Of a stretch of 64,000 nt of DNA, positions 1 to 64,000 are shown in pieces (the first letter of the stretch is position 1; the number at the start of each line of letters is the position of its first letter). Source of the DNA: Fibrobacterales bacterium (GTDB taxonomy: Bacteria > Fibrobacterota > Fibrobacteria > Fibrobacterales > JAOPTW01); the NCBI GenBank assembly GCA_051532055.1, contig JAOPTX010000023.1, forward strand, positions 1 to 64,000. Reading direction: 5' to 3'. The notes beneath the pieces are model-generated. The model searched no databases. It was given only the letters and a program-made list of their open reading frames with translations, and was not told where the DNA came from. The translations under genes were made by a program, and so were the position numbers.

Positions 1-175
1 AAAGTTTTGAACCCTGTCTATTTGTATTTGACAGGACGGATCAAGCTTACATTTACCGAAGTAAAGAAGTGATCCACCCCACATGCATATTATCTAAAAT
101 TTCAAAGTGCTGAGTGCCTCAAAGGACTCTCTTATTGCCTTGTGAGTGAGCGTTTGTAAGCTCCCTCTCAAGTGC
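1..175 (-). other. Probable rRNA operon 5' leader (16S gene would begin beyond base 1)
   Basis: Non-coding stretch downstream of a consensus promoter. It has a boxA-like GCACTTTGAAA (about 99-109, minus) and a CTGTC/GACAG hairpin near the edge. No rRNA sequence is inside the window. Confidence 0.55.
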
Positions 176-181
176 TGAGCA

Positions 182-210
182 AATATACATTAGTTAAAAC
201 ACCACGTCAA
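182..210 (-). promoter_or_regulatory. Sigma70-type promoter TTGACG-N17-TATATT
   Basis: -35 at 210-205 and -10 at 187-182, with a 17-bp spacer and an AT-rich upstream region. Confidence 0.8.
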
Positions 211-413
211 TAGAAATTGGCGTTTTAAGTTAAAAAACTTAAAAGATTTTAAATTCCATGTAAGCCGTTCAATTAAAGCGACTTACAAATTATTTTTCGA
301 TAAATTAGGCAATCTACATCCTCTCGTTTTAAGTTGTTTGAGTTTGCCCGTTGTGTTTTTTACATTTATTTGCTTGTCCTCCCTCAATTATGATGGTAAT
401 ATAAGAGATAATT

Positions 414-860
414 ATGACAACTCCCAAATTCAAAACTAAAGCCGCACACTTTCTCACCGAAGGAAGACATATTCTCGATCTACGAATGGGGATTGTAAGT
501 CATATTACAGACGAAAGATATACCATAATATCGGTAAACGATGAAACCAACACTTTTAGGCCCATGGACAGCTACGACCTTGAGTCAACATATTGTCGCG
601 ATGTCTATAAGCTCGGGAAAACCATTGCCCTCACAGAAATTGATGGAATAAAGGGCCTTAAAAGGCACCCTCTTTATCTTGATTTCTCTTTAGAGGCCTA
701 TATAAGTGCCCCGATTTTTATTCAAAACACCGTATGGGGCACAATTAACTTCTCCTCTCTTGCCATTAGAATGCATTCGTTTAATGAAAAAGAAGTATAT
801 CTTGTAGAATATTACGCAACAGAGCTGTCAAATATACTTAACCAAGGTGGTAACCCGTAA
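414..860 (+). CDS. Stand-alone GAF domain protein
   Basis: TYC...HPLY...LEAYISAPIF...WGTINFSS...F..E GAF signature. Confidence 0.8.
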   Translation: MTTPKFKTKAAHFLTEGRHILDLRMGIVSHITDERYTIISVNDETNTFRPMDSYDLESTYCRDVYKLGKTIALTEIDGIKGLKRHPLYLDFSLEAYISAPIFIQNTVWGTINFSSLAIRMHSFNEKEVYLVEYYATELSNILNQGGNP

Positions 861-901
861 TTTTTCACCCCCACTAGTTACTTAAGGAGAATATTTATGT
901 T

Positions 902-917
902 AGTGACACAAATCACC
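902..917. promoter_or_regulatory. CRP/FNR-family-like site AGTGA-N6-TCACC
   Basis: Near match to TGTGA-N6-TCACA, about 50 bp upstream of TATATA (957-964) in front of ORF 988. Confidence 0.35.
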
Positions 918-987
918 TTCTTATAAAAATCATTAAACTCCCCCCAATTATATCCCTATATATAAAGAGGCACACAAGGGGGACACT

Positions 988-1170
988 ATGATTATAAGAA
1001 TCACGCTAAAAAAAATTGTAATTATCGCCATGCTTATAGCAACAGCATCGGCAATTGCATCAAACTTCTCTATCAAAATTGACCTTGATCTACAAAACTA
1101 CATGAAAACTAGATCTACCATATCTGCTATTACATCCCTACAACAGCCCCTATCTTCTATATTTACTTAG
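988..1170 (+). CDS. Small hypothetical protein with signal-peptide-like N-terminus
   Basis: AAGGGGG SD, a basic then hydrophobic N-terminus and an AIA-S cleavage-like site. Confidence 0.4.
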   Translation: MIIRITLKKIVIIAMLIATASAIASNFSIKIDLDLQNYMKTRSTISAITSLQQPLSSIFT

Positions 1171-1368
1171 AGCACCAGAGTTAATTTTAGAAATTGAGAC
1201 ACCTTTTCTCCTCATTTCAAACTCACAACCAGCTCTTTTTCACTATCATAGCACCTTAATTGAATATTCGATTCACACACTATTCTATTTCGCATCATGC
1301 GCTTCAAAAAAGGGTGTTTTTTAAGTACCTTTGTTCCAGTTTGTTTTTTTGTACCAAAAGGTCAATAA

Positions 1369-4300
1369 ATGCCAAAAAGAGACGATCTCTCAAAAATTTT
1401 GATTATCGGAAGTGGACCCATTGTAATTGGTCAAGCTTGTGAATTTGATTATTCTGGAACTCAAGCATGTAAAGCGATTCGTGAAGAAGGATATGAAGTT
1501 GTATTGGTAAACTCCAATCCCGCTACTATCATGACTGATCCTGAGACTGCTGATGTAGTATATATTGAGCCAATTACTGCCGAAGCAGTAGCAAAAATTA
1601 TTAAGAAAGAGAGACCTGATGCAATTCTTCCTACCCTTGGTGGGCAAACAGCATTAAATTGCGCTCTTGAATTAAATGAACTCGGCGTACTCGAAAAGTA
1701 TAATGTAGAAATGATCGGCGCCAACATCGAAGCAATTAATAAAGCCGAATCACGTGATGAGTTTAAAGAGGCAATGCTTAAAATAGGCCTCGACATGCCT
1801 CGCTCTTATATTGCAAAAAACCTTAAAGACGCGGAAGATGCCGCCAAACAACTCGGACTTCCTGTAGTTATCCGCCCTGCGTTTACAATGGGTGGAGCAG
1901 GTGGTGGATTCGCATACACTCAAGAAGAATTCATTCGTATTGCCTCATCAGGACTGAGCCTGAGCCCCGTCAGTGAAATACTCATTGAAGAGTCTATCGT
2001 GGGCTGGAAAGAATATGAAATGGAGGTAATGCGGGATAAGAATGATAATGTCGTTATCATTTGTTCAATCGAGAACCTCGATGCTATGGGCATCCATACA
2101 GGTGACTCAATTACTGTCGCTCCTATTCAGACACTCACCGATAAAGAATATCAGATTATGCGTGATGCATCTATTGCTGTAATACGCGAGATAGGTGTTG
2201 AGACTGGTGGATCAAACGTTCAATTCGCCGTCAATCCTGAAAATGGTAGAATGATCATTATTGAGATGAATCCACGAGTATCTCGATCATCTGCACTCGC
2301 CTCAAAAGCAACTGGTTTCCCCATTGCTAAAATTGCCGCAAAACTTGCTGTCGGATACACTCTTGACGAACTCCTTAACGACATTACTGAAAAAACTCCC
2401 GCGTGCTTCGAGCCTACTATTGACTATGTTGTTACAAAAATACCTCGATTCACTTTTGAGAAGTTCCCCCAGGCTGAAAACGTACTCGGGACTCAGATGA
2501 AATCAGTTGGTGAAACTATGGCTATTGGACGGACCTTTAAAGAGTCACTTCAGAAAGCCTGCCGTTCACTTGAAACTGGGCGTCATGGCCTTGGTTCAGA
2601 TGGCAAGCTCATCATTAAAGAAGAAGAGATTGAAGAAATACTCAGTGTAAAGCATCCATCTATTGATCGCCTCTTTTATATTAAAGCAGCATTTGAATTT
2701 GGTTGGAGTATTGATAAACTCTACAAGGTTTCTGGCGTTGACCCATGGTTCCTCAATCATATTAAAGATTTTGTTGATTTTGAAACAGAAAACCTTAATG
2801 GCAAATCATTAACTAACATTTCAAATGACACCCTTAAAGAAGCAAAAAAACACGGCTACTCTGATTACCAGCTTGCACATATACTGAAAACTAAGGTTGA
2901 AGTAATTGAAGCGAAGCGTAAAGAAATTGGCCTTTCGAAAGTATATAAAACCGTGGATACCTGTGCTGCTGAATTTGAAGCGGAAACCCCATATCACTAC
3001 TCTAGTTTTGACGAAGAGAATGAAGCGGTGCGCTCAGATCGCAAAAAAGTGGTCATTCTTGGTGGCGGCCCTAACCGCATTGGGCAAGGTATTGAGTTTG
3101 ATTACTGCTGTGTTCACGCATCATATGCACTCCAAGAAGAGGGCTTTGAAGCGATTATGGTTAATTCTAACCCTGAAACCGTTTCTACAGACTACGACAC
3201 ATCTGATAAACTCTATTTTGAGCCACTTACTCGTGAAGACGTCTTTGCTATCATCGATCAGGAACAACCAGATGGAGTTATTCTCCAGTTCGGTGGACAG
3301 ACACCTCTTAAACTGGCACAAGATCTTGAAGAATACGGCGCAAAAATCATCGGTACATCACCTGACTCTATTGACCTCGCAGAGGACCGTGAAAGGTTTT
3401 CTAATCTCGTTGATGAACTTGGGCTTCTCCAGCCCGAAAATGGCCTTGCAACCAACTTAGACCAGGCACTTGAAATTGCAAATAGAATATCATACCCTGT
3501 TCTTGTTCGTCCAAGTTTTGTTCTTGGTGGACGCGCAATGATGATTGTGTATGATGATGATGAGCTCACTAAATACATGGATGAGGCAGTTGAAGCCTCC
3601 AATGAAAAGCCTGTGCTTGTCGATAAGTTTCTTGATGACGCAATTGAGCTCGATGTAGATTGTATCTGTGACGGAAAAACCGCTGTGGTCGCTGGAATTA
3701 TGCAGCATATTGAAGAAGCTGGAATTCACTCAGGTGACTCTGCTTGTGTCCTTCCTCCTTATACACTCTCAGATGAAATTTTGGATGAGGTACGCCGCCA
3801 AACGAAACAACTTGCCTTTGCACTAAAAGTTATTGGTTTGATGAATATCCAATTTGCTATTAAAGGTAATGACGTCTACTTGATTGAAGTAAACCCTCGC
3901 GCATCACGTACTGTTCCATTTGTATCAAAAGCAATTGGCATACCTATTGCCAAACTCGCTACAAAAGTAATGATTGGCATAAGCCTTGAAGAACTTGGTT
4001 TTACTGAAGAGTTTGTTCCAAAACATATATCTGTAAAAGAGTCGGTATTCCCTTTTGCTAAATTTTATGGTGTTGATACTGTACTGAGCCCAGAGATGAA
4101 ATCTACCGGTGAAGTAATGGGTATTGACAATGAATTTGGCCTTGCTTTTGCAAAAGCACAAGATGGTGCAGGAAACCCACTCCCTATGGAAGGGTCGGTA
4201 TTTGTATCGGTAAATGACCGAGACAAAGAACGTACTATGCCTATTGTAAAACGCTTTGATGAACTGGGATTTAAGATTTATGCAACCGGAGGGACCTCAA

Positions 4301-4599
4301 CCGCCCTGCTACGTGAAGGCATTAAATCTACCGTTGTCGCTAAGGTATCTGAAGGACATCCTAACGTGGTTGACCTTATAGAGACTGGAAACGTTAATTT
4401 TCTATTAAACACCCCAATGGGTAAAGTCACCCAAGTTGATGATGGAATTATTAGAAAAACGGCACTTAAAAACAAAGTAACATACACAACTACGCTCGCC
4501 GCTGCTCATGCCGCAGCCTGGGCAATTAACTCTATGCGTGAAAAAGAGCTAGGTGTTTACTCGCTTCAGGGATATCATGCAAAAAGTAAAGAAAGCTAG
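1369..4599 (+). CDS. carB: Carbamoyl-phosphate synthase large subunit
   Basis: [30 protein letters not shown] start, duplicated ATP-grasp domains and a C-terminal MGS domain. Confidence 0.99.
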
Positions 4600-4627
4600 A
4601 GTCAAACAGTAGATAATAGTCACATTC

Positions 4628-4659
4628 AAACTCCGGTCACATTTTGGCCGGAGTTTTTT
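4628..4659 (+). terminator. Intrinsic terminator after carB
   Basis: AAACTCCGG..CCGGAGTTT stem followed by a T-run. Confidence 0.85.
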
Positions 4660-4698
4660 GTATTTTTAACTATTAGTTATCCTTACTCCGACACTATT

Positions 4699-6564
4699 AT
4701 GCGGCTTTTAAAGCACCTTGTACCCCTCTTTATAATCACATTTAGTATGAGTGGTTGCCTCTATTTTAATCTCTACTATAATTTTAATAAGGCATATAAT
4801 CAAGCACTCGAAATACATGACGATCGAATTACAGATAATCCTGATGACACCATTTGGGTAACAAAAGAAGAAAAAATAAAGCTGCGTCGGGCTATCAGTA
4901 AAGGATCTAAAATACTCGAAGTTTACCCCTCTGAAATTGAGTACAAACCTAAAGTACTCTTCTATATGGGTGATGCCTTTTTTAGAATGACCAAATGGAA
5001 AAAGGCCATAACAAAATACAATGAATTTGAGAAATATTTCCCCTATCATGATAGTATACCAAATGCTCAGTATCATAGAGCCTATTGTCATTATAAAACA
5101 AATGAGCTCCCTGTTGCCTACTACGAATTACAACAGATTATTGATGAAGGCCCAATACACCCCTATTACAATGCAGGAGTTCTCTTGCTCGCAGAAGTAT
5201 CACAAGGTGAAGCGTTTAGTAAAAACGCCATTGAAAACATCGAAAAGCTTTTAAAATCTGATATCTCATCAGCCTACACCCGCGGGAAACTTCATTATCA
5301 AGTCGCAGAACTCTATTTTAGTGATGAGGATTACGACAAAGCCCTCATACATTATGCAAGTGAGGACATAAAAGAACTTTCTGACAATAACTACTACAAT
5401 GCCTTTCATAAGCAATTGCAATGCCACAACACACTCGAACAGATTAATGAAGGCCTTATTCTTGTAGCAGATAGAAAAACCGATTCACGGCTCGCAAATC
5501 AACAAATCAAAACTGATATTATTCACGCCCAACTCTTTCTTAAAGCTGAAAAATACACGCAAGCAGTTGCACTTCTTGACTCAGTTATTGGCCGCACGAC
5601 AAAAGAGGAACTCCCCTTAAAGTCTGAATCTCATTTTATTCTTGCAGAGCACTATCACTATACAATGGGAGACCTCGGACAGGCGCGTACAGAGTATATT
5701 AACGCCTATAAAACCACATCTCAAACCTCATGGTACACCATAGCACAGGAGAGGGCAAAAGCACTCAAAACAGTAGTTGCCCTTTCTACCCAAAAGGGAA
5801 AGGGTTTTAAAGAATTTTTTAAAGCGGCAGAGCTCTACCTCTTTACTCTAAACAACCCAGATAGTGCCATTAACAGCCTAGAAAAAGTAGCAACAGATCA
5901 AAAAGGAAACACCCTTGAACGTGCAAGAGCAGCCTATGCCAAGGCCTTTATTACCGACGCTTTCTTAATGGATTCAACTAAAGCTCGCGCGCTCTATGAA
6001 AGTATTATTGTCGAATACCCAGAGACAAAATATGCTCAACAAGCCGAAAAAAACCTTGGCAGAACACAGACGGTTGTAACCGCAAATGACAAAGCCCATA
6101 AAGAGTTTTTAGCTGCAGAGTCACTCTACTTTTCACTCGACAGTATCAGCCTCGTTAATCCATCTCTTTACGACTCCATGGAAGTTATTGCAGTGACCGC
6201 CTATGATTCGGTGTCTCGAACATATCCTAATACTGCATACGGCATCAAAGCTCACTACACTCTGGCATGGATATATGAGTATCAACGAGCCGATACCGCC
6301 GCAGCAAGAATTATGTATAAAAAAATAGTAGAGAGCTATCCAGGAACGCCTTATGCAGATATCGCAAAAGAAAAGTTAAATCCAAAACTCTCTATAACAG
6401 AAAAACAGCTTGATAAGTTGAAAAAGAACCTAGACCAGACTGTAAAGCGTGAAGAACGCCGACAAAAACGAACCACGGAGCGCAAAATAAAACAAGAGAC
6501 CATTGAAGAAGCAGAAGAGCTTTTAGAAACGGATTTTAATAAAATGTACGAGTTTGGAAAATGA
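4699..6564 (+). CDS. TPR-repeat lipoprotein (BamD/YfiO-like repeats)
   Basis: Lipobox MSGC followed by YFNLYYN, and repeated helical TPR motifs (A..LY..I...YP.T.YA). Confidence 0.75.
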   Translation: MRLLKHLVPLFIITFSMSGCLYFNLYYNFNKAYNQALEIHDDRITDNPDDTIWVTKEEKIKLRRAISKGSKILEVYPSEIEYKPKVLFYMGDAFFRMTKWKKAITKYNEFEKYFPYHDSIPNAQYHRAYCHYKTNELPVAYYELQQIIDEGPIHPYYNAGVLLLAEVSQGEAFSKNAIENIEKLLKSDISSAYTRGKLHYQVAELYFSDEDYDKALIHYASEDIKELSDNNYYNAFHKQLQCHNTLEQINEGLILVADRKTDSRLANQQIKTDIIHAQLFLKAEKYTQAVALLDSVIGRTTKEELPLKSESHFILAEHYHYTMGDLGQARTEYINAYKTTSQTSWYTIAQERAKALKTVVALSTQKGKGFKEFFKAAELYLFTLNNPDSAINSLEKVATDQKGNTLERARAAYAKAFITDAFLMDSTKARALYESIIVEYPETKYAQQAEKNLGRTQTVVTANDKAHKEFLAAESLYFSLDSISLVNPSLYDSMEVIAVTAYDSVSRTYPNTAYGIKAHYTLAWIYEYQRADTAAARIMYKKIVESYPGTPYADIAKEKLNPKLSITEKQLDKLKKNLDQTVKREERRQKRTTERKIKQETIEEAEELLETDFNKMYEFGK

Positions 6565-6989
6565 AGAATTCACTTATAATTGGAATACTTATTTCTCTCA
6601 CCCTTATGGCTTGTGCCGGCAGTGACAGTATATCGAGGCGCAAAGGCTATAACCGAGAAGCCTTTATTAAGTACGACACCGAGACGAAAGTTATTGGTAA
6701 AGTCTATGAAGGAGAAGTATCATATTATGGGCCAGGCTTTCATGGAAAACTCACTGCAAATGGCGAAAAATATGATCAAAATGCATTCACTTGCGCCCAT
6801 AAAACACTCCCTTTTGGGACTAAATTGCGTATTACTAATTTGAGCAACAACCAATCTGTCGTGCTCAGAGTAAATGACCGTGGACCTTATAAACATGGCC
6901 GCATTGTCGACCTGAGTGTTGCAGGTGCTAAAGAAATTGGGCTCGATATTATGGGAGTGGCGCAAGCCCGTGTTGAAGTAGTTGAGTAA
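6561..6989 (+). CDS. rlpA: RlpA-family lipoprotein (DPBB lytic transglycosylase domain)
   Basis: SYYGPGFHGKLTANGE, AHKTLPFGT, VNDRGPY, RIVDLS; lipobox LMAC. Confidence 0.93.
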   Translation: MKNSLIIGILISLTLMACAGSDSISRRKGYNREAFIKYDTETKVIGKVYEGEVSYYGPGFHGKLTANGEKYDQNAFTCAHKTLPFGTKLRITNLSNNQSVVLRVNDRGPYKHGRIVDLSVAGAKEIGLDIMGVAQARVEVVE

Positions 6990-7057
6990 TAGGTTGGGAC
7001 TTGGATAACTCTTTAAGACCCTAGACACACTTTACACCGCCAACCTGAGTGCACTTA

Positions 7058-7660
7058 CTACAGATTACTCATTAATGTTATAAAAGCGTCATCCAATGAG
7101 TTACCAAATACCACAATTCCCTCTTCATGACCCTCCATTGCCAATATCTTTTTTTCTGACATTGATGAATTGTTATAGAGATTCTCTACTGCGTAAGCCA
7201 TCTCTGGAGTACCATACGGAATATCTTTACCCGTTGTTGGAACGACGCCACAAAGCTTTTTCCATAGAGAGAGCGAATGTACATGAATTACAGCATTAAT
7301 TGATTGATCAAGAGTATAGAGTACAAAGTGAGTCATAGACTCAGATGAAGCATCTATAGGCCCCTCTGCCTCGACAGTATTTGTTTTGATAGAGCACTCT
7401 GTTACGGTGCAAAAATCCTGTGTCGTCACAGTCTCTCTACTCCCCGTTGCTGAACCGGAAATAACAAATTGATTTTCAATAGTACGCTGACTTATATTTC
7501 CATAGCCAACGCCTGAATGATACACCCCAATTAGTTGAAGCGCATACAATTTCTGACGATAGCGAATAAGCTCAGTTAAAAACTCATCTGCTAGCGGCTC
7601 ACCAAAGGTTTGTTTGAGATTAAACTTAATATAGCCGTCATCAATCTCATTATGCGCCAA
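7058..7660 (-). CDS. Class II aldolase/adducin family protein (MtnB/Ald2-like)
   Basis: GNIS, ASSE..H, HVH and GHEEG metal-binding motifs. Start reassigned to TTG 7660 (GAGG SD 5 nt upstream), overlapping the mtnA stop. Confidence 0.85.
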   Translation of the reverse strand: MAHNEIDDGYIKFNLKQTFGEPLADEFLTELIRYRQKLYALQLIGVYHSGVGYGNISQRTIENQFVISGSATGSRETVTTQDFCTVTECSIKTNTVEAEGPIDASSESMTHFVLYTLDQSINAVIHVHSLSLWKKLCGVVPTTGKDIPYGTPEMAYAVENLYNNSSMSEKKILAMEGHEEGIVVFGNSLDDAFITLMSNL

Positions 7661-8747
7661 ACATACCTCGGATCGATTCTTCATCTGCACCACAAATACC
7701 ACGTTCTGTAATAAGGCCTGTGATAAGTCTCGCTGGTGTAACATCAAATCCAAAATTGGCTGCGGGACTCTCTTCTGGAGTAACCAATACCCGTTCTATT
7801 GATCCTGACTTGGTTTTACCTTGTATATATTTGACCTCATCCCCTGAGCGCTGTTCTATAGGAATATTGCGTACACCATCAATCATAGTAAGATCAAGGG
7901 TCGTAGAAGGCAGTGCCACATAAAAAGGAATATCATTATCTTCTGCTGCAAGCGCCTTAAGATACGTCCCAATTTTATTGGCTACATCACCATTTGCCGT
8001 TACTCGATCGGCACCCGTAATCACAAGATCAACCAAATCATGTTGCATAAGGTGACCGCCTACATTGTCTGCTATAACTGTGTGCTTAACTCCATGATGC
8101 TTTAGTTCAAAAGCTGTTAAACTTGCCCCTTGATTGCGCGGGCGTGTTTCATCAACCCAAACATGTAGGTCTATTCCCTCTTCAAATGCCTTATAAATGG
8201 GGGCTGTTGCTGAACCAAAATCGACGAATGCAAGCCACCCAGCATTACAGTGGGTTAGAATATTCACCGTCTCCCCTTGTTTCTTCTTGCTTATCTCTCG
8301 AATGAGCTCAACACCATGACGCCCAAGGCTTTCGCAAAAATGAGCATCTTCATCCGCAATTTCACGAGCAATATGAAGCGCTTCTTTAACCTTCTCCCTG
8401 TTTTGAGTAAATGGTTCAATCGCCTTAAGTTGACGGTCCACAGCCATTGCAAGATTCACCGCCGTGGGACGTGTTGCTTTTAATGCATTCGCCCAACCTT
8501 CAACACGTTCATCAAAATTTTCATGAGGAAGAGCATCGAGACAGGCTAGATACATACCATAGCCAGCGGTTGCTCCGATCAGACCTGCACCCCGTACCAG
8601 CATATTAGAGATAGCATCACATGCATCCTGAGGAGTACGGAGGCTCTTAATTTTAAATTCATGTGGAAGAAGTGTCTGATCTATTATCTCAATAAACAGT
8701 TCTGACTTTTCCCAAATGGTGCGATAGTGTTGACCAAAAACTTTCAT
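7650..8747 (-). CDS. mtnA: Methylthioribose-1-phosphate isomerase
   Basis: DQTLLP, VRGA, RPTAVNL, LTHCNAG, ETRPRNQG, ANKIGTY, FDVTP. Confidence 0.96.
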   Translation of the reverse strand: MKVFGQHYRTIWEKSELFIEIIDQTLLPHEFKIKSLRTPQDACDAISNMLVRGAGLIGATAGYGMYLACLDALPHENFDERVEGWANALKATRPTAVNLAMAVDRQLKAIEPFTQNREKVKEALHIAREIADEDAHFCESLGRHGVELIREISKKKQGETVNILTHCNAGWLAFVDFGSATAPIYKAFEEGIDLHVWVDETRPRNQGASLTAFELKHHGVKHTVIADNVGGHLMQHDLVDLVITGADRVTANGDVANKIGTYLKALAAEDNDIPFYVALPSTTLDLTMIDGVRNIPIEQRSGDEVKYIQGKTKSGSIERVLVTPEESPAANFGFDVTPARLITGLITERGICGADEESIRGMFGA

Positions 8748-8950
8748 ACATTACTCATCTATTCATATCTATTATATTTCATTGTGAAATATAGGGTTTT
8801 TTTCAGTAGTACCGACTAAATTTTCTCTAGTTAGCCCACAAAGGCAAGCAACCAATTTCAATTCCTGAATGAATACAATCGTTACTAATTGAGGAATTAT
8901 GAGAGAATACTATATTTGCCTCAAAGCCCTTTATTATCAGGAAACAATCG

Positions 8951-9682
8951 ATGAGTGATATCACTGCAACAGTACAACAAAACTTTGAAAGCCTCTCTAC
9001 AAACAGCTACCCTGGACGCGGTATTATCATAGGTCTCAGCCCTGATACAACAAAAATTATCCAAATATATTGGATAATGGGAAGAAGTGAAAACAGTCAA
9101 AATCGCATTTTTCTACAAGACCCCAATGGGTTTGTTCGCACCAAAGCATTTGATGAAAGCAAAATGACTGATCCATCACTTATTATTTACCATCCAGTAA
9201 AGTTTCTCGACAAAAAGCACATTGTGACTAATGGCGACCAAACAGATACTATTTTTGATTATCTCACTGCCGATAAAACTATTGAGTCTGCGCTCATGAC
9301 TCGAGAGTACGAACCTGATGGGCCTAATTTTACACCACGTATTAGTGGTTTAGTAGATCTTGAAAATGATGGTATCGCTTATGAACTTTCTATTTTAAAA
9401 TCTTTTGATAACACTGAAGCATCATCGAATCGTCAATTTTTCAAGTATGGCACAGGTATCCCAGGTGTTGGTCACTTTATCTCTACCTACCAAGGTGATG
9501 GAAATCCTCTCCCTTCTTTTAATGGCGAACCACAGCTTATGCCACTCTTTAATGACATATCCAAGTGCGCTACAACCTATTGGAATACAATTGACCATCA
9601 AAACAAAGTTTCACTCCTTGTGAAATCAATCGATGTAGCAACAGGTGCAACTGCGGTAGAGATCATAAATAAGCATAGCTAG
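8951..9682 (+). CDS. IMP cyclohydrolase, PurO-like (Ntn-fold) family
   Basis: YPGRGI, YWIMGRSENSQNR, DPSLIIY, TNGDQTD, EPDGPNFTPRISG. Confidence 0.85.
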   Translation: MSDITATVQQNFESLSTNSYPGRGIIIGLSPDTTKIIQIYWIMGRSENSQNRIFLQDPNGFVRTKAFDESKMTDPSLIIYHPVKFLDKKHIVTNGDQTDTIFDYLTADKTIESALMTREYEPDGPNFTPRISGLVDLENDGIAYELSILKSFDNTEASSNRQFFKYGTGIPGVGHFISTYQGDGNPLPSFNGEPQLMPLFNDISKCATTYWNTIDHQNKVSLLVKSIDVATGATAVEIINKHS

Positions 9683-9710
9683 ATTTATTCTCAACATATA
9701 TCTCTTTAAT

Positions 9711-9749
9711 AAAAGAATCCAAGGTACCCTCAGTATCTTGGATTCTTTT
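9711..9749 (+). terminator. Intrinsic terminator
   Basis: AAAAGAATCCAAG..CTTGGATTCTTTT inverted repeat. Confidence 0.8.
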
Positions 9750-9862
9750 ATTTATGGCCCCCTGTAACAATCCTTATACCTATAACAACCCAAGCCAACT
9801 GCTTATCATCATAGCCTATTTAAGCTTTTTGTGATACTATATAGAATAATAAGGAGGTGTAT

Positions 9863-10270
9863 ATGCTCACCAGAATAATAGATGAATATGGAGTGGTCTG
9901 CAAAATAAATGTTGCTGATATTAACGCGAGTATACAATGGTATGGCAAAACCCTTGGGCTCATAAACGACGAAAAGTTTTTTGAACCTGGGGTATGGGCA
10001 CAATTAAATTGCCCCGGGATAAAAAGCTTTGCACTCGGATTAAGTGCCCATGACAGACCTATCGGCCAGCATGGCTCTACAATCACATTTATGGTTTCTG
10101 ATATTGCACTCGCTAAAAGCGTATTAGATGAAAAGGGCATACTAACAAGTGAGATTGTAGATGCAGGTAAGGGAGTGCTCTTAGCAAAGTTTATGGATCT
10201 CGATGGTAATGAGTTAGTACTGCGACAAAACAAAGCTGAGGATGGTCACCAGATAGGAGACCAAGACTAA
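9863..10270 (+). CDS. VOC/glyoxalase family protein
   Basis: V.D...S..WY..LGL, ITFMVSDI, FMDLDGN; AGGAGG SD in front of ATG 9863. Confidence 0.85.
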   Translation: MLTRIIDEYGVVCKINVADINASIQWYGKTLGLINDEKFFEPGVWAQLNCPGIKSFALGLSAHDRPIGQHGSTITFMVSDIALAKSVLDEKGILTSEIVDAGKGVLLAKFMDLDGNELVLRQNKAEDGHQIGDQD

Positions 10271-10274
10271 AAAC

Positions 10275-10329
10275 AAGGCACCTCGAAAGGAGGATTCGGA
10301 TGGGTGATTGGAACCCTTCGAGATGCCTT
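10275..10329 (-). terminator. Long-stem, large-loop hairpin/terminator between convergent genes
   Basis: 16-bp stem, completed by G:U pairs on the minus strand and followed by GTTTTT. Confidence 0.6.
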
Positions 10330-10350
10330 TAGAAATTGACGGTAGGTGGG

Positions 10351-11115
10351 TTACACCTCTACTCTCGTTGACTCATTCAAACCCCCTCTAAAAACCTCTA
10401 CAAGGTTTCTAGTACCATCAATTCCCCTATCTATTGTATCTGATTGCCCTTGATACATATCAGAGATAGTATTCAGTCTCTGATCAATTTTATCAAGAAG
10501 CGCAAGCCAATCTTCTATCATCGAGCCATCAAGAGCTGCTCGATAGTTACAGTGACACGGGTCTAAAATTGCAAAACCTGCACTGGGAGATTCTACAACA
10601 TTCTGTTCGATTTCAATGAGCTGAATGGAAAGTTCAAAAGACTGCACCTGATTTACTGAAAATTTATTTGATACCCCACTCCAAACATCTTGAATACCTT
10701 TTGAATCCCTAGGTGTTACAAGAGAGGGCCTTCCTACAAGAGCCGCACTCGCATTGACCAAATCATCTAACCGGTTGTTCTCATTTTTACCCACACCAAG
10801 CATTTCGTGTATTGAATTGAGCACTTTCTGCTTCATTTCAGATATGAGATTATAAAACTGTGCAGGTTTATCGGCTGCATCAATTTTTTTCATGAGTGCT
10901 GCATGATCAATCAACTCTTGTTGCACAGGATTCAAGTCTTTTAACAGCCCCGAGCCATGCATTTGCCCTGTTCTCACTTCTTCATATTCAAAAGAAATCT
11001 CTTTTGAAACAAATTGTGATTGTTGTGATAATGCCGTATTAAATCCTGATACGGGAACACTTTTCGAAGTGATTGAAAAATCGAGTTGTGAAAACTCTGT
11101 GGTTTGCACATACAT
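10351..11115 (-). CDS. Hypothetical protein
   Basis: 254-aa ORF with an AAGGA SD, a sigma54 promoter and a downstream terminator. Confidence 0.75.
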   Translation of the reverse strand: MYVQTTEFSQLDFSITSKSVPVSGFNTALSQQSQFVSKEISFEYEEVRTGQMHGSGLLKDLNPVQQELIDHAALMKKIDAADKPAQFYNLISEMKQKVLNSIHEMLGVGKNENNRLDDLVNASAALVGRPSLVTPRDSKGIQDVWSGVSNKFSVNQVQSFELSIQLIEIEQNVVESPSAGFAILDPCHCNYRAALDGSMIEDWLALLDKIDQRLNTISDMYQGQSDTIDRGIDGTRNLVEVFRGGLNESTRVEV

Positions 11116-11180
11116 AGCTACATCCTTATAGTTTAAGAAGAACTCTTCCCTAATTCTTCGTCTTATCTTTTAACTATTAG

Positions 11181-11196
11181 TGCAAACAGTGTGCCA
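11181..11196 (-). promoter_or_regulatory. Sigma54 (-24/-12) promoter TGGCAC-ACTGT-TTGCA
   Basis: Exact match to TGGCAC-N5-TTGCW, 65 bp upstream of the ATG at 11115. Confidence 0.85.
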
Positions 11197-11460
11197 AAAA
11201 AGACTGAATGGCCCTTTTGAGATAATTTTAACCCTATTTTAATTTCTTAAAGCAAACATTAAATAGGTACTCACTTTTACTTTTAAAGGAATAGTAACTA
11301 TCAAATGAGGCTTAATTGGTGAACGACTACATAAGGAAATTTATTCCTCAGAAGACCCAATATGAAAGGCATCATTTTCAGCTCTGGTTTATTTATAATC
11401 CCTATGTTACCCATTGAAGCACTCGATCGTTTAATAGTTGTATTTAACTATATTTGACAA

Positions 11461-13269
11461 ATGAACATGACCGATGCACTTCCCCTACTTAAAAAACACT
11501 TTGGCTACGATAGCTTTAGGCCTTTTCAATCCGACATAATCCAGTCAATTCTTAATAAAAAAGATACTCTTGTGATTATGCCTACTGGAGGTGGTAAATC
11601 ACTCTGTTTTCAATTACCCGCTATTATGATGCCCGGTACTTGTATCGTTGTTTCCCCCCTCATTGCCCTTATGAAAGACCAAGTGGAAGGACTCCATGAA
11701 AACGGTATTGCTGCCTCTTTTTTGAACAGTTCACAGAGCAGTGATGAACAGAGAGAGGTTTGGAATTCACTTCGTGAGGGAACACTTGACTTACTGTATA
11801 TCTCTCCCGAAAAACTTGTAACGGCTCATTTTCTTGATGCACTCAGTGAAGCACATATTAATATGATCGCTATTGACGAAGCACACTGTATTTCTATGTG
11901 GGGTCATGATTTTAGGCCTGAATATACTCGGATGGCCACCCTTAAAGGCCGATTTCCAAGTATTCCCTTTGTTGCACTCACTGCTACTGCAGACCGTATT
12001 ACTCAAAATGATATCTGCCAGCAACTAACGTTAGAATCTCCTGAACGATTTCTTGCGTCCTTTGACCGACCCAATATACGATTGACTGTACTTCCAGGAA
12101 AGAAACGCTTTGAAGCGATTCTTGGGTTTATCAGGAAAAAAAGTGGAGATTCAGGAATTATCTACTGCCTCAGCAGAAAGTCAACCGAAAAGATTGCTGA
12201 AAAATTACAAGCAAAAGGAATTAATGCAGGTTTTTATCATGCAGGAATGGATGCCGCTGACCGTGCCCATATTCAAGAAGAGTTTATCGCTGACCGTTTG
12301 CAAATAATTTGTGCAACCATAGCCTTTGGCATGGGAATTGACAAATCAAATGTCCGTTGGGTTATACACTTTAACCTGCCTAAAAATATAGAAGGCTACT
12401 ACCAAGAGATCGGCCGTGCAGGACGTGATGGGCTTCCCAGTGAGGCACTCCTCTTTTATAGTATTGCCGACGTGATGCTCCTGAAAGGATTCATTGAAGA
12501 TAGTGGGCAACGAGATGTCCTCCACAATAAATTACAACGTATGCAAGACTATGCTGACTCAAGTACTTGCCGAAGAAAAATACTGCTGAGTTACTTTAAT
12601 GAGCATCTCCATGAAAACTGCGCTAACTGTGATGTTTGTAAAAACCCTCCAAAAACATTCGATGGCACCATCCATACCCAAAAAGCTCTGTCTGCAATTA
12701 TCAGAATCAAAGAACCAGTATCTACCAATATATTAGTAGATGTACTCAGAGGTTCACAACGACGCGAAATTATTGAGCGCGGCTTTCACACCATTAAAAC
12801 CTACGGAGCAGGATCTGATGTCTCTTTTGACAACTGGCGACACTACTTACTGCAAATGATTCATCAAGGCTACATTGAACCCACCTACGGAAGTAATCCA
12901 GCCTTAAGAGTCACTGAGCCTGGTACAGAAGTCCTCCTCAAAGGTAAAGCAGTCTCACTCGTAGAACCTGCAGAACAACAAAAATTTAATGAGTCTAAAG
13001 AGGCCCCATCTGCAGCATTTGATGATGGAGTCTTTGACCCCCTCTATTTTGCAATGTTAAAAGGACTCCGAAAAGAAATTGCGGATTCTAAAAGTATTCC
13101 AGCTTATCTTGTCTTCTCTGATGCAACGCTCAGGCAGATGTCTTCTCTTCAACCCATTACAGACGAACAATTTTTAGCTATTAATGGGGTAGGTGAAAAG
13201 AAGCTTATGGAGTATGGTGATGCATTTATTAATGCTATTCTCGATTTGCAGACCTCAGCCAAAGTGTAG
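11461..13269 (+). CDS. recQ: ATP-dependent DNA helicase RecQ
   Basis: MPTGGGKSLC, DEAHC, QEIGRAGRDG, Zn-binding cysteines, RQC and HRDC domains. Confidence 0.98.
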   Translation: MNMTDALPLLKKHFGYDSFRPFQSDIIQSILNKKDTLVIMPTGGGKSLCFQLPAIMMPGTCIVVSPLIALMKDQVEGLHENGIAASFLNSSQSSDEQREVWNSLREGTLDLLYISPEKLVTAHFLDALSEAHINMIAIDEAHCISMWGHDFRPEYTRMATLKGRFPSIPFVALTATADRITQNDICQQLTLESPERFLASFDRPNIRLTVLPGKKRFEAILGFIRKKSGDSGIIYCLSRKSTEKIAEKLQAKGINAGFYHAGMDAADRAHIQEEFIADRLQIICATIAFGMGIDKSNVRWVIHFNLPKNIEGYYQEIGRAGRDGLPSEALLFYSIADVMLLKGFIEDSGQRDVLHNKLQRMQDYADSSTCRRKILLSYFNEHLHENCANCDVCKNPPKTFDGTIHTQKALSAIIRIKEPVSTNILVDVLRGSQRREIIERGFHTIKTYGAGSDVSFDNWRHYLLQMIHQGYIEPTYGSNPALRVTEPGTEVLLKGKAVSLVEPAEQQKFNESKEAPSAAFDDGVFDPLYFAMLKGLRKEIADSKSIPAYLVFSDATLRQMSSLQPITDEQFLAINGVGEKKLMEYGDAFINAILDLQTSAKV

Positions 13270-13421
13270 CTCTCCAGAAAGACCACTTAAACCATTTCCC
13301 TTTTCATATATGATAAACTCACTTCAAAACTGTAATCATTACTCTTAGTTTGTTGATTTACCCTACCAAATAGTTACTTTCAATTAAAACAAATAATTGA
13401 CAATATACATAGGAGTAACAC

Positions 13422-13934
13422 ATGGCTAAAATTACACTAAAAAATGAAATAACTTCAGACTCAATCGGCGAACTTCCAGCAATTGGCTCATCAGCACCAG
13501 CTCTAACCCTTGTAGCAGGTGACCTCAGCGAAAAATCTCTTGAAGATTTTGCGGGTAAGAAAAAACTTCTTAATATCGTTCCTTCACTTGATACTGCAGT
13601 ATGTGCAACATCTACAAGAAAATTCAACGAAACTGCTGCGAGCGATACTGTTGCTGTACTCGTTATTTCGGCCGACCTCCCTTTTGCTCAAGGTCGCTTT
13701 TGCTCGACTGAAGGTATTGAAAATGTAACAGCACTCTCTACATTCAGAAGCTCTTTTGGCAAAGATTATGGCGTAGAAATTGTTGAAGGCCCTCTCGCAG
13801 GACTTACTGCACGTTCAGTTGTTGTTTTGGATGAGGACAATAAAGTGATTTACACTGAACAACTACCAGAAATCACTCAAGAACCTAATTACGACGCAGC
13901 ACTTGAAAGTCTTGGTATTAAAGCTACTGCCTAG
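13422..13934 (+). CDS. tpx: Thiol peroxidase (atypical 2-Cys peroxiredoxin)
   Basis: [28 protein letters not shown]. Confidence 0.96.
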
Positions 13935-13969
13935 TATGATTCTTTACATTTTTCTCTTTTAGAGAATAC

Positions 13970-13998
13970 AAAGGCTACAGATTATTCTGTGGCCTTTT
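13970..13998 (+). terminator. Terminator after tpx
   Basis: AAAGGCTACAGA-TTAT-TCTGTGGCCTTTT. Confidence 0.8.
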
Positions 13999-14049
13999 CA
14001 ATTTAAACGTTTATACTACGTCTAAATTTTTAGGAATATTATTTAAGGA

Positions 14050-14146
14050 AAACAAAAAAGCCGCTCGGGCAGAACGGCTTTTTGTCTTTTTTATCATTGA
14101 TAATCATCAGATGTCAAACATATAAGCGGTAGGTATCAAATCATGT
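14050..14146 (-). ncRNA. Candidate small RNA (about 95 nt)
   Basis: Orphan minus-strand terminator at 14054-14083, TATACT -10 at 14158-14153 and a CRP-like box upstream; only 4-codon mini-ORFs inside. Confidence 0.45.
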
Positions 14147-14177
14147 ACATAAAGTATATTTATCGACTTAAAGTGTC

Positions 14178-14193
14178 TGTGACGGCTGTCACA
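14178..14193. promoter_or_regulatory. Perfect CRP-type site TGTGA-CGGCTG-TCACA
   Basis: Exact TGTGA-N6-TCACA in an intergenic region. Confidence 0.65.
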
Positions 14194-14364
14194 TTGTTGT
14201 GAAATCGCTTTTTTTACTAAGAATTAATAGGATCCTCTTAAAGAATAGCTCCTGTATGTATCTGTAACAGTATCTGTTTCAAAGAGATTCATTGGATTGT
14301 TCCAAGTTGCAATACTTGGTATTTCACAAGTCCATATTGCCCATGTTTTTACTTTCTCCTTTTT

Positions 14365-14380
14365 TGGCACACTATTTGAT
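14365..14380 (+). promoter_or_regulatory. Sigma54-type promoter TGGCAC-ACTAT-TTGAT
   Basis: Perfect -24 box and a variant -12 box, 49 bp upstream of hsp20. Confidence 0.65.
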
Positions 14381-14429
14381 TAACACTATATCATAACAAC
14401 AAACCAAAACAACACTCAAGGAGGACATA

Positions 14430-14828
14430 ATGTCTTATTACGTATCAACACCTGCAAAATCTCTTCTCGACAACTTTTTTAAAACACCCGTTGTGACAAG
14501 AGACAGTATCACTCCAAAAGTCGACGTATACTCTGATGACAAAGCCTATTATCTTGAGGTAGATCTTCCGGGCTTTGCTAAGGATTCTATTGCTGTGGAG
14601 GTAAAGGATACTACACTCACTATCAGTGCCACAAATGAAAATAAAGAAGAAAAAAAAGAACGAGATTATCACATTAGAGAGCGTTCCTTCCGTAATTTTG
14701 AGCGTTCATTCAAGCTTGGAGAAACTCTTAACGCAGAGAATATTAGCGCCAAACATAAAAATGGTGTACTTACAGTTATCGTAGATAAAAAAGAGAACGT
14801 ACTCCCAAAAAAGATTACAGTAGATTAG
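14430..14828 (+). CDS. Hsp20/alpha-crystallin small heat-shock protein
   Basis: P.VDV, DLPG, RER.F..F.RSF.L, A...NGVL.V. Confidence 0.95.
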   Translation: MSYYVSTPAKSLLDNFFKTPVVTRDSITPKVDVYSDDKAYYLEVDLPGFAKDSIAVEVKDTTLTISATNENKEEKKERDYHIRERSFRNFERSFKLGETLNAENISAKHKNGVLTVIVDKKENVLPKKITVD

Positions 14829-14853
14829 CATGCCTTATGCATTAACACTCTCA

Positions 14854-14889
14854 ATAATAAACACAGCTTTATTTGCTGTGTTTATTATT
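14854..14889 (+). terminator. Terminator after hsp20
   Basis: ATAATAAACACAGC..GCTGTGTTTATTAT inverted repeat. Confidence 0.7.
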
Positions 14890-14999
14890 TGTGATATCAG
14901 TACTATACTTGTAATATTTTAGGTAACAATTTCAATTTATTGTTGTCTAAAAATTTCTGCATCTCTATATTTTAGATAATCCCTAAAACTGGTATATCT

Positions 15000-16265
15000 A
15001 TGGCTATTACACAACTCCTCGACTTCCTCAATGTGAGTATTTCACCCTATCACGCTGTTGAGAGCGCACGAACAGCTCTGACAAATCAAGGGTTTACAGA
15101 ACTTACAGAGTCAGAAAAATGGATCATAGAACCGAAGAAATCCTATTTTGTGTGCCGGGAAGACTCCTCATTTATAGCCTTTAAAACACCACAGTCAGTT
15201 GCAAAAATAAAAACAGCAATCATTGGCTCTCATACGGATTCACCTACATTAAAAATAAAGCCGAACCCAGAAATACAAAAAGTAGGCTACCACTCCCTAG
15301 CAATAGAAGTATATGGGAGCCCTATATTTACAACATGGCTTGACAGAAGTTTAAAATGGGCAGGTGTAGTGGTATATGACGATTCAAAGGGTAACACTAT
15401 AACCAAAAAGGTTTCTACAAAACATTCTTTTCGCATTCCTCAACTTGCGATTCATATTAATAGAGGCGTTAATAGTGAAGGCCAAAAACTCAATCCCCAA
15501 TTTGAACTCAACCCTATGATAGGACTCGGGAGTACCGCTCTCGAATTTGAAAAGGTCCTCAAGAAAGAATGTGGGATAAACGGTCATGTACTCAGTTGGG
15601 ACCTGGGTCTCTACGAAGATTCTCTGGCGCACCTTGGTGGCATGCAAGAAGAATTTGTGTTTGGAGGCCGACAAGATAACCTGGTAATGGTTTCAGCTTC
15701 ACTTGACGCACTCTGCAGTACTCCTTATTCAAAAAACAATCTTCAATGTATTGCTGCATTCAATCATGAAGAAATTGGGAGTAGTACTCGAACCGGTGCT
15801 GACTCAGGATTTTTAGACACTACTCTAAAAAGAGCCTACCGCTCACTGGGACTTTCTGATGAAGCATTTGATATCTCTATGGCAAATTCTTATGCAATTT
15901 CAGCTGATGGCGCCCATGCTGTTCATCCAAATCTTTCAGAAAAACATGATGCTAATCATAGGCCAATGATGAACAAGGGACCCGTGATCAAAGTGAACTC
16001 AAATATGCGTTATACTTCTACTCCAGAAACTATTGCTCGATTTAAAAAGTTATGCGATCAATGTAAAGTCCCCTATCAGCAGTTTTCTTCACGAAATGAC
16101 ATCCCCTGTGGAAGTACTATAGGAAACATGCTGAGCATGAGTCTAGGCGTTCCAACAGTAGATGTCGGTTCAGCAATGCTCGCAATGCATTCATGTAGTG
16201 AAACAACAGGCTCCAAAGACTATGATAACATGATACGAGTATTCAAAGAGTGTCTCAGATATTAA
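15000..16265 (+). CDS. apeB: M18 family aspartyl aminopeptidase
   Basis: SPYHAV, HTDSP, DN, HEEIGS, SADGAHAVHPN, CGSTIG, LAMHS. Confidence 0.9.
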   Translation: MAITQLLDFLNVSISPYHAVESARTALTNQGFTELTESEKWIIEPKKSYFVCREDSSFIAFKTPQSVAKIKTAIIGSHTDSPTLKIKPNPEIQKVGYHSLAIEVYGSPIFTTWLDRSLKWAGVVVYDDSKGNTITKKVSTKHSFRIPQLAIHINRGVNSEGQKLNPQFELNPMIGLGSTALEFEKVLKKECGINGHVLSWDLGLYEDSLAHLGGMQEEFVFGGRQDNLVMVSASLDALCSTPYSKNNLQCIAAFNHEEIGSSTRTGADSGFLDTTLKRAYRSLGLSDEAFDISMANSYAISADGAHAVHPNLSEKHDANHRPMMNKGPVIKVNSNMRYTSTPETIARFKKLCDQCKVPYQQFSSRNDIPCGSTIGNMLSMSLGVPTVDVGSAMLAMHSCSETTGSKDYDNMIRVFKECLRY

Positions 16266-16272
16266 GAGGTTT

Positions 16273-16818
16273 TTAATACTCTTCTATATGATCAAGTCGT
16301 TCAATCAAGTCATCCCAAAATTGCTTCTGTACCAATGTCTGATAAAGAGCCTCATCATTCTTGATGAGGCTTATGATTGTAGACTGAATCCGCTGAAGTA
16401 CTCCTAAAGTGTAAGAGCATCGTGCTAAAGAGTACATTACTTCATTTACATACTCTCTACGATCAATACGCGTCTCAGGATATTCTAATAAGAGAAGTGC
16501 ATCTTGCATCTTGCTTAAGAAAGAATCGTATAGTTCTCGACTTAATTCAGCTTTGAGAAAAGTTGCAAGAGTTGCTTTTTGAGCTTTCATTGCAAAGAGG
16601 AAGACCAGTTCTAATTGAGCATTATAATCTGCATTTTGTTGAGCAATAACCGCATCAGGATTACTTTCATGTGCAACCCCAAAGAGCACTCCCTTTTCCC
16701 TTGGGAGAAATTCTACAAAATCAGGTTGGTACTCGTTCGAGGCTTTAATTTCTTGATGTGATGAACATCCAAAAAAAAGAAAATAGACAAAAATAAAAAA
16801 AGGGGAGGAATACCTCAT
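16273..16818 (-). CDS. Hypothetical lipoprotein (LPP20-like)
   Basis: Lipobox FFGC; GVA..S....A...A...A..EL pattern. Confidence 0.7.
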   Translation of the reverse strand: MRYSSPFFIFVYFLFFGCSSHQEIKASNEYQPDFVEFLPREKGVLFGVAHESNPDAVIAQQNADYNAQLELVFLFAMKAQKATLATFLKAELSRELYDSFLSKMQDALLLLEYPETRIDRREYVNEVMYSLARCSYTLGVLQRIQSTIISLIKNDEALYQTLVQKQFWDDLIERLDHIEEY

Positions 16819-16958
16819 TTACCTATCTCTACATCAAGTTCATCATACGCTTCCTGGGCGCGTTCTCTAATTTTATCGACAGAACTATTTTTTTCGGAAG
16901 TACTACTACAACCAAAGAAAAGCATTGCCGTAAGTAATAGTATATAACTCTTCATCAT
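16815..16958 (-). CDS. Small lipoprotein, 47 aa (missed by ORF track)
   Basis: MMKSYILLLTAMLFFGCSSTSEKNSSVDKIRERAQEAYDELDVEIGK; AAGGGG SD; stop overlaps the next start (ATGA). Confidence 0.8.
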   Translation of the reverse strand: MMKSYILLLTAMLFFGCSSTSEKNSSVDKIRERAQEAYDELDVEIGK

Positions 16959-16963
16959 TCCCC

Positions 16964-18304
16964 TTATTTACACAGTTCTCTATGCAATTCATGAAACTTA
17001 CTTGATAGTTTACTCTTTTTTATGGCTTGAAGTACAGCTTTTTCTTCACCTTTTGCCAGCGCACGACTATTCATGATAGTTGACCCAATCAAATCTTTTC
17101 CTCTATGGGCTTTTAATGAAAGAGATGTCTTAACCTTTACAAATGAACTCCCTGCCGACACCCCCTGTACTGAAGTGAGAACGACACTCTCTACCCCAAT
17201 ACTTAATTGGTTCTGAGCCCCCAACGTATGAACAATACCATATTCTTTAAAAAATGATACTATCGCTTGTTTTATTTTTCCATCGGAAGCTCTACTTTTA
17301 TTATTGATATATAGATCGACAATACAATTCTTTGGGTTTACTCGATAAGAGAAAAAGAGGGCTTTCTCTTTTACTATTTCACTATAGCCCCCCGCTAGAC
17401 CTCCTTCAATCTGAATACTATACGTCTGTTTCCCCGACTCTTGACTCAATGTACTCAGTTCAAACTCCGCAATACCGACTTCGTTTGTAATAGCGGTACT
17501 TATTTGCTTCAATAAAGGATTAAGAGCCACAAGACGAACTCCTCTCACTCCTTTACCCTTCATAGTAAGTTTAACATGTATAGGATTAGGAGTATTTGTT
17601 CCATCAAGAACTTGATTACTGCCAGATACCATTTCTAACGATGTCGACAAAAGGGCATTTTCTTGCAGTATTCCAATCTGAGTATAAGTCACTTTAACTT
17701 CATCAACACTATTTAATTGTGCTACAGCACTTAAAAGAACTCTTTCCTCTTCTATCAAAGAAATCAACTCTTTTGCCGCCTGTATGTGACGCCCTCCAAC
17801 ACGAAGTTCACCTGCTCCATATGCTCTCTTAGCAGCTGAAACACTCTCCTCCAATGCTCTATTTTTCTCACTAATCATAAGGGAGAGGTTTGAGGAAAAG
17901 CTCGCTCTATTTAAAGCTGCAAAAGCATAAAACACCCCACCTTTTTCCATAGTTTTAACAATTTCTATCCCTTTTATTTCACCACTGATACTTACTCGTG
18001 CACTCTTTGAAAATGAATCACTCAGAGCACTTTTATCATTAATAGATACTTCTGATAACTTTTGTTTTGAAGTAGAGCTCACTCGAGCAACAATTTGTTG
18101 TTGCACTGCAACCTGTGCATTTTGCCGAGCTTCATCAAGGTTTTTAGTAGACCTACCCACGGCACTTATAAAATGACTTTTGGGATATGAATTTAATTCA
18201 CCTGAGTCTATCCATGAGGATTCAGCCCATATGTGACTCATAAAAAAAAGCAGTATACACATTATTGATGTAACTGCTCTTACCTGCTGACTGACTTCAA
18301 TCAT
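16964..18304 (-). CDS. Exported protein with N-terminal LPP20-like domain and an Ig-like middle region
   Basis: W...YP...FISAVG.S....ARQNA.......I..RV.S LPP20 pattern; start set at ATG 18304 (AAGGA SD). Confidence 0.7.
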   Translation of the reverse strand: MIEVSQQVRAVTSIMCILLFFMSHIWAESSWIDSGELNSYPKSHFISAVGRSTKNLDEARQNAQVAVQQQIVARVSSTSKQKLSEVSINDKSALSDSFSKSARVSISGEIKGIEIVKTMEKGGVFYAFAALNRASFSSNLSLMISEKNRALEESVSAAKRAYGAGELRVGGRHIQAAKELISLIEEERVLLSAVAQLNSVDEVKVTYTQIGILQENALLSTSLEMVSGSNQVLDGTNTPNPIHVKLTMKGKGVRGVRLVALNPLLKQISTAITNEVGIAEFELSTLSQESGKQTYSIQIEGGLAGGYSEIVKEKALFFSYRVNPKNCIVDLYINNKSRASDGKIKQAIVSFFKEYGIVHTLGAQNQLSIGVESVVLTSVQGVSAGSSFVKVKTSLSLKAHRGKDLIGSTIMNSRALAKGEEKAVLQAIKKSKLSSKFHELHRELCK

Positions 18305-18376
18305 AGATTTTCCTTTCAACACCTATTACAATCAGAAATTATAACCCTCTGACTGCAATAGAGTCATTATTACTAG

Positions 18377-19597
18377 TTATTCGATTCCGATCAATATCAG
18401 CTTTCTGTTCAAGGTAATTTTTCTGGCTTTGATTCCTTTACTTCCGAGCTTTCTTTTATAATGGCGGTATATTTTTGAAGACTTATCAAAAGTATCTGGT
18501 GAACCCCATACATTATAATCCATTGTCTTTTTAGTAATAACATTTTCTTTGCTCTTACTAAAAGCAGCCTCAGTTACATCGGCTACAGCAAATTGAATAT
18601 TTTCCAATTGATCACCTTCGTAGTCACCCAACATTCTAAAAATGAGTTTGTACTGAAGTCCTCGTTCTAAATCTTTAGTCCAATAATTATTAACGCGCTG
18701 TAGGACTTTATCAATAGCGTCTGCAAGTCCCTCTTCTATTAGTGCCTCTGGAGCTGCACCTGGACGATTTTTACTGTAACCTGTTTCCGCCCCAAGAAGA
18801 CGAGCAGTCGTCGTTTCATAAGCTTTAACACTCACGCTTGCTTTGTTGTTTTTAACAGTACCTGCAAAAGATATATAGACATCAGCACCTATAGAAAGAG
18901 CAAGTTGATAACTCACATCTTCTTCTGATTCATTTCCAAGTTCTAACCCTGCAATAGTATTTACTTGCTCAAGCTGTTTAGGTACGACAACATCGTATTG
19001 GCGTGCAGTAAGGTAACTTTCAATAGTAGTTGCAGCATGTTTTGCGTAAGGATTCGTATTATACACATCCATAACTGATGTTTTTGTTGATGTTTCGGGA
19101 ACGACCATTATAAAAGGCATACCTTGTGACTCAGCAAGTTCAGTTGATGAAGTAACCACACCACGCTCAACCATTCTGTCCGTTACATTCTTTTTGTTAA
19201 CACGAAACATTTTCGTAACTTTAATGCCACGAGGAGTGCGCACCTGGCTGATAACTTTGTCTGACTCCCAAGTAATATACTTCTGAACATCTGCAAAAAA
19301 TTGTTCTTGGAAAAGTTCAAATTTCATTTTACCCTCTTTACTATTTATGATTCCATCAGAACCACCATAAAGAATATAATATACTGCCGCACGTTTTGCG
19401 TCGAGTAACGCACCTGCCACATCCTCATCTCCATTGCCATAGCCTACAGCTTTAATTGTAACTTCAGCCGGACTATAGGTTTCAACAAATGCTGATTCCA
19501 TTGATTTTGGCATATTCGATTGAGGGGCACTCTGTTTTGAGGCACAGCCCATAACAACCAGTGATATCGCAACGAGCGATGACAGTAAATACTTCAT
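18377..19597 (-). CDS. Lipoprotein, DUF6175-like
   Basis: Lipobox VMGC; PFIMVVP, GADVYI and AYETTTARLLG motifs. Confidence 0.65.
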   Translation of the reverse strand: MKYLLSSLVAISLVVMGCASKQSAPQSNMPKSMESAFVETYSPAEVTIKAVGYGNGDEDVAGALLDAKRAAVYYILYGGSDGIINSKEGKMKFELFQEQFFADVQKYITWESDKVISQVRTPRGIKVTKMFRVNKKNVTDRMVERGVVTSSTELAESQGMPFIMVVPETSTKTSVMDVYNTNPYAKHAATTIESYLTARQYDVVVPKQLEQVNTIAGLELGNESEEDVSYQLALSIGADVYISFAGTVKNNKASVSVKAYETTTARLLGAETGYSKNRPGAAPEALIEEGLADAIDKVLQRVNNYWTKDLERGLQYKLIFRMLGDYEGDQLENIQFAVADVTEAAFSKSKENVITKKTMDYNVWGSPDTFDKSSKIYRHYKRKLGSKGIKARKITLNRKLILIGIE

Positions 19598-19618
19598 TAT
19601 TTTCTCCTTTGGGTTTGA

Positions 19619-21313
19619 TTAAATTCCGGTAGCCATTTTAAATATGTCGAAAAAACTAAAAGATATTGAAGGAAGTGACCAGACAAGACCTGTTTCTATT
19701 GCAAATCCAGTTGGGTTATATTCAGGAGCCACACCATTAAATGTGTAATCTGTAGCAGTTCCTCCCCCAATATCATATCGTGCCATACCTGAGAGAGCCA
19801 GACTAGGAAAAAGCGCTAACTCTATACCCCCTGCACCAAACGCTGACACACCATGGGCAGAGTAGGTCTCCTCTGCAGTCGTAATATATATGCCCCCCAC
19901 TGAAACTCCCCCTTGAAATTTAAGAGCAAATCGATTTACTGACCACTTTTTTATAAGTGAGACATCATAATTTGCTATGGTAACTAAGGGTGACTCTTCA
20001 TCTATTTCTTCTGTGTATCTATCAAGTGTATCACTCTGTGAAAATGCATATCCAGCTCCAAGACTTAAAAATAAGCGATTCATCCCCATTCCCCGTCCGA
20101 TATTGTAGTGGCCTTCTACAAAAATCCCTGCAGACGCCTCTACAAGAGGAGAATTATTTTGTTCAACCTCTAGTTTACCCGCATATTGTCGCCAACCGAA
20201 AAAGAGGTCTAGGGGCATACGAGGATACTCTCTTATGACATCTCCTTGAAGCGGACTCCCTGACACAATACTTGCCTGAGTGATATATCCATTTTTTGAT
20301 TTACCTGAAGCAGTATCGGCAACATCTGTAATTACAACCCATCCAATCTCATCATCAATAATTTCTCCATTACTCTCTTCACGCTGCTGGATTAAAAGAT
20401 ATTTATCATCGAGGGTAACTCCTTCCTCTTCGCCTATATCAATACCTACAGAAAAGAATGATTTCTCCATTACCTGACCACTCAAACTAAATGCAGAAAT
20501 TTGTTTCATAGCGACTTGTAAACTTTGGACTGCAACACTAATCATTGATTCATGTGCCTCAGTAGTGTAGCCGCCTCTCGATTTTCGTATTCCTAATCCC
20601 TTCTTATTAGCCATTCCTATTGCCTTTTGCATCATAGACTTAAAGAGCTTTACGGAGACTGTACCATCATTAACTTCTACTTTATACCATACCACACCAA
20701 CATTTACTTTTGAAGAGTATCTTCCTTTACTCTCAACAACAGTATAATTACTAATCACTGGGAGATAAATATAGGCTGAGTTCATGACCTGATTAATCTC
20801 TTGTATGGTATATCCCATCTCTTTTGCTTTATCACTCATAAAAGAGTTACGCTGTTGTTCAGTAGTGAGCCCTGCAGCACGCATTTCTTTTTCTGCATTG
20901 AGTACTGCTACTATTTCAGGAGCCAGAGATCGTTCAAGGAGTACTCCGATTTCTTCAAAGGAACGACTGTCTCGCGATTGTAACTCATTTGATAAACGGC
21001 TCATAACAGACTGTGAGACTTTATTATAATCAAATCGATTAATGCTAACCGACTTATGAAGGCTTTTTAAGAGCCTATTGGCATACTTACTTTTCATTCG
21101 ACCCAATGAGCCATCAATCGACCAAAACTGGTCAATAAAGGTTATAGACTTCCGGGTGTAACTCCCCGCTTCTGCATAATCTTGAGTGGTTTCACTTGTT
21201 ATATCAGAGTTTACTGGCACAGAAACTTCGGAATACAAATGTCCAGGAAGTATCAAGAGGGTAAAGGTGAAAACAAAAAATATCCGTAGCATTGGGAGTT
21301 TATTTAATATCAT
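19619..21313 (-). CDS. Outer-membrane protein with FlgT/CsgG-C-like segment and C-terminal beta-barrel
   Basis: Signal peptide; IDIGEEEGV..DD.Y...IGWVVITDV motif; alternating beta-strand C-terminal third. Confidence 0.6.
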   Translation of the reverse strand: MILNKLPMLRIFFVFTFTLLILPGHLYSEVSVPVNSDITSETTQDYAEAGSYTRKSITFIDQFWSIDGSLGRMKSKYANRLLKSLHKSVSINRFDYNKVSQSVMSRLSNELQSRDSRSFEEIGVLLERSLAPEIVAVLNAEKEMRAAGLTTEQQRNSFMSDKAKEMGYTIQEINQVMNSAYIYLPVISNYTVVESKGRYSSKVNVGVVWYKVEVNDGTVSVKLFKSMMQKAIGMANKKGLGIRKSRGGYTTEAHESMISVAVQSLQVAMKQISAFSLSGQVMEKSFFSVGIDIGEEEGVTLDDKYLLIQQREESNGEIIDDEIGWVVITDVADTASGKSKNGYITQASIVSGSPLQGDVIREYPRMPLDLFFGWRQYAGKLEVEQNNSPLVEASAGIFVEGHYNIGRGMGMNRLFLSLGAGYAFSQSDTLDRYTEEIDEESPLVTIANYDVSLIKKWSVNRFALKFQGGVSVGGIYITTAEETYSAHGVSAFGAGGIELALFPSLALSGMARYDIGGGTATDYTFNGVAPEYNPTGFAIETGLVWSLPSISFSFFDIFKMATGI

Positions 21314-21421
21314 AAGGGTTTTCTCATTCTGGCAAATTGTAAGATCCTAAAATAGGATAGTTATATAATGTAAGTAAAAATATAATTTAACCCATTGATA
21401 TCACAGTACCCCTCTATAAAA

Positions 21422-21437
21422 CGTGACTGGTATCACA
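21422..21437. promoter_or_regulatory. CRP-like site CGTGA-CTGGTA-TCACA
   Basis: 9/10 match in the divergent promoter region. Confidence 0.5.
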
Positions 21438-21527
21438 ATTATCACAGTAAGCAAATAGTGATCTATTGCCACACTTTCTGATTTTTTGTATTATCCTTAT
21501 CAATACAATCAAATAAATGAGATCATT

Positions 21528-22094
21528 ATGAAAGTACTTAAAATAACTACCGCTCTTCTTATGCTGTTCATGCTCATAGCATGTGGTGGTTCTAAACCTG
21601 ATGCTGAGCCTGCGCCAACTGATCCCTACAGTAAGCTATTACTTGAAAAGAAAAAATTATCTGCAGAAGGTATTCTCTCTGAAGTCGCAACAGCAGAATC
21701 ACGAGACCTTGAAACGGCATACAACAAAGTCGAGCTTGCAGCTCGAGCAAAAATCGGACGAACTCTCGAGTCAAAAACATCATCGATGCAGAAAGAATTT
21801 AAAGAAGAGATTGGCGAAGAATTTATCGATGCATTTACTCAAGTAACAAAAAACATATCATCACGTGTTCTCAATGGCTCAACTCTTATTAGAACTATTA
21901 AAGATGAAAAAGAAGGGAAATATGTCATTACCGGACTTATGGTTCTCGATCCATCTATTGTAAAGACTGCACTTGAAGCAGAGCTCCAAGCAAACGAAAC
22001 TATGAAAACGCGTTTCATGGCATCAAAAGGATATGCTGAACTTTCTAAAGAAGTTGAGGCTTTTGAAGCGTACAAAAAAGATATGACTCCATAA
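21528..22094 (+). CDS. LPP20-family lipoprotein
   Basis: Lipobox LIAC; A.S.D...A..K..L.ARA.I pattern; start set at ATG 21528. Confidence 0.75.
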   Translation: MKVLKITTALLMLFMLIACGGSKPDAEPAPTDPYSKLLLEKKKLSAEGILSEVATAESRDLETAYNKVELAARAKIGRTLESKTSSMQKEFKEEIGEEFIDAFTQVTKNISSRVLNGSTLIRTIKDEKEGKYVITGLMVLDPSIVKTALEAELQANETMKTRFMASKGYAELSKEVEAFEAYKKDMTP

Positions 22095-22138
22095 AGAAGT
22101 CAGAAGAATTGTTTAGGAAGTCTGAGGTGTTTACCACT

Positions 22139-23848
22139 TCAGACTTTTTTTTGTCTCGAAATCACCAATGACCGCATTCGGTTTATTGTCAGTCCAATGT
22201 CCAAAGCGCGAATCTCTGCCAAATCACCACTTTTTGCAGATGTAATATAGTCAAGTGAATGGTCCTTAACTACAGTCACTACTTTATCACAAAATTCCCG
22301 TAATGTGAGTCCATCATCTTTAAATGCGTTACTCCCCCAATGAATTGCACCAGCAATTGTTCTCAATTGCTCTGAACAGACAAAATGGTCTATAGCTCGA
22401 AGATCGATCTCCTCTCTGCCAATAACGGCAAGCTCACACCCTTTCACCCGTATCTTAGCGGAAAAACGCCCTTTATCCTGTTCAGTTACATACTCATTTA
22501 GTTTTGCTAAATGAGGAACCCGGTGACTCACCCTTAGGTTAACATTTTCTTGTGGGAGCAAAGCAGGATTTTTTTGAGCGATTTCCATTGCGCGTGCTGT
22601 TACATCTTTTGGCACATAAGTATCCATGGCAATCACCGTATCAGCGCAATCAATAAAATCTCCCGACGCTCCTGCTACAACAACAAGTGAGACCCCAGAT
22701 TTTTTTAAACTCGCCATTCTATGGAGCAATGGCGTTATAGGCTCCCTATGGCCAGGAATTAATTCTTGCATTTTTACATCTCTTACAAGAAAATTAACTG
22801 CGGAAATATCTTCATCCACCAGAAGCGTCTGGGAGCCAAGCTCCAAAGCATCAATGACATTTGCTGCTTGACTTGTAGAACCTGATGCATTTGTTGTTGA
22901 AAATTCTTCGGTAGAGTTATTCCCAGGAAGATTATTAATAAAATAACTGATATCAGTATCAGCGATACTTCTCCCCTCTTCTGCCCTAATTTTAACCGAA
23001 TCATCTACAGCTACAATTTTTTCTCGACCATCGCCAACTATATGATTATAAATTCCTGAATCGAGTGCTTTGAGAAGTGTTGATTTACCATGGTAACCAC
23101 CCCCAACAATTAGCGTAATACCTGTTGCTATTCCCATTCCAGAAATAGTTGTATCTCCCCATTGCATGGTCACCGAGAGGGATTCTGGGCTAATAAAACG
23201 AACTGCAGTCTTAAGGGGAGTATCCACATTACCTGCTGCGCGGGGCAAAACAGCGCCGTCAGCTATAAATGCGATAAGATTTCTTTCTTTAAGTTGCGCT
23301 CTTAATTGGCATTGTTTAACATACAGGTCGATATGAGCTGCTAAAGCGTCAAGGTCGCAATTTTGAGAAAGGAGTACACTTGTTGCTATACTCGGAATAA
23401 AATCAGAAAGGATAGAAACGGCATTCTCCACATCAATCTCTCGCCCTTGAGCAGGAAGCCCGACATTAATACGCACTTCTAAAAACTCATCTGTTATCTG
23501 TACCACTGACCGTTCAAGAACTTGCTGACAAGGTCTTGGCACTGCAATAACGCCACTTTTACCTGAACCACATGACTCCGAATAAAAGTCTGCCTGACTA
23601 TGAAGGAGTCTATGAAGAAAATCACAAAAGGCAATACTCTTTTCTCGGTTCTCATAAAGAGTGGCATCATAGCCACTCTCAGAGAGAGGGATTCTCAAAC
23701 TCACTTTAGATGGTTGGGCAAATGGATCACCTTGAATATGATAGATCTGCATACCAATATTTCCAATATGGTATCTCCCTTTGAGGGCCTTATATGCACC
23801 AAAAGATTTTTTCTTTAATTTTTGAAGATCTATAAAAAGTTTTTTCAT
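22139..23848 (-). CDS. ABC-class P-loop ATPase domain protein (ABC_ATPase family)
   Basis: HIQGDPFAQPS, GGGYHGKSTLL, ASGSTSQAA, LLVDED, EPITP. Confidence 0.9.
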   Translation of the reverse strand: MKKLFIDLQKLKKKSFGAYKALKGRYHIGNIGMQIYHIQGDPFAQPSKVSLRIPLSESGYDATLYENREKSIAFCDFLHRLLHSQADFYSESCGSGKSGVIAVPRPCQQVLERSVVQITDEFLEVRINVGLPAQGREIDVENAVSILSDFIPSIATSVLLSQNCDLDALAAHIDLYVKQCQLRAQLKERNLIAFIADGAVLPRAAGNVDTPLKTAVRFISPESLSVTMQWGDTTISGMGIATGITLIVGGGYHGKSTLLKALDSGIYNHIVGDGREKIVAVDDSVKIRAEEGRSIADTDISYFINNLPGNNSTEEFSTTNASGSTSQAANVIDALELGSQTLLVDEDISAVNFLVRDVKMQELIPGHREPITPLLHRMASLKKSGVSLVVVAGASGDFIDCADTVIAMDTYVPKDVTARAMEIAQKNPALLPQENVNLRVSHRVPHLAKLNEYVTEQDKGRFSAKIRVKGCELAVIGREEIDLRAIDHFVCSEQLRTIAGAIHWGSNAFKDDGLTLREFCDKVVTVVKDHSLDYITSAKSGDLAEIRALDIGLTINRMRSLVISRQKKV

Positions 23849-24570
23849 TAAAACCCTACCATTACCAACACCCCAGGACGCTCATCAAGTATAAGAGGTA
23901 CTGCTTGCAGATTGTTTGAACTATTTGATTTATATAACTGAACGACACTGATTGCAGAGATAACTCTATTGAGAATAAGTGCGCCAATCGATGCCTTTAA
24001 GACTATTTCCGCACGACGATATTTAGAAAGGATCTCCCCATAACGATTCCAACGCCTGCTATTTTCAGGGTTATCACTCGTCCCCCAATCCCAAAGATAC
24101 GGACGAGCATTAGGATATTCACTATCAACAGATAGTCTATTCCTTTCTAAATAAAGATTGTAGTTATCAAACTTACCAACTGCTGTTGGCTGACCATCGA
24201 TGCCATTTCTTGAACGAAATTTTTCCATACGTTCCATATACTCAATATTTTTAGGAGCACTTGTAGCACCGGCCCAACGAATAGCATAGCTATGTGCTGT
24301 CGTTTTATATTGTTCTCGCATCACATACGCAGTACCAGTTACAAGCCACGACACTACTTCACTGGTTAAAAATATTTTTTGCCGAAATGTATTTCCTAAA
24401 TAGGCATCCCCTGAACCAGGGAGAAGTAATGAGAGCCCAATTGCAACACCCATATTTTTTCTTGAATCAGATCCGTATTCACTTTCTGGGTCAATATCTG
24501 GAACTCGAATAATAGTTTGTGCAGCAAGTGGAATACTCATACAAAGAATTGCAATGAAAAGGCTTTTCAT
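23848..24570 (-). CDS. DUF5683-like membrane/exported protein
   Basis: A..LSLLLPGSG..Y.G and NRVISAI motifs. Confidence 0.6.
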   Translation of the reverse strand: MKSLFIAILCMSIPLAAQTIIRVPDIDPESEYGSDSRKNMGVAIGLSLLLPGSGDAYLGNTFRQKIFLTSEVVSWLVTGTAYVMREQYKTTAHSYAIRWAGATSAPKNIEYMERMEKFRSRNGIDGQPTAVGKFDNYNLYLERNRLSVDSEYPNARPYLWDWGTSDNPENSRRWNRYGEILSKYRRAEIVLKASIGALILNRVISAISVVQLYKSNSSNNLQAVPLILDERPGVLVMVGF

Positions 24571-25520
24571 TAAAACCTCAAAGCAATCGTAAGATCTGAA
24601 GTAATATCTAGACCAGAAAGATACGTATCACTCTCGAAATGAATATTTCGATACCAAACCATTTTGCCATCATAGAGAGCTGCATTATTTGCCTCAGCTG
24701 CAAAAAGCGCATCCACCGCAGAAACGAGGTGATTTAAAAGTACCCCTACAAAAAAATATCCTCTAAGGGATTCATACTCTCGTGCTTTTTCACGTAAACT
24801 AATATATTGAGTATAGTGGTCAGAACTGCCTAATGGAGAACCATCATATACTGCAGGCACTTCAACAACATCATCCCATCCTAAAATAAGAGCAGAGGAT
24901 TCAATAGTTCCATACCATCTACTTTTATCAATTGGTTGATTGTTTTTTAATACAATATTATGCCGTGATTTATCCTTAGGATCTTTAGAAACCTTATGGG
25001 CATTTGTCGTACATTTATTTGTTAACTCCTCTTCAGGGCCATAAATTGCTGCGCAAAATTGAGTTCTTGCACTGCCTAGATAGTTGGATGCAAAAAGGTT
25101 TATTTGGCTCTGTGGCAAAGATGGATTAGAGCGTAACGTCGTTAATGAATCGTAGATAAAGTTGTTAAAATACCTATCGGCAAAGCTGTTAGCCTGACCT
25201 AATTTATCATCATACTTTTTTATAGAATAATAATACCAACCCCCAATAAGCGCCGCCTCTGAGAGAGTAAAAAGGCCTGCTTTAATGTAATTCATTTTTT
25301 GTCCACCAACATAGACTTGTCCACTCCCTGGAAAAGCGAGTGAAAGAAAAAATGCTTTTTTAGCAGAACGATATGTACGGGTAGGGTTTGTATGGGGTTT
25401 GACACCAACTTTTTTTACAGGGCCCAGGATATCTCTGCGAGATCGAGATGCAGTTGGCTCTTGCCCGCAAATACTCAGGCTTAACCCTAATATCAGTATG
25501 ATTGATAAAATCCAGTTCAT
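24570..25520 (-). CDS. DUF5683-like membrane/exported protein
   Basis: SAKKAFFLSLAFPGSGQVY and NHLVSAVDA motifs; C-terminal Phe. Confidence 0.65.
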   Translation of the reverse strand: MNWILSIILILGLSLSICGQEPTASRSRRDILGPVKKVGVKPHTNPTRTYRSAKKAFFLSLAFPGSGQVYVGGQKMNYIKAGLFTLSEAALIGGWYYYSIKKYDDKLGQANSFADRYFNNFIYDSLTTLRSNPSLPQSQINLFASNYLGSARTQFCAAIYGPEEELTNKCTTNAHKVSKDPKDKSRHNIVLKNNQPIDKSRWYGTIESSALILGWDDVVEVPAVYDGSPLGSSDHYTQYISLREKAREYESLRGYFFVGVLLNHLVSAVDALFAAEANNAALYDGKMVWYRNIHFESDTYLSGLDITSDLTIALRF

Positions 25521-25586
25521 TCCCTAATAATACCTAATATTTTGGTGCATTGGCGACTTAACACTGGTGAATTTAGAAGGAGATAC

Positions 25587-25616
25587 AAAAAAAGACTGCC
25601 CGAAGACAGTCTTTTT
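25587..25616 (-). terminator. Terminator after rplI
   Basis: AAAAAGACTG..CAGTCTTTTT. Confidence 0.85.
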
Positions 25617-25635
25617 AAAGTAATCAAAAAGAGTA

Positions 25636-26085
25636 CTACTCTTCTTCTTTAACAACCCAAACTTTCACAGAACCTTCAACTTCAGCATGAAGTTTAACAG
25701 ATACAGTGTAAACACCAAGTTGTTTAATTGGAGCTTCAAGATTAACTTGACGCTTCTCAACTTTAAATCCTTGTTTTTTGAGGCTTTCAGCAATTTGATG
25801 GCCATTTACAGATCCATACATTTGCTCACTTTCACCAACAGCAACAGGAATAGTAACAGACGCTTCTTCAAGTTTCTTAAGAAGGAGTGACGCTGACTCT
25901 TTCTCTTTAAGAAAACGAGCTTCAAGCTCTGCTCTGTTTTTCTCGACCATATCTTTTGCAGATCTGGTTGCAAGAATTGCAAGTTTTTGTGGGAAAAGAA
26001 AGTTACGTGCATAACCGTCTTTAACCGTTACAACATCAAGTGCTTTGCCAAGGCTCGCTACATCAGCTTTTAAAATAATTTCCAT
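25636..26085 (-). CDS. rplI: 50S ribosomal protein L9
   Basis: LG...DVV.VKDGYARNFLFP, YGSV, PIKQLG. Confidence 0.99.
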   Translation of the reverse strand: MEIILKADVASLGKALDVVTVKDGYARNFLFPQKLAILATRSAKDMVEKNRAELEARFLKEKESASLLLKKLEEASVTIPVAVGESEQMYGSVNGHQIAESLKKQGFKVEKRQVNLEAPIKQLGVYTVSVKLHAEVEGSVKVWVVKEEE

Positions 26086-26096
26086 CTGAGTGCTCC

Positions 26097-26327
26097 TTAT
26101 TTCATGTTATCTGCAACGAATGGCAAGAGACCCATATGGCGAGCTCTTTTGATTGCGATTGCAAGTATACGTTGATGTTTAGCCGAAGTTCCAGAAATTC
26201 TTCTAGGAACAATTTTACCACGCTCACTAATGAAGCGACGGAGTGTTTTTTCGTCTTTATAATCGATGAAGTCGATATTGTTTTCAGTAAAAAAACATGA
26301 CTTTCTTTTTCTTGATCTTCCACCCAT
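26097..26327 (-). CDS. rpsR: 30S ribosomal protein S18
   Basis: [28 protein letters not shown]. Confidence 0.99.
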
Positions 26328-26329
26328 GA

Positions 26330-26719
26330 TTATGCCCCCTCTGTTGCTTCAACAACTGGTTTTGCGGTCTCTTCAGCAGCTGGTTTTGCAGCTTCTTCAG
26401 CAACTTCAGTAGTCTCTTCAGGTACTTCAACTGGTAAAGGCTGATCTTTCAATGAAATCCAACGAATAATGTTATCGTTGATACGGAAGTTCGCTTCAAG
26501 TTTTTCTATTACAGAGCTTTCAGCATTGTAGTAGAAAACAGCATAAAAGCCGTGACTTTTTCTATCGATTTCATAGGCCATTTTTCTTTTGCCCCACTTG
26601 TCGACTTTGATGATTTCGCCATCAGCGGTGATAGTAGATTCGATTGCCTGTAACTCGTCTTGAATTACCTGGTCAGTCACCATGGAATCTATGATGACCA
26701 TAGTTTCGTATTGTTTCAT
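26330..26719 (-). CDS. rpsF: 30S ribosomal protein S6
   Basis: [19 protein letters not shown], acidic tail. Confidence 0.98.
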
Positions 26720-26841
26720 ACGTTCCCTTTGGGCTGTGCTCATCTATATTTCTATAAATAAGAGGGTTAATGTGGGGAACAAATATAATAAAAATGTGAG
26801 TTAATGCAACTGAGGTACATTGAATAGCAAAGCCACATAAC

Positions 26842-27678
26842 TCAAAATGCTAAAGATGAGCCAAAATAATAAGTAAAGTTCAGCGTTGCACCATCATAAT
26901 CAACAAATGAGTCAGAATAGAGATAGAGGGCATTCAACACATCGATAGCTCCAGGAAATACCGCAAGGAGATCAATGGAAGCACCGAACGACCCTTCAAC
27001 TTTCCATATTGGGCTATTTTCACCCCTACTAATCAGCTCATATCCATATTTAAAGAGATTGATTTCGGCAGTAAGAGAACTATTATACCCCCAATAATTT
27101 CTCGTTCGCTCGCCATAACCAACCTCAAGCCCCACCATAAAGCCTTTCTCATCAAGAAACTCTCTTTGAATATTATTTCCATCAGGATCTAAAAGGGGGC
27201 CTTCATCATCCTGAGCTACAATTTGTAGGGACTGGTCCTTTACAATATCAATTTCACCAAAAGGCGACAAATAAAGAAGGCTTTTCTTATTATCCGACAC
27301 TGAAAAGTATTTCGCATTGAGGTTATATGTTTCAGAGCTAAAAATTCTCTTCTCTTTACTTTCGGTATAATTACCACTCAGGCTATCATACTGAAATTTA
27401 TTCTGATGGTAAATCCCGCCACGCATTTGAACTTCAGCTCCGCCAATAAAATTAGCCGCATAGGCATATCCACCTGATTCATTGACATAGAGCAGTGATC
27501 CATCACCCCACTGCATATTTTGGCCAACCCCCATAGAGACATAGAGCCCACGTTCAACCCAAACAACCCCATGATGGAGCAATATACTTGGTTTTTGACG
27601 AAGTGATTGTCCAAATCCAAAAGATAAGGAAAGCAGAAGTATTACAGCTAATTTGATCAAGGTGTTTAATTTTACCAA
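26842..27678 (-). CDS. Hypothetical outer-membrane beta-barrel-like protein
   Basis: Signal peptide, aromatic/Gly-rich strands and C-terminal Phe. Confidence 0.6.
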   Translation of the reverse strand: MVKLNTLIKLAVILLLSLSFGFGQSLRQKPSILLHHGVVWVERGLYVSMGVGQNMQWGDGSLLYVNESGGYAYAANFIGGAEVQMRGGIYHQNKFQYDSLSGNYTESKEKRIFSSETYNLNAKYFSVSDNKKSLLYLSPFGEIDIVKDQSLQIVAQDDEGPLLDPDGNNIQREFLDEKGFMVGLEVGYGERTRNYWGYNSSLTAEINLFKYGYELISRGENSPIWKVEGSFGASIDLLAVFPGAIDVLNALYLYSDSFVDYDGATLNFTYYFGSSLAF

Positions 27679-27726
27679 TCTTTATTTGACTATTATTAAA
27701 ATATACTTATCTTTTGACCGCAAGTT

Positions 27727-27810
27727 GCTCGAGTGGCGGAATTGGTAGACGCTGAGGACTTAAAATCCTTTGATCGCAAGATCGTGAGAGTTCAATTCTC
27801 TCCTTGAGCA
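27727..27810 (+). tRNA. tRNA-Leu (anticodon TAA)
   Basis: GCTCGAG/CTTGAGC acceptor stem, GGAATTGGTAGAC D-arm, GAGGA-CTTAAAA-TCCTT anticodon arm, long variable arm and GTTCAA T-loop; CCA not encoded. Confidence 0.97.
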
Positions 27811-27876
27811 CTTCTTTTTATCTTTAAGTCACTAATCATAGTCGACTTTTACCTATCACACCAAATTGACTATCAA

Positions 27877-29043
27877 CTATAACGGGTTTTCTACCGCTAT
27901 CTCTAGTTGCTTTAAATAATCTTTAAAACATTTATTGAGTACACTCAAAGCAATGCGCTTATTGGCCTGCTCCAAGGGCAGATATTTCAAAATTTTCATA
28001 TTATTATTATCACTCACCGGTACACTATAGCGCTTGGTAAATGGGATAGAAACAATTTCATACCCTGACTCTGCATTGAAAAGCCTATTATCTATAAAGA
28101 GTGACACCCTAAACTCCTTACCTACAACTGTCACTTTAAAAGACTCAACTACTGTTGTGAAGAGCATGGTTGCCCCTTTGTATTGAGAAGACAATGTAGC
28201 GGGATCAAACTGCTCGCGATCACTTACTAAAAGCTCTGCCGTCCGCCCCTTAAAAAATGACTTCTGCAAATCAACAAAAAGAGCAGCCACATCCCACCGG
28301 CTGGGCACCATCACCGAATCCCCTTTAAGAACCACTTTACTTAACACTAACTTTTCTTTGCTCAGGTCTATACCTTTATCAAAAACCACCTCGTCTTGCA
28401 TCGCTATTAATTCAGGCACAAAGTATTCAGGAATTGGTTCAATTACCCCGGTACCCTTCAAAGGGTTGTACACAATTTTATGACCTTTTAACGTAAGGGA
28501 CTCTTTAAAATGCTTTCCCTTAACCCACACACTCTCTTTCTTGACGACCACTTCAACTTGAGCACTATCTGATACCACTGACAATAGTGATGAAAGAGTC
28601 TGCACCTCTAGCCCCTTTAATTTAACCCAATTATGGGCCTCGCCTTTGATACTCTTTTGAGAGAATGAAAACTCAAGTACTCCATAAACATTTGAAAAAA
28701 TCCGTTCCACAACTTCTGACTTTTCACTTATAGAATTGTTATACAACAAACCGGAAGCAGATTGCAATTCCACAGAGGAGCTATCTAAAAATTGAATAGT
28801 ACACCCTGAAGCTTTGAATGATCTCACTCGGTCATTATGTAAGACTTTATCCCCTGTAGTGATTAATTGCCATTCAACACTCCCCTCTCTCATCACCTCT
28901 ATTCTTCCATACGAAGCAAGTATTTCACCATATCCGCTCATCGTTGCCCAAACCGGTGATGAAAAAAGCATGGCAACAATTACAATTATGTAATATAATG
29001 ATGAGGAAACATATTGCTGGTATGATTTATGTTTGAAAGTCAC
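27877..29043 (-). CDS. FecR-like domain exported protein
   Basis: G.IEV.R.G..W.....GD.V...D.VRS...S...I.F.DSS.VEL pattern; start probably GTG 29043. Confidence 0.6.
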   Translation of the reverse strand: MTFKHKSYQQYVSSSLYYIIVIVAMLFSSPVWATMSGYGEILASYGRIEVMREGSVEWQLITTGDKVLHNDRVRSFKASGCTIQFLDSSSVELQSASGLLYNNSISEKSEVVERIFSNVYGVLEFSFSQKSIKGEAHNWVKLKGLEVQTLSSLLSVVSDSAQVEVVVKKESVWVKGKHFKESLTLKGHKIVYNPLKGTGVIEPIPEYFVPELIAMQDEVVFDKGIDLSKEKLVLSKVVLKGDSVMVPSRWDVAALFVDLQKSFFKGRTAELLVSDREQFDPATLSSQYKGATMLFTTVVESFKVTVVGKEFRVSLFIDNRLFNAESGYEIVSIPFTKRYSVPVSDNNNMKILKYLPLEQANKRIALSVLNKCFKDYLKQLEIAVENPL

Positions 29044-29162
29044 TATTTTTCTGCCTAAATAGCCAAAAGAGCATAGAGTTATATATAATATATTTCTTAT
29101 AGTGCTTTTAGAAAAAGTGAATTTTAGTATATTTTTATCAGAAGCAAACGGGATAACAATTG

Positions 29163-29582
29163 ATGACAGATAACTCCTCACAAGGTCTATGGTACGCTCA
29201 AGAATATCTTGAAGCGAAATATAACAATGGTGAATTCGAACAGATGATTGAACATTTGCTTGAGTGCCTTAACGACAATCAAGTACAGGTTCAACAACTT
29301 ATTATTGAAAAAAGTGCAAAGACTGATGATGCCAAGTTAGAAATAATTAAAGAATACCTCAGAAACCGTAAAAGCATCCACCTCCCTTCAGAGCTCGCAT
29401 CTCAAATTAAAGAGATCAGTAAAGAGATGTGGATTCGCGGAGAAAACGGTGAAAAAGACCGGCCAAAAGTACAAGATGAATGGGCACAACAACACGCCCC
29501 TTCTTGGAGACAAGCACGTACTATTGAGATGCAGTTTGTTGTAGACAAACAAAAAGAGGCCATTCTTAAAAGCTTCAAATAA
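29163..29582 (+). CDS. Hypothetical protein (C-terminal E...W..GE....W...H...WR motif, DUF4032-like)
   Basis: Clean ORF followed by a terminator; family resemblance is from memory. Confidence 0.65.
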   Translation: MTDNSSQGLWYAQEYLEAKYNNGEFEQMIEHLLECLNDNQVQVQQLIIEKSAKTDDAKLEIIKEYLRNRKSIHLPSELASQIKEISKEMWIRGENGEKDRPKVQDEWAQQHAPSWRQARTIEMQFVVDKQKEAILKSFK

Positions 29583-29622
29583 TTTACAGACAGATTGAAC
29601 GAGCAGGTATGCTGCTCTAATT

Positions 29623-29649
29623 AAAGGACTCTTCAAAAGAGTCCTTTTT
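29623..29649. terminator. Bidirectional terminator
   Basis: AAAGGACTCT-TCAAA-AGAGTCCTTT between convergent genes. Confidence 0.8.
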
Positions 29650-29677
29650 ATTTTGTGACATTCCTTTTTTGACATTC

Positions 29678-30220
29678 CTAATAGATAAAGAAAAGTATAC
29701 CGAGATTCATCTGGACACCAGATTGATTCAGTGTATTACTTTGCGGAGCCTGAGAATTAATCAGCGCCTTATCCCATGCATACTCTATCTCAGCAGTAAA
29801 ACCGAGAAAGGGACTCAGCATATGTTGAGCACCAATACCAATACTATGATTCAACACCCAGTCACTGTCACCCAAAGTGTTATCGACGAGTAATTTTTCA
29901 TTTGAAAGTTTATAATAGAGATAGGAACCTCCACCAATCATCACCAAATCTATACCAACCTGGCCAAAAATGCGTTTTCGTTCAGTTGCAAAAAGCGCTC
30001 CATTACCATCAGTTTGATCATATTTTTCTATAAGAGCACCAACTTTAACATGGCCAATTTCCGGATAATAACCTGAGAGAAAAGGTGCTATTGCATAATG
30101 AGGATTACCTTGACGGGTAAATACTTCGAACTGGCCACCCAATGTGAGAGGTAGTTTTGGGGCAGCAAAGAGAGTCCCAGCAAGGCACATGAGTAATATC
30201 AGTAATTGAGGTTGCATCAT
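29678..30220 (-). CDS. Small outer-membrane beta-barrel-like protein
   Basis: Signal peptide, amphipathic strands and a C-terminal aromatic residue. Confidence 0.6.
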   Translation of the reverse strand: MMQPQLLILLMCLAGTLFAAPKLPLTLGGQFEVFTRQGNPHYAIAPFLSGYYPEIGHVKVGALIEKYDQTDGNGALFATERKRIFGQVGIDLVMIGGGSYLYYKLSNEKLLVDNTLGDSDWVLNHSIGIGAQHMLSPFLGFTAEIEYAWDKALINSQAPQSNTLNQSGVQMNLGILFFIY

Positions 30221-30630
30221 ACAAAAACAAAATACAATATTACCATCATGATTATGACATTAATTGTATGATCAACTTTGCTTAGAAGATAAAACTTCTG
30301 GGGAAACGATTTAACAGAGAGTATTTCATTTTGAATTTTAAAGCTGAGCCACCCACCCGCAAAAAGTTTGACCGCAACGAGCCCAAGAATCAATACACTA
30401 AAATTTGCAAAGTAGAGCAAAGCTACATAGATGAGCGGGAGTATAAAATAGACCACAAAGCTGAGCATTGAAAACCCTTGTGTTTCATCGGGGTTTTGTT
30501 TGAGAAGCTCAAGAAAGTCATCTACTTGATTTTCAACAGTTGAATAAGAGAGCGATGTCTGATAGAGGTTATAGGCCAATATAGCGATAGAGGCCACAAT
30601 AACCATTTGTGATGCTAAAATAATATCCAT
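30217..30630 (-). CDS. Hypothetical membrane protein (about 4 TM)
   Basis: Hydrophobic segments; overlaps the next gene start by 4 bp. Confidence 0.7.
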   Translation of the reverse strand: MDIILASQMVIVASIAILAYNLYQTSLSYSTVENQVDDFLELLKQNPDETQGFSMLSFVVYFILPLIYVALLYFANFSVLILGLVAVKLFAGGWLSFKIQNEILSVKSFPQKFYLLSKVDHTINVIIMMVILYFVFV

Positions 30631-30714
30631 TCTTCAAAAATAGATAATTTCTAAGACAATTCCTATAATAGTGCCCATTCAGGCCATGAGATGGTGCGAA
30701 TGAAACCAGCTTTG

Positions 30715-31821
30715 TTAAGAGATACTCCCAACAATCCTCAAATAATTTGAATAACGATTTTCTGAAATTGCTCCGTCTTCAACTGCATGAATTATAGCAC
30801 ACCCAGGTTCTTTTTGATGTTGGCAATTTGAAAACCGACATTCACCTATCAACGACTCAAAACCAGGAAAATAGTGAGCAACAGATTCTGGCTCTATTTT
30901 CCAGAGTCCCAGCTCCCGAATCCCCGGGGTATCTATAACCATTGCATCTTCAGACAGGGAATAAAGGGTAGAAACAGTCGTCGCATGCTTTCCTTTACCA
31001 TCTGATTCGCGTACTTCTTTAGTTTTAAGGTCAAGACTTGGAATGAGCGCCTGGATAAGTGTTGATTTACCAACACCTGACTGACCCGTAAGAACTGATA
31101 GTCCATTCGCCATCTCGGCACGTAATTCTTCGAGACCCTCACCATTTTCAGCGGAGGTCAAAATAGTTTTTTGAGCAAGTTCAGAGTATTCGAGGAGCTG
31201 TGGGGTAAGTTCGCCGTAAAGATCTTTCTTATTTATTACAAGAATCATGTCGAGCTCCGAATAGGCGCATACAAGAAGGTAACGATCAAGAAACCCTGGA
31301 TTAAATTGATCAGGTACTCCAGAGCAAACAATAAATACTTTATCAATATTTGATGCTAATACGAGCTCACTATTGATTCTATCCCGGGGACCAGGCCGCG
31401 ACAATTTAGTAGTGCGCTCAAGCAGATCGATAATATAAAAAGTGTCGCCATCAACATCTTGAGCAATAGTTACTCTATCGCCCGGTGCAAGCCGACCATA
31501 TTCTCTCAGGTCAAGATTTGCAGCATACCAGCACTTAAAAAACTCTCCAGAAGCCGCTCGTACTACTGAAGTTCTTCGGTGTACTTCAACAACAAGCACC
31601 TCTTGCCTTTCGGCTGTAAGGAGTTCTTCTTGTTTTTTAACTTTCATCTTGGGTTTTTTAGCTTCTCGTGACCACCGCTCTTTCGTTCGGTACTCTTCAT
31701 CCAGAGTACCACTTTGCCATTCTTGATAGACATCTCGTCGTTTCGCACGATCTTTACGTCTACTTTTGTAGCTATTCTCTTCTGAATCGTGATTTTCTTG
31801 ACTTTCTTGATTTTCGTTCAA
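30715..31821 (-). CDS. rsgA: Ribosome small subunit-dependent GTPase A
   Basis: NKKDL, GQSGVGKSTL, GKHATT, DTPGIR, CRFSNCQH.EPGC. Confidence 0.97.
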   Translation of the reverse strand: MNENQESQENHDSEENSYKSRRKDRAKRRDVYQEWQSGTLDEEYRTKERWSREAKKPKMKVKKQEELLTAERQEVLVVEVHRRTSVVRAASGEFFKCWYAANLDLREYGRLAPGDRVTIAQDVDGDTFYIIDLLERTTKLSRPGPRDRINSELVLASNIDKVFIVCSGVPDQFNPGFLDRYLLVCAYSELDMILVINKKDLYGELTPQLLEYSELAQKTILTSAENGEGLEELRAEMANGLSVLTGQSGVGKSTLIQALIPSLDLKTKEVRESDGKGKHATTVSTLYSLSEDAMVIDTPGIRELGLWKIEPESVAHYFPGFESLIGECRFSNCQHQKEPGCAIIHAVEDGAISENRYSNYLRIVGSIS

Positions 31822-31989
31822 AAATCCGCCTTTGTTGCCACTCTCTTATAAAAATATCTTATAGAAAGGCAATTCGCCAGAGCCAATGACGACAAATACC
31901 AGTTTATCCTCTTTTTACCCTCTCTGCAATTGAGGCAACCCAGTGAAAAAGGTATATTTATGGCGAATTCAGATCTTTCCAGGATAATC

Positions 31990-33888
31990 ATGAGTGATGC
32001 TATAAAGCATGAATGCGGTATTGTATTAATACGTCTCCTTAAACCCCTTCAATACTATCAGGAGAAATATGGGAGCGCCCTTTATGGACTAAACAAGCTC
32101 TACCTCCTCATGGAAAAACAGCACAATCGAGGGCAAGATGGCGCAGGTATTGGCACTATCAAATTTGACCTCGAAGCAGGGCGTAACTATATCAACCGAT
32201 ATAGAGCCAATGATTCACAGCCTATTAAAACAATTTTTAATAAAGTCTATTCAAAAATCGAGCAAGCTCATAGAAGTAGTCCCGAAGATTACAAAAATCC
32301 AGAGTGGCTAAAACGCAATGCGCCATTTATTGGCGAACTTTACCTTGGGCACCTTCGATATGGCACCTATGGCAAGAACGACATCCGCTCATGCCACCCT
32401 TTTATCCGTAAGAGTAATTGGAAGACCAGAAATTTCATGCTTGCAGGAAACTTTAATCTTACCAATGTTGATGAATTATTTAATCAACTCGTAGAGATTG
32501 GGCAATACCCAAAAGAACGTAAAGACACTGTTACTGCTCTTGAAAAAATTGGCCACTTTATTGATATGGAAAATAACTCTCTCCATCATAAATACAATAA
32601 AGAAGGCATACACAACAAAGATATTACTGCTCTTATTAGTCAGAATATGGATCTCCCTCGTATACTAAGTGAAGCAACCAAAAAATGGGATGGCGGCTAT
32701 GCTATCTGTGGCATGCTCGGGCATGGAGACGCCTTTGTTATGCGCGACCCTGCAGGAATTAGACCAGCATTCTATTATCATGACGATGAAATTGCTATTG
32801 TAACATCTGAACGCCCAGCAATACAAACGGCTCTGAATATTCAGACAGACCAAATAAAAGAGATCAAACCAGGACACGCCCTCATTATCAAGCGCAATGG
32901 AGAGATCACCGAAAACAAAATAAAAGAGCCCCTACCTCCGGCCCCCTGTTCATTTGAGCGCATATACTTTTCAAGAGGGAGCGATAGAGACATTTACCAA
33001 GAACGAAAAATGCTTGGTAAACTCCTTGCGCCTTCTATTCTTAAATCGGTTAACTACGACATTGCGAATACAGTATTCTCATTTATTCCAAACACTGCGG
33101 AAACATCTTTCTACGGCGTAATAGAGGGGGTCAACGATTACATCAAAGGCCTTAAAAAAGAGAAACTCAAAGCAATCGAAGGTACACCCACCGACGAACA
33201 AATTGAAGAGATTTTGAGTCTCGAATGTAGAGTCGAAAAGGTAGCGATCAAAGATGCCAAACTCAGAACATTTATTACTCAAGATAATCAACGAGACGAT
33301 TTAGTTGAGCACGTTTACGACATTACTTATGGCTCTGTGAGACCGAACGACAATTTAGTACTTATTGACGACTCTATTGTTCGTGGAACAACTCTTAAAC
33401 AGAGTATTCTAAGAATTACGGACCGTCTACAACCTAAGAAAATTGTGATAGCCTCATCTGCTCCTCAAATTCGATATCCTGACTGCTATGGCATCGATAT
33501 GGCTCGTCTTGGTGACTTTGCTGCTTTTAAAGCAATGATAGCACTGAATAAAGAGAATGGCAAAGATGTACTCATACAAGAAGTATATAAGAAATGTAAG
33601 GCACAGCTTGCCCTCCCCAAAGAAGAGATTCAAAACTTCGTCAAAGACCTCTACAAGGACTTTACTGCAGAACAAATCTCTGCTAAAATTGCAGAACAAG
33701 TACGCCCGTATGATATCAATGCAGATGTTGAAATTGTATACCAAAGCATTGAAAACCTCCATGAAGCATGCCCCAACAATAAAGGCGACTGGTACTTTAC
33801 TGGTAACTACCCAACTCCGGGTGGAAACAAAGTAGTGAATCAATCGTATGTAAACTTTATTGAAGGACGCACCATTAGAGCATATTAA
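31990..33888 (+). CDS. purF: Amidophosphoribosyltransferase (long Bacteroidota-type)
   Basis: MSDAIKHECG, HNRGQDGAG, CSFERIYFSRG, DDSIVRGTT, YGIDM. Confidence 0.95.
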   Translation: MSDAIKHECGIVLIRLLKPLQYYQEKYGSALYGLNKLYLLMEKQHNRGQDGAGIGTIKFDLEAGRNYINRYRANDSQPIKTIFNKVYSKIEQAHRSSPEDYKNPEWLKRNAPFIGELYLGHLRYGTYGKNDIRSCHPFIRKSNWKTRNFMLAGNFNLTNVDELFNQLVEIGQYPKERKDTVTALEKIGHFIDMENNSLHHKYNKEGIHNKDITALISQNMDLPRILSEATKKWDGGYAICGMLGHGDAFVMRDPAGIRPAFYYHDDEIAIVTSERPAIQTALNIQTDQIKEIKPGHALIIKRNGEITENKIKEPLPPAPCSFERIYFSRGSDRDIYQERKMLGKLLAPSILKSVNYDIANTVFSFIPNTAETSFYGVIEGVNDYIKGLKKEKLKAIEGTPTDEQIEEILSLECRVEKVAIKDAKLRTFITQDNQRDDLVEHVYDITYGSVRPNDNLVLIDDSIVRGTTLKQSILRITDRLQPKKIVIASSAPQIRYPDCYGIDMARLGDFAAFKAMIALNKENGKDVLIQEVYKKCKAQLALPKEEIQNFVKDLYKDFTAEQISAKIAEQVRPYDINADVEIVYQSIENLHEACPNNKGDWYFTGNYPTPGGNKVVNQSYVNFIEGRTIRAY

Positions 33889-33898
33889 GATAAACTAA

Positions 33899-33956
33899 CA
33901 CAAGATTGAAGCCTGGGCTACCAACGAGTGGTACGGGTTCAGCCTTCAATCTTGTG
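33899..33956 (+). repeat. Long imperfect inverted repeat
   Basis: Perfect 13-bp CACAAGATTGAAG/CTTCAATCTTGTG arms, with an inner G:U-containing stem. Confidence 0.75.
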
Positions 33957-34018
33957 ACTTAAGGCTCTCTCAGAAAATTCATACAACGACCTGAATAGAT
34001 TTTCCTATCTTTTTTGAT

Positions 34019-34933
34019 ATGAAACAGGGATGGCATACCTCAATACATATTACACTTTATACGCTGGCTATGGGAATGACTATAACCTTGCTCGTGCTAT
34101 GGAATGTTTATCTAGTCAGTGACTATGACACCGTCAAAGAACTCCTTGGAGATCGATACAAGGATTCAACTCGATGGGTGGTCTTGGCGCTTGGATGTAC
34201 TTTTTTTGCCCTCATCATGATGGTAATCTCTATATATTTTGCTTCAATTGTTCGAAATAAACGATTCTTAAAACTCCAACAACATTTTGTTAATTTAACG
34301 ACTCATGAGCTAAAAACTCCGCTCTCTACAATTTTGCTCTTTTCTCAGACAATTTTAGATCGCGACCCTCCAAAGGAGAAGACAGAAGAGTTTGTGCAGC
34401 ACATCCATACTGAGACCACTTACCTCTCTGAACTTGTTTCCAAGCTCCTTGAAGCGCGAGTCATGGACAACCAGAAGTCACACCTCTCATTTACAGCCAT
34501 GAACCTCAAGGAGGTTCTTCACCAAAGCATGGACCGATACAAACGGGAGTATACTCTTACCATTCCCGACTATATCTCAGTTGCTGTGGACTCATTTTAC
34601 TTCCCCTTAGCCATTAGTAATATCCTTGCAAATGCTGATAAATACGCCCCCGATGGACGTGTTGATATAAAAGCCACTATTACTAAAAGACGATGTAAAT
34701 TGAGTATTTCTGACCAAGGAACAGGGCTTCAAGAAAAAGAGCTCAAGAAAATATTCAACCGTTTTTATCAAACAAAAAAAGTGGTCACCCATTATAAACG
34801 CGGTGTTGGGCTAGGACTTTTTTTGGTAAAAGAGATAATACGTATGCACAAAGGCACTGTTCGCGCCTACAATAACACCCCAGGAACCGGACTCACAATT
34901 GAAATAACCCTCCCAATGGTAACCCAGCAATGA
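34019..34933 (+). CDS. Sensor histidine kinase (2 TM, short loop)
   Basis: THELKTPL H-box, NADKY, DQGTG, GVGLGL. Confidence 0.95.
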   Translation: MKQGWHTSIHITLYTLAMGMTITLLVLWNVYLVSDYDTVKELLGDRYKDSTRWVVLALGCTFFALIMMVISIYFASIVRNKRFLKLQQHFVNLTTHELKTPLSTILLFSQTILDRDPPKEKTEEFVQHIHTETTYLSELVSKLLEARVMDNQKSHLSFTAMNLKEVLHQSMDRYKREYTLTIPDYISVAVDSFYFPLAISNILANADKYAPDGRVDIKATITKRRCKLSISDQGTGLQEKELKKIFNRFYQTKKVVTHYKRGVGLGLFLVKEIIRMHKGTVRAYNNTPGTGLTIEITLPMVTQQ

Positions 34934-35634
34934 GCAATGAAAAAATACTTCTTGTAGAAGATGATGCAAACATGGCTATTGCCCTTAAATTTAATCTTGA
35001 TATGGAAGGGTGGGATGTAGATCATGTCGTCAGTGCCGAAGAAGCTATGGCCCTTATTCCAAGAAATGATTATAGTCTCTTAATTCTCGATATAATGCTC
35101 CCTGGAATATCTGGTGTTGAGCTTCTTAAACAGTTTCGATCACACAACAAGATTTTACCAGTCATTATGACTTCAGCCAAAGATAGTAACGAGGATATTG
35201 TTGAAGCCCTCAAGCTCGGTGCCGATGACTACATAACAAAACCTTTTGATCTTAAAGTATTTATTGCAAAGGTTACTGCAATGATGCGCAGTAGAAAGCT
35301 TCTTTCTCCACAAGCAGATCAACAAACCCCTTCTAAAGTACTATTTGCAAACTGCTGGATTGACTTTACCACTTCAATGGCAGGAAATAATGAGGAAGAG
35401 TTTAGACTCAGCTATAAAGAAACACTTATAATGAAACTCCTCGTAGAGAGTAAAGGCACTGTTGTGAGTCGTGATGATTTTTGGAAAAAAATATGGGGAG
35501 CAGAGACCTCGCTCAACTCTCGAACCCTCGACAACTTCATGTATCAACTTCGGAAGAGATTTGAAGTGAACCCCTCAAAACCTAAACATATTCTTAAAGC
35601 TCACGGCGAAGGGTATCGTTTTATTCAAGAGTAA
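34930..35634 (+). CDS. OmpR/PhoB-family response regulator
   Basis: LVEDD, LDIMLP, GADDYITKPF and a winged-helix C-terminus (GEGYRF). Confidence 0.96.
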   Translation: MSNEKILLVEDDANMAIALKFNLDMEGWDVDHVVSAEEAMALIPRNDYSLLILDIMLPGISGVELLKQFRSHNKILPVIMTSAKDSNEDIVEALKLGADDYITKPFDLKVFIAKVTAMMRSRKLLSPQADQQTPSKVLFANCWIDFTTSMAGNNEEEFRLSYKETLIMKLLVESKGTVVSRDDFWKKIWGAETSLNSRTLDNFMYQLRKRFEVNPSKPKHILKAHGEGYRFIQE

Positions 35635-35649
35635 TTTTTAGAGGTATTA

Positions 35650-36240
35650 TTAAATATTTTCTACTTGTATTTTCCCGATGAGAACTGATACTTGATCCTG
35701 TAGTAATTCAAAGCTCCCAGAATTATGTATTATGTAATCACCAAATGGGATTTTCTCATCTTGCGACATCTGCGAACTTATTCGGCTTAAGGCTTCAACT
35801 TCAGAAAGGTTATTCCTCCTTTGTAATCGTTCACACCGAAGGTCATCATCACAGGTAACCACAACAAGCGCATCAAAATACTCTTGCACCTCCCACTCAA
35901 TAATCAATGCAGCATCTAATACAACATCTTCACCCATTTTGGAGAATACTTTAAAGTGAATATACTGCATTAATTTTGGATGCACAATTGTATTAAGCTG
36001 TGTTAGCTTTGCCCCATCAGAAAAAACAATAGCTCCAAGCTCTGTTCTATTAAGAGTTCCATCTGAATTAAGTATTTGAGTACCGAATGTTTGCCCTAGC
36101 TGACCCACTAACTCACTATTATTTTCGTAGAGTTCGTGGGCAAGAGTATCTGCATCGAACACAGTAAACCCAGCTTTTGCAAAACCTTTTGCTACTTCAG
36201 ATTTACCCGACGCAATGTTTCCTGTTATTCCAATAATCAT
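35650..36240 (-). CDS. coaE: Dephospho-CoA kinase
   Basis: IGITGNIASGKS, DAD, LN.IVHP, SQM. Confidence 0.96.
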   Translation of the reverse strand: MIIGITGNIASGKSEVAKGFAKAGFTVFDADTLAHELYENNSELVGQLGQTFGTQILNSDGTLNRTELGAIVFSDGAKLTQLNTIVHPKLMQYIHFKVFSKMGEDVVLDAALIIEWEVQEYFDALVVVTCDDDLRCERLQRRNNLSEVEALSRISSQMSQDEKIPFGDYIIHNSGSFELLQDQVSVLIGKIQVENI

Positions 36241-36264
36241 AGGTTATTCTCAGTACTTATTTGT

Positions 36265-38976
36265 TTAATGGGCTTGTAGCCAGTTGGAACCTTCACCAAT
36301 CTCTACCGTAAGGGGAACATCGAGTATAACTGCCTTCTCCATTTCTCGTTGAATAATTTCTTTTGCAGCAACAAGATCACTCTTAGCAATCTCAAACACT
36401 AATTCATCATGCACCTGAAGTAACATTTGAATATCTAGGGATGACTCTTTGAGTACAGCGTCGAGATTAATCATTGCCTTTTTAATGATACCCGCAGCAG
36501 TGCCTTGTACTGCTGTACTCACTGCCATTCGTTCAGCACCATTTCGAATGTTTCCATTCTCTGAGTTAAGATCTGGAATATGTCTTCGATGCCCAAAAAG
36601 TGTCTCAACATACTCGTTAGTACGGCCTTTATTCACAACAGCAGCGATATATTCTGTCACATATTCGTAGTGATTAAAATAGTTATCGATAAACTCCTGT
36701 GCTTGAAACCGCGTGATTCCAAGGTCATTTGACAAACGGAAAGCAGACATACCATAGAGAACACCAAAGTTGATCACCTTTGCTTGCCGACGCATCTCTG
36801 GAGCCACTTGCTCCTCAGTCACCTCATACAGTGCCGCGGCAGTTTGCGTGTGAATATCAGCACCTTCTTGATAGGCTTTTTTAAGCTCCGGATCACCACT
36901 CAAATGAGCAAGAACGCGGAGTTCAATTTGTGAGTAATCAGCAGCAACGATAATATGATCATCATCGGATGCAACAAATGCTTTACGAATCTCTTTACCC
37001 TGTTCAGTACGAACGGGGATATTTTGCAAATTAGGATTAACACTTGAAAGACGGCCTGTTGCTGCAATGATCTGATTGTAAGATGTATGGATTTTCTGCG
37101 AGTGTTTAGCTACTAAACTTGGTAACACATCGACATAGGTATTTTTTAACTTACTCAACTCTCGATATTCTAGAATTAATTTAACAATATCAAACTCTTG
37201 CAGCTTTTCTAGAACTGACGCATTGGTTGACCAGCCGGTTTTTGTTTTTTTCCCATGAGGGAGTTCAAGTTTTTCAAAAAGTATGACTGACATCTGTTTA
37301 GGAGATGCGATATTAAATTCTTCACCTGCTAACAGATATATCTCTCCTTCAAGTTCTTCGATCCTATCAGCGAGCTTATCAGAAAGATGTGATAAATGGA
37401 CGGTATCAACAGAAATACCTCTCCCTTCCATATCGAGTAGCACTGGGAGGAGTGGAAGCTCTATTTCATAAAAAGGCTGAGTCAGTTCTTTTACTTCAAG
37501 TTCTTTCTCTAACACATTCCATAGCCGCAATGTAAATACCGCATCTTCAGCCGAATACGTATACGCATCTTGTGCTGTGAGCTCACAAAAAGTGATTTGA
37601 CTTTTACCTTTACCTATAAGCGACTCAATAGGAATCATAGAATGGCCGAGGCGCTGCTTCACCTGTGCATCAAGGCTATGCTCTCTCACACCTGGGTTTA
37701 AGAGATATGACGCAATCATAGTGTCAACATAGGGAGCTGTGACAGGAAACTCATTTGTTCTGAAAACCCCTAAATCATACTTGGCGTTGTGAAATACTAA
37801 TTTCTTAGATTGATCATTCAGCACAGCACTCAATGCAGTCCTCACAACATCAAGAGACAAACAGTGAGAGTCTTTATGGTTTATTGCCACATAAAACCCA
37901 TATTCTTCACTCACACTGAAGCAAATCCCCGCTATCTCTGCTTCATACGGGTTAAGGGATGAGGTCTCTGTATCGACAGCTATAACCGAAGCGCTTTTTA
38001 ATACTGTTACTAGCGCACTCAGGCTCTGCTCTGAATCAATCAATTGGTACTGCGCCTCTTTAACTACCATTGGTATAGCTGGCACATCTTCTTCAACTAC
38101 TTTATCGAGTACTTTTTTAAATGCTCTATTGAGTGATTGCAGCTCAAAACGATCAATAAAATCACCAATAACCGCACCATTTAATCCACTGTATTCTAAA
38201 TCATCAAGGGTTTCATCAATCACAACTTCAGTAGCGAGAGTTACCAGTTTTTGAGAGAGTAATGCTAGTTCATGGTTATTACTCAAATTTGCATTGAGTG
38301 CTTTCGCCTTAATATTGTCGAGGTTTTCATAAATGCCTTCAAGGGAACCGTACTCTAGGAGGAGCTTGGCTGCAGTCTTAATTCCTACTTTCGGAACTCC
38401 TGGAATATTATCCGCTGCATCACCCATGAGTGCCAAAAGATCCCTGACTTGTTCTGGAGGAACCCCCATTTTATTCTCTACATAAGGGGTATCCATAATC
38501 GTATTTGCCACGCCCGCTTTTTCGAGGTTAAACATACAGATATTCTCATCAACGAGCTGCATTAAATCTTTATCTTTAGAATCAATAAAAACCTTGTAGC
38601 CCTCTTTACCAGCATTCAATGCTACAGTAGCTATAACATCATCTGCCTCATAGCCCGCTTTACTCAGAACAGGTATACCACAGATCTCTAGAAACTCATT
38701 AAGATACCCAATCTGAGTTCTCATATCATCGGGCATAGGAGGGCGGTGTGCTTTGTACTCTTCGTACATCTCTTTTCTAAAATCTTTTTCAGGCCTATCA
38801 GTTACAATGGCGAGGTGGGTCACATCAAGTTCATTAATTACACGAAAAAGGTGACTAATATACCCATAGAGTACCGAAGTAAATTCCTCTTTCGAGTTTA
38901 CTAGGGGATTATTGATAAATGCATAGTATGACCGGAAGGCAATTGCATAAGAGTCAATCAATACAAGGTTTTTCAT
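36265..38976 (-). CDS. polA: DNA polymerase I
   Basis: 5'-3' exonuclease (EADD, GD.ADNIPGV), 3'-5' exonuclease (DTET), DYSQIELR, YGMS, QVHDEL. Confidence 0.99.
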   Translation of the reverse strand: MKNLVLIDSYAIAFRSYYAFINNPLVNSKEEFTSVLYGYISHLFRVINELDVTHLAIVTDRPEKDFRKEMYEEYKAHRPPMPDDMRTQIGYLNEFLEICGIPVLSKAGYEADDVIATVALNAGKEGYKVFIDSKDKDLMQLVDENICMFNLEKAGVANTIMDTPYVENKMGVPPEQVRDLLALMGDAADNIPGVPKVGIKTAAKLLLEYGSLEGIYENLDNIKAKALNANLSNNHELALLSQKLVTLATEVVIDETLDDLEYSGLNGAVIGDFIDRFELQSLNRAFKKVLDKVVEEDVPAIPMVVKEAQYQLIDSEQSLSALVTVLKSASVIAVDTETSSLNPYEAEIAGICFSVSEEYGFYVAINHKDSHCLSLDVVRTALSAVLNDQSKKLVFHNAKYDLGVFRTNEFPVTAPYVDTMIASYLLNPGVREHSLDAQVKQRLGHSMIPIESLIGKGKSQITFCELTAQDAYTYSAEDAVFTLRLWNVLEKELEVKELTQPFYEIELPLLPVLLDMEGRGISVDTVHLSHLSDKLADRIEELEGEIYLLAGEEFNIASPKQMSVILFEKLELPHGKKTKTGWSTNASVLEKLQEFDIVKLILEYRELSKLKNTYVDVLPSLVAKHSQKIHTSYNQIIAATGRLSSVNPNLQNIPVRTEQGKEIRKAFVASDDDHIIVAADYSQIELRVLAHLSGDPELKKAYQEGADIHTQTAAALYEVTEEQVAPEMRRQAKVINFGVLYGMSAFRLSNDLGITRFQAQEFIDNYFNHYEYVTEYIAAVVNKGRTNEYVETLFGHRRHIPDLNSENGNIRNGAERMAVSTAVQGTAAGIIKKAMINLDAVLKESSLDIQMLLQVHDELVFEIAKSDLVAAKEIIQREMEKAVILDVPLTVEIGEGSNWLQAH

Positions 38977-39120
38977 ACTTCCTCAATTTTAGGCTAAAAT
39001 CACTGAAATTTGTGCGATTATTGTGGATTCAATATAGAAAAATGGGTATGATATACATAATGGCGAGTATATTTTCTAGCAAATACTCTACTTAAATACA
39101 ACCTGCACCCTGAGCATCAA

Positions 39121-40926
39121 ATGAGATATTCCACTCCTGCATTTCTAATTTTTCTTTTAGTTATTTTAGCGACCTTATCACATGCCCTCCCTTCTGACAC
39201 CATACTCGACTTGCGACACCCAGTCATTCAAACCCAAAATGAAGCCAACGTTATTGACGGTTGGCAAATGCTCTTTTTTGTTATTGGCGGCATGGGAATA
39301 TTTTTAATGGGCATGAGCTTTATGCGTGATGGGCTCCAAATTGTTTCTGGAGCCAAACTCAGAAAACTTATCGCCAAAGCGACCAACAATCGAATTCTTG
39401 CAACACTCGTTGGATTTATCGTAACCACCATTGCACAGTCGAGTACCGTCACCACGGTCATAGCAATCGGCTTTGTTAACAGTGGACTCATGACCCTCAA
39501 ACAATCATTTGGCATTATTATTGGTGCAAACGTTGGCACAACTGTCACTGGTTGGCTCATCGCTCTAAACATAGGAAGATTTGGTCTCCCCATTTTAGGA
39601 ATCGCCTCACTCTTTTATCTCTTCTCTAAAAAGGAGAAGCTAAAATATATCGCACTTGCCATTGCCGGCGTTGGAATGATTTTCTTTGGTATTGAACTTA
39701 TGAAAAATGGACTCAAGCCAGTGAGATCACTCCCAGAATTTTACGCGTGGTTTACAGTAATCGACGCAGCATCTCTTGCCTATACTGACATCATTCTCGC
39801 CGCCACAATTGGGTGCATACTTACAATGATGGTACATTCCTCTGCTGCCGTCCTTGCAATCACCATCAGCATGGCCGGATCCGGCATGCTCAACTTTGAG
39901 ACGTCCGTCGCACTTATACTCGGCCAAAATATTGGAACAACAATTACCGCGTTTATGGCATCCATAGGGGCATCTACAAATGCGCGACGCGCCTCAATGT
40001 TTCACATTGCCTTTAATGTTCTTGGGGCACTGTGGGTTATTATTATTTTTAAGTATTATCTAATTGCCGTTGAATCCATTCTCACATTCCTGGGTATGTG
40101 GGACACCATTGGCATAGAAGGCCAGCTCGCAGCAAGCCACACAATCTTTAACATTATAAATACCATTATCTTTTTACCTCTTACTACATACTTTGGCGTC
40201 TATCTTAAAAAAATTGTCAAAGATAAAACCAAAAAACAAAATGCTATCACCCAACTCGACTATCAACTTCTTTCTTCAAGCTATGCAGCCATAACACAAA
40301 GCCAGCATGAAATAACCAAAATGGCACGAGTTGCAAAAAAAATGTTTTACAAACTAAGGACAATTTTAGAAGCCAAAGAGGACACGTCAAAAGAGTACCA
40401 ATACATATTGAATAGAGAAGAGGATCTTGATACAGTACAACAGGAGATAACCGCTTTTTTAACCGAACTCCTTGGCGGACAACAGGCCAAAAAAGTTGCA
40501 GAAGCCGGTAAAGACCAAATTAGACTCGCAGACGAACTTGAGTCAGTGAGTGACTACATTGCCTTTATTGCTCGAAATAGAGCACGCCTTGATGAACAGG
40601 GCCTCCATTTAAGTACTGGTCAACGCAACGAAATTCTCGACCTCCATGAGCGGGTAATGAAATACTTTAAACGAGTAATTAAAATTAAAGCTGAAAACCA
40701 GACAAGGGACTATCTTAACCAGACAAAGGCCATAAGTACCGATATCAGTGATCACGTTCTTAAACTACGAGAGATGCACTGGCACCGAATCGAAGAACGA
40801 AAAATCGATCCACTCCTTACTACCGCATACATGGATATTATCCAAGCCTATCGTAAAATAAAAAATCATCTGAAAAATGTCGTCTCTGTCCGTACGACCG
40901 GTAACTACGAAAAACTAGAAGAATAA
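39121..40926 (+). CDS. Na+/phosphate cotransporter family protein with PhoU-like C-terminus
   Basis: QSS and HSS repeats, GANVGTT/GQNIGTT, helical tail with ELESVSD. Confidence 0.92.
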   Translation: MRYSTPAFLIFLLVILATLSHALPSDTILDLRHPVIQTQNEANVIDGWQMLFFVIGGMGIFLMGMSFMRDGLQIVSGAKLRKLIAKATNNRILATLVGFIVTTIAQSSTVTTVIAIGFVNSGLMTLKQSFGIIIGANVGTTVTGWLIALNIGRFGLPILGIASLFYLFSKKEKLKYIALAIAGVGMIFFGIELMKNGLKPVRSLPEFYAWFTVIDAASLAYTDIILAATIGCILTMMVHSSAAVLAITISMAGSGMLNFETSVALILGQNIGTTITAFMASIGASTNARRASMFHIAFNVLGALWVIIIFKYYLIAVESILTFLGMWDTIGIEGQLAASHTIFNIINTIIFLPLTTYFGVYLKKIVKDKTKKQNAITQLDYQLLSSSYAAITQSQHEITKMARVAKKMFYKLRTILEAKEDTSKEYQYILNREEDLDTVQQEITAFLTELLGGQQAKKVAEAGKDQIRLADELESVSDYIAFIARNRARLDEQGLHLSTGQRNEILDLHERVMKYFKRVIKIKAENQTRDYLNQTKAISTDISDHVLKLREMHWHRIEERKIDPLLTTAYMDIIQAYRKIKNHLKNVVSVRTTGNYEKLEE

Positions 40927-40984
40927 GGTATCCTCAACAATACTTTAAGATAGAGGATACCATACCTAAAAACCCTACTTAATG

Positions 40985-41329
40985 TTAATAAAGCGAGATA
41001 TACTGTAGCTTGCAAAAGCCATGATCAGTAATACTCAAATCAACCCCTACCTCTACTGTTTTATCAGAACTTTTTGCAGCCATGATTATTGAGTGAGCAT
41101 AAGTATCTTCATTATTGATCATTACCATTGACTTGTCGTCAGTTTTTTTACACCCAGGCAATTCTTTATCAATCAATATCCATGACTTACCACTCCAGTC
41201 AGGTAATGCTATATCAGTTGCGTGATATCTATATTTCACAATTTTTGCGTTATCTGCTTGCACGTAGGCACTCGCAATAGATGTAGCAAGCAGAATAGAA
41301 GAGAATAAAATTTTTGTTAACATTTTCAT
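40985..41329 (-). CDS. Small secreted hypothetical protein (2 Cys)
   Basis: Signal peptide ending ASA-Y, AAGGA SD, S..MAA....K.V.V pattern. Confidence 0.7.
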   Translation of the reverse strand: MKMLTKILFSSILLATSIASAYVQADNAKIVKYRYHATDIALPDWSGKSWILIDKELPGCKKTDDKSMVMINNEDTYAHSIIMAAKSSDKTVEVGVDLSITDHGFCKLQYISLY

Positions 41330-41362
41330 AAATAGTTCCTTTTTAAGTTTGTATGAAATAAG

Positions 41363-41379
41363 ACTGATTATTAATCAGT
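41363..41379. promoter_or_regulatory. Palindrome ACTGATTA-T-TAATCAGT
   Basis: Perfect 8-bp arms 34 bp upstream of ORF 41329. Confidence 0.45.
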
Positions 41380-41442
41380 GATGAAAAAATTATAAAATAC
41401 ATTATAATCACAACTAGCTCCAAAGTACAAATAACACAATAA

Positions 41443-41461
41443 TGTTCACGTTTTGTGAACA
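41443..41461. promoter_or_regulatory. Palindrome TGTTCAC-N5-GTGAACA
   Basis: Perfect 7-bp arms in an intergenic region. Confidence 0.45.
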
Positions 41462-41597
41462 AATAATTACTCAGCGAAACATCTCAAGACTATAAAGGAG
41501 CAATCAAATATTGAATTAAACTATCAAGCTGTAAAGCTCACATGCATTGGCGCATTATAAATACGTCAATGCAGTTCAAGGCAATAGAACTAAATTC

Positions 41598-41705
41598 AAT
41601 TTTTGGATGAGAATTATCGAGATGTGAGGAGAAGCAATCAAGAGCGTATTACGATACGCCGAAGGAGCTACAACGAAGCAGATTGATGATTATAATCCAA
41701 AATTT
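41598..41705. repeat. RPE/MITE-like palindromic element
   Basis: Terminal arms AATTTTTGGAT..AATTATCGA and TTGATGATT..ATCCAAAATT, with a central GCGTAT-TACG-ATACGC hairpin. Confidence 0.55.
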
Positions 41706-42021
41706 AGCAGGGCTCTACTTCGGAATTCATGCTCCCCACTGAGCGAAGCATGCGATGGTCCGCGCCATAGCCATTGACTTTATTACGGACTTTTTGACAC
41801 TCATCCTTTGACCCATAATTAACAATAGAGCGTCCCGTCAAATCAACTTCGACGGTACACTTAAATGCCTGACTCTTTGAAAGATTACAGCACTTTGTGA
41901 GCATTTCAACGACATACTCATAGGTATGGTCTTCATCATTATAGAGGACGACCTTAAAATTACGCTGACTTTTAGTTTGATCTTCTACAAGTATATCGCT
42001 ATCGTTATGTAACTGTTCCAT
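41704..42021 (-). CDS. clpS: ATP-dependent Clp protease adaptor ClpS
   Basis: FKVVLYNDEDHTYEYVVEML...EVD..G. Confidence 0.88.
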   Translation of the reverse strand: MEQLHNDSDILVEDQTKSQRNFKVVLYNDEDHTYEYVVEMLTKCCNLSKSQAFKCTVEVDLTGRSIVNYGSKDECQKVRNKVNGYGADHRMLRSVGSMNSEVEPC

Positions 42022-42029
42022 AGTTGTGT

Positions 42030-42470
42030 CTAAAAAAAGTATCGTATTCCGATACCCCCCATAAGATCAAATCCTACATCAGGTATCAATGAAAGTGCAG
42101 GTACCACTTCGGCAAAAAGATCAACAGGATGTTGAGGGAACTGATAGGCCACTCCACACTTTACTCGTGCAGCCAGCCAAGGATTTTTCTGAAACGCCAC
42201 CGCAATCCCGGGCCCAACGAAAACAGGGAGATTAAAAGTAGGGAGTTGTAATTCAGTCATTTTGATTGCATAATCAACTTGGGTCATAAATACATTCTGT
42301 GAAAACGACCAACTTACAGCCCCATCAAATGCATGACTGTCTGACCCCCAATACCGAATAGAAATCCCCGTTGGCTCACCAAAAACAACTCCTACTCCTA
42401 ATTTTTTTGAGGGAGCGCTTTCAGCTGATAGTGTCGCAACCATAAGAAGCAATAATACTATGTTCTTCAT
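42030..42470 (-). CDS. Small outer-membrane protein (DUF3996/BAPKO_0422-like)
   Basis: GVGVVFGEPTGIS, DLFAEVVP, GGIGIRYFF. Confidence 0.75.
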   Translation of the reverse strand: MKNIVLLLLMVATLSAESAPSKKLGVGVVFGEPTGISIRYWGSDSHAFDGAVSWSFSQNVFMTQVDYAIKMTELQLPTFNLPVFVGPGIAVAFQKNPWLAARVKCGVAYQFPQHPVDLFAEVVPALSLIPDVGFDLMGGIGIRYFF

Positions 42471-42497
42471 TCATCAATCCTAATTAAAATTTTTAAT

Positions 42498-43004
42498 CTA
42501 GCCTTTAAGGAGTTGACTCCAAAAGTAATCCCAGGCACGATCTTCTTCACCAATCTCAAAAAGTTCATCCAGATTAAAGTGAGCTGTTAAGAATTCATTT
42601 ATATCATCAATAGTTTGATGCATAAAAAAAGTGTGCCTCGACTGTATAAAGGCTAAATCACCAAAAGTTTCTTCAGGAAGATAATAAATTAATGCGTTAA
42701 AGTCAGTTAATGCTGACTCATCCTGCATAACCATACCCATATACCGTTTAAAAAACGCCTCACTGAAAGCTGCATTATCTTCTTGATGCTCACCCATAAG
42801 TTTTTGAAAAAGCGCACCCTTTGAGTCCGCCTCTTTTATCAGGTTCACAAAAAAAGGAAGGGCGTCATCATTTACTTCGTTGAGTATACGTAACAGATCA
42901 GCAGCAGATAATTTATTTATATCTTCAGCTGTTTTAAACTCATACTCACTTCTCATCATCGAGAGGTAGTTGAGAAGAAGGTCTTTAGACTCTTGATCGA
43001 GCAT
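42498..43004 (-). CDS. Hypothetical protein
   Basis: 168-aa acidic helical ORF overlapping the murD end. Confidence 0.7.
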   Translation of the reverse strand: MLDQESKDLLLNYLSMMRSEYEFKTAEDINKLSAADLLRILNEVNDDALPFFVNLIKEADSKGALFQKLMGEHQEDNAAFSEAFFKRYMGMVMQDESALTDFNALIYYLPEETFGDLAFIQSRHTFFMHQTIDDINEFLTAHFNLDELFEIGEEDRAWDYFWSQLLKG

Positions 43005-44364
43005 AGGTATTTACAATCTCATTAAACGTATCGCCACGCTGAACATAGTTTTTGAACATTCCAAAACTTGCACATGCCGGTGACAGAAGAACTACGGGAG
43101 CACCTCTTTCACCTTCTATGTTGCGCTGTTTATAAATGTTACAATTTTCAATGCAATATTCTACAGCCTGCTCCAGAGATTCCAGTTTACTAATCTTTTT
43201 GTCAATATTGTAATCAAGAAAGCCCGATTCAATGCGGTCCGCTGCCTGCCCTATCAAGGCTATAGCGAATACAGATTTGGATTCCCTTACAACTTTAAAG
43301 AGTTCCGAAAAGTCAGCATTTTTCTCAGACCCCCCTAAAATAAGGGCCACAGGCTGCTTAAAATTAGATAGCGCACCTATTGTTGCATCAGGTCTTGTTG
43401 CATAGGAGTCATTATAGAAGCTTATATCACCTTCAATTGTCAATACTTTTTGTAGACGATACTTGAGTCCCTGAAACTTCACCAATGCCTGAGATGCCAC
43501 TTCAAAAGAGACCCCTAATGCCTCAGTAGCAATAAGAGCTGCTGCCATATTTTGAAGATTATGAATGCCACTGAGGGCGCAATCATCAATAGAAATAGTA
43601 CCGTTATTCAAAGTTACAGAACGCCCATTTATTTGAGCATTACCACCGCTCCCAAAACTCTTTTTTTGTGCAATAGAGTGGCCAGCAATCGCTATAGAAC
43701 ATTCACTTTCTCCATAGAATATACACAGGTCATCTTTATCTTGATAAGAAACGAGATGTGTCTTTGCATCTATATACTCCTGTTGATCACTATGCCAATC
43801 CAAGTGCTCACTGGTTGTTTTTAACACAACAGCAATTCGAGGGGAGCGACGAAGTGTCATAAGCTGAAATGATGAAAGCTCTAATAGTGCTATGGTATCT
43901 GAAGTAAACTTCTTAAGGAGATCAAGGACAGGAATACCTATATTCCCCCCCAATAAGACCTGTAAGCGCGCTTCTTTGCAGATTGCATCAATCATACTCA
44001 CACAGGTCCCCTTACCTAACGTACCCGTAACACCAATAATATTACGCCCCCACAACTCAAAGAAAAGCTCGACCTGACTTGTGAGCTCCCCACCAGTCTG
44101 TACATACGTAATAAGTTCTGGCTGAGTGGGGCTTATACCTGCTGAACGGAAGAGAACATCACACTGTGATAATTGTTCTAAATACCCTTCCCCAGTCACA
44201 CAGGTCACTTGAAAGTTAACGAGATCAACGGGGTTCTTATCAAAGATGATACAGTCATCTATACCATTTTCAGTTAAAAATGAGAGCGTACTTTTACCCT
44301 CAACTCCAAAACCCAATATGCCAACACGGCCCGTACAGATTTCTCTTATTCTTTCTTTATACAC
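42985..44364 (-). CDS. murD: UDP-N-acetylmuramoyl-L-alanine--D-glutamate ligase
   Basis: GVTGTLGKGT, GGNIG, ELSSFQL, HLDWH, NDSYAT, LLSPACASF. Confidence 0.96.
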   Translation of the reverse strand: MYKERIREICTGRVGILGFGVEGKSTLSFLTENGIDDCIIFDKNPVDLVNFQVTCVTGEGYLEQLSQCDVLFRSAGISPTQPELITYVQTGGELTSQVELFFELWGRNIIGVTGTLGKGTCVSMIDAICKEARLQVLLGGNIGIPVLDLLKKFTSDTIALLELSSFQLMTLRRSPRIAVVLKTTSEHLDWHSDQQEYIDAKTHLVSYQDKDDLCIFYGESECSIAIAGHSIAQKKSFGSGGNAQINGRSVTLNNGTISIDDCALSGIHNLQNMAAALIATEALGVSFEVASQALVKFQGLKYRLQKVLTIEGDISFYNDSYATRPDATIGALSNFKQPVALILGGSEKNADFSELFKVVRESKSVFAIALIGQAADRIESGFLDYNIDKKISKLESLEQAVEYCIENCNIYKQRNIEGERGAPVVLLSPACASFGMFKNYVQRGDTFNEIVNTYARSRV

Positions 44365-44372
44365 ACAACATC

Positions 44373-45629
44373 CTAGAAGTGGAGATACTGTTTCACTTTT
44401 AAAGACACCCCTTTAGGTACCACGGCAGCACTTCCCCACCGCTGAGACTGAAAGAGTTTATTGATGACACGAGTTAGAGCGTCAGGCTTGACTGCTAACA
44501 CCTTCTCTACCGTTTCATCAAGAGACTCACGAGGAAGGTCTTTAATAACCTGCCTTGCAAGACGCGTCATACGTGAAGTGGTCGACTCAACTTTTAAGAG
44601 AAGCGCGCCAGTTATCGACCTCTTTGCAAAGTCCAGCTCAATTTCTGTCACCCCTTCTGCAACAATAAGTGCGATCTCTCGTTCAACAACTTCAAGTGTT
44701 TTATGGGCACCTTTTTCATCTGAACTAAAGGCCACACTAAAACCATAGGAGTTATCATAACTGTCTACAGAAGTATAAATTGAATAAACAAGACCAAGTT
44801 CTTCTCTCACTTTTTGAAAAAGACGTGAAGCCATTCCATCACCAAAAATCACATTAAAAAGATAAAGCGCGAGCTTCTCTTCATCGTCTTTTAATTGTAT
44901 TTGAGTACCAAGTACAACATGGCACTGCTGTATATCACGGCGCCGCACAATATGCTTTACAGCTGACTCTTTCCAACTCCGCTTGGGCTTTACTGCTTTT
45001 TTCTGTTTATAGAGTCGTTCTGTAACGATTGCGAGAAGCCTATCATGATCAACTGCTCCAGCCGCAGCAACAACAATTCTTGAATGAGTATTAACTCTTT
45101 TTTGATGCCGTAGGAGTTCACTGCGCCCAATACCACGAACGCTTTTAAGCGTGCCCGCTATTGGCATTGCCAAGGGTTGCCCCCCCCAAACCGCTTCTGA
45201 AAAGAATTCATGAACCATCTCATCAGGAGTATCTTCAGAACTCCGAATTTCTTCTATGATTACCTGACGCTCTTTTTTAATTTCTTTCTCATCCATCTCA
45301 GAGCTATTAATCATGTCACATACAATTTCAGTGGCTCGATCAATATCGTGTTTTACCACTTTTGCATAAACACAGGTGTTCTCTTTGGATGTGTAAGCAT
45401 TAATATAGCCCCCACGAGACTCAATTTCTTGTACTATTTCAAGTGCACTTCGATGCTCATTTCCTTTAAATACCATATGCTCATAAAAATGAGATATTCC
45501 ATTTACCTCGGGTTTTTCATCCCGAGACCCTACATCAATCCAAACTCCAACTGCTGCGGAGTGGTACCCGGGGACTTGCTCGGTAATAACCGTTACCCCG
45601 TTATCTAACTGTGTTTCTCGTATATTCAT
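44373..45629 (-). CDS. M16 family zinc peptidase
   Basis: HFYEHMVFKG inverted zincin motif, NAYTS, SRLFQKVREELGLVY. Confidence 0.95.
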   Translation of the reverse strand: MNIRETQLDNGVTVITEQVPGYHSAAVGVWIDVGSRDEKPEVNGISHFYEHMVFKGNEHRSALEIVQEIESRGGYINAYTSKENTCVYAKVVKHDIDRATEIVCDMINSSEMDEKEIKKERQVIIEEIRSSEDTPDEMVHEFFSEAVWGGQPLAMPIAGTLKSVRGIGRSELLRHQKRVNTHSRIVVAAAGAVDHDRLLAIVTERLYKQKKAVKPKRSWKESAVKHIVRRRDIQQCHVVLGTQIQLKDDEEKLALYLFNVIFGDGMASRLFQKVREELGLVYSIYTSVDSYDNSYGFSVAFSSDEKGAHKTLEVVEREIALIVAEGVTEIELDFAKRSITGALLLKVESTTSRMTRLARQVIKDLPRESLDETVEKVLAVKPDALTRVINKLFQSQRWGSAAVVPKGVSLKVKQYLHF

Positions 45630-45817
45630 CTTACAAAAATAGTTAATGCCAGGTTAATTGACACATTTAAACGGTAATGACTATATAGCCTTATCTTTTT
45701 CCCTCCTACAACTTTGTATTTGACTACTCTTTTCTATATTTTTTCGATCTGTTTCATCGGCACAACCCCTTGAATTGTCGCCACTTGAAGATACATTCAA
45801 TCCTATTGCGAGTGAGT

Positions 45818-47305
45818 ATGCCCCTATCTAAACAATCACTAAAAAGCCTATTTATTTTAGGCATAATAAGCCTCTACTATAACCCTGTTTTTAGCCAAGT
45901 TATAGAGTTTCACAATGATGCACCTGACATGCAACTTACTCAAAATGAGAAAGAGGTCCCTGCACCAACACCCTTTGAAGTAGAAGAAGAACTGCCTTCA
46001 AATCAAAAATCTGGCACTTATAAAATCAACTCAACTACACGCGCACAAGATGCTACTAAAGCTTATGAATCATTAAATAAGGAACTAGGCATAGTGAATG
46101 AAGAAGAGAATGACGCCCCTGTCCCCTTATCTCCAAATAATTCAAGACCTCCTTCTCACAGTAATCGTAAAATCATTAGGCGCTCTGACCCCGACAAAAA
46201 CTACACTTACCGTACCATAGCAGTAACTGATACGCTCCTTGTTAGAAAAATCGCAAGTAAAGCCCTCTCCCCAGAATATGCTCTCAATGGTTACCTTGAA
46301 CTTTCCCTTTCTTTTGAAACCCCAAAACGTATTATTATTTTACAGAATGGTACTGAAATATGCCGGGTCAACGCCCAAGCAACGCAGGTCTTTTTAGAAC
46401 AAAATCCAACATTTTTTAGACGATCACCAGTAGATGTGATTACTGATGACTCAGGAAAAGAGCACACCCCAATCACTGAAATGTTTACCCTCGATCGCAT
46501 TATAGAGTTTGGATATTGGAAATCAGGTGTGAAACTTGAACTGACTTATGAACTTGAAAGACTCAATCATGACTTCTATTGGTACAACTCGTCTCTTGAA
46601 CTCTCATTTTTACATCGAAAGAAAAACATCTATTTTGGGGGAAGCTTTAAACTCCATGACTATGAAGGAGAAATGTTTGGCCCGGAGTATAGCTTTGCTT
46701 TCATGGACACCCTCAGAACACTCTATGGAAATAATTACAAAAAATATGGGTACAGCCTCAAAGTAGGAACGCACTTTATTCAATATGAGATCAAATATGA
46801 GCCCTACCCCATACCTGCCTATTACTGGTTAGAGGCTGAGCAAAATTTCCGGCAAACAGAATATAATCTCCATAGAATTAAACGTGACACCACAATGGAT
46901 ACTACTAATGTTGCCCTTAATAGCTTTGCTGACATCCATTCAGAGGACCTTTCAAGCAACTATTCTCATAACTTTAAAATGAAATTTGGCATATTTAACT
47001 ACCTCTTGGTTGTCGATGGAGACCTCTACCAACGACCAATACACACCTTCTCAATTAGAGACCTACCTGCTATTTGGGGACAATGGGGCTTCGGCATTAC
47101 AAATAGTAAATACCAATGGGTTCCTCATATCTATGTCGCATCAAATCCTTCAATGCTCACCTCATTTAGCGTAGCCAACTATGCCATTGACCTCTATTCA
47201 CCTCAATTCCAGGGGGCCATCATGTACCACAATTATGAGTACTATGTTTTACAAGCAAAACTAACCTTCTTTTTTAACTATGATGCAATAAGTGAGGTAG
47301 ACTAA
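45818..47305 (+). CDS. Hypothetical exported/outer-membrane protein
   Basis: Signal peptide from ATG 45818; aromatic-rich beta-strand C-terminal half. Confidence 0.65.
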   Translation: MPLSKQSLKSLFILGIISLYYNPVFSQVIEFHNDAPDMQLTQNEKEVPAPTPFEVEEELPSNQKSGTYKINSTTRAQDATKAYESLNKELGIVNEEENDAPVPLSPNNSRPPSHSNRKIIRRSDPDKNYTYRTIAVTDTLLVRKIASKALSPEYALNGYLELSLSFETPKRIIILQNGTEICRVNAQATQVFLEQNPTFFRRSPVDVITDDSGKEHTPITEMFTLDRIIEFGYWKSGVKLELTYELERLNHDFYWYNSSLELSFLHRKKNIYFGGSFKLHDYEGEMFGPEYSFAFMDTLRTLYGNNYKKYGYSLKVGTHFIQYEIKYEPYPIPAYYWLEAEQNFRQTEYNLHRIKRDTTMDTTNVALNSFADIHSEDLSSNYSHNFKMKFGIFNYLLVVDGDLYQRPIHTFSIRDLPAIWGQWGFGITNSKYQWVPHIYVASNPSMLTSFSVANYAIDLYSPQFQGAIMYHNYEYYVLQAKLTFFFNYDAISEVD

Positions 47306-49836
47306 TGAAGATTATTATTTGTGTACTTCTCATACTTCAGTCATTTGTCTTTTCTCAAAACGGTTTTGATAAAAGTGATGTTCTCAGCCATTTTGGCATT
47401 CTCCGTCTTAAAAGCAAAAAGACTGCTCAAGTCTTTGCAAGTAGATTGCGTGCAACAGGCGAACCGCTCTTTTTAATTCGAGACTTTAGAAAGGGAGTTC
47501 AGCAAAAAGACATCATTCGCTTTAAAGACAAAGTTATTCTCATTGATGCTAAAATTTGGGAGACAATGAAGACCGATAAAATTCTTCAACAACTCGCCAA
47601 AATCCCAGTACTCCACCTCCAGGCGAAATCCGAGTCTGGCGTATGGAAATCGAGAGGGGGATCCGTCACAAGTAAACAAGAACAAAAGGGGTATCGACTT
47701 GGTGGTGAGCTACTCAACATTTTAGAATCGTACTTTACCTACACCCCCAATGCACTTGAGATGGTGCTTCGTTTCGAAAATGATCAAATGACTTTACTCG
47801 CCCCCAAAGAACTCATGAAAGCAATTGACTTCACTAAGGTAATTGCACGAAACCCTGATGGGAAACCACAAATAATTTCTCTCCCTCCGAGCAAACGAAT
47901 TTTTAAAGATCAAAAAATTAAATGGCAAGTATGGGCCATTAACCCAGGCAATCCTCAAAGCGAACTAACATACTCATTCAAAGGTCCCCTACCAAAAGGG
48001 CTCACATGGAACAAGAAAAGTCATACACTCTCTGGCACTCCAACAGTGAGTGGAAAATACTCTGGTAAAGTTACCGTAAAAAACAGTGCAAAAAAGTCAG
48101 ACGTCCTTTCATTCACTCTCATCGTGCGGAAAAACCTCCCTCCTATTATCGCCAACACTCCAGCAGGAGAAGTTGCCAATAACCAACCATGGAGCTTCAC
48201 TCCCGTTCTTGCCGACCCTGACCACCCCGCTGAAGAGCTTTCTGTAGCAGTGCGCAATCTCCCTCAGGGAATGGTATTTAACAAAAAAAGTCGTACCTTT
48301 AGCTGGAGTAAAAAAAGTATTGATTCAATCCCCCATGAACGTGTTGAATTTGAGATGAAAGTGACCGACCCTTTGGGAGAAAAAGATATTCGACAATTTA
48401 AACTGAAAATCTTATCACCGAAAAGAGCCCTCGAAGCAAAAGGCGTAAGCCTAAACCTCCCATTAGACACACTGATGCAAGGGAGAAAATACTCATGGCC
48501 CGACTCTCTCTGGCTCGGTCAACGAATCACGATGCAATCGATTTCTGGATCTGACACCACTCATTACTCTATTGACAACAGTTCTGGAGAAGGCAAGCTC
48601 TATATTGAACCTCGCAACCCCGGACTGTGTACCCTCAAAACAAAATTCACTATCGATGGCTCTTCATTTGAAACAACAAAATTATTAGTGGTCCTTAAAA
48701 ATAATCCTCCTCAATTCTTAAGCTCCCTTTCTGCCCGCGTGTTTACCCAAGACCAAGTAGTCTCGTATCAACCCGCTGTGACCGACCAAGAAAACGACCC
48801 CATAGTAAGAATGGAAGCACTAGATGGGACTGGTACTCCACTCCTATGGAACGGCACCTATATCCCCCTCAACACAGAAAAGATAGGGCGCCATGTCTAT
48901 GAATTTTCAGCAGAGGATGCAGGCGGCCAAACGGGGAGGCAACGAATTTCATATGAAGTTATTCCAAAAGACCGCAAGTGGGATGGCGTTGATGTTAGCT
49001 CAAAATATCTTGCTAATAGAATACCACTCCATGTAGCCTATCGCAATGGGTCGAGTCGTTTTGGCCTCTACGTTCCAGACATTGCCGCACTCGATGTTAA
49101 AAAGCTCTATAATAAATCCGCCCCCTTTGTTACTGCAGAAGCAAACCTGCTCGGAGAACAAAACGCTGCTCAAGGGACTTTTCTAAATATTGGTGCCGGC
49201 ATTACTTTTCGATACCTAAAACCGGGCCTCATTACTGGAGGCCTCATGATTCATACATCGGGTAAGTACACCAATAGAGATGGTGCCCCATGGGTTTTTG
49301 AATACAACCTTCAATTTTTCGCGAAACATGCCTATGTCTTAACTGATACTGCTGGCTTCGGCGAAGTAGATTCTGTCCAAACAATAATTGCACAATATGC
49401 TCAATGTAATGAGAGCTACAAGGAAGACCTCGATGAGCTCGACAATGACAATGCCGCAAGAGGTCGAGTGCTGGAGTGTATTGATTCCGTAAACACACTG
49501 ACTGATGAAATTAACACTACAAATATTATCCCTGAAAATCTTGATATGTCAATCAATGAATTTAAAGATGAAACCAATATGAATCTCCTACTACAAATAG
49601 AGACGTGGTTCCCTATAAAATATGGGTTCTGGTTTGGTCCAACATTTTGGAAAGATGCTATAATTTTTAATGGCGCACTTTCTGAAACACGATACGGGCT
49701 TGGAGTGAGACACTCCAAGACATTTGATTTAGGTCCTTTTGATTTAGAGTATATCGCATCTGTGAGAGCCGGCTGGTCGGGTGATGGAGAGCCCGTTATC
49801 ATCTTTGGTGATATTCAACTGCATTTCGGCCGCTAG
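47305..49836 (+). CDS. Exported protein with putative Ig/cadherin-like repeats and probable C-terminal beta-barrel
   Basis: LPKGLTW....TLSGTP, LPQGM.F and N.PP repeats; terminal strand DIQLHFGR. Confidence 0.75.
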   Translation: MKIIICVLLILQSFVFSQNGFDKSDVLSHFGILRLKSKKTAQVFASRLRATGEPLFLIRDFRKGVQQKDIIRFKDKVILIDAKIWETMKTDKILQQLAKIPVLHLQAKSESGVWKSRGGSVTSKQEQKGYRLGGELLNILESYFTYTPNALEMVLRFENDQMTLLAPKELMKAIDFTKVIARNPDGKPQIISLPPSKRIFKDQKIKWQVWAINPGNPQSELTYSFKGPLPKGLTWNKKSHTLSGTPTVSGKYSGKVTVKNSAKKSDVLSFTLIVRKNLPPIIANTPAGEVANNQPWSFTPVLADPDHPAEELSVAVRNLPQGMVFNKKSRTFSWSKKSIDSIPHERVEFEMKVTDPLGEKDIRQFKLKILSPKRALEAKGVSLNLPLDTLMQGRKYSWPDSLWLGQRITMQSISGSDTTHYSIDNSSGEGKLYIEPRNPGLCTLKTKFTIDGSSFETTKLLVVLKNNPPQFLSSLSARVFTQDQVVSYQPAVTDQENDPIVRMEALDGTGTPLLWNGTYIPLNTEKIGRHVYEFSAEDAGGQTGRQRISYEVIPKDRKWDGVDVSSKYLANRIPLHVAYRNGSSRFGLYVPDIAALDVKKLYNKSAPFVTAEANLLGEQNAAQGTFLNIGAGITFRYLKPGLITGGLMIHTSGKYTNRDGAPWVFEYNLQFFAKHAYVLTDTAGFGEVDSVQTIIAQYAQCNESYKEDLDELDNDNAARGRVLECIDSVNTLTDEINTTNIIPENLDMSINEFKDETNMNLLLQIETWFPIKYGFWFGPTFWKDAIIFNGALSETRYGLGVRHSKTFDLGPFDLEYIASVRAGWSGDGEPVIIFGDIQLHFGR

Positions 49837-49843
49837 AATAGTA

Positions 49844-50047
49844 TTAGCAACAGGTCCCTTTTTGCCCAATAGCACAAGGGACCGTCCCATAAGAGCAATA
49901 GATACAGCAACAGTTTTTAGGAGTATGAACCCACTTATTACAAGTGTCACAAATAAACTCCAAAAGCTCAGCTTTATCATTAAAGCTAAATTCCCTTTGG
50001 GCCCCACAATGAGGGCAACTTACTAAAGAGTGGGATTTCATATACAC
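49844..50047 (-). CDS. GDCCVxC-family Cys-rich small protein
   Basis: CPHCG...C..C...KNCCCIYCSYGTVPC...CC. Confidence 0.8.
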   Translation of the reverse strand: MYMKSHSLVSCPHCGAQREFSFNDKAELLEFICDTCNKWVHTPKNCCCIYCSYGTVPCAIGQKGTCC

Positions 50048-50175
50048 ACCAATACTTATTCATATATATCATTTCATTTTTATTGAAGAAATACAAGCTA
50101 AAAAGCTGAGAAACAATGGTAGAACCCATAATACATGAGCATCATGCTAAGAAAGTTATTCAAAATATCTACCGG

Positions 50176-51798
50176 CTATTTTTGAATAATATCACTTATC
50201 GTAATACCAAATCCTGCATCAGCAATCATCGGACTCATTGAACGATTAATGTGTGTTGGAAAAGGAAATTCACTGTCATAGGTCACTGAAAAACCATAAG
50301 GCTTATCCTTAATTCCACTATCAACCTCTGAAAACAATTCCATTATACTAAAGTCTGAGTAGCGTTCTTTACCTATTGTTATTGCTATTTTTTGTACGCC
50401 ACTATACTCAACACTCGTTACCTCATTAGACTCGAGGGTCACAATAAATGGCCCAGTATCTTCAACTAAGCAATAACATGAGCGGTAAAATGTATATGTT
50501 GCACTTCCGCCAGTATCATAAACCCACTCTTTGTAAGCCATTTCAACAGAATCCAATATGGGCCTCGGGTCATCACCAATGTCCATGCTATCTATAGAAA
50601 AATTAAGGCCCCCATCTACTTCCGTAGGCCCGATATTGACTTTCATAGGGTATCCATACTCTGTATGATACTCTATCCCTTTATATTCACTATTCTCTTC
50701 TATATATCCATCAGATTCGAATCGTTCAAGCTCATTTTCAACTTCTTGAAACAGGTCATTTACACTGAGCTGAAGATAATCAACATCTGCTAACCCGTCA
50801 AAAGACATAAAAGCTCCACCATCTGAAAAATACTCACCCTCATTCACTGTATTAAATATTCTATGGACAGTATTACCCGCTGCACTTACATCAAAAGGCC
50901 CCGTTGACTCCGGCATACAATTACACCCTTTAAAAACAGAATAAGTAATCCTACTCGCAGTTTCTCCTACAAATCTATTCCACAATTCACGATTCTGTTC
51001 TAACTCTAATAGAGCGGATGACCGTTTTTCTACACACGACCCAATACCCCCACAATCACCATCACATTCCCAGGTATTTGACTCAATTGAATAAGAGCAA
51101 CCAGAAGAAGTGCAGTGCTCTTCACATGATTCTGGGCATGAACCGTAATTAAACGATCGACACTGGTCATCGCGACTACTCAACCGAAAATCCTCTTCAA
51201 TAGGAAATGTAATGGGTTCTTCTAGCAGGAGGCACCAATTTGCACAGGGGTCATCAGTCGAAATATCTACTGGAATTACATAGCTTCGACGCCCATTGTC
51301 ATCCCAAAAGGCAATCTCGACTCCCTTAATTTGGCCTTCATTTTTTTCAGGAATTATCAGTTCATGACTCTTATCCTCCGTTTCTGTCAAATCAAATTCT
51401 TGTCCAGCAAGTTCATCGTTCGATTCATCAGTCATATACCTGATATCAACGTTACCGGTAAAATCGTATTGAGTAATAGAATTACCCTTAATGAGGAGCG
51501 CGGTATCACCACTTTCATACTCAAAAACTACCGTGCCAATTGTTAGAATACACCCAATAATTTCATCACACTGTTCATTTGAGGAATCATCAAGCTCTTC
51601 TGATGATTCTACTGTAATAATACTGCTTGAACTCTCGACTAACACATCTGTAGTAGTACTACTACTGTTACTACTCGCAACCGTCACTGAACTACTGGAA
51701 GATTGTTCATCAATATCTTCGCTATCTACAGAAAAACAACCAGCACAAACCACAATACTATAGACCAACAACAAACATAAAAAAGGTACTTTCTTCAT
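50176..51798 (-). CDS. Acidic lipoprotein with Ser-rich linker, Cys-rich region and two DUF6174-like repeats
   Basis: Lipobox CAGC, poly-Ser, and two copies of C.C...TGPF.V...S..LF.EV...Y...P. Confidence 0.75.
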   Translation of the reverse strand: MKKVPFLCLLLVYSIVVCAGCFSVDSEDIDEQSSSSSVTVASSNSSSTTTDVLVESSSSIITVESSEELDDSSNEQCDEIIGCILTIGTVVFEYESGDTALLIKGNSITQYDFTGNVDIRYMTDESNDELAGQEFDLTETEDKSHELIIPEKNEGQIKGVEIAFWDDNGRRSYVIPVDISTDDPCANWCLLLEEPITFPIEEDFRLSSRDDQCRSFNYGSCPESCEEHCTSSGCSYSIESNTWECDGDCGGIGSCVEKRSSALLELEQNRELWNRFVGETASRITYSVFKGCNCMPESTGPFDVSAAGNTVHRIFNTVNEGEYFSDGGAFMSFDGLADVDYLQLSVNDLFQEVENELERFESDGYIEENSEYKGIEYHTEYGYPMKVNIGPTEVDGGLNFSIDSMDIGDDPRPILDSVEMAYKEWVYDTGGSATYTFYRSCYCLVEDTGPFIVTLESNEVTSVEYSGVQKIAITIGKERYSDFSIMELFSEVDSGIKDKPYGFSVTYDSEFPFPTHINRSMSPMIADAGFGITISDIIQK

Positions 51799-51900
51799 CT
51801 CTATCTCCTCATACCCTTAAAAACTACCTTCTTAGAAGGAGGTAGTTATGATAATTTTATCTATCTGTCGGATAAGTGCTCACATTCAGTGAGCACTTAC

Positions 51901-51935
51901 AAAAAATAGCAACCATTGTCAGGTTGCTATTTTTT
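51901..51935 (-). terminator. Terminator after the symporter
   Basis: AAAAAATAGCAACC..GGTTGCTATTTTTT. Confidence 0.85.
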
Positions 51936-51956
51936 AAAGAAAAAGGCTCTTTTACT

Positions 51957-53930
51957 CTATTTATCGAGAGGAGCGAGTCCTTCATTATCTTTTTGCGTTT
52001 TAAGTGAAACTACTATGAGTGTTAAAAAACTAAGGGGTATTGAGATGATACCAGGATTATCGAGCCCTAGAATTGCGTTACTCGGGTCGAGACCATATTT
52101 CAGATACATACTCGGCGAAACAAGGATAATTGACAATGCGGAGACCATCCCCACCCCAATTGACCAGGCAATACCTTTAGCAGTTGTTTTTTTCCAAAAA
52201 AGCAGCATTATTATGGATGGTAAATTAGCCGAGGCAGCTACTGCAAATGCCCACCCAACGAGGAACGAAACATTCATTCCTTTAAATGCGATTCCAAGAA
52301 ATATAGCGATAATACCTACAGCAAAAGCAGCAATTTTACCCGCCTTTACCTTACCGTGATCAGTCATCTTAATCCCGAGATAATTATCCATAAGATCGTG
52401 TGCCACCGCGCCAGAGGCAGCGACAATCAAACCAGAAACCGTACCAAGTACTGTAGCAAAAGCAATAGCTGATATAATAGAGAAGAGCGTGAGACTAAAT
52501 GCCTTTGCCAGAAGTGGCGCCGACATATTCCCCGACTCAACATCAATCACACCAGAAGTCATTGCACCAAGACCCATAAAAAGAGTGAGTACGTAAAAGA
52601 AACCGATACCTGCAATTGCAACAATTGTCGATTTTCGTGCGTCACGCTGAGAGGGAACGGTATAATACCTTATGAGAATATGAGGCAGTGCAGCAGTACC
52701 AAAAAAGAGAGCAAGCATAAGTGAGATAAAGTTTATTTTACCCATATTAGACTTTGTTTCAAATTTTTGCCCTGGCACCATAAAGTCTTCACCCTTGGTG
52801 ATTTCTGGCACAAAGAGAGTGACCTTCTCATCACCATCAATAAATTTTGCTCTCTTAAGTTTAGGATACCGAACAACTTCAGTATTATTAAGAGTAGAGA
52901 AGTATTCAAGAATACCTAGAGACCCCGTTTCTTCGACCTCTTTACCGTCTACCACTATTTTGGTAAGATAGCCAACAGCCTTCATCTTGCCCTCTTCTTT
53001 AGGCGCGCCATTATACCATGCACTTCCATCTTTTCTCATGGTTTTAAACTGAGTTTGTTCGAGTTTTACGGTTCCATCTAACTCAACAAGTAACCACCAC
53101 CCATCAACACCCTCTTTTTGAGTTTTAACAAATGTCTTTCCAGATGTACCATCTTTCTTTTGAAGAACAATAGAATGAGGGTTTTTAGAAACAGCAAGAA
53201 GAGTATTTGTAGAGTCCCCATCAGTAACTGCCCCTTGAGGAAACGCCACTACACCATTATTAACAACGACATCAATATAGGTCGGCATAAAAACATCTGT
53301 TTTTGGCTTTGTTGTAAGACCTTTATCGAGTACTACAAAAGTGATAACCGTTGTAAAAATGATGAGCAATCCACCTTTAAGAAACTGCACGTAGGTTGTT
53401 GAAGTCATGCCTGCTGTTGCAACAATAAATATCACAATGGCACCCACCATAACAACACCAATCCAATGATCCAGCCCAAGAAGCGGTGTAACTAATACTC
53501 CAGCACCCACCATCTGAGGAATCAGATAAAAGAGTGATACCATCAGTGTGGAGACAGCAGCCATGAACTGTATTTTCTTTGAATTAAATCTTGAATCAAG
53601 AGCGTCCGTAAATGTGAATTTGCCAAGACGCTTCATAGGTTCTGCGACAACAAACAGGGCAACAATCCACCCAGCCAAATACCCAATAGAGTAGAGAAAC
53701 CCATCATACCCCATGGTAGCAATCATTCCACATATACCGAGAAACGATGCAGCCGAAAGATAATCACCGGCAAAGGCAACACCATTAACAAACCAATGTA
53801 TGGTTCCTCCTGCTGCAAAATAACCTGCAGAAGATTTAGCTTTACGCGCAAAGAAAAATGAAAGGCCCAGTACGACGCCCACAAACATAGCGAAAATTGC
53901 AATCGCTATTGGACTTGCGATATAATTCAT
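51957..53930 (-). CDS. Sodium:solute symporter, ActP-like (cation/acetate), with large loop insertion
   Basis: NG.A.AGDYLSAASFLG, YLIPQMVGAG, GTAALPHIL.RYYTV, AFATVL.TV.GL, AASANLP. Confidence 0.92.
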   Translation of the reverse strand: MNYIASPIAIAIFAMFVGVVLGLSFFFARKAKSSAGYFAAGGTIHWFVNGVAFAGDYLSAASFLGICGMIATMGYDGFLYSIGYLAGWIVALFVVAEPMKRLGKFTFTDALDSRFNSKKIQFMAAVSTLMVSLFYLIPQMVGAGVLVTPLLGLDHWIGVVMVGAIVIFIVATAGMTSTTYVQFLKGGLLIIFTTVITFVVLDKGLTTKPKTDVFMPTYIDVVVNNGVVAFPQGAVTDGDSTNTLLAVSKNPHSIVLQKKDGTSGKTFVKTQKEGVDGWWLLVELDGTVKLEQTQFKTMRKDGSAWYNGAPKEEGKMKAVGYLTKIVVDGKEVEETGSLGILEYFSTLNNTEVVRYPKLKRAKFIDGDEKVTLFVPEITKGEDFMVPGQKFETKSNMGKINFISLMLALFFGTAALPHILIRYYTVPSQRDARKSTIVAIAGIGFFYVLTLFMGLGAMTSGVIDVESGNMSAPLLAKAFSLTLFSIISAIAFATVLGTVSGLIVAASGAVAHDLMDNYLGIKMTDHGKVKAGKIAAFAVGIIAIFLGIAFKGMNVSFLVGWAFAVAASANLPSIIMLLFWKKTTAKGIAWSIGVGMVSALSIILVSPSMYLKYGLDPSNAILGLDNPGIISIPLSFLTLIVVSLKTQKDNEGLAPLDK

Positions 53931-54211
53931 TCTTTCACCTCTTTATTAAGTGCATTCTCTTTTTGGGTGCAAAAGTGGTTATAGACAAGTCCAAGTAATA
54001 CCGCAAATATGATGAGGCCCATGCCATAAATAATTGCAAGATTAACACCTGCAAATGCCTTGGTCCCCAATAATTCGGTTTTGAAAACTGCAATACCTAC
54101 AAACCCCATATAGATGAGACAATAAAGCCAAAAGAGTTTTATACCCAATTTTGCTTTCCACTCGGAAGCATTGTCCTTCCCAAGTTTTACTGCTGGTCCA
54201 TGACCTGCCAT
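53927..54211 (-). CDS. DUF485 (YjcH-like) small membrane partner of ActP-type symporter
   Basis: Two TM segments, GGAGG SD in front of ATG 54211, and ATGA overlap with the symporter. Confidence 0.85.
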   Translation of the reverse strand: MAGHGPAVKLGKDNASEWKAKLGIKLFWLYCLIYMGFVGIAVFKTELLGTKAFAGVNLAIIYGMGLIIFAVLLGLVYNHFCTQKENALNKEVKE

Positions 54212-54237
54212 TATGACCTCCTGAATAATACATTGAC

Positions 54238-54253
54238 TTACAACTTTGTAAAT
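54238..54253. promoter_or_regulatory. Operator copy 1: TTACAA-N2-TTGTAA
   Basis: Identical 16-mer in inverted orientation at 56037-56052. Confidence 0.75.
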
Positions 54254-54367
54254 CCTTTTTGAAAAGTAACAAGAATTCAATTTTTGCCGTGAGTAATAAA
54301 CATCGGGAGTCAATAAAATGGACGGCTTACTCCATTAAAGAGGACGCACTTCTTCGATCCTGAGTAC

Positions 54368-54400
54368 AAAAAAAGGCCACTTTCCATAGAAAGCAGCCTC
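54368..54400 (-). terminator. Terminator after DUF3360 gene
   Basis: AGGCTGCTTTC-TATG-GAAAGTGGCCT followed by a T-run on the minus strand. Confidence 0.85.
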
Positions 54401-54419
54401 AATACTAATAAGAATTTGC

Positions 54420-55949
54420 TTACAGTATAGCAGGAATACCTGGAAGTTGGCCAACGAGAGCCAAAGAACCAATACATATTATAAAAGCTGCACCAGGAAT
54501 AAGAAGCTTATCTTTCCACGAAAGCTCTTTTGCGCGCTCTGCATCACCAATAAATCCAAGATTGTCAAGAAGCATGGTAGTAGCCCAACCAAATACCGGA
54601 TTAACAAAAGCACATGCAAAAATACAGATACCTGCACTGAGCGAATCTTTGTGTTTATGAACCATCTGCATACCAGCTTCAAGAAGTGGTAAGAAAACAC
54701 CAACAATCAACGCGACACGAAGCACAGGCTCCCACATAGCAAGGTCCATTGGAAATCCAAGTACTGACGCCACTATACATAGAAGACCTGTGAGTAACGC
54801 ACCGCCTGGAATTGGGCGTTTTGCAATTGCCGCAGGAATCATATAAGTACCCCACGATGATGCAAGGTTACCACCCCCAAGAAACGACCCAACACCCTGG
54901 CGAATTGAAGCGCCAATCATAGTGTCATCAACATTCATCAACACACCTTTCGCATCTTTTGGATAGTTCATCTCTTGAAATACTCGGTGGCCAAGATAAT
55001 CCGGAGACCACATCGCCACTGCTAGAATTGCAAAAGGAATAACCGCGACAAAATGACCGAGATTAGGCCATCCCATAAGCCATCCGGTATTATCTCCCCA
55101 CCAATACAATGGACTAAAATGCGGAAGACCCGGTGATGTTGAAAATGAAAAGTCTGCACCACAAGCAAGAGCAACAATCCCCGCGAGTGCAGAACAAAGA
55201 GGAATTGCCAACCAGCGTTTATTTACTTTTGCAAGATAGGCATACACAAGAAGTGTAACACCGATAACCGCAAAAGAGACATACCCCATAGAAGCATCAG
55301 CAGCAACTAGTTTAGTTGCACTTACTGATCCATCAGGTAATAAGCTGCCAGCCCATTTCCCTAATTTCCCAATCTGCCCCATTAACCCGAAGGCCCCGAG
55401 ATAAATAAGGAGTCCACCCCTCACACCAACCCCCGTTAGTGTCATAAGTTTTGACCCTCCTTTAGTAAAGGCCAAAATAAGTCCAAAAACTCCTACCATT
55501 ACTCCTAGAGCGAGAGGGTGACCACCAGCTGCTGCAATCATAGCAATAAGCGGAATCATTGGTCCATGAGTCCCTGCAAGGTTAGCATTTGGATTGAGAA
55601 TTGCCGAGAAAAGAATAACAAAAAGGAGGCCCGCAATGAGTAACTCGTACCGCACATTTTCTGCAATAAACGCTAATTTATCAGCTTCAGGAAGATGGAA
55701 AAGGTCAAAACCTGGAGCATTTGCAAAAGCTGCGACACAAGCAGTCACCATAACCACTTTGCCAATGGTGGCGGCGAGCGCTGGAACCCAGTCTTCAATT
55801 TCGATATTGTAATCTTTAAACGGGAGGTGAATACCCCATCTTCGAAAACTCATTATTTTTAACTCGTGATTTAGATACTCTTCACGGTTATCAAACTCTT
55901 TTGATTTTTTCCGCATCTGTTTATAGAATTGGTTTGGATCTTTAGCCAT
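54420..55949 (-). CDS. DUF3360 family polytopic membrane protein (putative transporter)
   Basis: F..REEYL.HEL.IM...RW, EDWVPA.A.TIGK, ANLAGTHGP.IP, WSPD.LGHRVFQ, SSWGTY. Confidence 0.85.
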   Translation of the reverse strand: MAKDPNQFYKQMRKKSKEFDNREEYLNHELKIMSFRRWGIHLPFKDYNIEIEDWVPALAATIGKVVMVTACVAAFANAPGFDLFHLPEADKLAFIAENVRYELLIAGLLFVILFSAILNPNANLAGTHGPMIPLIAMIAAAGGHPLALGVMVGVFGLILAFTKGGSKLMTLTGVGVRGGLLIYLGAFGLMGQIGKLGKWAGSLLPDGSVSATKLVAADASMGYVSFAVIGVTLLVYAYLAKVNKRWLAIPLCSALAGIVALACGADFSFSTSPGLPHFSPLYWWGDNTGWLMGWPNLGHFVAVIPFAILAVAMWSPDYLGHRVFQEMNYPKDAKGVLMNVDDTMIGASIRQGVGSFLGGGNLASSWGTYMIPAAIAKRPIPGGALLTGLLCIVASVLGFPMDLAMWEPVLRVALIVGVFLPLLEAGMQMVHKHKDSLSAGICIFACAFVNPVFGWATTMLLDNLGFIGDAERAKELSWKDKLLIPGAAFIICIGSLALVGQLPGIPAIL

Positions 55950-56036
55950 CTATTTTATTCTCCATCTATTGTGATAAAGGGGATTTCGAGCCCCTTCTAG
56001 TTCGTCTATCAAGTCGGGCAAAAGGTAGAAAATTCT

Positions 56037-56052
56037 ATTTACAAAGTTGTAA
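56037..56052. promoter_or_regulatory. Operator copy 2: ATTTACAAAGTTGTAA
   Basis: Identical to the reverse complement of 54238-54253. Confidence 0.75.
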
Positions 56053-56237
56053 TCATGGTCATTATTTAAGCCTGTACTGAAAAATGATTTTCCGCAACAT
56101 TTTTCTGATCGGCACTCATATTTTATTGATCTTTTCTCGCATATTATCATACGATCCATTCAGATTGAGATTAGGTTTTAACAGTACCCATAATAATTTC
56201 ATCAATCTATTAGAGTTCAAATATCTATAATTGAACT

Positions 56238-58817
56238 ATGAAAATTACTGACCATGCAAATCATACAGAGAAACTCTTTGGAGTACGAGCTGAAGACATC
56301 CATAAATGGATCGATGGCTTTTTTGACCACGATAGCTTTCAACAACACATTGGCACTGGCCAATCGTTTGCATACAATCCTTATGACCATCGCAAATTCA
56401 GACACTGTCAAGAAGCATTAGATGAAGCGTATACCGAATTTAGTGACACCTACTCTCAGCATGACATTAAAAATGTTTTTGAGCAGCACATTAAAGACGA
56501 TTATAACGGGTACATCCCTACCCGAACCGATTTTGAGAACGGCACCTTTACTCAAAAATATCACGACGCACTCCATATCGGAGAATGGAACACCATTCTC
56601 GATTCCCAAGAACTCTCAGATTATTTCAAAGGAGTCGGTACTTTTGACAGCTATCAAAAACCCAATCACTTTGTCAGTACCTTTGGATTTAGAATTGTCG
56701 CACCCACCGTCATAGCCATCTTCCTCTTTATCACCGCCATCTTTTTGGTGATTGTACCAGTTTTTGAAGAGTCGATGATTGGACAAAAAAAGCTGATGAT
56801 CAAGGAACTCACTGCATCTGCTGTGAGCATTGTAGAGCAGTACAAATCAAAAAGTGATGCAGGATTCTTAACGATTGAAAACGCACAACAAAGAGCTGCT
56901 CAAGAAATTCAATCGATGCGCTATGGCACGGGTAACAAAGACTATTTCTTTATCACCGATATGAACCCTACCATGATTATGCACCCTTACCGTAAGGAGC
57001 TTACTGGTAAGGACCTCAGCAACTACACCGATACCGAAAATAAAAGCGGCAAAAAACTTTTCGTCGAATTTGTCAATCTAGTCAAGGAACATTCTGAAGG
57101 ATATCTCAAATATCGTTGGCAGTGGATGGATGATGCTGAAACCTCCGTTCCAAAACTATCCTATGTCCGCGGTGTACCAGACTGGAATTGGGTCGTGGGA
57201 ACCGGAGTCTACATTAACGACATAGAAGATGAGATTGAACGACTCGAACACACACTCTATCAAACGTTCTTTGCCATCACTCTTGGCCTTATTCTAATCA
57301 TGACCTATATCATCACCCAAAGTCGCACTACTGAAAACCGGAAACGGCGTGCAGAAGTCCTACTGCATGAAGCCAAGGACCGATATCGAGCTTTGGTAGA
57401 ATCTTCGAATGAAGGGTATATCCTCGAAGCTGAAGGATCTATTATCTATTCAAATCACCGACTCCAACAGATGGTTGGATATACTGAATTAGAACTCAAC
57501 AACCACTCTATTTGGGAAAAGCTCTTCCCCAATAACCCCATAAATATCCCAGTCCTTCATCACCTCTTGGCTCTTTTTAACCATTCAGCTGAACCTGCAG
57601 AATTTGAGGCGCAACTCTATACACAATCAGGAAAAACAATTGATATCATACTCAGTACCTCAAAGATTTTTTTATCAGAAAAACAAGGGCATGTAATATC
57701 CTTTAGACCCATCATCCGTAAGACCTATAGCAATGCTTTTACTTCAGAGAAGAAAATTAATGATTATACTGGTCTTTCAAGTACCATTGTTGAAGAGATA
57801 CAAGAAAGCAACTCCCTGGGCCATATTGTAGAGTCGCTCAACCAACTACCCATTCTTATTCGCTCAATGATTCATCAAGGGTCAACTCCCGACAATCTCC
57901 GTCGCGTTATCGGGGCAGCATATGATTCCGCAATTAAACGATTCATTACCCTCTCCATTACCGAACTTGGTCAACCACCAGTTTCTTTCTCATTTATATC
58001 TCTGGGGAGTAATGCACGACACGATATGACCCTCTTCTCTGACCAAGACAATGCTATTGTATTTGATCTTCCCGATGGCCACGATATTGATAAAGTACGT
58101 CGATATTTTTTACACCTTGCCGACAAAGTATGCGCCATGCTTAACCAAGCGGGCTATCCCTACTGCGAAGGAAGAATCATGGCCACCAATCCTCAATGGT
58201 GTTTAAGTGTCGAAGAGTGGCATAATAATTTCAGCGACTGGATAACTCATGCATCACCTGGCTCAATACTCGAAGTGAATGTCTTCTTTGATATACGCTC
58301 TACCTATGGAGATCAAGTACTCGTTGATCGAATACAAGATCATATTGTTGCAGTCAATAAGGAAAACCAACAGTTCTTTATTCACTACGCTAAAAACTGT
58401 CTCGCCTATAAACCCCCACTCAACCTTTTTGGTAAACTCAAAACTGAGACACGAGATGGCGTGAAGTCAATCAACCTTAAAGAGTGCCTCAGGCCTATGG
58501 AAATTTTTTGCAGAATATATGCTCTTAAGCATGATATTCGTGATGCAAACACTATTTCAAGATTAAAACACCTTGTTGCCTGTGGAGAAATTCACGAAGA
58601 AAGCTACAGAGAGATGGTCTATATATTTGATCACATATGGAATTTACGTTTTATGAATCAGATTATTGAATACACCGATCTTAGAAAAGTAAATGATGTA
58701 TTGGCCATTAATGATTTGACTGATCTTGAACAACAAAATTTAAGAAATGTTCTTTCAAAAATTTCACTCTTCCAGACTAAAATCAGTTATGACTTTTTTG
58801 GTGGAGCACAGATATAA
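56238..58817 (+). CDS. Membrane sensor: His-rich N-domain + TM + Cache_2 + TM + PAS + DUF294/DUF294_C nucleotidyltransferase
   Basis: Cache motif RYG...DYFFI.D.....MHP...GK..F....G...Y.W...PKLSYV...W.WVVGTGVY; NTase motif GS.AR.D....SDQDNA at 58005-58055; C.G.IMA.NP.W; FFD.R..YGD. Confidence 0.88.
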   Translation: MKITDHANHTEKLFGVRAEDIHKWIDGFFDHDSFQQHIGTGQSFAYNPYDHRKFRHCQEALDEAYTEFSDTYSQHDIKNVFEQHIKDDYNGYIPTRTDFENGTFTQKYHDALHIGEWNTILDSQELSDYFKGVGTFDSYQKPNHFVSTFGFRIVAPTVIAIFLFITAIFLVIVPVFEESMIGQKKLMIKELTASAVSIVEQYKSKSDAGFLTIENAQQRAAQEIQSMRYGTGNKDYFFITDMNPTMIMHPYRKELTGKDLSNYTDTENKSGKKLFVEFVNLVKEHSEGYLKYRWQWMDDAETSVPKLSYVRGVPDWNWVVGTGVYINDIEDEIERLEHTLYQTFFAITLGLILIMTYIITQSRTTENRKRRAEVLLHEAKDRYRALVESSNEGYILEAEGSIIYSNHRLQQMVGYTELELNNHSIWEKLFPNNPINIPVLHHLLALFNHSAEPAEFEAQLYTQSGKTIDIILSTSKIFLSEKQGHVISFRPIIRKTYSNAFTSEKKINDYTGLSSTIVEEIQESNSLGHIVESLNQLPILIRSMIHQGSTPDNLRRVIGAAYDSAIKRFITLSITELGQPPVSFSFISLGSNARHDMTLFSDQDNAIVFDLPDGHDIDKVRRYFLHLADKVCAMLNQAGYPYCEGRIMATNPQWCLSVEEWHNNFSDWITHASPGSILEVNVFFDIRSTYGDQVLVDRIQDHIVAVNKENQQFFIHYAKNCLAYKPPLNLFGKLKTETRDGVKSINLKECLRPMEIFCRIYALKHDIRDANTISRLKHLVACGEIHEESYREMVYIFDHIWNLRFMNQIIEYTDLRKVNDVLAINDLTDLEQQNLRNVLSKISLFQTKISYDFFGGAQI

Positions 58818-58855
58818 AAAATGCCAGTAAGGCTGTCCCCCTACTAGCATTTTTT
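58816..58855. terminator. Bidirectional terminator
   Basis: AAAAAATGC.AGTA..TACT.GCATTTTTT between convergent genes. Confidence 0.7.
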
Positions 58856-58874
58856 AAAATCAAATCTATTCGTA

Positions 58875-59378
58875 TTATGCAACAGCGGTTGTTGTTCGAC
58901 CACCCAACTCTTTATCAAGAAGATACAGACCATTTGCCTGTTGATCAACAAGAGAAATTTGATCGAGAATCCCTTGAACCGTTGCCTCTTCTTCAACCTG
59001 CTCATCAATATACCAACGCATCATTGATTCTGTAGCAAGGTCATCTTCTTTACGGGCCAGTTTTAACAGTCCCTCAATAGTCGTTGTAATATACTTTTCG
59101 TGAGCGAGTGCTTTTTCAAAAACATCCTGCATTGAGTCAAATGATTCATTCACTTTTCCAAAAGCATTGTACGATGGTTTTCCACCACGACTAAAGATAT
59201 AGTTATAAAACTTCCAAGCATGCATCATCTCTTCTTCAGCCTGCATTCTCATCCAATGAGCGCATCCCGGAAGCTTATTATCTTCAAAATATGCCGCCAT
59301 AGCAACATAGACAAAGTACGACTTCATCTCTTCATTCATCTGTGTATTTAATGCTTCCATCATAATAGCATTTGTCAT
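58875..59378 (-). CDS. ftnA: Non-heme ferritin
   Basis: LN.Q.NEE..S...Y, Q.EEE..H, HE..IT, EQVEEE, LDKEL. Confidence 0.93.
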   Translation of the reverse strand: MTNAIMMEALNTQMNEEMKSYFVYVAMAAYFEDNKLPGCAHWMRMQAEEEMMHAWKFYNYIFSRGGKPSYNAFGKVNESFDSMQDVFEKALAHEKYITTTIEGLLKLARKEDDLATESMMRWYIDEQVEEEATVQGILDQISLVDQQANGLYLLDKELGGRTTTAVA

Positions 59379-59493
59379 GGTATACCTCGCCCTTACAGTT
59401 ATTATCTATATGCCTTAATTAGGCCCTCATTCTTGCTATACAAAATAACAAAAGAGAAGACTGATTACGGGTTTGATTTCATTAAACAGCTAA

Positions 59494-59850
59494 TCAAAGA
59501 TAGAGTTCTTGCCAAATTTCTTCTTTAAAACCAACTGAACCCTTGTCACCACTAATTACAAAGGGGCGTTTTACAAGATTACCATCTGCTGCGAGTGCAT
59601 CTATAGCCTCAGCGACTGTAATATCTTTTATCTTATCTTTCCAGTTCTCAGCCTTATATACTACACCACTCGTATTAAATAATTTTTTTATTTCCCCTTC
59701 ATAGATTTTAAGCATTTGCTTAAGCTCTTTTTTAGTTGGGGCTTTTTCACGTATTGGCACCTCAGTAACTTCGAGACCATTTGCTTCTGCAAATTTTACT
59801 GCTTTTCTACAGGTACCACATTTATTATAGGTATATGCTTTAATTGCCAT
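59494..59850 (-). CDS. ArsC/Spx/MgsR (YffB-like) family protein
   Basis: CGTCRKA, FNTSG..Y, LVKRP, VGFKEE.W. Confidence 0.9.
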   Translation of the reverse strand: MAIKAYTYNKCGTCRKAVKFAEANGLEVTEVPIREKAPTKKELKQMLKIYEGEIKKLFNTSGVVYKAENWKDKIKDITVAEAIDALAADGNLVKRPFVISGDKGSVGFKEEIWQELYL

Positions 59851-60035
59851 TGTATCTCCTTTTTGTATAATCGAGAAATTCAATGCTCCCTTTTGGGGTA
59901 CAATGCCTCAATTTCGAACTTGTAATAACTCTTCTAATTTTAGAATATACTCAGACAAAGTCTATATATTTAGTAGACAATAGGTATATTTAGACAAATA
60001 AGATGAATGAAATAAACATTTAAAACGAGGTAACT

Positions 60036-60575
60036 ATGCTCGACAACCCAACATATGATCCAGTTGCAGTCCAACCCTTTAGAGACGAACTTACTAACGT
60101 AGGTTTTGAAGAGGTCACAACCCCAGAAGAAGTTGATAAAGCAATTATTGAATCTAAAGACAAGACTCTTCTTGTAATGCTTAACTCTGTTTGCGGATGC
60201 TCTGCTGGTTCAGCACGCCCCGGTATATGTGCATCACTTCAAAATGAAAAAATTCCAGATAGAATGGTTGCCCTTTTTGCAGGCCAAGAAAAGTCAGCAA
60301 TTTCACACCTGAGAACGAATCACCTCTTTAAGTTTGAGCCATCATCACCGAATATTTTGCTCTTTGCTGATGGCAAATTAATTCATGGACTTTTTAGGCC
60401 CCATATTGAACAAATGGATGCTGATGCAATTCGTGATATTCTTGTGAAGTTTTATAATGAATTTTGCTCAGCTGAGGGACCATCAATTCCTCGTGATGAC
60501 TACGACAAACTTGAATACACCATAAGTTGTGGATCTAAAATTGCCCGTTTGGATGATGTAGAACCACACTGCTAA
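60036..60575 (+). CDS. BrxA/BrxB family bacilliredoxin with Cys-containing C-terminal extension
   Basis: NSVCGCSAGSARP, FAGQ, PSSP. Confidence 0.9.
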   Translation: MLDNPTYDPVAVQPFRDELTNVGFEEVTTPEEVDKAIIESKDKTLLVMLNSVCGCSAGSARPGICASLQNEKIPDRMVALFAGQEKSAISHLRTNHLFKFEPSSPNILLFADGKLIHGLFRPHIEQMDADAIRDILVKFYNEFCSAEGPSIPRDDYDKLEYTISCGSKIARLDDVEPHC

Positions 60576-60584
60576 AACATCCCC

Positions 60585-61019
60585 TTATTGTGCTGTAAAT
60601 ATATATTCAGCACTTTTAGACCGTTTCAACCAGGCTTTATCTAAGCCTGGTTTTTTTATGACCACCCTATACACTCCTCCTGACTCTATGTATACAGAAT
60701 CACCTTTTGGGGCTCTAATATTAATACCTTGCAACAGGGAATCAGGTATGTTCATCTCCTTACTATTCTGCCCAATTCGAAATTCCATATCACTTATTTT
60801 AAAAGATTCTTCCACCGCCTCTATTTTCCAGACCAGGGAATCCTGCTCTGTCCATAGGGCAATTTCAGAGAATTCATTTTTTTTAAATTCAAAAAAGTTT
60901 ATTAAAATGGTAACGTCCCCATCCTCTTGAAACACTTCTAAATAGGGAGGCAGAAATATAAACCACGTTACGAGTAGTACAACTACACTCAACACAACCT
61001 TTTTAAATATCTTTTTCAT
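60585..61019 (-). CDS. Hypothetical membrane-anchored protein
   Basis: N-terminal TM segment; 144-aa ORF. Confidence 0.65.
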   Translation of the reverse strand: MKKIFKKVVLSVVVLLVTWFIFLPPYLEVFQEDGDVTILINFFEFKKNEFSEIALWTEQDSLVWKIEAVEESFKISDMEFRIGQNSKEMNIPDSLLQGINIRAPKGDSVYIESGGVYRVVIKKPGLDKAWLKRSKSAEYIFTAQ

Positions 61020-61189
61020 ATTCTCGACTCTTTTAAAATATTACTCAGGTTCTCAAATTACTAAATAATCGTGCATTGCTCAAAATTTTGTGGTACTATA
61101 TAGTAATTACAACCTTGAATCTATATATTACTATATTATAATTTAGTCATAAAAAATAATACATACTAGTATTTGTAGAAGGACGTGAA

Positions 61190-62602
61190 ATGAGGCCACA
61201 AATAATACTCGCCATACTTATTCCCCTTGTTATAGTGATAGGGAGTATCTTATATTCAATAAAGCCTAATGAAATATCACTCGACAACCCACAGCATTTC
61301 ATAATTCAAAAGAAACCCCATGTAGACCATAAGGATCTTATTACCGGCGATTTTAAAGACGGCCCATCGGTTACCAGAACATGCCTCAGCTGCCATAAAA
61401 ATGCGGCTAAAGAGCACATGCAAACAACACACTGGAAGTGGACTACTGATTCAATCGCCGTGCCCTGGCACGACACAAAAATAATGGTGGGGAAAAAACA
61501 TTCGTTTAACAACTTTTGCATTGGCATTGCTGGTGGCAATGAATCCAAATGTACTAAGTGTCATACCGGCTATGGCTGGGAAGATAAAAATTTTGATTTC
61601 ACCGCAGAAGAACGCGTTGACTGCCTTGTGTGTCACGATGGTTCAGGACTCTATGCTAAAGTGGGCAAAGGACTCCCCAGCAAATCAGTGAATCTTACAG
61701 AAGTCGCTCAAAGTGTTGGCTATAGCTCGAGAAAAAACTGTGGTTCATGTCACTTTTCTGGTGGAGGCGGCAATGCTGTAAAACATGGAGACCTCGATGA
61801 ATCACTCTACTTTCCTACTCCTCGTATTGACATACATATGGGTAAACTTGATTTTCAATGTACTACTTGCCACGAAACAAAAGATCACAATATAACAGGT
61901 CGATCGATGTCTGTAAGCGTAACGAATGAGAATAGACTCGACTGTACCAAGTGTCATAATGAAAACCCTCACAAAGACACCCGTATAAATCTCCACACTA
62001 AACGAGTTGCCTGCCAGACTTGTCATATACCAGAGGTAGCGATTAAAACGCCAACAAAAACAGATTGGGACTGGTCAAAAGCAGGGCAAGAAGGCCGTGA
62101 AGAGGATGCCCATCACTATATGAAAATGAAAGGTGAGTTCATTTATAAGAAAAACCTTAAACCTGAGTACCACTGGTATAACGGTACTTCGAAAGTGTAC
62201 ATCACCGGACAAAAAGTAGATTCAACTAAAGGAGTCGCAATTAATGAGCCTCTTGGAAATATCAAAGATACACTATCTAAGATTTGGCCTTTTAAAGTTC
62301 ACCGAGGTAAACAAATTTATGACAATGTCAATAATTACTTAATTCAGCCTAAAACAGTGGGTGGCTATTGGGAGCATTTTGATTGGCAAAAAGCACTCAC
62401 TGCAGGCGCAAAAAACATGGGTCTTGACTATTCTGGTTCATATGGATTTACGCAAACTGAAATGTACTGGCCTTTGTCACATATGGTTGCAGAATCTAAC
62501 AGAGCACTCTCATGTATGGAATGTCATGGCGATGATGGACGTATAGACTGGAAAACACTCGGCTACCCCGGTGACCCCATGACAACCATAGGAGGCAATT
62601 AA
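61190..62602 (+). CDS. Octaheme c-type cytochrome, tetrathionate reductase (OTR) family
   Basis: 8 CxxCH (CLSCH, CTKCH, CLVCH, CGSCH, CTTCH, CTKCH, CQTCH, CMECH); GGGG..VKHGD; LGY.GDP. Confidence 0.93.
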   Translation: MRPQIILAILIPLVIVIGSILYSIKPNEISLDNPQHFIIQKKPHVDHKDLITGDFKDGPSVTRTCLSCHKNAAKEHMQTTHWKWTTDSIAVPWHDTKIMVGKKHSFNNFCIGIAGGNESKCTKCHTGYGWEDKNFDFTAEERVDCLVCHDGSGLYAKVGKGLPSKSVNLTEVAQSVGYSSRKNCGSCHFSGGGGNAVKHGDLDESLYFPTPRIDIHMGKLDFQCTTCHETKDHNITGRSMSVSVTNENRLDCTKCHNENPHKDTRINLHTKRVACQTCHIPEVAIKTPTKTDWDWSKAGQEGREEDAHHYMKMKGEFIYKKNLKPEYHWYNGTSKVYITGQKVDSTKGVAINEPLGNIKDTLSKIWPFKVHRGKQIYDNVNNYLIQPKTVGGYWEHFDWQKALTAGAKNMGLDYSGSYGFTQTEMYWPLSHMVAESNRALSCMECHGDDGRIDWKTLGYPGDPMTTIGGN

Positions 62603-62603
62603 T

Positions 62604-64000
62604 ATGTATTATTTTACACACATTATTTTCGCACTGTTTTTTGTGAGTACCCTTGCTACTGCAAGCCCTATTCATCCAACCATTGAGTGGAAAGATACCC
62701 TCGGAGCTCCAACCAAAAATGAGGTATCCTACGAAGCCTCATGTGGACAGTGTCATGATATCGATTACATTAAAAGCCATGATTCCCATGCAAAGCTTTA
62801 TGCAAATGAGAGTTTTAACTGTTTGACTTGTCATAGCGGTACTGTACCACAAACTGCCCCATCACAAACAACAACAATCACTCGTCCGCGTACTGAACAC
62901 TGCCAACAATGTCATACCAATGATAACGTCTACAGCAAAAAATCTGGGCGTTTCTATTCGGGTAAAAAGGTTTCAGAGTCAAATTTTAATATCCCGGGCA
63001 AGTCACAAATCAATCACGCTTGGGACATTCATGCTGAACGTGGCCTCAACTGCAATGACTGCCATTTCTCGACAAACAACCCTGTTTTCTTACGTAAAGA
63101 AGATACATCAAAACCATCACACTTAGAATTCGACCCCAGACGGCCCGATATTGGAGAATTTTTAAAACGACCCAGTCATAAGCTTGCCTTTACCGCTGGA
63201 GAACGATATGACTGTACGTATTGTCACACCGGTGAACATAGTGGCATATGGAAGGACCGCTCCGATATACACTTTAAAAAACTTGAGTGTCAGAGTTGTC
63301 ACACTCCTACTATCAAATCACCACTACTCGATACCATTAATAATACGATACGGTCAAATAATGCACCCGTGAAAATATTTAAAAACGTTGATACCAAGGG
63401 TGTTATTACCCCCTTCAGACCAATGCTCTATAAAACCAACATAAAGAGCGCTTACAAGCCCTACAACAATATCACCGAATTTTATTTTTATGCAACCACT
63501 CAAAAGAAACGTGTTCCAGACTCTGTCATTGCACAGATTTCGCTAGAACACAGCACTGAGATACATAACTATCTAGACCTTAATAAAGACGGTTGGGTTA
63601 CAGGCAATGAACAAGGCCCTGCTTCAGGAGTCTATTTTGATTTCATGAAAACTCAACTCCTAGAGCAAGGATACAGTGGCATCATTGTTAAAAAGAACTA
63701 CTCTTTTCATCACATTGCACACAATACTGTCACCGCAGAATATGCAACAAAACAATGCAGTGAATGTCACTCATCTCAAAATGCATTTAGTACTATTCTC
63801 GTTTCCCAAGGCCCTACAGACTCCCTCTCCTCATTTAGTTGCAGTGAAGATAATCTGTACATTTTCGGAAGAGAATGTAGCAGTACGGTTAACCTCATTG
63901 GCATCTTAACCATAATTGCTGTACTCATTGGCATTATACTCCACGGAGGACTCCGAGTAATCATACGTATAAAAAACGGGAGTCATCACAAAATTAAAAC
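62604..64000 (+). CDS. Multiheme c-type cytochrome with C-terminal membrane segment (runs off window; missed by ORF track)
   Basis: Open frame from ATG 62604 (GGAGG SD) with a signal peptide, 7 CxxCH (CGQCH, CLTCH, CQQCH, CNDCH, CTYCH, CQSCH, CSECH) and a TM helix ending HGGLR. Confidence 0.9.
   Translation, partial: MYYFTHIIFALFFVSTLATASPIHPTIEWKDTLGAPTKNEVSYEASCGQCHDIDYIKSHDSHAKLYANESFNCLTCHSGTVPQTAPSQTTTITRPRTEHCQQCHTNDNVYSKKSGRFYSGKKVSESNFNIPGKSQINHAWDIHAERGLNCNDCHFSTNNPVFLRKEDTSKPSHLEFDPRRPDIGEFLKRPSHKLAFTAGERYDCTYCHTGEHSGIWKDRSDIHFKKLECQSCHTPTIKSPLLDTINNTIRSNNAPVKIFKNVDTKGVITPFRPMLYKTNIKSAYKPYNNITEFYFYATTQKKRVPDSVIAQISLEHSTEIHNYLDLNKDGWVTGNEQGPASGVYFDFMKTQLLEQGYSGIIVKKNYSFHHIAHNTVTAEYATKQCSECHSSQNAFSTILVSQGPTDSLSSFSCSEDNLYIFGRECSSTVNLIGILTIIAVLIGIILHGGLRVIIRIKNGSHHKIK

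Follow-up and report, generated by a model that had tools for sequence, protein, structure and literature searches.

Does a membrane receptor whose cytoplasmic output is a predicted nucleotidyltransferase act on the carboxylate transporters encoded beside it, and how? The question arises from a locus in the 64,000-nucleotide stretch of Fibrobacterales DNA analysed here (the window), for which a preliminary description had proposed a receptor of small external carboxylates that either NMPylates a target or makes a nucleotide signal. What that description observed is partly confirmed and its interpretation partly supported. Our leading reading, held tentatively and at somewhat less than even confidence, is that the protein is a one-component transmembrane receptor-enzyme for acetate-type ligands which would nucleotidylylate a protein target and so control carboxylate uptake.

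Architecture and distribution of the receptor

The receptor is encoded by an 859-codon open reading frame on the forward strand (56238..58817). Pfam and hydropathy place its elements in the order DUF6915, transmembrane segment, sCache_2, transmembrane segment, PAS, DUF294 and DUF294_C, with the scores for sCache_2, PAS, DUF294 and DUF294_C all above their Pfam cut-offs. The two hydrophobic segments lie at about residues 153-178 (56694..56771, forward strand; hydropathy windows above 1.6) and 341-362 (57258..57323, forward strand), and the cytoplasmic PAS domain covers about residues 382-490 (57381..57707, forward strand; Pfam match at residues 382-486; PAS_9 33.3 bits, PAS_8 25.7 bits, TIGR00229 45.6 bits). 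The order first described, from membrane anchor through Cache and PAS to a nucleotidyltransferase, is thus borne out, as is the lack of kinase, GGDEF, MCP, cNMP and CBS domains in a Pfam scan of the protein. That first domain list was nevertheless incomplete, having overlooked the conserved, His/Asp-rich DUF6915 domain at the N-terminus.

The architecture is neither rare nor unannotated, being common to all 120 listed of 557 homologues, which are spread across many phyla. Database annotation of the family reads just "DUF294 domain-containing" and we found no publication characterising it. A profile search of the source genome recovered a single DUF294 gene, that of the receptor itself.

A carboxylate-type sensor joined to an AMPylator-like output

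The periplasmic sCache_2 domain (residues 181-335; 56778..57242, forward strand; Pfam 128.5 bits) has a predicted C2/C3-carboxylate pocket. In a sequence search of the PDB, residues 180-333 matched the sensor structures 4K08 (Adeh_3718; E 3.3e-26) and 5G4Y (PscD; E 1.7e-25), upholding the proposed carboxylate-type input. The propionate contacts of PscD given in PMC5062169 are Y90, H103, Y143 and K156, plus W92, W145 and F126, and acetate is described there as bound by PscD, McpP and Adeh_3718. The receptor has the same residue at six of these seven positions (Y236, H249, F275, Y292, W294 and K306, corresponding to PscD Y90, H103, F126, Y143, W145 and K156) and these six are invariant in 119/119 relatives. 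The seventh, PscD Trp92, aligns with F238, a position at which both residues occur in the receptor family (Phe in 74 relatives, Trp in 45). By homology with PscD (5G4Y/5G4Z), whose ligands are glycolate, acetate, propionate and pyruvate, the pocket would bind a C2/C3 monocarboxylate of the acetate, glycolate, propionate or pyruvate type. PscD, Adeh_3718 and McpP are chemoreceptors that share this sensor domain and pass the signal to an MCP output, whereas the window receptor carries a nucleotidyltransferase. The best NCBIfam match to the Cache region is the sensor kinase MctS, at 85.3 bits over residues 172-350, which is far under the cut-off of 700. MctS/MctR (with MctP) and CrbS/CrbR are two-component carboxylate sensors controlling monocarboxylate transporters. 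The window locus follows the same logic, with a predicted sensor of external carboxylates beside a monocarboxylate symporter, but its receptor has no histidine kinase, response regulator or DNA-binding output.

The output comprises a DUF294 nucleotidyltransferase core (residues 536-674; 57843..58259, forward strand; Pfam 145.3 bits) and the helical 'substrate-binding' domain DUF294_C (residues 712-853; 58371..58796, forward strand; 113.1 bits). The GS-x10-D-x-D motif is intact, as first reported; it reads G590-S591-x10-D602-Q-D604 and is invariant in 119/119 relatives. The same holds for D685, just past the core, and for K748 and R775 of DUF294_C, where W801, R804, F805 and Q808 are also invariant among the relatives. 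No solved structure matched the module at the sequence level. A structure model of residues 500-859 (pLDDT 91) gave as its top Foldseek matches the AMPylation domain of Legionella DrrA/SidM (6yx5_B, E 1.3e-8) and the glutamine synthetase adenylyltransferase GlnE (3k7d, 7.5e-8; 1v4a, 8.7e-7), followed by ANT(4') at 0.019. Core and DUF294_C align together to GlnE and DrrA, and the fold of the two domains is that of GlnE, GlnD and DrrA (E 1e-8 to 9e-7, TM 0.59-0.63), which also share the G-S...D-x-D catalytic motif; PF03445 matched GlnD too in an E. coli control search. The regulatory domains of these enzymes are wholly different from those of the receptor, which is membrane-anchored. Model and motif together point to an intact GlnE/DrrA-like output. 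A ligand signal would pass through the second transmembrane segment, a conserved linker and PAS to this enzyme, which, to judge from its fold, would move NMP from NTP onto a protein side chain. Despite the likeness to GlnE and DrrA a non-protein acceptor is conceivable, since aminoglycoside nucleotidyltransferases have the same fold.

Linked transporters and possible targets

All three transporter genes lie on the reverse strand, divergent from the receptor as originally described. Nearest is a 509-residue DUF3360 membrane protein (54420..55949; Pfam 845.7 bits), probably an anion transporter, whose nearest named clusters (MOT1, SulP, BenE and NCS2) are a lead only. Beyond a terminator-like hairpin (54373..54400, reverse strand; a 12-pair stem, then a T run), which splits two transcription units, comes the small DUF485 subunit (43.2 bits). 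Its listed frame of 128 residues reaches 54313, yet an AGGAGG box precedes the ATG at 54211 and homologues are similar in length (frames of 93-119 residues), so that the start is most likely at 54211 and the predicted product has 94 residues (53927..54211). The last gene (51957..53930) encodes a 657-residue SSS-family symporter, ActP/MctC-like, with an insert of ~195 residues (about residues 205-400) and a Pfam SSF match (225 bits) in two stretches; its NCBIfam scores are 438.5 for MctC (cut-off 670) and 401.6 for ActP (cut-off 750).

Receptor genes are linked to carboxylate or anion transporter genes in different phyla, although not at every locus. Transporters of four anion/carboxylate families occur at 36/70 receptor loci: DUF3360 at 16, DUF485 with a long SSS at 12, a distant SSS at eight (with DUF4212 also present in 6/6 tested by Pfam) and a SatP-like protein at one, locus L002 being counted once in the total. 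At 11 of the 70 the flanks are too short to judge, and at 23 of the 59 that are readable no transporter lies up to three genes away. Other neighbours include metabolic genes, namely an acetate-kinase-like gene at locus L017 and, at L067, a GlcD-like oxidase together with ETF. In Gammaproteobacteria the adjacency of DUF3360 is strict (16/16 loci), and of 151 Vibrionaceae genomes sampled, all eight that bear the receptor have DUF3360 ~3 kb off on the opposite strand. Receptor and DUF3360 gene appear to have moved together into the phylum of the window.

No partner gene is conserved at every receptor locus, so the target cannot be read from the neighbouring genes. A transporter had been among the targets first suggested, but linked transporters from four unrelated families argue against any one of them as the direct substrate; for the same reason the substrate is more likely to be the receptor itself, or a partner common to the loci and encoded elsewhere, than each of the transporters. 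Gene linkage, together with published co-fitness in a related soluble system, suggests that the modification would tune carboxylate uptake post-translationally.

It is also conceivable, though we think it quite unlikely, that central metabolism is what the receptor informs of acetate-type carboxylates outside the cell, by nucleotidylylating a housekeeping enzyme or regulator whose gene lies elsewhere, and that its transporter neighbours reflect a shared substrate theme rather than direct control. The loci lacking a transporter, the unrelatedness of the four families and the metabolic neighbours at L017 and L067 are all in keeping with this; the strict gammaproteobacterial adjacency, the apparent joint entry of the receptor/DUF3360 pair into this phylum and the co-fitness of one gene of the soluble nucleotidyltransferase/exonuclease pair with its symporter speak against it.

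Soluble relatives, N-terminal domains and a possible nucleotide signal

The soluble system in question consists of COG2905-type proteins (cNMP_binding, a CBS pair, DUF294 and DUF294_C), which are often encoded beside DUF4212-SSS or DUF485-ActP symporters. They carry the same DUF294/DUF294_C module, found by the window's profile at E of about 1e-60 to 1e-77 in 145/151 Vibrionaceae genomes. In the four Vibrionaceae loci sampled, the soluble gene was followed in every case by an RNase_T exonuclease gene, so the comparison drawn in the preliminary description holds, and two of the four were linked to an SSS symporter. Their input is cytoplasmic (cNMP and CBS), whereas that of the window receptor is a transmembrane sCache_2 with PAS; the receptor further differs in its N-terminal DUF6915, in having DUF3360 among its linked transporters and in lacking an exonuclease, for no such gene is adjacent and the source genome has no close RNase_T partner. 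DUF4212-SSS genes are needed for the use of lactate or D-alanine (10.1101/072470, section 42), and some are co-fit with a neighbour labelled 'COG2905 (RNAse T domain protein)', a label that could denote either gene of the nucleotidyltransferase/exonuclease pair and a result that concerns the soluble system rather than the window receptor. The authors of that work speculate that this neighbour is required for symporter expression.

Sister receptors carry a different domain in the N-terminal position. The cytoplasmic DUF6915 domain of the window receptor spans residues 1 to about 110 (feature at residues 1-103; 56238..56546, forward strand) and, in a scan of this part by itself, reaches 27.8 bits (cut-off 27); Pfam finds it in 52/64 relatives. 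It is conserved to the same level as the rest of the receptor, with H22, W24, D26, H51, R52, R55, H56, H84, D88 and H109 invariant in 119/119 relatives and H6 kept in 118. Its model is all-helical (pLDDT 67.5) and matched no known fold at E<=0.001 in Foldseek (best VIA Z 4.3); neither search detected similarity to any hydrolase. Receptors of 934-963 residues, from the same phylum and elsewhere, share the whole body from the first transmembrane segment to DUF294_C but begin with a PHP phosphoesterase. Such a domain is present in 3/4 other receptor variants from the phylum, and two of these three adjoin DUF485/SSS symporters (L100 and L102). The best 150 representatives include 99 proteins with a Cache domain, of which nine have DUF6915, 19 have PHP and 71 have neither; the two occur together in 0/28. 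Speculatively, DUF6915 may have an opposing (removing) or a regulatory activity, the grounds for an 'eraser' being its residue content and the PHP domain in the same position in sister receptors, and nothing else.

These associations also fit a different mechanism, in which carboxylate binding would trigger a nucleotide signal (a modified nucleotide, or an oligonucleotide in linear or cyclic form) that is degraded by RNase_T, PHP or perhaps DUF6915 and acts through an RNA or protein effector to switch transporter genes. The consistent pairing of the module with a nuclease or phosphoesterase favours it, as do the nucleotide-sensing domains of the soluble forms and the published speculation on symporter expression. 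A receiving element could be the conserved, structured 5' leader of receptor-linked DUF3360 genes, which has no Rfam match and for which 15 gammaproteobacterial loci show covariation (eight compensatory pairs, a number reached by 0/500 shuffles). However, this leader was not found in the window, where the best score was 9.7 bits at E 7.3 and the local leader is predicted to fold about as well as shuffled sequences do (z = 0.03), and no candidate effector emerged. The closest folds, moreover, are those of protein AMPylators, whose substrate-binding domain DUF294_C matches, and overall we consider this mechanism rather unlikely. It is very improbable that the module adds tails to RNA 3' ends, with a 3'-5' exonuclease working against it, and thereby controls the stability of transporter mRNA or a small RNA: RNA tailing enzymes do belong to the pol-beta nucleotidyltransferases, the soluble forms are tightly partnered by a DEDDh RNase_T-type exonuclease (4/4 loci) and linked DUF3360 genes bear a structured leader, but protein AMPylators came first in the fold search with no RNA nucleotidyltransferase among the top matches, and the window receptor is membrane-anchored and has no exonuclease partner.

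A palindrome shared beyond the locus

On our preferred reading of the receptor as a nucleotidylylating enzyme, transcription of the locus would be a separate matter, in the charge of a global regulator that binds the palindrome. The identical operator described for the two transporter units does exist, as an exact 16-nt inverted match with the core TTACAA-N2-TTGTAA; one copy (54238..54253) precedes the DUF485 start by 27-42 nt and the other (56037..56052) lies in the divergent region between DUF3360 and receptor, so that it could serve either gene. With up to one mismatch, the window holds three matches against 0.45 expected. Three more exact copies occur elsewhere in the genome, including one at nrdD and one in the neighbourhood of a Crp/Fnr gene, and the palindrome is therefore not private to this locus; as part of a wider regulon it says nothing on the receptor. 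Both sites are conserved at locus L002.

Receptor architecture and distribution

The 859-aa receptor encoded at 56238-58817 (+) combines two known kinds of protein, Cache receptors and GlnE-like nucleotidyltransferases, and the output chemistry of the combination is a prediction. Pfam places sCache_2 at residues 181-335, PAS at 382-486, DUF294 at 536-674 and DUF294_C at 712-853, all above their cut-offs, and two stretches (about 153-178 and 341-362) are membrane segments by hydropathy. The preliminary description had these elements in place but overlooked an N-terminal DUF6915 domain (residues 1 to about 110). It was right that kinase, GGDEF, MCP, cNMP and CBS domains are missing, none being found by Pfam in the 859 residues, and that the catalytic motif is intact, which we find as G590-S591-x10-D602-Q-D604. 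There is no second DUF294 gene elsewhere in the genome.

A homologue search with the receptor returned 557 proteins at E<=0.001, and all 120 of the matches listed combine sCache_2, DUF294 and DUF294_C, at 47-77% identity to the receptor. Their sources include Vibrio, Agarivorans, Corallincola, Desulfobacter, Pontiella and other Kiritimatiellales, Cloacimonadota and Delongbacteria. The names they bear are generic ('PAS domain S-box protein', 'DUF294 nucleotidyltransferase-like domain-containing protein') or wrongly make them chemotaxis proteins. Searched with a profile built on the C-terminal module (DUF294 plus DUF294_C), public proteins gave 4951 matching cluster representatives at E<=0.001, of which 1994 reach E<=1e-30. 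Among the best 150 of these, classed with HMMs built in this analysis, 99 carry a Cache domain, with DUF6915 at the N-terminus in 9, PHP in 19 and no domain in 71; DUF6915 and PHP occur together in none of the 28 representatives with either. Since the N-terminal classes differ among these 99 proteins, the DUF6915-bearing receptor belongs to a set of three or more sister architectures already present in databases. Our literature search found no published characterisation of DUF294, COG2905, DUF6915 or DUF3360, and no paper mentioning DUF6915 or DUF3360.

The Cache sensor

The sCache_2 domain scores 128.5 bits against a Pfam cut-off of 25, and residues 180-333 match solved chemoreceptor sensor domains (4K08, 3.3e-26; 5G4Y/5G4Z, 1.7e-25; also 2QHK and 4EXO). 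Among carboxylate chemoreceptors, the PscD sensor domain is described as binding glycolate, acetate, propionate and pyruvate, and Adeh_3718 and McpP as binding acetate; in PscD, propionate is held by Tyr90, His103, Tyr143 and Lys156 and is flanked by Trp92 and Trp145, while Phe126 closes the pocket at the back (PMC5062169). The counterparts of Tyr90, His103, Tyr143, Lys156, Trp92, Trp145 and Phe126 in our alignment are Y236, H249, Y292, K306, F238, W294 and F275, respectively, such that six of the seven ligand contacts are identical and Trp92 alone differs, being Phe (F238) in the receptor. These six residues are invariant in all 119 aligned relatives (119 of the 120 listed, the 1016-aa P0090 having been left out by a length filter), while at position 238 there is F in 74 of them and W in the other 45. 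Because the PscD contact residues are kept in this way, both here and across the relatives, a C2/C3 monocarboxylate is a well-supported expectation for the ligand.

The nucleotidyltransferase output

DUF294 (PF03445) and DUF294_C (PF10335) score 145.3 and 113.1 bits in the receptor, against cut-offs of 21 and 22.5, and in a control search PF03445 gave a match in E. coli. The pol-beta motif residues G590, S591, D602 and D604 and a third acidic residue, D685, are invariant in 119/119 relatives, as are R594, K748, R775, W801, R804 and Q808 of the same module. Residues 500-859 were modelled with AlphaFold from 56 sequences, at a pLDDT of 91 and a pTM of 0.88. The top four chains retrieved with this model by Foldseek were the AMPylation domain of DrrA (6yx5_B, 1.3e-8), the adenylylation domain of GlnE in both chains of 3k7d (7.5e-8 and 9.0e-8) and the N-terminal domain of GlnE (1v4a, 8.7e-7), with TM-scores of 0.59-0.63 for the DrrA and GlnE matches; aminoglycoside nucleotidyltransferases ranked below these, from 0.019. 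In the model, the nucleotidyltransferase core is packed on a helical substrate-binding domain, as in the GlnE/GlnD/DrrA type. A profile of the 56 sequences matched no PDB chain at E<=1, which puts solved structures out of reach of the sequence profile. The module has the look of an active enzyme, and proteins are what its closest structural relatives modify.

Linkage to transporter genes

The receptor gene is divergent from DUF3360, DUF485 and SSS genes, as previously described. The DUF3360 gene (54420-55949 (-), 509 aa) is followed by a terminator-like hairpin (54400-54373 (-)), beyond which lie DUF485 and an SSS-family symporter gene (51957-53930 (-), 657 aa). DUF485 most likely starts at ATG 54211 (-), with an AGGAGG box ahead of it, giving a 94-aa product in line with homologue ORFs of 93-119 aa.

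Of 74 loci fetched for comparison, four (L071-L074) were set aside as partial or Cache-only matches. In 16 of the 70 kept, DUF3360 lies divergently upstream of the receptor at 73-98% identity; these are L002, a 95%-identical relative, and all Vibrio, Corallincola and Alginatibacterium loci. DUF485 with a long SSS occurs in 12/70 (59-92% identity, a count that takes in L002 and a fragment in L028), a distant SSS in 8/70 (26-33% identity, preceded by a DUF4212-domain protein in all six tested with Pfam) and a GPR1/FUN34/YaaH (SatP-type) gene in 1/70. The proposed conserved linkage to transport therefore stands in part: a carrier is present in 36/70 loci, with L002 counted once, and the linkage is strong but not universal, spanning four unrelated carrier families, with no transporter within three genes in 23 loci with readable flanks and 11 further loci too short to judge. 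Across 151 sampled Vibrionaceae genomes, which overlap the fetched loci so that the two counts are not independent, DUF3360 is found in 107 and this receptor type in 8, and all eight have a DUF3360 copy about 3 kb from the receptor on the opposite strand.

DUF3360 (PF11840) scores 845.7 bits, above its cut-off, over positions 7-503 of the 503 in the profile; its profile had no match in the PDB, and its nearest named clusters are the MOT1, SulP, BenE and NCS2 anion carriers, a lead that comes from a language model only. The symporter is an SSF member (Pfam, 225 bits) with a DUF485 partner, yet it falls below the curated NCBIfam cut-offs for MctC (an equivalog model; 438.5 vs 670), ActP (PRK09395, a subfamily model; 401.6 vs 750) and VC_2705 (255.1 vs 320.75), and we therefore regard it as belonging to a distinct long subfamily. 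It carries a hydrophilic, beta-rich insert of about 195 residues (residues ~205-400; 52730-53320) after the sixth hydrophobic segment, which by our reading of the topology is probably periplasmic. Pfam splits this symporter into two stretches and does the same with SSS genes of 620-641 aa at 11 receptor loci; the insert therefore marks the long SSS subfamily.

The DUF4212 proteins found beside receptors in seven loci (L018, L040, L042, L055, L059, L062 and L099) have 223-259 aa, with the DUF4212 match confined to the last ~45 residues, and therefore bear an N-terminal extension of roughly 170-205 residues. Five loci from Kiritimatiellales and Verrucomicrobiota (L035, L046, L050, L055 and L062) have a symporter by the receptor and then an OprD-like or DcaP-like outer-membrane porin gene, an arrangement that fits an organic-acid uptake cassette.

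We propose that an external acetate-type carboxylate, the predicted ligand, would bind the Cache pocket, that TM2, linker and PAS would in turn pass the signal on to the GlnE/DrrA-like enzyme, and that this enzyme would nucleotidylylate a protein, tuning carboxylate uptake after translation; chemistry, target and direction of regulation are all predicted here. What the analysis shows directly is which domains are present, that pocket and catalytic residues are conserved, which fold the module has and how often transporters are linked. Taken as a whole, we would put this reading at a little short of even.

A leader RNA on DUF3360 genes

At 15 gammaproteobacterial loci (L003-L014, L016, L070 and L075, from Vibrio, Corallincola and Alginatibacterium), the receptor-linked DUF3360 gene has a structured 5' leader of about 100 nt, lying about 40-145 nt upstream of its start, as at 9666-9768 (minus strand) of L004. 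It has 18 predicted pairs with 98.5% of cells paired, against only 28-53% in slid controls; eight pairs show compensatory changes, a level reached by 0/500 shuffles, and the G-U pairs agree with the DUF3360 sense strand. Searched with a covariance model, five genomes each have a single copy, at the receptor-linked DUF3360, and the window has none; one of the five genomes has three DUF3360 paralogues. No Rfam family was found for the leader (L003, L004 and L006 were scanned with no match at gathering score), and 51500-59500 of the window has no Rfam match at E<=1. The leader may be a new cis-regulatory RNA.

Its presence keeps alive a rival account in which the receptor's enzyme synthesises a nucleotide signal. 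We consider this unlikely, the closest structural matches of the model being enzymes of the DrrA and GlnE kind. That the enzyme nucleotidylylates a metabolic target, and not one in transport, would accommodate the receptor loci that have no carrier nearby and sits less well with those that do; we rate it lower again. Tailing of RNA 3' ends, a third activity that a nucleotidyltransferase might have, seems very improbable alongside the same structural matches.

The palindrome

The preliminary description assigned the two transporter units an identical operator, and there are indeed two exact copies of a 16-nt palindrome, at 54238-54253 (site 1) and 56037-56052 (site 2). Both are kept in L002 and absent from the other fetched loci. 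The core TTACAA-N2-TTGTAA, however, has five exact sites in the 5.17-Mb genome, all intergenic, and the three away from the receptor locus (C23:119382, C24:45993 and C37:83404) suggest a wider regulon than a local operator. One copy elsewhere in the genome is upstream of the anaerobic ribonucleotide reductase gene nrdD, one lies between a rubrerythrin gene and the gene downstream, and one adjoins the gene of a Crp/Fnr-family regulator, upstream of an operon that includes hemerythrin. The sites look like a small regulon, perhaps an anaerobic one, and we read the palindrome as the putative site of a global regulator, possibly of Crp/Fnr type; its half-sites differ from the classical FNR and CRP consensus. 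As the receptor has no DNA-binding output, the palindrome says nothing about it. Site 2, lying between both starts at 90-103 nt from that of DUF3360 and 186-199 nt from that of the receptor, may serve either gene. A possible promoter over site 1, TTTACA-16-TATTAT, would start transcription inside the ribosome-binding site, and so an activator or repressor role was not called. Allowing up to one mismatch gave 39 palindrome matches genome-wide against 30 for a reversed control, which is not an enrichment, and only the five exact sites were used. A sigma-70 promoter scan returned 21 sites where 20.7 were expected. A 69-aa ORF abutting the DUF3360 start (55950-56159 (-)) was rejected as a gene: it has no Pfam or NCBIfam match, is 78% identical over 52 aa in L002 against 91-98% for its neighbours, and is missing from other loci. 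This stretch is probably non-coding leader or promoter DNA.

Soluble relatives and the DUF6915 domain

The receptor had been compared with soluble cNMP-CBS-DUF294 proteins encoded beside an exonuclease and ActP-type symporters. In four sampled Vibrionaceae loci, the soluble form (623-655 aa) has CBS, DUF294 and DUF294_C throughout and is directly followed by an RNase_T gene of 238-242 aa, so this much of the comparison holds; cNMP_binding was detected in only three of the four and an SSS lies near in two. The COG2905 type is marked by N-terminal cNMP_binding and a CBS pair, neither of which Pfam finds in the window's receptor, and by RNase_T directly downstream, where the receptor instead has a convergent ferritin gene, in agreement with the earlier remark that no exonuclease gene is adjacent. 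No close RNase_T partner exists in the window's genome, the best match (39 bits) being on another contig. The only genetic data that we found for soluble-form and symporter genes come from 10.1101/072470. In its section 42, DUF4212-SSS genes matter for use of D,L-lactate or D-alanine, and some of them show co-fitness with a neighbour given as 'COG2905 (RNAse T domain protein)', a label that fits either gene of the pair; the authors speculate that this neighbour is needed for symporter expression. Section 37 reports co-fitness between DUF485 and ActP-like permeases, the phenotypes being on pyruvate.

DUF6915 (PF21866, cut-off 27) scores 27.8 bits with residues 1-150 alone, 21.6 within the whole receptor and 28.3 'with neighbours' in the genome search, and was matched in 52/64 relatives. 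Its mean column conservation is 0.68, against 0.71 for the catalytic part, with H22, W24, D26, H51, R52, R55, H56, H84, D88 and H109 invariant in 119/119 relatives and H6, E59 and D87 kept in 118. DUF6915 also exists as standalone clusters of 118-132 aa, most of which are viral. A model of the domain, all-helical and of moderate confidence (pLDDT 67.5), retrieved nothing from the PDB with Foldseek at E<=0.001, and VIA-align wide gave a best Z of 4.3 to viral coat and colicin helices, which is uninformative. Profile searches gave only noise against the PDB (E>=0.2) and one weak match in PHROGs (phrog_586, E 0.0089, of no assigned function). A complex prediction for the nucleotidyltransferase module with residues 1-115 scored 0.00, which gives no verdict and is evidence neither way. 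No exonuclease, PHP or metallophosphatase genes adjoin DUF6915-type receptors, although one locus (L057) has an EEP-family gene.

Since DUF6915 takes the position of PHP in sister receptors, and soluble forms have an RNase_T partner, it is attractive to see it as a built-in opposing phosphodiesterase, an idea drawn from its position and its His/Asp content. A broader reading would make Cache-DUF294 proteins a new class of transmembrane signalling enzyme, using reversible nucleotidylylation in place of phosphorylation, methylation or cyclic-nucleotide synthesis. DUF6915 would be the eraser, an unrecognised small metal-dependent phosphodiesterase fold swappable with PHP or RNase_T partners, and organic-acid import would be gated, in Gammaproteobacteria also via the DUF3360 leader RNA. 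As an entire scheme this is doubtful.

The DUF294 module is widespread (4951 representatives, and 145 of the 151 sampled Vibrionaceae genomes). Unlike the soluble forms, the receptor form has an external ligand that can be predicted, and the enzyme is therefore directly testable. If its output is protein NMPylation, bacterial transmembrane signalling would gain one more type of output, and the way in which many bacteria adjust how they take up acids of the acetate, lactate and pyruvate type, important for carbon flow in the gut, in sediments and in the sea, would be explained; jobs would be assigned to DUF3360, DUF485, DUF4212 and DUF6915 as by-products.

Origin and genomic surroundings

Within the window's phylum, DUF3360 occurs in 2 of 296 genomes, both of its own genus, and the nucleotidyltransferase module in 7. 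Identity to the Vibrio, Corallincola and Alginatibacterium copies is 80-84% for DUF3360 and 56-66% for the receptor, and the pair looks horizontally acquired as judged from these sequences; there is no base-composition break around it (54420-58817). Four other variants from the phylum (L099-L102) were compared, drawn from four of the five further genomes that gave a match. Three are PHP-Cache-PAS-DUF294 proteins of 934-963 aa, two of them beside DUF485/SSS genes, and the fourth is a Cache-PAS-CBS-DUF294 protein in a DUF4212-SSS-receptor operon.

Two draft Vibrio loci appear interrupted, L012 in the receptor (three pieces) and DUF3360 (two pieces) and L014 in DUF3360 (two stop codons), which could reflect decay of the pair or sequencing error. 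Downstream of the window's receptor, genes for multihaem cytochromes, whose domains are MtrC/MtrF-like and cytochrome c7/c3, occupy 61190-63998, separated from it by ferritin, ArsC-family and disulphide-isomerase-like genes.
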